Source: Methanobacteriota archaeon
Lineage (GTDB): Archaea; Thermoplasmatota; Thermoplasmata; SG8-5; JAGLSY01
Length of the DNA stretch: 26,164 nt
Assembly: GCA_020697715.1 (NCBI GenBank)
Contig: JAEHCO010000010.1
Location: 1-26,164, forward strand
Direction of reading: 5' to 3'
Made by a program: the position numbers and the translations under genes
Notes under the pieces: generated by a model
What the model was told of the DNA's origin: nothing
Seen by the model: only the letters and a program-made list of their open reading frames with translations
Databases searched by the model: none
In this document: positions 1 through 26,164 of the stretch, piece after piece
Layout of the letters: the number at the start of each line of letters is the position of its first letter
Numbering within the stretch: the first letter of the stretch is position 1

Positions 1-68
1 GCAAAGACCATACTGATCATCAGTATTACTGTCAATATGCTAGCTCCTTTCATAATGCTTTGTTTCAT
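1..68 (-). CDS. N-terminus of a secreted/membrane protein (truncated by window edge)
   Basis: ATG at 68 preceded by GGAGGAGG; reads MKQSIMKGASILTVILMISMVF, which is signal-peptide-like. Confidence 0.7.
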   Translation of the reverse strand, partial: MKQSIMKGASILTVILMISMVF

Positions 69-212
69 TTAATTCGTCCTCCTCCTATTGCGCGAGTATA
101 ATCAACTCATCTTGTTTTTGTACCCGCAAAGTAGTTTACATATATATACCTTTTTTACTACTATGTTATTACAGGTTATGAAAGATACCCTTTATATACG
201 GTTTGGTACAAT

Positions 213-262
213 ATTCGAACAATAAAAAGTCATTAATTCAGGGCTTCTGCAATGATACTGGC
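213..262. repeat. 50-bp direct repeat, copy 1 (duplicate of the prs 3' end and flank)
   Basis: attcgaacaataaaaagtcattaattcagggcttctgcaatgatactggc is identical to 506-555. Confidence 0.95.
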
Positions 263-401
263 TATCACACATAAAAAGGATTATTACCTATAAACCTCAT
301 GTAATATTTGACCTAAAAATCATGAATAACAAGTAGTATCAAAACACTATCAAAATGTTGTCATTATAAAGTACAAATCATAAATAATATAATAAAACAG
401 A

Positions 402-491
402 CTCCGAGCGAGCAGTGCCGGGCGAGTTTCTTTATTTGTCCGTCTTTTTTCTTTGGAGCCCGGCCAGCGCAGCGAGGATTAAAGAAAAAAG
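402..491 (+). repeat. GC-rich structured mini-element resembling the array repeats
   Basis: Inverted pairs GCCGGGC(417-423)/GCCCGGC(458-464) and CTTTTTTCTTT(444-454)/AAAGAAAAAAG(481-491); shares CTCCGAGC and GGCCAGCGCAG words with the array repeats. Confidence 0.5.
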
Positions 492-505
492 TGGTGGTGC
501 AGAAC

Positions 506-555
506 ATTCGAACAATAAAAAGTCATTAATTCAGGGCTTCTGCAATGATACTGGC
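506..555. repeat. 50-bp direct repeat, copy 2 (overlaps the prs stop)
   Basis: Identical to 213-262. Confidence 0.95.
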
Positions 556-1374
556 CATGCTTATTTTCGAGGTGCTGCTCTCCAAAGTATCGGTAGATAA
601 AAGCATATCACACGCACCTTCTAATCGTGGTATCGCTCCACCTGTGTAAAGACCATGTGTGCAGGCCGCGATGACCTTCTTCGCACCCTGTTCCCTCAAC
701 TGCTCCGAGGCCTTGATTATGGTCCCACCGGTGGCGATTATATCATCAACTATCGCCACGGTTTTGCCTTCCACATCAAGGCTTTTGGGCTTTATTTCCA
801 CGGTCGAACCATCTATCCGGGTCTTTTCAAGGAAATCCCAACCACAGCCAGCAGAGCCTGCAGCTATCGAGGCTCTGTCCTTTGAGCCTGCATCGGGCGA
901 CAATATGGCATCCACACCTTCGGATGCCAGGAACTTGCCGATCTCAGTCATGCCAGTTATGTTTCTGGCATGATCTCCGAAAGCATCCATTATAGATATA
1001 TTATGAATATCTATTGTTAAGATTCTATTAGATATCAATCCTATATGTTTAGCCATATTCCTTGCGCTGACAGCCTCGCCATTGGTGAATTCCTTGTCCT
1101 GCCGAGCATATCCAAAATATGGTACGACAGTAGTTATGGAGCCAGGATCTAATCTTGAAACCGCATCCTGCAGTATGAAAAGCTCGATGATGTTCGGGTC
1201 TGGGTACGTGGTCTGGATTATGACGACATCCTCGCCCTTCAGGTCGTCATTTATCTTGACATAATATTCTGTGTCTGGAAACCTTTTAGTTACCATATTT
1301 GCTAGACTAAAACCTGGCAAAGATGCCACTGCTCTTGACAATCCCTGTGAAGCTGATCCTCCAACCACTATCAT
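526..1374 (-). CDS. prs: Ribose-phosphate pyrophosphokinase
   Basis: RFPDTE, PYFGYARQDK, and PRPP-binding VAIVDDIIATGGT motifs. Confidence 0.97.
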   Translation of the reverse strand: MIVVGGSASQGLSRAVASLPGFSLANMVTKRFPDTEYYVKINDDLKGEDVVIIQTTYPDPNIIELFILQDAVSRLDPGSITTVVPYFGYARQDKEFTNGEAVSARNMAKHIGLISNRILTIDIHNISIMDAFGDHARNITGMTEIGKFLASEGVDAILSPDAGSKDRASIAAGSAGCGWDFLEKTRIDGSTVEIKPKSLDVEGKTVAIVDDIIATGGTIIKASEQLREQGAKKVIAACTHGLYTGGAIPRLEGACDMLLSTDTLESSTSKISMASIIAEALN

Positions 1375-1444
1375 CTTAACACCGAATGGTGATATGAGTA
1401 AGGGGATTTATAGTTGCGCACCTCAAAGCTCTACGGAGATCCAC

Positions 1445-4400
1445 CTACCAGTTCACAGTCCAGATCACATCTGAAGGCACATGCACCCAGTATCCATTAC
1501 CAGGTTCCATGAGGTCTCCAGCTCCCAATTGATCGACCATATATGGTGCTCCGGGATCGAAAGCCTCGACAATGTCCCAATTGGTCCCTGCCAATCCAAC
1601 AGCGACAGTTACCGCATTCAAACTTGGATATCCAACAAGGTTCCAGCCCGCATATAATTGGATATTTGTGGAGACAACTGCCACACCATATGAAGTATAA
1701 GTGCAAGGTTCGGTGGTGTGCACCCAGATGCCACGGTTTCTATCTAGATCATGCACCGTATTCAATGCATCTGGCCAATCAGTGGATGCGGTGAGCCAGG
1801 GTTCGGGCACTGTGGCATCATATACATACACTTGATCCCACTTGCCATTGATACTGGAAAGCACCTCTTCCAGGCTCTGATTACATTGGCGCATCGGCAC
1901 AGATATCAAATTCCAGCCAGCGATGAGGTCCTGTTTATGTTCAATTATCACCAGGGGGGCCATGTATGGATATCTGTCCAGACTGTCACCATCGATGATG
2001 TATGGTGTATCTCCTATTCCATCACTACCGGCTTGATCTTGAAGTGAGCCAGACATAAGATCAACACCACCGTAATCACTCCAATAATTTCCTCCTGAGG
2101 GATAGCCATTGTCCCACAGGACAGCCGAGCCATCATCAATTGCTTGCAAGGTATTGTCGATGAAATTGTTATGATATATTGTTGCATTCGTGCAGTTGGT
2201 CAATGAGATCCCCAGACTATTGTTCTCTATAACATTTCCACGCACTGCGAAGCCAGAGCAGTTCTCAAGCACTATTCCACTATTCCCATTTTCAAATATA
2301 TTAGAGTCAATTCCTATGCCCGCACACCCACTGATCCTTACGTAAATAGTACCAGGCGGGGCGATGCCAGTGAAGGTGTTGCCATTGACATCCAGTTCAA
2401 CATCCCTCCCTGCAGTCCCGGGTTTAGCGACAATATAGAATAACCCACGGTTACAATCACTCAATAGGTTGTCATCGATCTGGATTTCATCGGGGTGGGG
2501 CCAGCTGAATTCCTCCAAATTCAAGATATCAAAACCGATTTCGGAGTTGAATATGGAATTATTTATCAGATCCATATCAAGAGCTGAGCCAGTATCAAAA
2601 CGGTCCAAGGTCAGTTTCACTCCAGCGTAAGATGAATCTATTATAATATTGTCGAAAATGCTGTATCTCCTGTTCCCACAATCACCCAGTGCGCTGAGAT
2701 TGATGCTGATGTTCCAGTCTGTGAAGGTGTTGCCACTGTAAATATCTGGGATCCCGTCCCTGTCCTCATCAACATCATCATCCTCTATCCTCACGCCCTC
2801 TCTCCAGGGCAGGTATCCTGGTTCTGGAAAGATAGAGCCATTGAACTCATTGTCATCCAGTATAAGTCCTCTTACATTCTTCACCAGCACTCCGGCCTTT
2901 CCACCTTTTATCGTGCTGTTCTTGACCGTGGTATTAGTGGAGTTCTGGATCAGTATATTAGGTTGCGGGGATTCTGGGATCTCTATCTCATATTCCACAT
3001 CGAAGAATGAGTCCACGAAGTATGAGTCATTAGACTTCTTGTTCTTGACAGCCGAGCCATTCTTGACCTTTACAGTAGAGTTTTTGATAGTGGCCTTTGA
3101 GGAATTCTCGATCAGTATGCCAGTTGGTGCATCCGGGAATGTGATATTGTATTCCACATCGAAGAATGAGTCCACTGCAAATGTGTTCTTTGTGTTGTTC
3201 ATTTTTATTGCCGAACCATCTGTTATGTTAACCAAGAAATTACCCAGGGTCCAGTCATCACAATCATCCAATACGATACCATCCTCCAATTTGAGCTCGA
3301 GCTTTGTCAGAGTAATACTGATATTGGTCGATCTTGTACCATTGATAGCAGGCTTCACGGTATCCCTTACTGTGAAATTCCAGTTTCTCCAATCGCCACC
3401 TGGATTGTTTGTGTTATTGACCTTTGAAATACCGCCTGTATTATTGTCCGAGTCATCAATTGAGAGATTATAGATATCAATGTCTCCATTACATCCATCC
3501 AGGTCGGTAAAATACCAATCCTGTGTGTGGCCAGAATTGCCATCAAGGTAAATGCCCATTGAATCAATGAAATGGAACCCTGCTCCACCTCTTACCTGGA
3601 AACCGGTCATGTCCTGACCACCCTCGCCGCCTAAGACCATAGGATTGTTCTTGCACTCGGTGAGTCCACCGAATGAAAGGGTGTCAAGGCAGACTGCATC
3701 CCCTCCGATCCCTATCCCATAAACTCCCATACCCAGATCCGTACCCAGGTTCAATCCACCATCACCGCCTTGGATGAGACCATTTCCTTGGATAAGCATT
3801 GTACCTATGTCATTGGTCTCCAGGGCATAGATAGCATCACCGCCATTTCCACTGTAACCATTGAGCATGGCGAGATTTTCTCCACCATCCCCTCCAGATA
3901 TCTCAAGATTGTTTGTTATCTTGATGGCGTGGTTGTCAAGGAAGGGATCTCCTATATCAGTAAGGGCATTGGAGAATATTCCACTGCCGCCATTCCCGGC
4001 AATTCCATCGTCCAGCCCGTTCATCCCTCCAGCTCCACCTTTGATCAGCATATTATTTTCAATTATCAACTGTGGGCCGAACATACTGTCCCCCTGGAAA
4101 TTGTCAAGGAATATTCCATGTCCTCCAGGGAATGGGTTCATTCCATCATAATCATCCCCATATCCTCCCACTATCGTGTTCATGGAGAACCAGGGAGCAT
4201 TACCTAGATTATTGCCTGTGATCGTTATGGCTGGCTGGCCTGGCAGATATGAGCCAGGGGTCGCGTTCTTCCCATATATCTGATTATTGTTCAGCATTGC
4301 ATTTGAGTTCGAGAGGTAGACGCCAGAACCACCATTGTCGTAAATGTGATTGTCATTGATACCCATCATATAATCTTCTAGCCAGACGCCATGGTTGGTA

Positions 4401-5242
4401 TTTCCCCATATCTCGCAGCCCATCAGATTTGGCATCATATTTGGGCCTGTGCCATATACTCCAACATCATTCAGTCTGATGGTATGATCCATGATCTGGG
4501 CCGATGTATCGCGCACAATAAAGCCGGTCTGGCAATTGTGTATCAAATTACTGCCGAACTGGGGGCCTCCAGCTCCACTAGCCATCTCAATACCTATCAA
4601 ACAGTCGGAGATCTGCGTGTCCTCGACCAGGTTCCCAGACAATGAGAACGCCATTGGATCCTCAAGATATATACCGCGATTCCCACAGTCGGTTATCAGG
4701 GTGGTAGAATCTACCCAGATAAAGCCCATGTTAACTTGGATGCCATCATTGAGACACTCAGATATCATACTGAAATGCACCTCTGCCTGCCCTCCATTCA
4801 CAATGAGGCCATCAACTGCACCTTGTATCTGGGTACCTGCGAAGAGTCCAAAACCCATTACCTCGATCCCGAACCAGGGTCCGCCCATAGGTATGAAGGC
4901 AGAACCAGGCATGCAATCGATATCACCTAAAGCCATTATTCCCACATCAGGAGCCATCTGAATGACATCTCCATTGACCATTAGTATGTCACCAATTTCA
5001 ATCATCAGGTTCTCATTTATTTGATACCAGCCAGGAAACCCTGTGACCGCTCCCCCAGAATTTGCGACCAGCCATTCCATGTCTATCGGCCCCATTCCGC
5101 CTGGTGTTATGTATAATGCCTCCGCCTCCTGGCTCATAAAGGGCACAAAACTGATCATTCCAGAAGTGACCATTATCAATATAATAAAAAATGTTGTTAT
5201 CTTCCTAATATCTTTCCCACCAGATCGCTCTATTATCCGCAA
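1445..5242 (-). CDS. Large secreted parallel beta-helix (NosD/CASH-like) surface protein
   Basis: N-terminal hydrophobic signal; beta-helix repeats; Gly-rich GGxGG segments; IYHNNF...WDNGYPSGGNYWSDY motif; C-terminal GWNLISVP/GWNLVGYP/GYWVHV domain; TTG start with AGGAGAG upstream. Confidence 0.85.
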   Translation of the reverse strand: MRIIERSGGKDIRKITTFFIILIMVTSGMISFVPFMSQEAEALYITPGGMGPIDMEWLVANSGGAVTGFPGWYQINENLMIEIGDILMVNGDVIQMAPDVGIMALGDIDCMPGSAFIPMGGPWFGIEVMGFGLFAGTQIQGAVDGLIVNGGQAEVHFSMISECLNDGIQVNMGFIWVDSTTLITDCGNRGIYLEDPMAFSLSGNLVEDTQISDCLIGIEMASGAGGPQFGSNLIHNCQTGFIVRDTSAQIMDHTIRLNDVGVYGTGPNMMPNLMGCEIWGNTNHGVWLEDYMMGINDNHIYDNGGSGVYLSNSNAMLNNNQIYGKNATPGSYLPGQPAITITGNNLGNAPWFSMNTIVGGYGDDYDGMNPFPGGHGIFLDNFQGDSMFGPQLIIENNMLIKGGAGGMNGLDDGIAGNGGSGIFSNALTDIGDPFLDNHAIKITNNLEISGGDGGENLAMLNGYSGNGGDAIYALETNDIGTMLIQGNGLIQGGDGGLNLGTDLGMGVYGIGIGGDAVCLDTLSFGGLTECKNNPMVLGGEGGQDMTGFQVRGGAGFHFIDSMGIYLDGNSGHTQDWYFTDLDGCNGDIDIYNLSIDDSDNNTGGISKVNNTNNPGGDWRNWNFTVRDTVKPAINGTRSTNISITLTKLELKLEDGIVLDDCDDWTLGNFLVNITDGSAIKMNNTKNTFAVDSFFDVEYNITFPDAPTGILIENSSKATIKNSTVKVKNGSAVKNKKSNDSYFVDSFFDVEYEIEIPESPQPNILIQNSTNTTVKNSTIKGGKAGVLVKNVRGLILDDNEFNGSIFPEPGYLPWREGVRIEDDDVDEDRDGIPDIYSGNTFTDWNISINLSALGDCGNRRYSIFDNIIIDSSYAGVKLTLDRFDTGSALDMDLINNSIFNSEIGFDILNLEEFSWPHPDEIQIDDNLLSDCNRGLFYIVAKPGTAGRDVELDVNGNTFTGIAPPGTIYVRISGCAGIGIDSNIFENGNSGIVLENCSGFAVRGNVIENNSLGISLTNCTNATIYHNNFIDNTLQAIDDGSAVLWDNGYPSGGNYWSDYGGVDLMSGSLQDQAGSDGIGDTPYIIDGDSLDRYPYMAPLVIIEHKQDLIAGWNLISVPMRQCNQSLEEVLSSINGKWDQVYVYDATVPEPWLTASTDWPDALNTVHDLDRNRGIWVHTTEPCTYTSYGVAVVSTNIQLYAGWNLVGYPSLNAVTVAVGLAGTNWDIVEAFDPGAPYMVDQLGAGDLMEPGNGYWVHVPSDVIWTVNW

Positions 5243-5364
5243 ATATATCTCTCCTACGCGAGAATAAATGTTTTACTTCATATTTAAGACCTACATTATA
5301 ATAGCATAGCGGGAAAACCCTTATAACCCGCGTGACCAATGACCATTTACATAGGGTAATCTGA

Positions 5365-6612
5365 ATGAATGACGGAAAAAGATATGGATTCTTCATAGGA
5401 ATGATAATCCTTTTTGGCGGTTTCAGTCTGGCCATACTTCTAAGCCATTTAAGCAGGGCTTTCGGATTCCTGCTTATTGCAATTGGTCTGGTCATCATGT
5501 ACCTGACCAGAGATACAGCTACCAGCCTGTTCGGGACCAGAAAGCGAATAGATGGGGACGGGGATGAAAAAGAATACAAGAATCTTGGCCAGAGGTTCAT
5601 CGATCTTATCACGCTCGATGGTCGCCTGAAGCCCTTCTTCCCAATACTGGGCATCATCCTTCTGGCTGGCATCATGGCCTTCAATATCCTGATAGCCGAT
5701 GAATTTTCACTTGGAAGCAATGACTATGTCGCGCTTCTGTTGGCGGGGGCACTTATCGCCTACAATTATATCCCGAAAAAGTACAATGTGGAAAGGGATT
5801 TCGCATTGATATTCATGATATTCCTGTTCATGATACTGGTCGTTCCAACAACGATATATTCTGTGGCCTATTCATCCGAACCAGATACAAACAGCAGGAT
5901 CACGTATTACCTGCTGGTACTGCCGACTGCTGGCCTTCTGAAAATGATAGGGGTGGATGTCGCCTATGGTCATTCCCTGACGCTATTCCAGTTCTCTTAC
6001 ATGCACATGGAAGTTATCGGGCCAGGCGGGCAGGTCATTCCGGTTTCCATTGGATTATCATGCACTGGCCTTTATTCCGTGAGCATATTTGTATCGGCCT
6101 TCATCGCCTTCATATTTGTAGAATACAACAAGATCGACCGAAAGGTCCTGACCATGCTTTCCATCGGAATATTCCTGGCCTGGCTGGCCAATGTAATCCG
6201 AATGGCGATAATAATCCTGGTCGGCAAATACTATGGCTGGGACGCGATGGAATGGACCCACAATAATATCGGTGAGGTCATCTTCATGATCTGGGTCAGC
6301 ATATTCTGGCTTATCATGTTCAAGTACCTGGGCATCTGGAAGGCGGAGGATGAGAAACAGGAAAAGAAAGACAGGTCCAAGATACCAGTTACCGATAGAT
6401 CTGGAAAGGCCACTGGCAGAGCGGATCCCGGCGCTGTTAATTCTACCAGCGCCGTCACCCCACCACCCAGGAGAAAGTGTGATCTCTGCGATGAAACACT
6501 ATCTCACACGATACCAGCTTACAGATGCAATTGCGGGAAAATATATCATCTGGAATGCACATCCAGCATCAAGAATTGTCCGGCCTGCCACAGGATGATA
6601 GATAATCATTAA
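5365..6612 (+). CDS. Archaeosortase/exosortase-family protein with a C-terminal RING-like Cys/His domain
   Basis: Multi-pass membrane protein; triad-like Cys (SCTGLYS), Arg (NVIRM) and His (WTHN); tail CDLC..CNC..YH..C..CPAC. Confidence 0.85.
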   Translation: MNDGKRYGFFIGMIILFGGFSLAILLSHLSRAFGFLLIAIGLVIMYLTRDTATSLFGTRKRIDGDGDEKEYKNLGQRFIDLITLDGRLKPFFPILGIILLAGIMAFNILIADEFSLGSNDYVALLLAGALIAYNYIPKKYNVERDFALIFMIFLFMILVVPTTIYSVAYSSEPDTNSRITYYLLVLPTAGLLKMIGVDVAYGHSLTLFQFSYMHMEVIGPGGQVIPVSIGLSCTGLYSVSIFVSAFIAFIFVEYNKIDRKVLTMLSIGIFLAWLANVIRMAIIILVGKYYGWDAMEWTHNNIGEVIFMIWVSIFWLIMFKYLGIWKAEDEKQEKKDRSKIPVTDRSGKATGRADPGAVNSTSAVTPPPRRKCDLCDETLSHTIPAYRCNCGKIYHLECTSSIKNCPACHRMIDNH

Positions 6613-6635
6613 TTTACTTCATATATCGAAAAAGT

Positions 6636-7181
6636 TCATTTGTCTATCCTATCACTATGATCGCTATCTTCTTTCTCGGTGTCCAGATATCTTTTCAGGT
6701 CCTTCGATATCCTTCTGAAAATGATCGCGAGATAAAGAATAGGGAGGAGGAATATCCCACCCACAACACCGACAGCCAGCACCACATCCAGATGTTCCCA
6801 TCCGGCTCCAAACCTTTCCACTATCAGAGAGAAGGCGGTGCTTCTTAAGGTCGTGCCATTGCTCACCACTTTGAAATATAGAACATGCGAACCCTCTGGC
6901 AGTGTGGTCTTGATATAATAATCCTTGAAGTCTGAAAAGTTCTGATCAGATGCATCGACCTCCTGCAAGGGATATTCCATATCATCCACAATGACATATA
7001 TTTCCTCGGGTGCCATGTCTCCCACGAAGGTCAGAGTGAATATATATTCAGTATCTGGCCCTCCATCTCTTGGAGAGTAGGTGACCTTCGATATCGCGGG
7101 CTGTGCCAGAGTATTGGAGGCCAGCATCACGATGACTATGAAAACCAGAATGATGGGGATGATAGATCTTGACATCTTCAT
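6636..7181 (-). CDS. Secreted protein with a C-terminal membrane anchor
   Basis: Signal peptide, beta-rich domain, C-terminal TM helix followed by basic residues (RRISK). Confidence 0.75.
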   Translation of the reverse strand: MKMSRSIIPIILVFIVIVMLASNTLAQPAISKVTYSPRDGGPDTEYIFTLTFVGDMAPEEIYVIVDDMEYPLQEVDASDQNFSDFKDYYIKTTLPEGSHVLYFKVVSNGTTLRSTAFSLIVERFGAGWEHLDVVLAVGVVGGIFLLPILYLAIIFRRISKDLKRYLDTEKEDSDHSDRIDK

Positions 7182-7230
7182 GTTCGTAAATCATATTGCG
7201 GATATTTATAATTGTCCACATAATTATCCA

Positions 7231-7328
7231 AGTTGATGGAGTTTACCGAGTTGATGGAGTTTGTCGAGTTGATGGAGTTTGTCGAGTTGATGGAGTTTGT
7301 CGAGTTGATGGAGTTTACCGAGTTGATG
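7231..7328. repeat. 18-bp tandem repeat, about 5.4 copies (AGTTGATGGAGTTT[AC/GT]CG)
   Basis: Read directly; two unit variants and a 9-bp sub-period. Confidence 0.95.
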
Positions 7329-7382
7329 AATATGAACTTCACAGACTAATATTTTATAAAGACCGGGGTTTTACGTATTCTG

Positions 7383-8819
7383 ATGCGAAGTGAATTCAGC
7401 ATATTCAAGAATACCACTATCCTTCTGGCAAGCAATGTAGTGTCAAAGGCTCTGAGTGCGCTCATCGTGATAATGCTAGCCAGGCATCTCACACCAGTAG
7501 GATTTGGCGAATATAGCTTTGCCTTCGCCTTTGTGACGATCTTCATAATCATTTCGGATTTCGGACTGGATGCACTTGTTATTCGTGATATTGCCAGAGA
7601 TAAAAAACTGGCTGGCGTCTACATGGAGCATATCGGCATACTTCGAATACTGCTTTCCATCATAATGATAGCGGTCTCTCTTGTCATTGGCCATCTTTTA
7701 TCCATAGGCACTGAAAGCCTTGTGATCATCCTATTCGCGGGTCTCATATATACCTTTGAAAAATTATCTGGCCTTAGCTATGCTTTCTTCCGTGCCTTCG
7801 AGAGAATGGAGTTCGAGGCCATCAGCCAGGTCATCTGGAGACTTATTCAGATAGTCATACTTCTGGCAGCCATACAGCTTGGCTACGGATTGCGGGACAT
7901 AGTGATGATGCTCCTGGTGGCATCCATATTGAAGACAGTTATCAGCTTCACACTGGCTCTGAAGATCGGAGTAAAACCACAAAGAGGAGAATATGGGCTT
8001 CTGGACATGATGAAGATGTCCTGGCAATTCGCCCTTTATGAGATAGGCTATGCATTTTATACCAATATTATAATCGTATTATTATATATTTACTTCGAAT
8101 ATTCCCAGATAGGCTGGTTCAGCGCATCTCACAAGATATTCATACTATTGCTCATGATCCCAGTATCCTTTGAGACTGCCATATTCCCGGTACTGTCCAG
8201 GCTTTACAAAGAGCACCCCAGTAAGATGAAGATCATGTATGCGAAATCCATGAAATTATCACTTCTCATAGTTATTCCAAGCACCTTCATCATTTACACC
8301 TTTTCAGGAGAAATAATCAGCATACTGGGTGCGGAGTTCGATAGTGCCTCCAGCCTGCTGAGATTGATGATATTCGCCCTGCCTTTCACAACCCTCAATA
8401 TGATAATGAAGACAACACTCTGGAGTGCGGACAGAACTGGCATAACAGTGGGGAACATATTCGCTTCCACAGCGGCTCTGACCGTGATATCCATTCTATT
8501 GATGGAGGAGTTCGGCCTTGAAGGGGCGGTATACGGTTTCATAATCGGAGAAGTTATCTTATTCACTTTGAACTACTACTTTATATCTAAGAAAATATAT
8601 AAAATTGGCCGATATATATGGAAGCCAGTGGTGGCAGGGTGTGCCATGGCAGGAAGCATTTATTTCTTCTTCGTGATGAATGAAGGGAATATCGAGATGC
8701 AACAACTGCTCTTCATCTCGCTCGCAGTGTTCATCCTCTCCGTGGTATCATTCAAAACAATAACAGACTATGACATCCAGATAGTCAAACTTGTTCTGAA
8801 AAAAGGTAGAAAGGATTAA
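7383..8819 (+). CDS. Polysaccharide flippase (Wzx/MOP family)
   Basis: KNT..L..N, ARHL.P..FGEY, DFGL...VIRDIA, FPVLSR motifs; many TM helices. Confidence 0.92.
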   Translation: MRSEFSIFKNTTILLASNVVSKALSALIVIMLARHLTPVGFGEYSFAFAFVTIFIIISDFGLDALVIRDIARDKKLAGVYMEHIGILRILLSIIMIAVSLVIGHLLSIGTESLVIILFAGLIYTFEKLSGLSYAFFRAFERMEFEAISQVIWRLIQIVILLAAIQLGYGLRDIVMMLLVASILKTVISFTLALKIGVKPQRGEYGLLDMMKMSWQFALYEIGYAFYTNIIIVLLYIYFEYSQIGWFSASHKIFILLLMIPVSFETAIFPVLSRLYKEHPSKMKIMYAKSMKLSLLIVIPSTFIIYTFSGEIISILGAEFDSASSLLRLMIFALPFTTLNMIMKTTLWSADRTGITVGNIFASTAALTVISILLMEEFGLEGAVYGFIIGEVILFTLNYYFISKKIYKIGRYIWKPVVAGCAMAGSIYFFFVMNEGNIEMQQLLFISLAVFILSVVSFKTITDYDIQIVKLVLKKGRKD

Positions 8820-8874
8820 GGTTAGTTATTGAAGTTATTAGAGCTGACTCTATAAACTCTACAAACTCACAACA

Positions 8875-9699
8875 TCATTTCAATATCCCATCATATATCT
8901 CGATAAATCTCTTGATACAGATATCTGGGTGATGGTGTTTTATCACAAATTCCCGGGGATCCTCAGCTTTATCAGGATTCTCACCATCATAATACTTGAG
9001 AAAGTCAGGCTCAAAGTCCGTGAAGGTTCGCACACCACATGCCATGGCCTCCAGTCTGGCCATGCTCACAAGGTCGCAAAGCGTGCCGATCATCTCATCA
9101 TACTGATTGAAGAAAGCTGGCAGTTCATCATAGTCAACATAAGGAAGACGATTGACATTCGCTGGCCACTCGATCTCATTCACCGTGGTCACACAATCAT
9201 ATTGTTTATCTGGCTTGATATGATCATATACCTTTGACCCCTTCAAGAAGCGACCGCAAATGAGGGGAATATCGGACTTCTTGTCTATGTCTGGCAATGG
9301 TTTGAACTTGTCAATATTCACGGGATTGGGAATATATTCTCCATCTGGCTCATATTCTATCAGGTCCGGAGTGCTTAGCAAGATCTTGCAGGATCTCTTT
9401 CGTATGTATCGACTGATCGCGCCGTGGAATGCTGGCAGGTCCTCACGCCCCTGTGCGCTGACCAGTCGCAGATCAGAGCCATGGCAGTGCAGGATAAAAG
9501 GTATCTTGAGCTTCCTGGCCTTCAAAAATGCCCGGATGGTCGCCTTATTGAGCGCGTAATGGGCATGGACAATATCATATTTTGACATGTCCAGTGTTCT
9601 CACATCCTCTACAAAATCCGCCTCAACACCCTTCTTTCGCAGCTCATTGACAATGAACTCCGGAATATGGGCGATATTGTGGACATGGAGCACCTTCAT
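8875..9699 (-). CDS. Glycosyltransferase (GT-B, family 4-like)
   Basis: MKVLHV, DIVHAHY, HCHGSD, IPNPVN, LEAMACG motifs. Confidence 0.9.
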   Translation of the reverse strand: MKVLHVHNIAHIPEFIVNELRKKGVEADFVEDVRTLDMSKYDIVHAHYALNKATIRAFLKARKLKIPFILHCHGSDLRLVSAQGREDLPAFHGAISRYIRKRSCKILLSTPDLIEYEPDGEYIPNPVNIDKFKPLPDIDKKSDIPLICGRFLKGSKVYDHIKPDKQYDCVTTVNEIEWPANVNRLPYVDYDELPAFFNQYDEMIGTLCDLVSMARLEAMACGVRTFTDFEPDFLKYYDGENPDKAEDPREFVIKHHHPDICIKRFIEIYDGILK

Positions 9700-9764
9700 G
9701 TTTGCTGATATTGAATTGGTTTATAAATAATTGCGCACATGGGATATTTAATTTAAATATGACA

Positions 9765-10499
9765 TCATTTCATACCTGCCAGTACATCTGCAATTGGATT
9801 AAATTGCAATTTCCGCCTCTCATTTCCGCCCGGCAGGTTCAGATCTATGTACAATAAACTTCCATTTCTCTTCCTGAGCTTCGGCCTGATGCCGTCCTTT
9901 ATCAGCAATTCCATAAAGGCCAGTTGATTGTCATAAGCCTTGTCTTTGTAATGTGAATCCAATTCATGAAGCAATTGTGATATTGCATACAATTTGCCAT
10001 GACCCTTGCCAGAACCCTTGATGAGGCCTGCATTTTCCAGATAATGTAGTCTCTTGAAGGCCGTCTGTTGCTTAATTTCAAATTCCCTGGAGACGGTGTT
10101 CTCTCTCATCTCACCATCTATGGCCAGTGATCTCAGGATATCATGGTCCAGCTTATCTCTCAGAAGGGACAGATATTCCAAGTGTTCGTTATCGATCAAA
10201 CCAGTTATCCAGTAAACCTTCCGGTTCCTGAATGTGCTGGACTTGACGATCCCGGCCTCGGATAGAAGCGAAAGATGCCAGTTTGCAGATGGAGGCTTAA
10301 CAGATACATGGCCAGCAATTCCTCGCAGATGGTCACAGGGCGACCCCACAAGATGAAAGAGGATCTCGCGCCTGATATCGCTCATAAAAAATGAATTGGT
10401 GCTATCCTGGGCCTCGATATTCCGAATGAGATCTTCCTGCTGGAATATCCTTTGTAATGCTTTGCCAAGAGATGACTGGGTGTCTTTTTCGGGGGTCAT
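9765..10499 (-). CDS. Tandem winged-helix (ArsR-like) DNA-binding protein
   Basis: RREILFHL...WHLSLLSEAGIV plus a second HTH-like segment (RLHYLENAGLI). Confidence 0.75.
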   Translation of the reverse strand: MTPEKDTQSSLGKALQRIFQQEDLIRNIEAQDSTNSFFMSDIRREILFHLVGSPCDHLRGIAGHVSVKPPSANWHLSLLSEAGIVKSSTFRNRKVYWITGLIDNEHLEYLSLLRDKLDHDILRSLAIDGEMRENTVSREFEIKQQTAFKRLHYLENAGLIKGSGKGHGKLYAISQLLHELDSHYKDKAYDNQLAFMELLIKDGIRPKLRKRNGSLLYIDLNLPGGNERRKLQFNPIADVLAGMK

Positions 10500-10542
10500 C
10501 TATGATGACCTCCGAGATATAGTAGAGTATCTTCCCACGATA

Positions 10543-11067
10543 TCATCTGCAGACCCTTCTGCCCATATTATTGAAGATACGCTCGACATTCTCGCCGGAT
10601 TTGGCACTGGACAAGTAAAAATTAGCCTCAAACTTCTCTGCAACCATCTCAAGATCCAGAGAGGTCATCTGATGCTCCGCTTCAAGGTCATTCTTATTTC
10701 CCACCAGGGTGATCGGCACCTTGCCAGCGATACTCGTGAAGCCATCATACCACCACTTCACACGATCCAGAGTTTCCTTCCTGGTCATGTCCACCACGAT
10801 GAAAGCTCCCTTGGAACCATTATAATAGGTATTCTGAAGAGCCTCGTGCTTGGCCTGGCCTAAAATATCATGTATCATAAGATTCAACTTGATATCAGTG
10901 CCATCATCCGCTATGAACTCCAGAGGTTTCTTGGTGACCTTGGTTCCGATGGTCATGATATATTCATCCTTGAAATCATCAAAAACAAACCTTCTTATCA
11001 GTGATGTCTTGCCTACGGCACCGTCGCCCAGCATACATATTTTCTTGATATAGTTCCTTTTGACCAT
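10543..11067 (-). CDS. Small Ras/Rab-like GTPase
   Basis: G1 GDGAVGKTS, G2 TIG, G3 DILGQ, G4 NKND, G5 SAK. Confidence 0.93.
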   Translation of the reverse strand: MVKRNYIKKICMLGDGAVGKTSLIRRFVFDDFKDEYIMTIGTKVTKKPLEFIADDGTDIKLNLMIHDILGQAKHEALQNTYYNGSKGAFIVVDMTRKETLDRVKWWYDGFTSIAGKVPITLVGNKNDLEAEHQMTSLDLEMVAEKFEANFYLSSAKSGENVERIFNNMGRRVCR

Positions 11068-11205
11068 CTGATGTCACTTTCCTGCCAATACTGACTATAT
11101 AATGCGGAGATATATATAATATACTTTTTCTATGTCAATATATTGTTAATTTGAGATAGAGGTATTGTCAAGGGAATTGTTTTAAACAAGCATCGTGATG
11201 TAAGG

Positions 11206-12456
11206 ATGATGAAGGACAAGGGCCCACCGCCAGTCATACATATTCCAACCGTCCAGTTCGTTCAGAGATGCTTTCGTGATTATTACACGAAAGTCAATAT
11301 CCCTCTGGTACACGATCTTGCCCAGCGCGAGTTCGGAGCAATAATACCTGGACGTACCATGAGGAGACACATGGGCTTCAGTGATATGACCGCCCTGAAA
11401 AGATATTTGACGGATAGCTGTCCGGCCCATGTTTATCATTCGACCGCTTATTACGAGACACCAGGAGCCTCCACCATGGACAAGAAGAAATGGCTGGGAG
11501 CTGACCTGATATTCGATCTGGATGCGGATCATATTCCAGGAGCGGATGAGATGTCCTATGCGGAGATGTTGGAACAGGTGAAGGTGGAATTCATCAAACT
11601 ACTGGATGATTTCCTGCTCGGTGATTTTGGGTTTGCTGAGAAGGATATCGGAATATACTTCTCAGGGGGGCGTGGCTACCATGCTCATGTCCGGCATGAT
11701 AGTGTTAAGAAATTAAATTCACATGAAAGACGTGAGATAGTGAATTACATCACAAAGCCAATTGAGAAAAAGGACAAAGAAAAGGACATAGAAAGTTTTC
11801 TTTCCAAGGTGGCCTATGATGTTACCGAATTCCAGGGCCACAGCAAGCCCAAGCACATATACATCCTGCCAGCTCCCGATGCAAAGGGCTGGAAAGGCAA
11901 GTTCAGACATAGTCTAATGGATTATCTGGACAATGGCCTGGACAGGGATAAGAAGGAGGTAATTGAGGAACTGGTCGCTCACGACGGCATTGGCAAGGGC
12001 ACTGCCGAGACCATTTATTCCAGACTTTTCAAAGGAGACGTTGAAAATTCGGGAGCCAGTAATATCAAGAGATCCAATACTCTTGAAGCATTTTCCAGTA
12101 ATAAGATCAGAAATATATTCCTTGATTTCATACTCGAAAGAACAAGGGCGATGGCCGGGGAAACAGACGAGCCAGTTACCTCGGATATCAAAAGATTGAT
12201 ACGATTGCCAGGCTCACTTCATGGCAAGACAGGCTTTTACGTGAAAAGCCTGGAGCGGTGTCAGCTGGAGGAATTCGACCCGCTTATCGACACGGTCTGG
12301 AAAGGACACACTGGCAATACCAAGATAACAGGAACTGCCGACCACGTATTCCCACTCATCGGCGAGGAATGGGAGATCAAGGAAGGCGAGAGCCAGTTAT
12401 TACCAACCGCTGTCGCACTGCATGCGGTATTGCAGAAAAAGTGCAAGATATCCTAA
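11206..12456 (+). CDS. priS: DNA primase catalytic (small) subunit
   Basis: QREFG, HVYHSTAYY, DLIFDLDADH, FSGGRGYH, DEPVTSDIKRLIRLPGSLHGKTG. Confidence 0.96.
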   Translation: MMKDKGPPPVIHIPTVQFVQRCFRDYYTKVNIPLVHDLAQREFGAIIPGRTMRRHMGFSDMTALKRYLTDSCPAHVYHSTAYYETPGASTMDKKKWLGADLIFDLDADHIPGADEMSYAEMLEQVKVEFIKLLDDFLLGDFGFAEKDIGIYFSGGRGYHAHVRHDSVKKLNSHERREIVNYITKPIEKKDKEKDIESFLSKVAYDVTEFQGHSKPKHIYILPAPDAKGWKGKFRHSLMDYLDNGLDRDKKEVIEELVAHDGIGKGTAETIYSRLFKGDVENSGASNIKRSNTLEAFSSNKIRNIFLDFILERTRAMAGETDEPVTSDIKRLIRLPGSLHGKTGFYVKSLERCQLEEFDPLIDTVWKGHTGNTKITGTADHVFPLIGEEWEIKEGESQLLPTAVALHAVLQKKCKIS

Positions 12457-12486
12457 TCACATAAAATAAAATTGAAAGAAATGGAG

Positions 12487-12514
12487 AAGCCAGGCCTTTT
12501 GAATGGCCTGGCTT
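12487..12514. terminator. Hairpin between convergent priS and glyA
   Basis: AAGCCAGGCC-N8-GGCCTGGCTT perfect 10-bp stem followed by T residues. Confidence 0.6.
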
Positions 12515-12530
12515 TTATCGTTTTATCGCA

Positions 12531-13826
12531 TCAATACTTCGGAACCAGCCTGTGCCTCTTGTAGGCTGGGAAATCCTCATCAAAGCAATAATGCATGGTC
12601 TGGAAATCCGATTTAAAGCGAGTGACATCGTCCTTTATCTTGGTCGTGTCGCCCTTATCGATGGCCACCCTCTTGATGAATTCAGCTACTTCGGTCATGT
12701 GGCTTTCCTTCATGCCGATACGCGTCATCTCCTGGGTACCCAGGCGAATTCCGCTCGGGCTCTTTGGCTTGTCATCCCAAGGCAGCATGTTCATATTACA
12801 GATCATATTGGAATCCTCCATAAGCTGGGCGACCTCTTTTCCACCGCCCTGCTCCTGAACATCCACAACGATCGTGTGAGATTCTGTGAAATTCTTGTGC
12901 TCGCAGAAGACCTTCATCCCACGCTCGTAAAGTGCCTGACCCAGTGCCTTCGCATTTCGTATAATTTGATCAGAATAAGCCTCGCCGAATTCCTTGTGCT
13001 CGGCGATAGTGACACCCAGTGCGGCGGTTGCGAAAAGATGATGATTGCTAACGACACCCGGGAAGATACCCGAGTTGAGCTTCCTGGCCATCTTGTCGTC
13101 CCTTGGATTCGCGACAAGAATTCCATGCTGTGGGCCTGGCAGTGTCTTGTGCGTACTGCCAGTTATCACATGCGCTCCCTCACGTAGCGGATCCTGGAAC
13201 CTGCCAGCGGCTATGAGTCCGAGAACATGAGCTCCATCGAACCAGACATTACATCCAATTTCATCAAAGGTATCTTTCAGCTCCTTCAGAGGTGCTGGGA
13301 ATAGGAACACAGAGCGACCGAAGAGAGCTAGTTTTGGTCGAATTTCCAACAATAATTTGCGTGTGCCATCAATGTCCAGGTTCATCTCCTCCACATCAAA
13401 AGGATAGGTGTGGCTTTTGAGACCACGGACACCGACCGCCCCGAACTTGGCGGTCGAAATATGAGCTCCGTCGGATAATGCTGGCGCGGTGATCGTATCG
13501 CCAGGTAATGTCAGTGCTTTCAGAAGACCAATGTTCGCAACAGTTCCGGATATCGGCCTGATGTCCGCATAGTTGGATCGGAACAGTTCCTTGGCCATTT
13601 CGATAACTCTGGCCTCGATCTTATCAACATAGATATTTCCATTGTAATAACGGTCGCCAGGTAATCCCTCGGCGTACCTGTCGCAGAGATCTGACATTAA
13701 CATCTCCCTGGCCAGTGGACTTATCAGGTTCTCGGAAGCTATCATCGGGATAGAGTTCTTGAACCAGTCTGTGTGATCATCAAGCATTTCAGATATGAAT
13801 TCTGCATCTTTTCTGTTTTCGGACAT
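12531..13826 (-). CDS. glyA: Serine hydroxymethyltransferase
   Basis: IASEN, YAEGLPG.RYY, DGAHVLGLIAAG, PLP lysine motif GSTHKT, SGIRLGT; ATG at 13826 chosen for the CAGGTG RBS. Confidence 0.97.
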   Translation of the reverse strand: MSENRKDAEFISEMLDDHTDWFKNSIPMIASENLISPLAREMLMSDLCDRYAEGLPGDRYYNGNIYVDKIEARVIEMAKELFRSNYADIRPISGTVANIGLLKALTLPGDTITAPALSDGAHISTAKFGAVGVRGLKSHTYPFDVEEMNLDIDGTRKLLLEIRPKLALFGRSVFLFPAPLKELKDTFDEIGCNVWFDGAHVLGLIAAGRFQDPLREGAHVITGSTHKTLPGPQHGILVANPRDDKMARKLNSGIFPGVVSNHHLFATAALGVTIAEHKEFGEAYSDQIIRNAKALGQALYERGMKVFCEHKNFTESHTIVVDVQEQGGGKEVAQLMEDSNMICNMNMLPWDDKPKSPSGIRLGTQEMTRIGMKESHMTEVAEFIKRVAIDKGDTTKIKDDVTRFKSDFQTMHYCFDEDFPAYKRHRLVPKY

Positions 13827-13953
13827 ATTAGCACCTGACACGGGAATAGAGGAGGATGTATTAAATTTTATTACACATCATTTTCCATCAATATGCACTT
13901 GCCAGTCACAAATAGGCCTAAGCCTTATATGTGAGTCCATCATATCCGTGACT

Positions 13954-14481
13954 ATGGAAGAGTCTTGGGTCAGAGGAATTTTCTTCTACCAGGTATTGAA
14001 TTATGTCAGGACTGAAAAGGGTCAGTCAGCCTATGAGCTTCTGGGCATGGACATCGGCGAGATAAGAGCGGACAAGAAATATGATTTTGAAGAATTCGCC
14101 GACCTGCTGGCAAAGGTCGATATGATGATCGGGGATGGAGATCCCGGGTTCATATGCGCGATGTCCAGAGCCACGATGATCGGAGAGGCCAGCTGGAAGG
14201 TCCTATTCAGGCGCATGCACCCAAGAAACATATTCTCCACAACCACGAAACAAGCTGGCAGGCACAATCTTGCTGATTTCAAAACACTGGGATCAGATGA
14301 TAATCATGTCCGTCTGAGCATGACGATGTGGACGGATAATGCAGCCCATCGAATACTCTGGGCGGACTTCTACAAAGGCCGACTGGAGGGCATTCTCAGC
14401 CTGATGGGCAGGAAGGGGACCATCAGGATCGAGAGAGAAAGCAACAATGGCGAATTCATTTACGTCATTGAATGGGAATAA
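13954..14481 (+). CDS. Hypothetical protein
   Basis: ORF 13795-14481 trimmed to the ATG (MEESWVRG) that does not overlap glyA. Confidence 0.7.
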   Translation: MEESWVRGIFFYQVLNYVRTEKGQSAYELLGMDIGEIRADKKYDFEEFADLLAKVDMMIGDGDPGFICAMSRATMIGEASWKVLFRRMHPRNIFSTTTKQAGRHNLADFKTLGSDDNHVRLSMTMWTDNAAHRILWADFYKGRLEGILSLMGRKGTIRIERESNNGEFIYVIEWE

Positions 14482-14624
14482 GTTTATTGCCTCAAATGAC
14501 ACATACTTCTTACAATTAAGTAAAAGTTGAACATTTATAAGGAGCATATTTTGTCAATTATTAACAATAGTAATTGAAAAGTTTAATATCCTTGTGTTAT
14601 TTCCAGGGTCGAGCAGGTGACAAT

Positions 14625-15392
14625 ATGGCATCAGACCTCAATATCCTAATAGGCACGGCGGCCGCAATTGGCTTTGTCCACACATTGTTCGGACCAGATC
14701 ATTATTTACCATTCATCGTAATGAGCAAGGCAAGGAACTGGTCGCTGAAAAAGACCAGTTTGATCACCATACTCTGCGGCGTCGGACATGTGCTTGGTTC
14801 CATTCTTCTCGGAGCCATCGGAATTGCCGCTGGCATCGCGGTCACCAGCCTCGAAGGCGTGGAGGGAACCAGGGGGGACATAGCCGCCTGGTCATTGATC
14901 GCCTTCGGTTTTGTCTACCTGGCATGGGGTCTGAAAAGAGCATGGAAGAACCAGCCACACACCCACGCCCACGCACATATCGACGGATCCGTGCACGAGC
15001 ATGATCATGTGCATGTGAAGGATCACACGCATGTTCATGAGGAAGGCCAGGAACTGCATTTGGAAGGCGACTCTTGTATCAGCAAGTCCAGTAAAAAAGC
15101 AGAGCGAAAGAAGATGACCCCCTGGGTTCTTTTTGTCATATTCGTGCTCGGCCCCTGCGAACCACTCATACCGATCCTCATGTACCCAGCCGCCCAGAGC
15201 AGTGTCTGGGGAGTTGTAATGGTGGCTCTTGTTTTCGGTCTGGTCACGGTTCTGACCATGACCGGCATGGTACTCCTGGCCTTCGCCGGAATATCCTTCC
15301 TACCAATGGAAAAGATCGAGAGGTTCACACACGCCATTGCCGGCGGGACCATCGCCCTGAGCGGAATGGCCATTGTTTTCCTAGGGCTTTAA
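14625..15392 (+). CDS. His-rich nickel/cobalt transporter-like membrane protein (RcnA/UreH/DsbD_2-like)
   Basis: HTLFGPDHY, GHVLGS, His-rich loop, LGPCEPLIP; CAGGTGA RBS before ATG 14625. Confidence 0.8.
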   Translation: MASDLNILIGTAAAIGFVHTLFGPDHYLPFIVMSKARNWSLKKTSLITILCGVGHVLGSILLGAIGIAAGIAVTSLEGVEGTRGDIAAWSLIAFGFVYLAWGLKRAWKNQPHTHAHAHIDGSVHEHDHVHVKDHTHVHEEGQELHLEGDSCISKSSKKAERKKMTPWVLFVIFVLGPCEPLIPILMYPAAQSSVWGVVMVALVFGLVTVLTMTGMVLLAFAGISFLPMEKIERFTHAIAGGTIALSGMAIVFLGL

Positions 15393-15488
15393 CTAACTCT
15401 GGCAGGAGCCTGAGCCATGCTAACCCAGAGAAATAATTATTCCTCAATTTGGGAGATAGTATTTATTGTTTAAGGTCAATTCACTCTC

Positions 15489-15962
15489 ATGAACACTATG
15501 AAAGCCATGTTCGGAGGAGGTTGCTTTTGGGGTATAGAAGAAGAATTCAGGAATGTCCCAGGAGTATTGGATACAAAAGTAGGTTATTCTGGAGGAGACA
15601 CCGAGAACCCCACATACAAAAAGGTCTGCAGCGGCATGACCGGCCACGCGGAAGTGGCTCTTGTCACCTATGATCCAGAAAAGGTGAGCTATGAGGAACT
15701 TCTCGATACCTTCTGGAACATACACGATCCAACAACTCTCAATTTGCAAGGCCCTGACATCGGCACACAATACCGTTCAGTAATATTTTATTTTGACGAT
15801 AGCCAGTTAGAAAAGGCGACCTTATCAAAAGATGATCTGCAACAAAGATCCAGCAGAGAGATCGTCACACAGATAAAACCAGCTGGCAAATTCTGGAAAG
15901 CGGAGGAATACCATCAACGCTACCGTCAGAAGGCCAGCTTCCCCGGATGTTGCACGGCATGA
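15489..15962 (+). CDS. msrA: Peptide methionine sulfoxide reductase A
   Basis: [32 protein letters not shown]. Confidence 0.97.
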
Positions 15963-16321
15963 GCCAGGAAGATGAACTGCGCGAGCATGTGATGAGAAGA
16001 AAGGGTACTGAACCCCCTTTCTCTGGCAAGTACCTCGCGGAGAATCGCCCAGGCGTGTACAAATGCGCTGGCTGCGGTCATGAATTATTCTTATCAGATT
16101 CCAAGTTCGATTCGGGATGCGGCTGGCCGAGCTTCGACCGACCAGCAGATGAAAGCGCTGTCACGACCAAGCCAGACCTAAGCCACATGACGGTCAGAAC
16201 CGAAGTCATCTGTCCAAAGTGTGGAGGCCATCTTGGCCATGTTTTCAATGACGGGCCGACCGAGACAGGCAAGCGGTATTGCATTAACTCGGTGGCGCTG
16301 GATCTTAGGGCGAATGACTAG
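15959..16321 (+). CDS. msrB: Peptide methionine sulfoxide reductase B
   Basis: GTEPPF, two Cxx[27 protein letters not shown]; ATGA overlap with the msrA stop. Confidence 0.97.
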
Positions 16322-16799
16322 GCCTTCTTCCACTCCCAGGATTGGCTCGATATTGCTGCTGTCCAGATATGTAATGTTCCACAACCTCGAAGCCCTGGCC
16401 AACGCTCCCATGATAGCATCCAGGAGCCCACAGGGCTTTCGGACACCACTTGACGAGCTGCGGGTATTTCTTACGCAGCTCGCGACTTGAATTCGCCTTG
16501 ATGGCCTCCACGATCCTGCTGGTAGCCAGCTTGGGGGAATATTGAATGAACAAATGGACATGATCCTCAGCCACCGCCATTTCCAGTATCTTAACATCCA
16601 GCACCTTGCACGTCCATCGAATTTGCCTCTCACATTCGATGGCCACCCCGCCTTTCAGCACCTTGGCGCGATACTTCGGCGTAAGGACAACATGACATGC
16701 CATCATGCTCGTGGTATGCCGGTCCTTTCTTTCAGCGAACTTACTGCCAGTACCTTTTTTGTATCGGTGCTTCGAGTGCTGAGACGGGGCTTTTGCCAT
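16305..16799 (-). mobile_element. tnpA: IS200/IS605-family Y1 HUH transposase, no tnpB
   Basis: HVVLTPKYR, HUH motif DHVHL, IKANSSR, LW..G, catalytic Tyr in HYISGQ; start set at MAKAP. Confidence 0.92.
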
Positions 16800-16961
16800 G
16801 GAACTGAGTATTCGATCGGTGGTATAAAAGGATGAATTGGGGGAGGGCGAAAGTATTTTGGGAATGGAGAGCCAGTGAACAAAATATAGTACTTTCGCTG
16901 ATCTGTGATGAGAGCTTATAAAGAAAGTCCGCATTTTTGTTGGGGTAATGCGGAAACCCTG

Positions 16962-16991
16962 GTAGCCGTTTGCCACGCTTGGCGAATGGCT
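16962..16991 (+). other. GTAG-led hairpin upstream of tnpA (candidate IS end or REP-like site)
   Basis: AGCCGTTTGCCA-CGCT-TGGCGAATGGCT 12-bp stem with G.T pairs. Confidence 0.6.
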
Positions 16992-17022
16992 GAAGACCTA
17001 CTGAACTCCCCAGGTCAAATCC
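16984..17022 (+). pseudogene. Deleted partial copy of the adjacent tRNA
   Basis: GAATGGC|TGAAGACCtACTGaA-CTCCCCAGGTC|AAATCC aligns colinearly to the tRNA with two internal deletions. Confidence 0.65.
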
Positions 17023-17056
17023 ATATATGCAACTCAGATAATAAATAGTTTCCTAT

Positions 17057-17144
17057 GCCGAGGTAGCCAAGCCAGGAATGGCGGTTGGTTGAAGACCAAC
17101 TGGATCTCCCCAGGTCTTCGCGGGTTCAAATCCCGTCCTCGGCG
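17057..17144 (+). tRNA. Type II tRNA: serine-like body with a GAA (Phe) anticodon
   Basis: Acceptor GCCGAGG/CCTCGGC with G73; D stem GCCA/TGGC; anticodon stem GTTGG/CCAAC with loop TTGAAGA; 19-nt variable arm with GATCT/AGGTC stem; T arm GCGGG-TTCAAAT-CCCGT. Confidence 0.88.
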
Positions 17145-17216
17145 GGGTTTCCACACAAGCCAGACTGACTGGGGCACGAGCAAAAGTCACGATCTGTATA
17201 GCACATACACATGGGC

Positions 17217-17276
17217 ATACCCCGACCTTACCGAGGCTTGGTACAGGTACAAGCCTCGTCTGTAAGGACGGGGTAT
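17217..17276. other. 60-nt inverted repeat between the tRNA and the first array gene
   Basis: Nested arms ATACCCCG/CGGGGTAT, CCTTAC/GTAAGG, CGAGGCTTG/CAAGCCTCG; followed by TTTATATA. Confidence 0.8.
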
Positions 17277-17327
17277 TTATATACACGTGTAGCTATACAT
17301 GTGTATCGTGACTTGCGAGGGAAGTGA

Positions 17328-18224
17328 TTGAACACCAAAGGAGATGTGCCAGTTAAGAAATATATTATGTTTTCTGATTTACCTATTAGTGGATTTTATA
17401 AATTCGATGATGTATTCCAAATGATACCACCACCAGATGACTGGCCTAAACCAAGAGCAACTATAGGACACCATCCAATATTAATAGAATACAAAGACGA
17501 AATCGCTGTAGAATTAATTGATCTATTAAGTGTTTTTTCAAATTACTACTTCTTTCAATATTCTAATAACCAAGCTTGGTTTATAGATCTGGCCAATCAT
17601 AAAAATGACTCAGTATGGGGTCAAGAAGTCTATAAATCAGATATAGTGAATCAGATCGAATTCGAAAGTGAAGATTTTTCTAAACATGAAAAGGAAATTG
17701 ATTTTATTGAGCATAATGAGTATTTTAATACTTATGCTGGCCGTTTAAGAACAGACCCAATTAATTTTCCAGAATCCCTTTCAGATTTATACAGAAAATA
17801 CCTATCTTTAGATACAGAAAAAAGAAAAGCCTATCGAAATGCCAGTATTCTTTTCAAATCAGGATTGTTGTTAAAAGATGAAAGGATAAATTTAAGTCTA
17901 GCCTATGTATCATTTATTTCCTGTATTGAAACACTGATTTATTATGAACATAAAGATGAGGATATTGAACGGTGTAAACATTGTGGCCAGTTAAGATACA
18001 GAACAACAAGAAAATTTAAAGATTTTATGGAAAAATATATTTCTAAGGATAAAGATTTTCAAAAATACAGTCAAGATATTTATAACATTAGAAGCCAGAT
18101 AATTCATAGAGGACAATTGCTAATTTCAGATGAAAAAATGTTTGAGTTGATGGACTCTGTCAAAATTGAATATCTAATTCGTTTGACAAGAATTACTATG
18201 GTTAACTGGCTAGTATCAAATTAA
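17328..18224 (+). CDS. HEPN-domain (ApeA-like) protein, possibly a defence RNase; array gene 1
   Basis: FISCIETL helix, CKHC insert, YNIRSQIIHRG (Rx4H) motif; AT-rich. Confidence 0.75.
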   Translation: MNTKGDVPVKKYIMFSDLPISGFYKFDDVFQMIPPPDDWPKPRATIGHHPILIEYKDEIAVELIDLLSVFSNYYFFQYSNNQAWFIDLANHKNDSVWGQEVYKSDIVNQIEFESEDFSKHEKEIDFIEHNEYFNTYAGRLRTDPINFPESLSDLYRKYLSLDTEKRKAYRNASILFKSGLLLKDERINLSLAYVSFISCIETLIYYEHKDEDIERCKHCGQLRYRTTRKFKDFMEKYISKDKDFQKYSQDIYNIRSQIIHRGQLLISDEKMFELMDSVKIEYLIRLTRITMVNWLVSN

Positions 18225-18553
18225 GCGTCCCGAGCAGGGGGGATTTTCGCAGGAAATTGGGCCAGCGCAGGGACAAGAGGGTGGGAGTTAGGCACATCTC
18301 CGTATACAGGGAACGACCGAGCTTCCGAGGAGCGAGATTATTATCGTATTGAGCGACGAGTTAGGATGCCTCGCTCGAAGTAACTGGCTAAGTTTCGAAG
18401 AAAATAGCCAGTTGCTGAGAGTTGGGACGAGCACAGCGAGCCCAATCCCGAGCCACGCAGGGACGGGGTTACAAAACGAAAGTCATATAAGTGAGACTTT
18501 CGATTCACTTGGGCAAGCGTAGTCATGCCCCGTAAAAAAGTCTGGCTGCCTAA
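18225..18553 (+). repeat. Structured intergenic repeat R0 (divergent left arm, one core)
   Basis: Shares the 5' hairpin, core GATGCCTCG...GGCAAG and right arm GTCATGCCCC..AGTCTGGCT with R1-R4. Confidence 0.93.
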
Positions 18554-18569
18554 TAATATGGTGGAGAAG

Positions 18570-19229
18570 ATGGTAAAAATAGCTGAAATTCCTAAATGGA
18601 TGTATATTGTGATTATTGCAATAATAGTGATTGGAATCATAAGTTTATATCCTGAATATTCTAATGATAACGAACAGGATGATGATGATCGTAGTATGCA
18701 TTATTATGGTGTAGAAATATCTTTAGAATATTCAGACAGTCCTATATACATTAATGACCTTAGTTTAAATGATTCAAATCTAAATAATCTAACAAATGAA
18801 ACATTTTCATTAATTATAGAAGTGGAATTGCCATCTGGCAATCAATCAGTAGTGTATCCATTTATGATAGTCCAATCAAATAATACTTGTGAAATAGTGC
18901 AAAATTATTCTATAAGATATGAGAATTATTCTTATTGGACAGATATGGTATTTTACAGCACAAATAGAACAGATGAAATATACAATTTTACGATTAGATG
19001 GGATATAAATTCTACAGACGCCCATATACAAAATCTATCGTTATTAGGCACATATAATGAGATTAAAGGATCCTTCTTTGTGGAATCCTCACCCTATTCA
19101 TCTAATGCTTCTGTTGATAATAAATATCTGGATATTTGCAATGTTGTAAATGAAAGATGGTACTCGGATATAATATTACCATTCAACATTAACATTCATA
19201 TTGAGCCATTTTTAGGAGGATCTAGTTGA
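18570..19229 (+). CDS. Membrane-anchored Asn-rich surface protein; array gene 2
   Basis: N-terminal TM helix, many N-x-S/T sequons; GGTGGAG RBS before ATG 18570. Confidence 0.8.
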   Translation: MVKIAEIPKWMYIVIIAIIVIGIISLYPEYSNDNEQDDDDRSMHYYGVEISLEYSDSPIYINDLSLNDSNLNNLTNETFSLIIEVELPSGNQSVVYPFMIVQSNNTCEIVQNYSIRYENYSYWTDMVFYSTNRTDEIYNFTIRWDINSTDAHIQNLSLLGTYNEIKGSFFVESSPYSSNASVDNKYLDICNVVNERWYSDIILPFNINIHIEPFLGGSS

Positions 19230-19234
19230 ATTAA

Positions 19235-19570
19235 CCGCTCCGAGCAGGGGGGATTTCCGCAGGAAATTGGGCCAGCACAGGAGCGGAAGGGTGGGCGTTT
19301 AGGTAAGCCAGACTAGTAGGGGGCATGACGTAGCGCGCCTGGAGCGAGTTTAATTCACATTCGACGCGAGCGACCCGTAGATGCCCCGCCCGAAGTTTTC
19401 CGACAGAGCAGTGACGCTTACAGCCAGGAAAACGAGGGTTGGGACGAGCACAGCGAGCCCAATCCTGAGCAACGCAAGGACGGGGTTACATAATGGAAAC
19501 GATTTTAAGTAACGTTTCCTATTCACTTAGGCAAGCGTAGTCATGCCCCCGTTAAGAAGTCTGGCTACCT
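19235..19570 (+). repeat. Structured intergenic repeat R1 (one core)
   Basis: CCGCTCC..GGAGCGG hairpin; long-range arms AGGTAAGCCAGACT..GGGGGCATGAC / GTCATGCCCCC..AGTCTGGCTACCT. Confidence 0.95.
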
Positions 19571-19594
19571 TACAAAAATGGTGGAAGAGAGAAA

Positions 19595-19933
19595 ATGGAT
19601 AAATCCTATAAAATTGCTTTCATAATTTACGTGATAATAGCATTGAGTATAATTTCAGCTGGCCTATATGCATATTTTTATTCAATAGAGGATCAAATTC
19701 AAGAGGTGGAAGAAGCGGCTCAAGAAGCTGGGCTTGGTTCAGCTTACACCAGTATTGATGGTCATCCCTTCAGAAACGTTGGAATTTTCTATATTACAAT
19801 GGGAGTATTCATGCTTATTATTGGAGTGATTAGTTATAAGAAAAAGAAGAGTGAAATATTCAAACCAGTCCGCTCCGAGCAGAAGGGTGAGCGAAGCGAG
19901 GGGTCAGCGGAGGAGCGGAAGGGTGGGAGTTAG
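19595..19933 (+). CDS. Two-TM membrane protein whose C-terminus reads into R2; array gene 3
   Basis: GGTGGAAG RBS; two hydrophobic helices; stop TAG lies inside the repeat. Confidence 0.8.
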   Translation: MDKSYKIAFIIYVIIALSIISAGLYAYFYSIEDQIQEVEEAAQEAGLGSAYTSIDGHPFRNVGIFYITMGVFMLIIGVISYKKKKSEIFKPVRSEQKGERSEGSAEERKGGS

Positions 19934-20507
19934 GTAAGCCAGACTAAAACGGGGCATGACAGCGCAGACTTCAGCGACGAGTTAGACGAGGAGAAAAGGA
20001 TGCCTCGCTCGAAGGAGCTGGCACATCGTAGATGGACAGATCCTGAAGAGTTGGGACGACCGAAGACGAGCTTGCTCGTCGAGGCACGGACAAATTGCGT
20101 AGCAATTAGTCCAGTGGCGCAGCGAGCCCAATCCCGAGCCACGCAGGGACGGGGAGGGTGCAACGAAAGTCATATAAGTGAGACTTTCGATTCACTTGGG
20201 CAAGGAGAAAAGCCAGACTACTGGCTATATCTCTACAATGGCTTTTTGACGCAGACCGGAGCGGGTACAATTTACATTCATTAATTATTCAAAACAATTG
20301 ACGCAAGCGACCCGTGATGCCTCGCTCGTAGATTTTCGTCCTTTCAGTGACGCCAGTAACCAGAAAATCAAGAGTTGGCACGAGCAAAGCGAGGCCAATC
20401 CTGAGCAACGCAAGGGCGAGGAGCAATAATGCGAATGCTTTTTAAGTACCATTCGCTATTCACTTAGGCAAGCGTAGTTATGCCCCCGTTAAGAAGTCTG
20501 GCTACCT
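19870..20507 (+). repeat. Structured intergenic repeat R2 (two cores, linker, 61-nt insert)
   Basis: Cores at 19999-20204 and 20316-20472. Confidence 0.95.
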
Positions 20508-20529
20508 AACAAAAATCGGTGGAAGAGAA

Positions 20530-21170
20530 GTGAAATATAATATTCTGAATCGGAGGAGTTATTTATCAACGGATCTAACGGATTAAATGAATCAAATGCA
20601 CACAATTCATCTGTCACAGATGAGAAGCCAATCAGTAGTTACAATAATAGCTCGAAACCTTCTCCTTCGATTATCGGCTCTTTCCTTTTTATATTAGGAT
20701 GTATAAGTGTGACTTTTTTATTATTATATTGCATTCTCATATCTGAGCGAAGCAATACTGTATATGAAGATTTAACTCTAATTTTCTTAGCTACAGGAAT
20801 TTTGCTAATAGGATTATATTTATTGGCAAAGACACCTCATGTGATTATATCATATATTTCAGTGTCATTAATGTGCTTTCTTTGGATTAATACCGTTATA
20901 GTTGGTATAATGTCTACAATGATTGGGACGTCTTACGGAATTATATCTGCACAAATTGAAGGCATGGCATACATTTTAATCACACTTCTAGCCATATTAA
21001 GTTCAAAATTAGCTTTTCAGCGAAGACAAACACATTGGATTATTATCGCAGGCGTATCAACTATTATTCTTGGGTTTATTATGCTGTTCTTCAGTGCGAT
21101 TTTCGTTATACTGGCTGTTATTTGTGTAGTTCTTCTTGCGGTATCGCAAAACCAATCAGAAATGGGATGA
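20530..21170 (+). CDS. Multi-pass membrane protein with an apparent 5' frameshift; array gene 4
   Basis: RBS GGTGGAAG then GTG 20530; the long frame is open from 20541 to 21170 but out of frame with that GTG; ORF track starts at 20709. Confidence 0.65.
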
Positions 21171-21188
21171 TTTGCGAATATAGCCAGT

Positions 21189-21804
21189 CCGCTCCGAGCA
21201 GAAGGGTGAGCGAAGCGAGGGGTCAGCGCAGGAGCGGAAGGGTGGGAGTTAGGTAAGCCAGACTAGTAGGGGGCATGACGTAGCGCGGCCTCAGCCGAGT
21301 TTATATTATTAGCAATGATTATTCAGATCCAGTGACGCAAGGCGTCCGTAGATGCCTCGCCGAAGAAATCTGTCCTATATTTGACGGCCAGTCAAGATTT
21401 CGCACGGTTGGGACGAGCACAGCGAGCCCAATCCCGAGCAACGCAGGGACGGGGTTACAAAACGAAAGTCATATAAGTGAGACTTTCGATTCACTTGGGC
21501 AAGGAGAAAAGCCAGACTACTGGCTGTATCTCTACAATGGCTTTTTGACGCAGACCGGAGCGTGTACAATCTCTCTACATTTTATCAGTATAAGATTTGA
21601 CGCAAGCGACACCGTGATGCCTCGCTCGTAGATTTCCGACAGAGCAGTGACGAGAGTAGCCAGGAAATCAAGAGTTGGGACGAGCGCCAGCGAGCCCAAT
21701 CCTGAGCAACGCAAGGGCGAGGAGCACTAATGCGAATGTATTTTAACTAACATTCGCTATTCACTTAGGCAAGCGTAGTCATGCCCCCCAGAAAAGTCTG
21801 GCTA
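21189..21804 (+). repeat. Structured intergenic repeat R3 (two cores and linker)
   Basis: Cores at 21351-21503 and 21616-21773; linker nearly identical to that of R2 apart from its AT-rich variable segment. Confidence 0.95.
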
Positions 21805-21831
21805 ACGTAAAATGGGAAGAGGTTAGAAGTA

Positions 21832-22353
21832 ATGGCACACCTTATAAAAACTCCAAAATCGGCATATTATGAAGATGATAAATATGAATCAAATATAATA
21901 TTAAATTTGTTACTAGTTAATGGTTTGGCTTGCTTTATTCCATATATATTTTGTTATTTTTACAACTTATATTTAATAACTGAACTTAGAAATACGATAT
22001 TTGATAATTTTCGACAAGAATCTTTCGCTATTCCAGATACCTCCTCAATTACTACTCAAATTGAACTCAACCAAATCATTATGATCATTACTGGATTGAT
22101 CTATTTTGTAATTGTAATCATGAGTGTGATATTAATAGTTAAAGATGCAAAAACATTACATGTTGGTGCAGCTTATTCTGGAGAAAGATTTTTTAGGCCA
22201 TTAACTTGGGAAATACATAGTTGGGGCATATTAACATTTTTCTTTTGGTGGTTCATTTTTCCTCTTTATGTATATCGCAGAAAAGAGATTTATGAAGTTA
22301 ATAAAGTAGCCTTTGATGCATATACACCAGCTCCGCTCCGAGCAGAAGGGTGA
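21832..22353 (+). CDS. Three-TM membrane protein ending inside R4; array gene 5
   Basis: Hydrophobic helices, FPLYVYRR tail, GAGG upstream; stop TGA lies inside the repeat. Confidence 0.8.
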   Translation: MAHLIKTPKSAYYEDDKYESNIILNLLLVNGLACFIPYIFCYFYNLYLITELRNTIFDNFRQESFAIPDTSSITTQIELNQIIMIITGLIYFVIVIMSVILIVKDAKTLHVGAAYSGERFFRPLTWEIHSWGILTFFFWWFIFPLYVYRRKEIYEVNKVAFDAYTPAPLRAEG

Positions 22354-22644
22354 GCGAAGCGAGGGGTCAGCGGAGGAGCGGAAGGGCGGGAGTTTAGGTA
22401 AGCCAGACTAGTAGGGGGCATGACAGCGCAGACTTCAGCGACGAGTTAGACGAGGAGTAAAAGGATGCCTCGCTCGAAGGAGCTGGCACATCGTAGATGG
22501 ACAGATCCTGAAGAGTTGGGACGAGCAAAGCGAGCCCAATCCCGAGCCACGCAGGGACGGGGAGGGTGCAACGAAAGTCATATAAGTGAGACTTTCGATT
22601 CATTTAGGCAAGCGTAGTCATACCCTCAAAAAAGTCTGGCTACT
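22333..22644 (+). repeat. Structured intergenic repeat R4 (one core)
   Basis: Nearly identical to the first half of R2 without the insert, followed by the right arm. Confidence 0.95.
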
Positions 22645-22667
22645 CCCAAATAATAGAGGTGGAAGAG

Positions 22668-22916
22668 ATGAAAACTCAGCTTAAATATCTAGGAGCCATT
22701 ATGGTCATTATAGGACTGATAATAGCATCTGGAGGTTTATATGAGGGGAGTTCTGTTAGGTTTAATACCACGATCTCGGAAGCAATGCCTACGATACTAA
22801 CTGGCATTGCCCTTTTTGTAGTTGGCTCAATGATGTGGTTATTCATTCAGGAGAGTGGAAAGAAGATGACTGAATCCGAGAAGAACTGGCTATCAGATGA
22901 AGAGGATAAGGAATAA
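22668..22916 (+). CDS. Small two-TM membrane protein; array gene 6
   Basis: GAGGTGGAAG RBS before ATG 22668; two TM helices. Confidence 0.8.
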   Translation: MKTQLKYLGAIMVIIGLIIASGGLYEGSSVRFNTTISEAMPTILTGIALFVVGSMMWLFIQESGKKMTESEKNWLSDEEDKE

Positions 22917-22956
22917 GCCCCTCTTAACAAGGGGGATCTCCATAAACAGGATATAC

Positions 22957-23457
22957 CTATGTTATCGTGATATCCTGATCCTTCTTCATGTCAAAGCCTG
23001 GCATGTCCAGACGAGCCTTGATCTCGAATTTTAATCTTGAATCTGTGTGTGTGGTCCCACCAGCGATGGCCCTCATCACGGCAACTCCGGCTTGAGCTCC
23101 CTCGCTCATCTCATTTGTCGTGGTTGTCTGCTGGGATCCAAGGATGTCCATGGGTATCATGATATTGAAATCATACGAGCCCTCTTTGTATTCCTTCTCT
23201 CCGTCCAATGGCATCTTGAACTTATGCACGGTCGTGTATTTTGTCTGGGTGCCTGATTTGTGATTGGAACCCCCACCAACAGCACCCGATGATGTGCGGA
23301 ACTTGTCTATCCTCGTGCCGATGAATTCGACGAACAGTTCCTTTCCCTCGGTTGGCTTCTTCAGCTTGATATTGACCTTGCCAGTGATCTCATCTCCTGG
23401 CTTGAAATTGTATTTATCTAATTGCAGTTCCATTGTTCCTTTTGAAAATAACCCCAT
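22957..23457 (-). CDS. Arrestin-N/Spo0M-like beta-sandwich protein
   Basis: LDK..FKPGDEITGKV.I.L, Y.F...IP and IKARLDMPG pattern. Confidence 0.65.
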   Translation of the reverse strand: MGLFSKGTMELQLDKYNFKPGDEITGKVNIKLKKPTEGKELFVEFIGTRIDKFRTSSGAVGGGSNHKSGTQTKYTTVHKFKMPLDGEKEYKEGSYDFNIMIPMDILGSQQTTTTNEMSEGAQAGVAVMRAIAGGTTHTDSRLKFEIKARLDMPGFDMKKDQDITIT

Positions 23458-23589
23458 GTTCTCTACCTCATCTCATGATAAGCATGTTGATTTATAAAAA
23501 TCTATCTTTGCTAGGGATGAGGGGCATAACACAAACCCTTTTATCGAAGGTTTGCGCTGTTACTTCAACAAGCAGAGGAGCATGGAATA

Positions 23590-23796
23590 ATGGCTAAGTT
23601 CTCAAAGCTCGGTTGTATCGCGAATATCTTGTTCGGCGCAAGCTTGATCATCCTGGGGCTGTATTCTATCTGGAGTGGTGCCGATGTTTACTCCGTAGGA
23701 TATCCCGATTATTATTACAGAGGCTATCTCTACTTGTTCATGGGTTTATGCCTTGTTATTGTCGGTGGCTTTTTCTCTTGCAGGGAAAGTAATTGA
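23590..23796 (+). CDS. Small two-TM membrane protein
   Basis: Two hydrophobic helices; GAGGAG upstream. Confidence 0.6.
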   Translation: MAKFSKLGCIANILFGASLIILGLYSIWSGADVYSVGYPDYYYRGYLYLFMGLCLVIVGGFFSCRESN

Positions 23797-23898
23797 GCAT
23801 GGCCATGGCTGCTGACCATGGCCTTTGGGCTACCCAGAGGACTTCCCACAATAACCTTAAATACGTTAATTTTAATTATTATATATGAGGTGGAAAAT

Positions 23899-24081
23899 AT
23901 GAGATACAAAGTACATTGCATCGATGTGAACGAGAAGAATATCGAGAAACAACTGGAACAATACCTGAACCTGCTTAAGGGAGAGGTTGTGGCAGTATTG
24001 CCTAATATCAATCCAAAATTCCATTTGATGGGTGCTACAGGCACGGTTGACTCACTTCTCATTGTTGAGAAATTGAGATAA
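23899..24081 (+). CDS. Small hypothetical protein
   Basis: GAGGTGG RBS before ATG 23899 (MRYKVH...LLIVEKLR). Confidence 0.7.
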   Translation: MRYKVHCIDVNEKNIEKQLEQYLNLLKGEVVAVLPNINPKFHLMGATGTVDSLLIVEKLR

Positions 24082-24160
24082 GTAAAGACCTTCAGATGTA
24101 CTTGACCACAATGATAATAAGCGCAAAGTGAGATGGCATAGGAGATTGAAGGGGCGGAAG

Positions 24161-24499
24161 ATGAAAAGATCGTCAGAGATACTGGTAAGCATATTCTTCG
24201 TGGTAATAGGTGGCTTCTTCTTCCTATATCCCGGGGTCTGGGCGATCATAAATCACCCGGATAATGTCATGAGTTATTTTTGGATCTGCGGCTGCCTGCC
24301 TTTCTTCATAATGGCTCGTGAAATATACACCAGCAATTACAAGCTCTCAAGGAAGGAATTACGGGAAAGAGCATCACGCTACCCAAACCTTACTTGTGAT
24401 AATTGTGGCCAAACTGCCTCCCTCCTTCCTGCGACACGCGGGAATGCGCACATGAAGAAGGTGAAGTATGATGACAAATGCCCTTATTGCAGAAAATAA
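24161..24499 (+). CDS. Two-TM protein with a C-terminal zinc ribbon
   Basis: CDNC...CPYC; start trimmed to ATG 24161. Confidence 0.65.
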   Translation: MKRSSEILVSIFFVVIGGFFFLYPGVWAIINHPDNVMSYFWICGCLPFFIMAREIYTSNYKLSRKELRERASRYPNLTCDNCGQTASLLPATRGNAHMKKVKYDDKCPYCRK

Positions 24500-24541
24500 T
24501 ATGAAGTTCACCAAAGAGATTTATAACACAATGTACATCAA

Positions 24542-25222
24542 TTGGTCATGGAAGAAAATATGTTCGTCTTTATGATCGTAATGTTGACGATCATGCCAAT
24601 AGTGCTCATCATTGCTTTTGGGTTCTGGTGGGCGAAAAAACGGCGCGAGGCGATCCAGAGGGTCGCTTCAGAACTCTTATTCTCCTATGATGCAAGGCCC
24701 ATTCCAGATCCACATCTTGACCATCCAGACATGAAACTTTTCAATGTCGGTCACAGCCGGAGAAGCAGTAATCTTATGAGGGGAATATTCCAGGGTATCG
24801 ATCTGGTGGTATTTGACTACCATTATGCAGTTGGAGGTGGAAAGCATACCTCCCATTACACGCAAACTGTTGTAATCGCCCGCATTCCAGATCTCGATAT
24901 GCCGTATTTCACACTGGGTCCTGAATCCTTCTTCCACAAGATAGGTGACTGGTTCGGAAAGAAGGACATTGATTTTCCATTCAATAAAGAATTCTCGGAC
25001 AGGTATCTGCTGAAAGGAGATGATGAGATAAGGATCGGCATGGTATTCAAAACACATATACTGGATCACTTCGAGAACCGACCTGAGAAAGATAAGATCA
25101 ATATCGAGGCAAAGGGAGAAAGAATAATAGTGTTCAGATCTGGAAGGACAGTGAAGTCGGATGACCTGAAGGAACACATTATCAATACCACTTCTTTGGT
25201 GAAGATACTATCTGATTCGTGA
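24542..25222 (+). CDS. Membrane-anchored hypothetical protein
   Basis: N-terminal TM helix then KKRRE; FDYHY..G, DIDF....FS..YLL.G motifs; start may be ATG 24548. Confidence 0.8.
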   Translation: MVMEENMFVFMIVMLTIMPIVLIIAFGFWWAKKRREAIQRVASELLFSYDARPIPDPHLDHPDMKLFNVGHSRRSSNLMRGIFQGIDLVVFDYHYAVGGGKHTSHYTQTVVIARIPDLDMPYFTLGPESFFHKIGDWFGKKDIDFPFNKEFSDRYLLKGDDEIRIGMVFKTHILDHFENRPEKDKINIEAKGERIIVFRSGRTVKSDDLKEHIINTTSLVKILSDS

Positions 25223-25276
25223 TCTTGGCATCCCATAATAATTTCATAGTACTAGCCTCAGCTCATTTTCAGAATA

Positions 25277-25364
25277 CGAATGATTTTATGTAACGTTTAC
25301 TATTCACTAAGGCAAGCGACAAACAACAAAATTGTCTGCCCGCTAGTAGGAAGAGAGGTGGAAG
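25277..25364 (+). repeat. Degenerate 3' remnant of the array repeat plus RBS
   Basis: CGAATGATTTTATGTAACGTTTACTATTCACTAAGGCAAGCG matches the R1/R3 core ends; GAGGTGGAAG as in R4. Confidence 0.8.
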
Positions 25365-25366
25365 AA

Positions 25367-26164
25367 ATGAAAATAATTCGCTATATGACAGTAATAATTG
25401 TAATACTATTATGTATGTCTAGCCAGCAATTGATATCTGAAGCATCGGGAGATGAATATAATATCGTATTTCAATCTTTATCCACTTTCGTCTTTGAAGG
25501 AATAATGTCAATAGATGGAAGTAATGCAATTTCAATTAGAGAAGCAATAGATCAAATGGGGAATGATAATGGGGTGGTCGATAGTGATGAAGTTAGTGAA
25601 TTGGAAAAAATTGCTGAAGAATCCATTAATTCAGGGAGCTCAGAGGTTATAGAGATCACCTTAAATGGAGTGGCATGCGATATTTCAAATGGCGATTATT
25701 ACATTGAAGGCGCCTTAGGGCCAGTTAACAATCCAGACAAAATTGAATTTGTCATAGAATTCATATATGAATGCCCCAAGATAAACTTGGAATTAGATCA
25801 CTATGAATTCACAATTTTGAATTATCCCAGAGCAAGTCTTGACTATGATGATATGTTCAATATGGAAACAGAGACATATAACATCATTATACCATCACAA
25901 TATACAATTACTTCAACAAATGGATTAGACATCATCACACAATCTGGCAGAGTTCTAACCGCAGAATATGCCGGAGGAGATATTGTTGTTGAATATGAAG
26001 TAGATTTCGATGAGGATGGGGTCAGAGATTCAAGAGATGCATTTCCAGAAGATGGATCCGAATGGGAAGATTCTGATGATGATGGAGTTGGAGATAATTC
26101 TGATGAATTCCCTGAAGATGATACTGAATGGGAAGATTCTGATGATGATGGAGTTGGAGATAAT
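25367..26164 (+). CDS. Secreted acidic protein with thrombospondin type 3-like Ca-binding repeats (truncated by window edge)
   Basis: Not in the ORF track; MKIIRYMTVIIVILLC signal; DFDEDGVRDSRDAFP, DSDDDGVGDNSDEFP, DSDDDGVGDN repeats. Confidence 0.85.
   Translation, partial: MKIIRYMTVIIVILLCMSSQQLISEASGDEYNIVFQSLSTFVFEGIMSIDGSNAISIREAIDQMGNDNGVVDSDEVSELEKIAEESINSGSSEVIEITLNGVACDISNGDYYIEGALGPVNNPDKIEFVIEFIYECPKINLELDHYEFTILNYPRASLDYDDMFNMETETYNIIIPSQYTITSTNGLDIITQSGRVLTAEYAGGDIVVEYEVDFDEDGVRDSRDAFPEDGSEWEDSDDDGVGDNSDEFPEDDTEWEDSDDDGVGDN

Follow-up and report, generated by a model that had tools for sequence, protein, structure and literature searches.

Organization of the array

The window, i.e. 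the whole 26,164-nt stretch of DNA that was analysed, carries six AT-rich genes on the + strand (open reading frames at 17328-18224, 18525-19229, 19595-19933, 20709-21170, 21832-22353 and 22659-22916), which alternate with GC-richer, repeat-bearing spacers. The GC content is 29-40% in the genes, with the likely starts used, and 45-56% in the spacers. This agrees with the first-pass annotation, which had described six co-oriented AT-rich genes alternating with GC-richer repeats directly downstream of a tRNA and a HUH transposase; tRNA-Phe(GAA) is located at 17056-17145 and the Y1_Tnp open reading frame is listed at 16305-16976 (-), the latter with a spurious N-terminal extension to a real core of about 16308-16715. 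The count of five spacers also held, but the spacers measure about 300-775 nt instead of 310-640 bp, and those between genes 3 and 4 (R2) and genes 4 and 5 (R3) each contain two backbone units with a gene-less mini-cassette of 76-77 nt between them. A "repeat" is a mosaic of modules rather than one unit. Module M1 (CCGAGCAG...) starts at 18230, 19240, 19875, 21194 and 22338; genes 3 and 5 terminate within it and a GGTGGA Shine-Dalgarno-like motif closes four of the five spacers. The earlier description had the repeats start close to or overlap the upstream stop and end just ahead of the next ribosome-binding site; their starts were found at or before that stop. Two kinds of segment thus alternate, a conserved backbone module and variable cassettes, which contain one AT-rich gene, several or none. 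The pattern is far beyond chance, with covariance-model (CM) E-values of 1e-33 to 1e-51 for the core unit.

16308..16715, -: Y1 HUH (IS200-type) transposase gene, array-head clade (Pfam Y1_Tnp, 1e-28)
16929..16953, +: hairpin CCGCATT...AATGCGG, conserved, in the interval from Y1 gene to tRNA
16960..17016, +: incomplete, degenerate duplicate of the tRNA-Phe 5' half (D-arm, anticodon arm, intron), read from the sequence
17056..17145, +: tRNA-Phe(GAA) with intron, the array anchor (ARAGORN; Rfam tRNA, 55 bits)
17146..17315, +: primary site, between tRNA-Phe and cassette 1, with AGCCAGACT (17158-17166), a long hairpin, conserved ACAAGCCTCGTCTGTAAGGACGGGGTAT, TTTATATA (17276-17283) and terminal GTGACTTG (17308-17315)
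17316..18327, +: cassette 1; gene 1, 17328 or 17367 to 18224, ORFan; 5' arm GGAGATGTGCC (17340-17350), M1 hairpin from 18230, 3' arm GGCACATCTCC (18291-18301)
18328..18511, +: backbone unit 1 (CM match 18345-18513, 160.7 bits); pre-core, multi-helix core from 18365, P5 hairpin, ATTCACTTG
18512..19340, +: cassette 2; gene 2, 18570-19229; M1; 5' arm GTCATGCCCC...AGTCTGGCT, 3' arm AGCCAGACT...GGGGGCATGAC
19341..19529, +: backbone unit 2 (CM match 19358-19531, 186.7 bits)
19530..19966, +: cassette 3; gene 19595-19933 with two TM-like segments, ending inside M1; matching arms
19967..20198, +: backbone unit 3a (CM match 19978-20200, 131 bits), with a hairpin inserted in P3
20199..20274, +: gene-less mini-cassette; local hairpin AGCCAG ACTA CTGGCT
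20275..20466, +: backbone unit 3b (CM match 20295-20468, 171.6 bits)
20467..21291, +: cassette 4; gene 20709-21170, polytopic membrane protein, GTG start; matching arms
21292..21497, +: backbone unit 4a (CM match 21329-21499, 166.8 bits)
21498..21574, +: gene-less mini-cassette, duplicate of 20199-20274
21575..21767, +: backbone unit 4b (CM match 21594-21769, 167.6 bits)
21768..22430, +: cassette 5; gene 21832-22353 with two TM-like segments, ending inside M1; matching arms
22431..22606, +: backbone unit 5 (CM match 22442-22608, 155.5 bits)
22607..22950, +: terminal cassette 6; gene 22668-22916; degenerate 5' arm, no 3' arm; local GC hairpin at 22918-22935

Gene 1 has one distant homologue among 5.8e9 proteins, while the product of gene 2, which has a paralogue on contig C4, carries an N-terminal TM segment and 12 NxS/T sites. 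Short ORFs lie 5' of the gene in cassette 4, and the region of the mini-cassette at 20199-20274 is 89% identical to 21461-21610 (repeat family D4). TM-like segments were detected in five of the six genes by a crude hydropathy scan, and PADLOC gave no defence match for any of the six. Thus, of the defence and surface functions previously proposed for the cargo, the surface role is plausible and the defence role was not borne out.

The array head

The hairpin CCGCATT...AATGCGG precedes all 10 tRNA(-like) junction copies inspected (9 genomes) in a constant orientation to the tRNA, and blastn located it at 8 of the 14 array-head Y1 loci. By eye only, a similarity is seen between its tail, AAACCCTGG, and that of the backbone, ATTCACTTGG. 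The partial tRNA-Phe copy follows, genome by genome, the intron sequence of its neighbouring tRNA, and the primary-site elements also occur 3' of 8 of the 10 tRNA(-like) copies inspected. A tRNA-Phe(-like) gene stands at the array head in G003, G007, G010, G012, G015, G005, G008 and G001, so that this kind of array start is seen in several families.

The backbone module

The backbone comprises about 180-240 nt, with a multi-helix junction core followed by the hairpin P5 and a 3' end in ...ATTCACTTG (...ACTTG). The P5 loop is AT-rich and TATA-like, and either this loop or TTTATATA is positioned 21-32 nt upstream of the cassette boundary. In 15 copies from the window genome the 34 pairs of the core are 89.5% paired (slid controls, 36-55%), and 16 core pairs show changes on both sides, a number reached by none of 500 shuffles. 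When 67 copies from 10 genomes were considered, in an alignment that was fitted to the model, the core was 96.0% paired (controls, 40-53%), and both-side changes were present in 28 of the 34 pairs, among them all 8 pairs of P5, the stem sequences of which vary between copies. A U.G pair at one core position is conserved in 46 of 63 copies. The repeats are therefore structured, as had been supposed, by covarying core helices, and they matched no family in a search of Rfam, again as anticipated.

The covariance-model search recommended earlier scored the window units at 131-186.7 bits and recovered the unit in 19 of the 22 genomes of one Thermoplasmata-type order, including all seven high-quality genomes and all four families; no copy was recovered from the 133 genomes sampled in 25 further families of the same class. 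In the window genome the unit occurs outside arrays only at a few solo sites. Solo P5-leader modules stand 5' of AT-rich genes at three other sites, and one complete solo cassette with arms is located elsewhere in the chromosome. The spacers are mosaics in which segments of 96-100% identity lie beside unrelated ones, although two paralogous genes share only about 75% identity.

Cassette arms

Every cassette carries a complementary pair of arms of its own, 5' and 3', which lie 400-4400 nt apart and pair across the gene: the 5' arm begins 0-5 nt past ACTTG, and the sequence that pairs with these opening nucleotides of the cassette lies immediately upstream of the next backbone. The site is not one large hairpin but a conserved backbone plus cassette-specific arms. 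The mean pairing energy in cis was -49.0 kcal/mol (n=41), in comparison to -34.0 in trans within the same array (n=264, p=1.3e-12) and -37.1 for the two arms inside one spacer (n=34, p=2e-5); shuffled arms gave -33.7 and 112 ordinary ORFs -28.7. By hand count of the pairing matrices, 25 of the 41 rows had the cis arm as best partner, and pairing was more stable on the sense strand in 36 of 41 (p=7e-7), with 207 G.U among 1851 pairs. The arms are cassette-specific in G007 and G010; in arrays with one common arm type (the window and G010:C75) cis pairing is no better than trans pairing.

Archaeal rRNA and tRNA processing stems are long-range 5'/3' helices at which the splicing endonuclease cleaves and RtcB ligates. 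The arms share with them long complementary flanks around a functional RNA and sense-strand pairing, but here the enclosed units are protein-coding cassettes, and inspection by eye revealed no canonical bulge-helix-bulge motif.

When read within one spacer, type-A arms resemble terminal inverted repeats around the core. Together with the BIME-like mosaic structure, the nearby Y1 transposase (as with RAYT and REP) and the partial tRNA duplication, which suggests past integration, this could indicate selfish miniature repeats (MITE, REP/BIME or PATE-like) that colonised the intergenic regions of an AT-rich island already integrated at tRNA-Phe, with no cassette logic. We consider this very improbable, because the copies in the window genome are confined to array contigs and the few solo sites and not scattered like MITEs, as the first-pass annotation had also assumed, all repeats are co-oriented with the genes, and the arms pair across the gene, not the repeat, and are cassette-specific in G007 and G010. 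Moreover, four families keep the repeats alternating one-to-one with genes and the arrays anchored at a tRNA, while the genes themselves differ. By eye, target-site duplications were not noticed, and the opposite of what miniature repeats predict (dispersed copies; fixed gene orders with repeats independently present or absent) was seen.

Turnover of cargo

The suggested comparison of gene gain, loss and reordering at the repeats was positive. The window cargo has no match in three congeners, whose cargo is wholly different, and in genus g5 shared cassettes sit at different array positions; six G007 segments have homologues of 82-91% identity in G010, G012, G013 and G014, and their positions differ. 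The array of G007 also includes TA modules, as large integrons do, and exactly one backbone-plus-cassette unit present in G007 is missing from G014:C9. In three shared cassettes the homology block begins 4-7 nt before and ends 15 nt beyond the assigned boundaries, stopping where the downstream core starts. Thus, the downstream backbone is not visibly co-inherited with the cassette, but concerted evolution of the repeats could mask such co-inheritance.

The array-head transposase

The Y1 gene is present in a single copy in the window genome. Its HUH (DHVHLF) and YIxxQ motifs are invariant across 13 orthologues, and judging from these HUH/Tyr motifs the array-head clade is catalytically intact. 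The closest solved structure is IS608 TnpA (8e-24). Its motifs suggest that the protein is of the IS200 type (subclass 1.1), the only class that PMC6006769 reports for Archaea.

The Y1 family was found in 16 of the 22 genomes of the order, and the array-head clade in 14 of them, in all four families, mostly as a single copy with 54-100% identity to the window copy (itself included). Thirteen of the 14 array-head loci have a tRNA-Phe(-like) gene and/or backbone units no more than about 3 kb away, so that the enzyme, formerly regarded as a mere neighbour, is a partner conserved with the array in four families. Additional Y1 genes of these genomes share only about 30% identity and are framed by canonical end hairpins of their own, whereas the array-head gene lacks the canonical pair of subterminal hairpins. 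Among high-quality genomes, Y1 occurs in 7/7 of the order versus 43/144 elsewhere in the class, where there are 1-17 copies, with fragments. The orientation of Y1 relative to the array flips between genomes, the Y1 tree follows taxonomy loosely, and in G011 the clade is present and the backbone unit was not found. TnpB is absent, and no recombinase but Y1 is linked to the arrays.

Comparison with known systems

The array resembles sedentary chromosomal integrons in its fixed platform with co-oriented cassettes of mostly one gene each, its ORFan-rich, compositionally foreign cargo (with TA modules, here in a relative's array), the complete cargo turnover between close species, the strand-biased sites defined by structure rather than sequence, and the pairing of a cassette's first bases with a site element at its own 3' side. 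However, no component shares sequence homology with integrons, which use a tyrosine integrase, the candidate enzyme here being a Y1 HUH nuclease, and here a promoter-like element apparently accompanies each cassette and a tRNA gene serves as anchor. A mis-read canonical integron or CALIN (attC cluster without integrase), to which the co-oriented, ORFan-rich cassettes and the TA modules might point, is next to inconceivable: it is contradicted by the missing IntI, the one PF00589 gene of G000 lying on another contig (the lack of an associated tyrosine integrase had been noted before), and by the site architecture, since attC sites are single hairpins of 57-141 nt with R and L boxes in contrast to modules of about 180-240 nt with distant, cassette-specific arms. 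The archaeal integrons described in PMC9668308 are canonical, and Thermoplasmata go unmentioned in its main text. Of the integron-analogous system proposed earlier, the cassette-like layout stands, and the cassettes may move by site-specific capture or by homologous recombination.

Like the REPtrons of bacteria (RAYT/TnpA-REP with REP/REPIN/BIME), the array combines a Y1 HUH gene with structured mosaic intergenic repeats at gene ends, and its Y1 gene is found in all seven high-quality genomes of the order, mostly in single copy and broadly tracking taxonomy. REPs, however, are 20-40 nt long, number hundreds, are dispersed and do not delimit exchangeable gene cassettes, whereas the units of about 180 nt number tens and are confined to tRNA-anchored arrays. 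With IS200/IS605 elements and PATEs, their non-autonomous derivatives, the array shares a Y1 TnpA closest to IS608 TnpA and a hairpin that is followed, after about 9 nt, by a sharp boundary, reminiscent of a right end; co-oriented insertions would also be expected from activity on one strand. It differs in lacking TnpB and the subterminal hairpins that ordinary IS200 copies have in the same genomes, in its unrelated cargo genes and in cassette ends that pair over hundreds of nucleotides.

Possible mechanism

We favour, at somewhat less than even confidence, a non-integron cassette platform in which folded single-stranded sites would be processed by the Y1 enzyme. Y1 TnpA uses single-strand "peel and paste" chemistry (abstract of PMC5027513). 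In the array, Y1 would nick the sense strand, when single-stranded, just 3' of each P5-ACTTG site, and whatever lies between one site and the next would be released as a circle of single-stranded DNA. Pairing of the two arms within the circle would fold the backbone into a single large site, and any other ACTTG site could serve for re-entry. The overall scheme would be integron-like but with HUH chemistry and a non-homologous site, and the TATA-like P5 loop, 21-32 nt 5' of the boundary, may supply each cassette's own promoter. As P5 stems vary in sequence, the recognising enzyme would need to read shape or the invariant tail. IS608-type enzymes use two local subterminal hairpins; the geometry at the cassette left end is unlike this, so that the proposed nicking scheme is without precedent. 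Two further points count against the platform: for arms separated by 400-4400 nt an mRNA is a more natural setting for pairing than single-stranded DNA of the chromosome, and a conserved U.G pair is typical of RNA. The homology blocks that stop at the downstream core, the Y1 flips, G011 without the unit, the loose Y1 tree and the lack of a cis advantage in the window and G010:C75 were also counted against it.

The main alternative, which we consider only somewhat less probable, is an island of expression modules reshuffled by homologous recombination, the backbone being a transcriptional and RNA-level module. P5 would then be a BRE/TATA-type promoter with transcription starting at ACTTG, and the core would act as a non-coding RNA or a structured 3'-UTR; the arms, as 5'-UTR/3'-UTR complements, would form an mRNA panhandle that serves stability, processing or perhaps circularisation. 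Cassettes would be gained, lost and reordered through homologous recombination and gene conversion between direct-repeat backbones, and Y1 would be a domesticated or trapped neighbour with another role. This would account for arms that begin at the putative start site and favour sense-strand pairing with G.U pairs, the conserved U.G pair of the core, the position of the TATA-like loop or TTTATATA and the promoter-like solo P5-leaders. Likewise, the near-identical spacer segments beside more diverged gene paralogues suggest gene conversion, the unit missing from G014:C9 is the expected product of direct-repeat recombination, and the arrays are linked to no recombinase beyond Y1. However, this reading leaves unexplained why four families retain a distinct and intact Y1 clade at the head of the array, a double-stranded promoter gives no reason for the covariation of all eight P5 pairs, and transcripts ending at the 3' arm would leave the strongly covarying core in untranscribed DNA. 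Under the platform reading, the locus would represent a chromosomal gene-cassette platform that is anchored at a tRNA-Phe(-like) gene and conserved across one uncultured Thermoplasmata-type order.

Layout of the array

The genome of the window (G000) was assembled as 34 contigs totalling 2.12 Mb with about 45% GC, and the window is the entire contig C1. The array and its head comprise the following features.

Features of the array and its head in the window
16308-16715, - strand: core of an IS200-type Y1_Tnp ORF (Pfam, 1e-28), just upstream of tRNA-Phe
16960-17016: degenerate partial direct repeat of tRNA-Phe, comprising the D-arm, anticodon arm and intron of its 5' half and lying about 40 nt ahead of the tRNA itself
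17056-17145: intron-bearing tRNA-Phe(GAA)
17328-22916, + strand: six cassette ORFs, 29-40% GC taking likely starts

The array unit is a backbone (pre-core, core, P5 hairpin, ACTTG) plus a cassette (5' arm, Shine-Dalgarno-like motif, one or more genes or none, often the M1 hairpin, and 3' arm). Seven backbone units, with 45-56% GC, lie between the cassette genes. The first-pass annotation had described a repeat-spaced array at this place, and its co-oriented AT-rich genes, tRNA, Y1 gene and repeat families proved real, but the size of the spacers and the number of units per spacer did not hold. The spacers (R0-R4, the repeat-bearing stretches between genes) are about 300-775 nt long instead of 310-640 nt, and R2 and R3 contain two repeat units apiece with a gene-less mini-cassette of 76-77 nt between them. 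The two mini-cassettes (20199-20274 and 21498-21574) share about 89% identity and each include the local hairpin AGCCAG ACTA CTGGCT; they may be cassettes that have lost their gene or else encode small RNAs.

In cassette 4, the interval from the leader and Shine-Dalgarno motif to the annotated GTG start codon of its gene (20524-20708) contains only short ORFs, and gene 4 may be 5'-truncated or frameshifted. Outside the array, the Y1 gene is separated from the syntenic upstream gene by MsrA and MsrB genes (15489-16321), which are missing from this position in the congener G003 (L017). The first gene past the array (22957-23457, - strand) encodes a protein of 166 aa with a weak match to the arrestin N-terminal domain (Pfam 1.7e-5, just above the cut-off).

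Modules of the spacers and the folded core

The spacers are mosaics of modules, which follow each other from 5' to 3' as M1, 3' arm, a short pre-core, core, P5, tail, 5' arm, GGTGGA and the start codon. M1 is a GC hairpin (CCGCTCC GAGCAG ... GGAGCGG, AAGGGTGGG) that begins at or before the upstream stop codon, and genes 3 and 5 terminate within it. The core consists of four helices round a junction, with the closing stems P1/P1b, the variable hairpin P2, P3 and P4. P5 is a separate hairpin with an AT-rich, TATA-like loop and is followed by the invariant tail ATTCACTT(G/A), beyond which conservation ends abruptly. GGTGGA, a Shine-Dalgarno-like motif, lies between the 5' arm and the next start codon. 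The mosaic character was also apparent when paralogous cassettes were compared, as backbone segments of 96-100% identity stood beside a paralogous gene pair of about 75%.

Core and P5 together form 34 pairs that are backed by covariation. Across the 15 copies in G000, 89.5% of the cells were paired, compared with 36-55% in slid controls, and 16 of the pairs changed on both sides, which was matched by 0 of 500 shuffles. When the alignment was extended to 67 copies from 10 genomes by fitting to the structure model, which favours structure, 96.0% of the cells were paired (controls, 40-53%) and 28 of the 34 pairs, including 8/8 in P5, changed on both sides (426 cells). One core position was U.G in 46 of 63 copies. 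As the first-pass annotation had anticipated, no known RNA family was recovered: a search of the whole window against Rfam (E<=1) returned nothing but the tRNA and, beyond the array, two matches at chance level; the spacers had none.

A solo M1 module was also observed directly after an ordinary gene (G000:C32:64938-64997), which implies that M1 may act alone, e.g., as a 3'-end or terminator element.

Pairing of the arms across the gene

Gene 1 is flanked by its own complementary pair, GGAGATGTGCC (17340-17350) and GGCACATCTCC (18291-18301). We then computed arm pairing for 41 gene-containing segments of seven arrays (G000 C1 and C4; G003 C46; G007 C3; G010 C75, C31 and C115), taking the first 75 nt after ACTTG against the 135 nt that end 15 nt before the next core. 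The arms flanking one segment (in cis) paired with a mean of -49.0 kcal/mol (n=41). The values were -34.0 kcal/mol for arms of different segments of the same array (n=264, p=1.3e-12 vs cis) and -37.1 kcal/mol for the two arms inside one spacer (n=34, p=2e-5 vs cis), with dinucleotide-shuffled arms at -33.7 and 112 ordinary G000 ORFs at -28.7 kcal/mol. According to a hand count of the pairing matrices, no other arm in the row paired better than the cis partner in 25 of the 41 cases, and the exceptions were mostly from arrays in which one arm type is common to many cassettes (the window and G010:C75). In G007 and G010, most arm sequences are specific to one cassette. The 5' arm begins 0-5 nt past ACTTG in all arrays, and about 30-45 nt (range 15-73) separate the end of the 3' arm from the core; the two arms are 400-4400 nt apart.

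Two other interpretations of the arms were discarded. The type-A arms (TTAGGTAAGCCAGACT..GGGGGCATGAC / GTCATGCCCCC..AGTCTGGCTACCTAA) had been considered as terminal inverted repeats or as a basal stem round the core inside one spacer, but arm pairing in cis across the gene proved stronger. The N-terminal 'KGDVP' of three ORFs, which looked like a conserved protein, is really the type-B 5' arm.

Pairing of the sense strand was stabler than that of its complement in 36 of the 41 segments (Wilcoxon p=7e-7), and 207 of 1851 pairs were G.U. This bias argues for single-strand folding, as RNA or as ssDNA, and against duplex terminal repeats. Folding as RNA belongs to the main rival reading. In it, P5 would be a promoter, the core would act as a small RNA or a structured UTR, and the arms would be complementary 5' and 3' UTRs that yield panhandle mRNAs; homologous recombination between backbones would do the shuffling, with Y1 as a bystander. 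We consider this reading a serious one, albeit less likely than not. Folding as ssDNA belongs to the reading that we prefer, in which Y1 would drive cassette excision and insertion at P5-ACTTG sites.

Distribution of the backbone units

Spacer DNA of the window matched 13 of 41 relatives, every one of them in a single order. A covariance model (CM) built from backbone units detected them in 19 of the 22 genomes of this order, including 7/7 of high quality and all four families. Elsewhere in the class, a sample of 133 genomes in 25 families gave no match. The matches, which are often clustered, numbered 29 in G010, 22 in G008, 16 in G003 and 14 in G007. The named contigs matched by a conserved 19-20 nt motif were from MAGs titled Thermoplasmata, Methanomassiliicoccales or 'Methanobacteriota archaeon'; the remaining matches were single ones in GC-rich bacteria, as expected at chance level. 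Metagenome contigs scanned with the G000-type motif yielded 0 loci. A second scan yielded 55 loci, and those with multiple hits share their match spacing with G010 contigs; on this basis they appear to be the G010 population on longer contigs, giving no strain-level contrast.

In G000, C1 and C4 together with five small contigs made up largely of repeats account for most of the 27 CM matches; C4 is an array of 4.9 kb that has repeats at its two ends. C4, C7, C8, C16, C19 and C24 (L021-L026) are unplaced; the tRNA-Phe locus and both of its flanks are already contained in C1. These contigs would be either a second array or variants of this locus from other strains that were binned into the MAG. 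The array architecture also explains why these MAGs fragment here in assembly. Four solo matches lie on large G000 contigs. AT-rich genes (26-35% GC) follow three of these, and one of the three forms a complete cassette that has arms (-54.3 kcal/mol) and the remnant of a pre-core. At G000:C11:879913-882100, an AT-rich islet of three genes (30-35% GC) is headed by a solo promoter-like module whose leader is of type B; the second ORF of the islet begins with a motif that may be reminiscent of TIR domains.

The tRNA-Phe anchor and the Y1 enzyme

In the relative G007, a 15 kb array with about 20 ORFs of 29-42% GC is embedded in a 195 kb contig whose flanking genes have 54-62% GC. It starts directly after a co-oriented tRNA-Phe, as do the arrays of G010 (C115) and G003. 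The order at the junction is conserved: hairpin, degenerate copy of the tRNA 5' half, tRNA, long hairpin, GTGACTTG, first cassette. The long hairpin after the tRNA carries ACAAGCCTCGTCTGTAAGGGCGGGGTAT and a TATA-rich stretch. In every genome examined, the partial copy tracks the intron sequence of the neighbouring tRNA, which suggests gene conversion or repeated regeneration of the duplication.

By eye, the tail of the Y1-proximal hairpin (AAACCCTGG, then TAGCC; 16947-16968) is similar to the primary-site tail GTGACTTG (17308-17316) and to ATTCACTTGG, with which every backbone ends (18503-18512), and all of these may belong to one class of hairpin-plus-tail site. At the array head of G003 (L017, 1232-1797), the Y1 3' end, hairpin, partial tRNA copy and tRNA-Phe are duplicated in tandem, giving two tRNA-Phe genes. 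The Y1-adjacent tRNAs of G005 (L122, 4498-4583), G008 (L123, 5191-5277) and G001 (L128, 1439-1525) are about 76-82% identical to tRNA-Phe and are read by ARAGORN as Leu (GAG or CAG). Since G005 has a separate tRNA-Phe(GAA) on another contig (L133), an array can follow a tRNA-Phe-like paralogue.

Y1_Tnp was detected by Pfam in 16 of the 22 genomes of the order. The array-head clade, 54-100% identical to the window copy (itself included), is represented in 14 genomes, and in 13 of these a tRNA-Phe(-like) gene and/or backbone units are located no more than about 3 kb from the Y1 gene; the remaining one is G011, in which no unit was found. The HUH (DHVHLF) and Tyr (YIxxQ) motifs are invariant in 13 array-head sequences, and the nearest solved structure is IS608 TnpA. 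G000 has one copy of Y1. Further Y1 copies of G010, G005 and G020 show an identity of only about 30% and lie between their own canonical subterminal hairpins, which marks them as ordinary IS200 elements. The array-head gene has one conserved hairpin (CCGCATT..AATGCGG), on the tRNA side, and no convincing second hairpin was found beside it. The gene is oriented either way in about half of the cases each, with the orientation of the hairpin constant, and no convincing inverted repeats that would account for the flipping were found. Among genomes at least 90% complete, Y1 occurs in 7/7 of the order, mostly as one copy, and elsewhere in the class in 43 of 144, with 1-17 copies and with fragments and stop codons. 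The Y1 tree, which is poorly resolved, required 4 label changes against a minimum of 3 and is compatible with vertical inheritance of the array-head enzyme.

Cargo and turnover of the cassettes

The flanks of the window array are syntenic with those of G003 (upstream gene, Y1, tRNA-Phe and the genes at 23.8-24.5 kb), and no cargo ORF matched between the two. When the whole array was searched as DNA against four relatives, matches were obtained at spacer coordinates only, in three congeners, and there was no match in the fourth relative, from the same family. Gene 1 had a single distant homologue (37% identity) among 5.8 billion proteins.

The first-pass annotation had asked for a comparison of gene gain, loss or reordering at the repeats, and this came out positive in genus g5, where homologues of six G007 segments, with 82-91% identity, are present in G010, G012, G013 and G014. 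The homology blocks of segments 6, 8 and 9 begin 4-7 nt before and end 15 nt past the independently defined boundaries; the offsets of the remaining segments are larger (+37/+11 to +105, +289/+131, -207/+77). Positions also differ. In G010, the cassette next to tRNA-Phe is segment 6, and in G014:C21, where no tRNA was detected, segment 8 comes after the first backbone unit below the tRNA-proximal region. The order in G012:C6 is 11, x, y, part of 4, 10, as against ...4...10, 11 in G007, and in G014:C9 segment 10 abuts the downstream flank, one backbone-plus-cassette unit being missing. These positional differences are the stronger evidence, because concerted evolution of the backbones alone can sharpen block ends. 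A 75% identical homologue of the G007 cassette 3 cargo was located at G010:C115:9119-9537 (L058), between Y1 and tRNA-Phe and upstream of the array head.

As to what is carried, the suggestion that the array collects defence genes is not supported for the window, as PADLOC matched 0 of its 6 cargo products to defence families. Five of the six have TM-like segments according to a crude hydropathy scan, gene 2 contains 12 N-x-S/T sequons, and Pfam gave only two sub-threshold DUF matches. The cargo of C4 and G010 included one beta-helix/NosD match. The G007 array encodes three PIN toxins, a MazE/AbrB-type antitoxin, a weak sub-threshold ParE-like match and many ORFans.

Comparison with known systems

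The array resembles an integron in its co-oriented cassettes, variable cargo and fixed platform. The integron-like layout proposed in the first-pass annotation thus stands in so far as the array is cassette-like and works like an integron, but the defining tests, IntI and attC, failed. No PF00589 match was present at any array head in five genomes (G000, G003, G007, G010, G005), in agreement with the earlier statement that no tyrosine integrase is present in the window; the single match in G000 is on contig C29. An attC site is an imperfect single hairpin of 57-141 nt with R''/L''...L'/R' boxes (RYYYAAC / GTTRRRY). Judged by size and architecture, the array sites are something else, multi-helix modules of about 180-240 nt with distant arms, and no R-box consensus was seen on reading the window sites. 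A tyrosine-integrase island was rejected, as no tyrosine recombinase is linked to the arrays. The only match near any units is at G007:C1:277425, 2.6 kb from a second, small cluster of two units, and this cluster (G007:C1:272519-277910, L059) may be part of an integrated element. An omega-RNA/TnpB system was likewise rejected, with TnpB (PF07282) above the cut-off in 0 of 5 high-quality genomes and no Rfam match in the window spacers.

The array-head enzyme shares with IS200/IS605 a Y1 TnpA with HUH and catalytic Tyr, but it is single-copy in G000 and lacks a convincing pair of left- and right-end subterminal hairpins, both of which are present in the ordinary IS200 elements of G010, G005 and G020. 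REPtrons (RAYT plus REP) are similar in that a mostly single-copy Y1, syntenic in 13 of 14 loci, accompanies structured repeats. However, REPs are hundreds of palindromes of 20-40 nt that flank the RAYT gene in inverted orientation, whereas here one hairpin lies beside Y1, and the units, about 180 nt long and 27 in G000, almost all on array contigs, are neither short nor dispersed. In contrast to MITEs, the inverted arms pair across the gene and not across the element, and the copies are arrayed. The excerpted text of PMC6006769 reports Y1 in Archaea only as multi-copy IS200-type elements. A literature search exclusive of supplementary tables found no description of such arrays, and we rate the architecture as categorically new.

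Proposed mechanism and its significance

According to an excerpt of PMC5027513, enzymes of the Y1 TnpA family cut and join ssDNA beside hairpins. In the reading that we prefer, Y1 would nick after each P5-ACTTG, and the DNA between two sites would be released as a single-stranded circle. In the circle, the arms would close the backbone into one folded site, and the junction would consist of P5-ATTCACTTG joined to the cassette's own 5' arm. The circle could then re-insert at any ACTTG site, beginning with the primary site behind the tRNA. We place this mechanism only just below an even chance. In integrons, the first bases of a cassette belong to its own attC site, and under Y1-driven exchange the cis-arm rule would be the analogue of this arrangement.

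To our knowledge, no dedicated platform other than the integron stockpiles and shuffles single-gene cassettes, and integrons rely on a single recombinase family and a single kind of site. We tentatively propose, at somewhat less than even confidence, that the arrays are a second, independently evolved 'integron', in which a domesticated Y1 would capture, excise and reshuffle single-stranded circular cassettes at hairpin-ACTTG sites in an array anchored at tRNA-Phe, the cassettes bringing self-closing arms and a large folded site, their own promoter included. If true, the arrays would be the first HUH-based cassette platform, and Y1 would be the first RAYT-like enzyme to be domesticated in Archaea.

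Three features are new even if homologous recombination and RNA-level control account for the arrays: a structured element of about 170 nt, strongly covarying and absent from Rfam; the systematic 5'/3' complementarity of the arms round the cassettes; and the syntenic Y1 clade of Archaea, which is mostly single-copy. The order displays an integron-like genomic logic assembled from unrelated parts: a fixed platform, exchangeable cassettes of foreign composition and structure-defined sites. If Y1 drives the array, this would represent convergent evolution of gene capture and a new biological role for HUH nucleases, and the enzyme might become a tool for inserting ssDNA cassettes.

Follow-up and report, generated by a model that had tools for sequence, protein, structure and literature searches.

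Integrons are, to our knowledge, the only well-established platforms for the capture of gene cassettes, and they use a tyrosine recombinase on folded single-stranded DNA. Their attC sites have the architecture R''-L''-L'-R', a length of ~57-141 nt and a GTTRRRY core; the bottom strand folds, and the cassettes depend mostly on Pc. Elements of the IS200/IS605 type insert 3' of a fixed short word, and their left ends usually carry a hairpin; typical members have a subterminal hairpin near either terminus and are cleaved at fixed tetra- or pentanucleotides. The available text of PMC9668308 describes archaeal integrons, that of PMC5027513 and PMC3597680 the IS200/IS605 insertion sequences with their non-autonomous PATE derivatives, and that of PMC3333891, PMC8266576 and PMC5581495 the REPtrons, in which a RAYT (TnpA-REP) is associated with REP/BIME repeats. 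According to the accessible part of PMC6006769, the IS200 subclass is the only TnpA subclass reported in Archaea.

The window, i.e. the whole analysed stretch of 26,164 nucleotides, features a cassette array at 17146-22916 of the plus strand in which low-GC ORFs alternate with a folded module of ~190 nt (module B) that ends in ATTCACTT. A gene for a Y1/HUH transposase (TnpA), a tRNA-like gene and a leader ending in CGTGACTT precede the cassettes, which follow on one strand:

16305-16799, minus strand: TnpA, an IS200-type Y1 (HUH) transposase (PF01797, E 1e-28)
17056-17145, plus strand: tRNA-like gene with a long variable arm and anticodon GAA (Rfam tRNA 55 bits; ARAGORN)
17146-17314, plus strand: leader, an attI-like mini-site (from an alignment of 12 leaders)
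17315-18510, plus strand: cassette 1, with 5' arm GGAGATGTGCC (17340-17350), ORF (17367-18224), A module (~18225-18290), 3' arm GGCACATCTCC (18291-18301), complementary to the 5' arm across the ORF, and B module (18325-18511)
18511-19528, plus strand: cassette 2, with 5' arm (18522-18547), ORF (to 19229), A module carrying ATTTCC-GCA-GGAAAT, 3' arm (19306-19329) and B module (19337-19529)
19529-20197, plus strand: cassette 3, with 5' arm (19540-19566), ORF (19595-19933), A module with GC-GAA-GC, 3' arm (19937-19960) and B module (19957-20198) with a 60-nt P5 insert bearing AATTGC-GTA-GCAATT
20198-20465, plus strand: ORF-less unit, copy 1, with the short hairpin AGCCAG-ACTA-CTGGCT and then a B module (20274-20466)
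20466-21496, plus strand: cassette 5, with 5' arm (20477-20503), ORF (20709-21170), A module, 3' arm (21256-21279) and B module (21308-21497)
21497-21766, plus strand: ORF-less unit, copy 2, with B module (21573-21767)
21767-22605, plus strand: cassette 7, with 5' arm (21778-21803), ORF (21832-22353), A module, 3' arm (22401-22424) and B module (22421-22606) carrying CATC-GTA-GATG (22489-22499)
22606-22916, plus strand: last array gene, with a 5' arm-like leader (22617-22641) and ORF (22659-22916)
25230-25320, plus strand: solo module outside the array, composed of a hairpin, ATTCACT, GGCAAG and a Shine-Dalgarno sequence, upstream of ORF 25280-26164 (BLAST match 25273-25318)

All seven B modules of the window lie on the plus strand, as do the ORFs, and every cassette has an intact ORF on that strand with a Shine-Dalgarno sequence. 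Downstream of the last array gene no A module, 3' arm or B module was found. Copy 1 of the ORF-less unit is 89% identical to 21461-21610 (family D4); composite repeats with two or three B modules also exist, as do ORF-less units. The hairpin-rich repeats form the junctions of this archaeal array, whose gene cassettes are apparently swappable. With moderate confidence we lean towards an integron-like array whose recombinase would be a domesticated IS200-type Y1 (HUH) transposase.

Module B is, on the strength of its covariation, a real fold. Across 85 distinct sequences 95.2% of the cells pair (73.7% in shuffles), both sides change in 22 of 30 pairs, and the covariation score of 0.452 compares with 0.151 in shuffles, of which none in 500 reaches 0.452, and with a maximum of 0.127 in slid controls. 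The terminal hairpin P7, which is followed by ATTCACTT, covaries in all seven of its stem pairs. G.T wobbles occupy 140 of 2232 helix cells (6%) versus 28 A.C cells, which indicates that the plus strand is the one that folds.

The two ends of each cassette are complementary across its ORF. For 27 cassettes from seven arrays in four genomes the mean duplex energy was -41.1 for cognate arms, compared with -28.6 for 702 non-cognate pairs and -30.7 for 17 across-repeat pairs (Mann-Whitney p = 1.2e-7), and in 17 cases the cognate arm was one of the three best of 27. By sequence the arms fall into two unrelated types, whose members match across the ORF and not across the repeat: R0 has a 3' arm of type 1 and a 5' arm of type 2, and the partner of the former is found at 17340-17350, upstream of the first ORF. 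The leader contains a local helix (CCTCG 17254-17258 / CGGGG 17269-17273) and an AT-rich hairpin (17280-17305), followed by the invariant CGTGACTT (17307-17314). In the alignment of 12 leaders from four families, ACAAGCCTCGTCTG.AAGGRCGGGGTA and CGTGACTT show no or almost no variation, and beyond them the sequences are unrelated. The leader retains P2a, a hairpin and CGTGACTT only, which fits a minimal site. The same tRNA-like element also heads arrays in G003 (two copies), G007, G010 and G012; a normal tRNA-Phe of 73 nt is present elsewhere in the source genome.

The translated TnpA features an HVH motif and Y-I-S-G-Q, with Y---Q as in IS200 subclass 1.1, and has a single match in the source genome (G000). 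Its gene lies 250 nt away from the array head, with a stop that overlaps msrB (ORF 15947-16321) at the 3' terminus of the latter, so that no room is left for an IS end. PF01797 was detected in 16 of 22 genomes of the order, including all seven of high quality. TnpAs 53-76% identical to that of the window form a clade, represented in each of 15 genomes by no more than one full-length copy; G011, G014 and G015 have an extra fragment beside it. Clade genes are syntenic within a genus, and in 14 of the 15 genomes, the kin genomes among them not being independent, a leader or array is found 0.1-2.5 kb away; in the 15th, G011, the contig ends. Their orientation towards the array is variable, and in genus g5 two to three genes lie between, which counts against a role in recombination. 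Five other TnpA genes (28-31% identical) are separate: four are ordinary IS200 copies with their own, different ends and no array, and the fifth (G019) adjoins a B module. An autonomous IS200 element, with its own ends and several near-identical copies, was ruled out by the single copy in G000 and the msrB overlap, the ordinary IS200 of the relatives belonging to another clade. A TnpB/IscB omega-RNA scaffold was likewise ruled out: PF07282 (TnpB) was not matched anywhere in the 93.8% complete genome, nor was HEARO.

The platform of TnpA gene, optional tRNA-like gene, leader and cassettes recurs in one archaeal order; module B was found in 14 of 18 sampled genomes of this order and in one of 133 others of the class. 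Three cassettes are common to congeners (82-91% identity) at different array positions; for the cassette ORFs, none was common at the DNA level among three congeners of G000. The homology of the shared cassettes begins precisely at T.ACTT, a conserved word preceded by a covarying hairpin. Downstream of them, the B core and P7 vary from species to species, with a genome-specific or mosaic look, so that the sharp edges of homology could in part be due to concerted evolution of the repeats instead of crossovers. Cassette Z is an exception to this caveat, since G010 has a leader upstream of it and G007 a B module, two sequences unrelated right up to T.ACTT. The locus is a same-strand cassette array with a content that varies between relatives, as in integrons. 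Eighteen of 25 cargo ORFs are without a Pfam family, and those with one code for two ParE toxins, an MBL hydrolase, two beta-helix proteins, a thioredoxin-like protein and a phosphoesterase, so the cargo looks integron-like.

In the mechanism that we propose, TnpA would recognise P7, the hairpin at the end of the leader or of a B module, together with helix P2a in plus-strand single-stranded DNA, and would cut after T.ACTT. Cassettes would leave or enter at these points in the manner in which IS200/IS605 inserts 3' of a fixed short word, and pairing of a cassette's own arms would juxtapose the two cut sites. The AT-rich loop and the 5' stem of P7 resemble an archaeal BRE/TATA situated ~25 nt upstream of the junction, so that each junction may also supply a putative promoter for the next cassette. 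That the Y1 transposase recombines cassettes at single-stranded hairpin-plus-ACTT sites, with each B module contributing a promoter-like BRE/TATA, seems to us slightly more probable than the contrary. Against it count the dimensions of module B, which at ~190 nt is far bigger than known TnpA end sites, a solo B core on C11 that is located downstream of a gene with no TnpA nearby, and the left end of the cassettes, where no P7-like hairpin is recognisable. The arms, in addition, show no strand bias or G.U excess (24 G.T versus 17 A.C in 608 aligned positions).

In the preliminary description the repeats were taken for recognition or recombination sites in single-stranded DNA, and their triloops for a sign that the functional molecule is DNA and not RNA. 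The five hairpins on which this was based are real and lie on the plus strand:

18243-18257, plus strand: ATTTTC-GCA-GGAAAT, the variant in R0
18393-18403, plus strand: TTTC-GAA-GAAA
19253-19267, plus strand: ATTTCC-GCA-GGAAAT
19891-19897, 21210-21216 and 22354-22360, plus strand: GCGAAGC
20024-20034 and 22489-22499, plus strand: CATC-GTA-GATG
20093-20107, plus strand: AATTGC-GTA-GCAATT

The recurring GA-rich internal loops were also found: helix P5 of module B reads CGA-NN-triloop-NN-GAG (alignment A1), with a covarying 2-bp stem (GC/GC, CC/GG, GT/AC) between tandem G.A positions. When perfect stems of at least 4 bp with a c-GNA-g triloop were counted against 300 dinucleotide shuffles, 5 of 10 triloop hairpins in the window repeats were of this type (0.29 expected; no shuffle reached 5), and 11 of 38 in all repeat copies of the genome (0.75 expected; 0/300), several of these copies being homologous and leaving about six independent hairpins. 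The minus-strand reading of the repeats gave none. In the arrays of G003, G007 and G010 three such hairpins compare with 1.03 expected, which is not significant (33 of 300 shuffles reach 3). A search with an A-module regex across genomes returned 27 lines with 18 true A modules, of which 12 are capped by c-GNA-g on at least six different stems, two by c-ATA-g and two by a CGCA tetraloop; one is irregular and one has no hairpin. The enrichment is restricted to the source genus, and elsewhere only the A hairpin is retained. It stands as an observation, whereas the step from triloops to DNA is weak, given this limitation to one genus, MFE z-scores that separate neither RNA from DNA parameters nor one strand from the other, and RNA-like traits of module B. 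The c-GNA-g triloops and tandem G.A motifs may cap and stiffen peripheral hairpins of the fold and are compatible with DNA. Recognition or recombination in single-stranded DNA is nevertheless partly supported, by the linkage to the enzyme (the adjoining TnpA, 14 of 15 genomes, homology edges at T.ACTT) rather than by the triloops.

Alternatively, the fold could be one of RNA. The B core would then be a structured 3'-UTR or processing element of a transcribed array, the arms would close each mRNA by pairing its 5' UTR with the region behind the stop codon and thereby stabilise or process it, and TnpA would be a relic that once spread a promoter hairpin. If read-through occurs, the repeats must be co-transcribed with the ORFs, on whose sense strand they always lie. 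The excess of G.T over A.C in module B, one U.G pair kept in 53 of 78 sequences (a trait more typical of RNA) and the multi-way junction with conserved unpaired bases resemble structured RNAs. The solo B core just 3' of a gene and the partnerless 5' arm retained by the last array gene agree with this model, as do solo modules of hairpin, ATTCAC.T and 5' arm directly before the Shine-Dalgarno sequence and ATG of six non-array genes, from which the module may be primarily promoter plus 5' UTR. Yet the Rfam 15 covariance models gave no match in 18200-22700 at E up to 5, only tRNA reaching its gathering score; C-G-closed triloops are unusual caps in RNA; the arms lack a G.U excess; and P7, if a promoter, would lie outside the RNA that it starts, although its stem covaries throughout. 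Cassette orders that differ between species and are jointed at T.ACTT, the leader-versus-B context and the linkage to a single-copy TnpA clade would be left unexplained. We therefore regard an RNA fold as rather unlikely.

Still less probable are selfish, non-autonomous IS200 derivatives (PATE- or MITE-like) stacked head to tail in an AT-rich island, with the ORFs as passengers or in decay, no organised capture or expression, and change mainly by homologous recombination between repeats. The composite repeats and ORF-less units would fit, as would the mosaic, genome-specific B cores, which suggest recombination and homogenisation, and the fragments and solo pieces elsewhere in the genome. Apart from a few solo pieces the repeats are confined to arrays. 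Selfish elements would hardly account for a leader and a TnpA clade conserved over four families, intact ORFs with Shine-Dalgarno sequences in all cassettes or a promoter-like element at each junction, and TnpA, given its overlap with msrB, has no IS end downstream of it in the window. A classical integron or CALIN, with attC sites recombined by an IntI tyrosine recombinase, would share the same-strand array of short ORFs with folded repeats and the complementary cassette ends, reminiscent of core and inverse-core sites, but is already contradicted and most improbable, given that the only PF00589 match of the genome is located on another contig (C29:40807-41310; none in 25 window ORFs scanned), that the repeats, of 340-670 nt with module B at 190 nt, contain ATTCACTT or CGTGACTT instead of a GTTRRRY core and match no Rfam model, and that the wobbles point to the top strand.

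Returning to the transposase-based array, we advance only tentatively the wider proposal of an 'HUH integron', in which a domesticated IS200 transposase of a Thermoplasmatota-related lineage captures, shuffles and expresses cassettes via folded single-stranded DNA sites with a promoter at each junction; a literature search found no description of such a system. If the proposal is true, integron-like gene capture would have arisen independently on a different recombinase chemistry, as a case of convergent evolution, and archaea would have a means of turning genes over quickly, in the present case chiefly those for small membrane and secreted proteins and for toxins. The uses of IS200-type enzymes would extend past selfish transposition and REP processing, and a compact, sequence- and structure-specific recombinase for single-stranded DNA with a defined site could be used as a tool.

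In comparison with known systems, the hairpin tips of C-GNA-G type and CGAG/CGAG in P5 resemble d(GCGAAGC)-type DNA mini-hairpins and tandem sheared G.A pairs, which are local motifs and no system, and RNA tolerates them too. Like REPtrons, the locus has structured repeats in genetic linkage with a Y1 transposase that occurs once in their genome and looks domesticated. Bacterial REPs, as far as the cited texts go, are 20-40-nt palindromes in hundreds of dispersed intergenic copies, whereas the present repeats are long, clustered and delimit cassettes, and TnpA is of the IS200 subclass, not the RAYT class; a REPtron was ruled out by its Y---Q motif (subclass 1.1 in the accessible part of PMC6006769) and by the confinement of the repeats. 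With IS200/IS605 the locus shares the subclass 1.1-type TnpA with HUH and Y---Q motifs, a right-hand junction hairpin with a fixed short word ~8 nt on, putative insertion in one orientation 3' of that word, and a strand-specific fold. It differs in a TnpA that is syntenic, at most single-copy at full length and without IS ends in the window, in units that hold passenger genes and stack head to tail, in ends that pair with each other without a recognisable left-end hairpin, and in a right-end element several times larger. As in integrons, a platform gene adjoins a leader site, behind which small ORFs, most of them unknown and some encoding toxins, are arrayed on one strand, with folded single-strand junction repeats, complementary cassette ends and a content that differs between close relatives. 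Contrary to integrons, the candidate enzyme is a Y1 HUH transposase instead of a tyrosine recombinase, the junction element comprises 190-340 nt and six helices compared with 57-141 nt for attC, the core word is T.ACTT and not GTTRRRY, the top strand appears to be folded, and each junction provides a promoter-like element of its own.

The array (17146-22916) is most economically explained as a platform of gene cassettes on which the Y1 transposase encoded beside it works, an account that we hold with slightly more confidence than doubt and that is built on sequence comparison. The enzyme would act on single-stranded sites made of a hairpin and the conserved word T.ACTT, and the junctions would serve additionally as promoters. 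Two genes precede the attI-like leader (17146-17314) at the head of the array:

16305-16799, divergent, upstream of the array: gene of an IS200-type Y1 transposase (TnpA) with HUH and Y---Q motifs
17056-17145, just upstream of the array: class-II tRNA-like gene

The assembly holding the window is archaeal and amounts to 2.12 Mb; the SSU and LSU rRNA models gave no match in it. Genome-wide, TnpA is present as a single copy, no TnpB was found, and the one tyrosine recombinase is located elsewhere than the array. The stop codon of the transposase gene overlaps msrB, so that there is no downstream IS end. The spacer between TnpA and the tRNA-like gene carries a hairpin at 16929-16958 (TCCGCATT...AATGCGGA, then ACCCTGGTAGCCG), which is kept in the relative G010 as CCGCAT..ATGCGG.

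The tRNA-like gene has a long variable arm, a Ser-like G discriminator and the anticodon GAA, and the genome also encodes a normal 73-nt tRNA-Phe and three tRNA-Ser. Such a gene is retained at array heads in two genera, in only some of the genomes (loci L045, 12725-12813(-); L046, 8857-8945(-); L062, 395-484(-); and twice in L047, 1231-1318(-) and 1710-1796(-)), and a 'Leu' tRNA (gag or cag) takes the corresponding place in G005, G008 and G001. Its product, if charged with Ser or Leu, would misread codons for Phe, and these abound in the AT-rich cassettes. Its interpretation as a cassette with complementary flanks was abandoned, as G010 alone fits (-25.4, where non-cognate pairings average -14.1).

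Five GC- and purine-rich blocks of 350-670 nt each (R0-R4, 18219-22670) separate ORFs that have 28-40% GC and all lie on the plus strand. The parts of a block follow one another in this order:

A module (optional), right after the stop codon: CCGCTCC ... hairpin ... GGAGCGG AAGGGTGGG
3' arm, after the A module and before B
B module, about 190 nt, after the 3' arm
5' arm with the Shine-Dalgarno sequence and start codon of the following ORF, last part of the block

In R2, R3 and one block of contig C4 the B module is present two or three times, and a short hairpin stands where the ORF would be. The arms belong to mutually unrelated sequence types (GGCACATCTCC/GGAGATGTGCC and AGCCAGACT..GGGGCATGAC/GTCATGCCCC..AGTCTGGCT) and match across the ORF, not across the repeat. 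R0 combines both types: its 3' arm has its partner at 17340-17350, upstream of the first ORF. For 27 cassettes from seven arrays of four genomes the mean duplex energy was -41.1 for cognate arms versus -28.6 for non-cognate (702 pairs) and -30.7 for across-repeat combinations (17 pairs). The difference is significant (p = 1.2e-7), and for 17 cassettes the cognate arm was among the three best of the 27. The 608 arm positions comprise 24 G.T and 17 A.C, which indicates no strand bias, and no BHB processing motifs were seen in the arms by eye. Six small contigs of the same genome (C4, C7, C8, C16, C19 and C24; 0.5-4.9 kb) are made of further array pieces; the assembly thus breaks at the repeats, and the true arrays exceed what the window shows.

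A covariance model of the B module, built on 27 copies, retrieved 89 copies (85 distinct) from the loci examined, always on the array's own strand. Base pairs are formed in 95.2% of the cells of its six helices versus 73.7% in shuffles, and 22 of the 30 pairs are changed on both sides. The covariation score was 0.452 versus 0.151 for shuffled alignments (0 of 500 reached 0.452) and at most 0.127 after sliding by 1-3 columns; these scores are favoured by an alignment that was fitted to the model, and four of the helices had already appeared with compensatory changes in an independent RNAalifold run on a MAFFT alignment. The helix cells hold 140 G.T versus 28 A.C, which argues for folding of the plus strand. 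The sole Rfam match was the tRNA-like gene, with none over the repeats, whether at the gathering score or with E allowed up to 5. K-turn and C/D-box readings of the words GUGAUGC and CUGA were rejected because these are not positioned to pair, and inspection by eye 5' of the terminal helix P7 disclosed no conserved tetranucleotide of the kind used in IS608-like pairing of guide and cleavage site. A solo B core (helices P2-P6, lacking the terminal hairpin) is found in this genome at C11:558840-558980 (-). It comes directly after a TrmB-like gene, has tRNA-Ser(GGA) in its vicinity and no TnpA around it. An RNA function is conceivable for the B core and the arms, as the wobble pairs and the position of this solo core downstream of a gene would allow; the DNA and RNA roles may also coexist.

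The preliminary description had inferred from hairpins capped by c-GNA-g triloops that the functional molecule is single-stranded DNA, and had also noted recurrent GA-rich internal loops. Every hairpin that it quoted was recovered at its position, and the caps are more numerous than expected by chance. Requiring a perfect stem of at least 4 bp, we counted 5 in the repeats of the window (0.29 expected) and 11 in all repeat copies of the genome (0.75 expected), numbers that were reached by none of 300 dinucleotide shuffles; the minus strand of the repeats, read by the same stem and loop rules, gave none. The arrays of other genomes gave 3 versus 1.03 expected, which is not significant. At the loop position of the A module the c-GNA-g cap is kept across genomes in 12 of the 18 true A modules (out of 27 lines printed by the regular expression), where it sits on six or more distinct stems. 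The GA-rich loops are likewise real and correspond to tandem G.A positions on either side of a covarying 2-bp stem with triloop in helix P5. Folding energies of three repeats did not discriminate, with z-scores of -1.1 to -6.0 on both strands and with RNA and DNA parameters alike. The proposal of single-stranded DNA agrees with the account favoured here, which is founded on the linkage to the enzyme and on the junctions; the triloops by themselves would be insufficient. At locus L054 (G014:C21) three copies of a hairpin with a c-GCA-g triloop (TCCCAA.GTCC-GCA-GGACTTGGGA; about 2090-2150 and 3040-3065) border a small two-gene module, with an MqsA-like zinc-ribbon protein, between array leader and TnpA.

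The linkage of enzyme and array recurs in relatives. PF01797 is present in 16 of 22 genomes of the order, and the TnpA comparison covered all 20 loci of the relatives. Fourteen relatives possess a TnpA 53-76% identical to that of the window, in at most one full-length copy each (adjoined by a fragment in G011, G014 and G015). In 13 of them a leader or B modules are found at a distance of 0.1-2.5 kb from it, and in the fourteenth, G011, the contig ends. Another five TnpA genes show 28-31% identity: four belong to ordinary IS200 elements that have hairpin ends of their own and lack an array, and the fifth, in G019, adjoins a B module. One ordinary IS200, with TTTA-loop hairpins at both ends, is common to two species (L048, G010:C15, and L066, G020:C80; 86% identity over 713 nt). 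Searches for TnpA gave five loci in metagenome contigs, one a duplicate of G010:C115 and four spanning 1.1-2.8 kb, too short for context, and two in genome contigs, both among the loci already compared. Within the order, the B model had matches in 14 of the 18 genomes sampled; elsewhere in the class it matched 1 genome out of 133. Leaders from 12 genomes, which represent four families, can be aligned: ACAAGCCTCGTCTG.AAGGRCGGGGTA shows little or no variation, and then come an AT-rich stretch and an invariant CGTGACTT, 3' of which the sequences are unrelated among genomes. The leader hence retains just a local version of helix P2a, the hairpin and T.ACTT, all of which recur at the end of every B module (ATTCACTT).

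None of the cassette ORFs of the window is matched at the DNA level in three congeners. Three cassettes (X, Y and Z) are common to genomes of another genus, with 82-91% identity and in different placements: in G007, X and Y are neighbours in this order; in G014, X comes after the leader and an ORF-less unit; the G010 copy of Y is preceded by a ParE cassette; and Z opens the array of G010, right behind the leader, but lies deep in that of G007. In all three shared-cassette pairs homology sets in exactly at T.ACTT and persists over the ORF and the 3' arm until about CTGGAGCG, beyond which it fades. Next come a B core and P7 that are specific to each genome or mosaic; B may travel with its cassette or be homogenised later. 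Since Z is preceded by the leader in one genome and by a B module in the other, unrelated right up to T.ACTT, homologous recombination is an unlikely cause of its placement. The ParE cassettes of G003 and G010 share only 30% identity and are thus two different cassettes.

The 5' stem and loop of P7 (CGAAAGT-CATATAAG, GGAAACG-ATTTTAAG or CGAAAGG-TATTTACA) lie about 25 nt before the junction, and leaders carry TATATATA at a similar distance. By comparison with the consensus, the P7 element reads as a putative archaeal BRE/TATA. All 7 pairs of the P7 stem nevertheless covary, and a promoter that works as double-stranded DNA would have no use for this. The hairpin, ATTCAC.T and the 5' arm also occur as a solitary module in front of six other genes of this genome, including one in the window (about 25230-25320):

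C2:13044, solo terminal-hairpin module
C11:879969, solo terminal-hairpin module
C22:13058, solo terminal-hairpin module
C22:187605, solo terminal-hairpin module
C22:279354, solo terminal-hairpin module
window 25273, solo terminal-hairpin module

Each immediately precedes a Shine-Dalgarno sequence and start codon ATG, mostly of genes for small membrane or secreted proteins; the modules may represent secondary insertion sites or a promoter family.

Four other features of the window are recorded here:

7231-7328, in the interval of two divergent genes: 18-nt tandem repeat (AGTTGATGGAGTTTGTCG) in 5.4 copies with 95% matches
10543-11067(-): Ras-family small GTPase (PF00071, E 1e-36) in an archaeal genome
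22957-23457(-): weak arrestin-N-like ORF in an archaeal genome
26036-26164: 66-nt tandem repeat within ORF 25280-26164, encoding acidic DSDDDGVGDN-type repeats; the contig ends inside

A search of full texts outside the subscription journals found no description of a Y1 transposase linked to gene-cassette arrays. PMC6006769 gives only IS200 subclass 1.1 for Archaea, in passages that leave cassettes unmentioned, and archaeal integrons with IntI and ordinary attC are described in PMC9668308.
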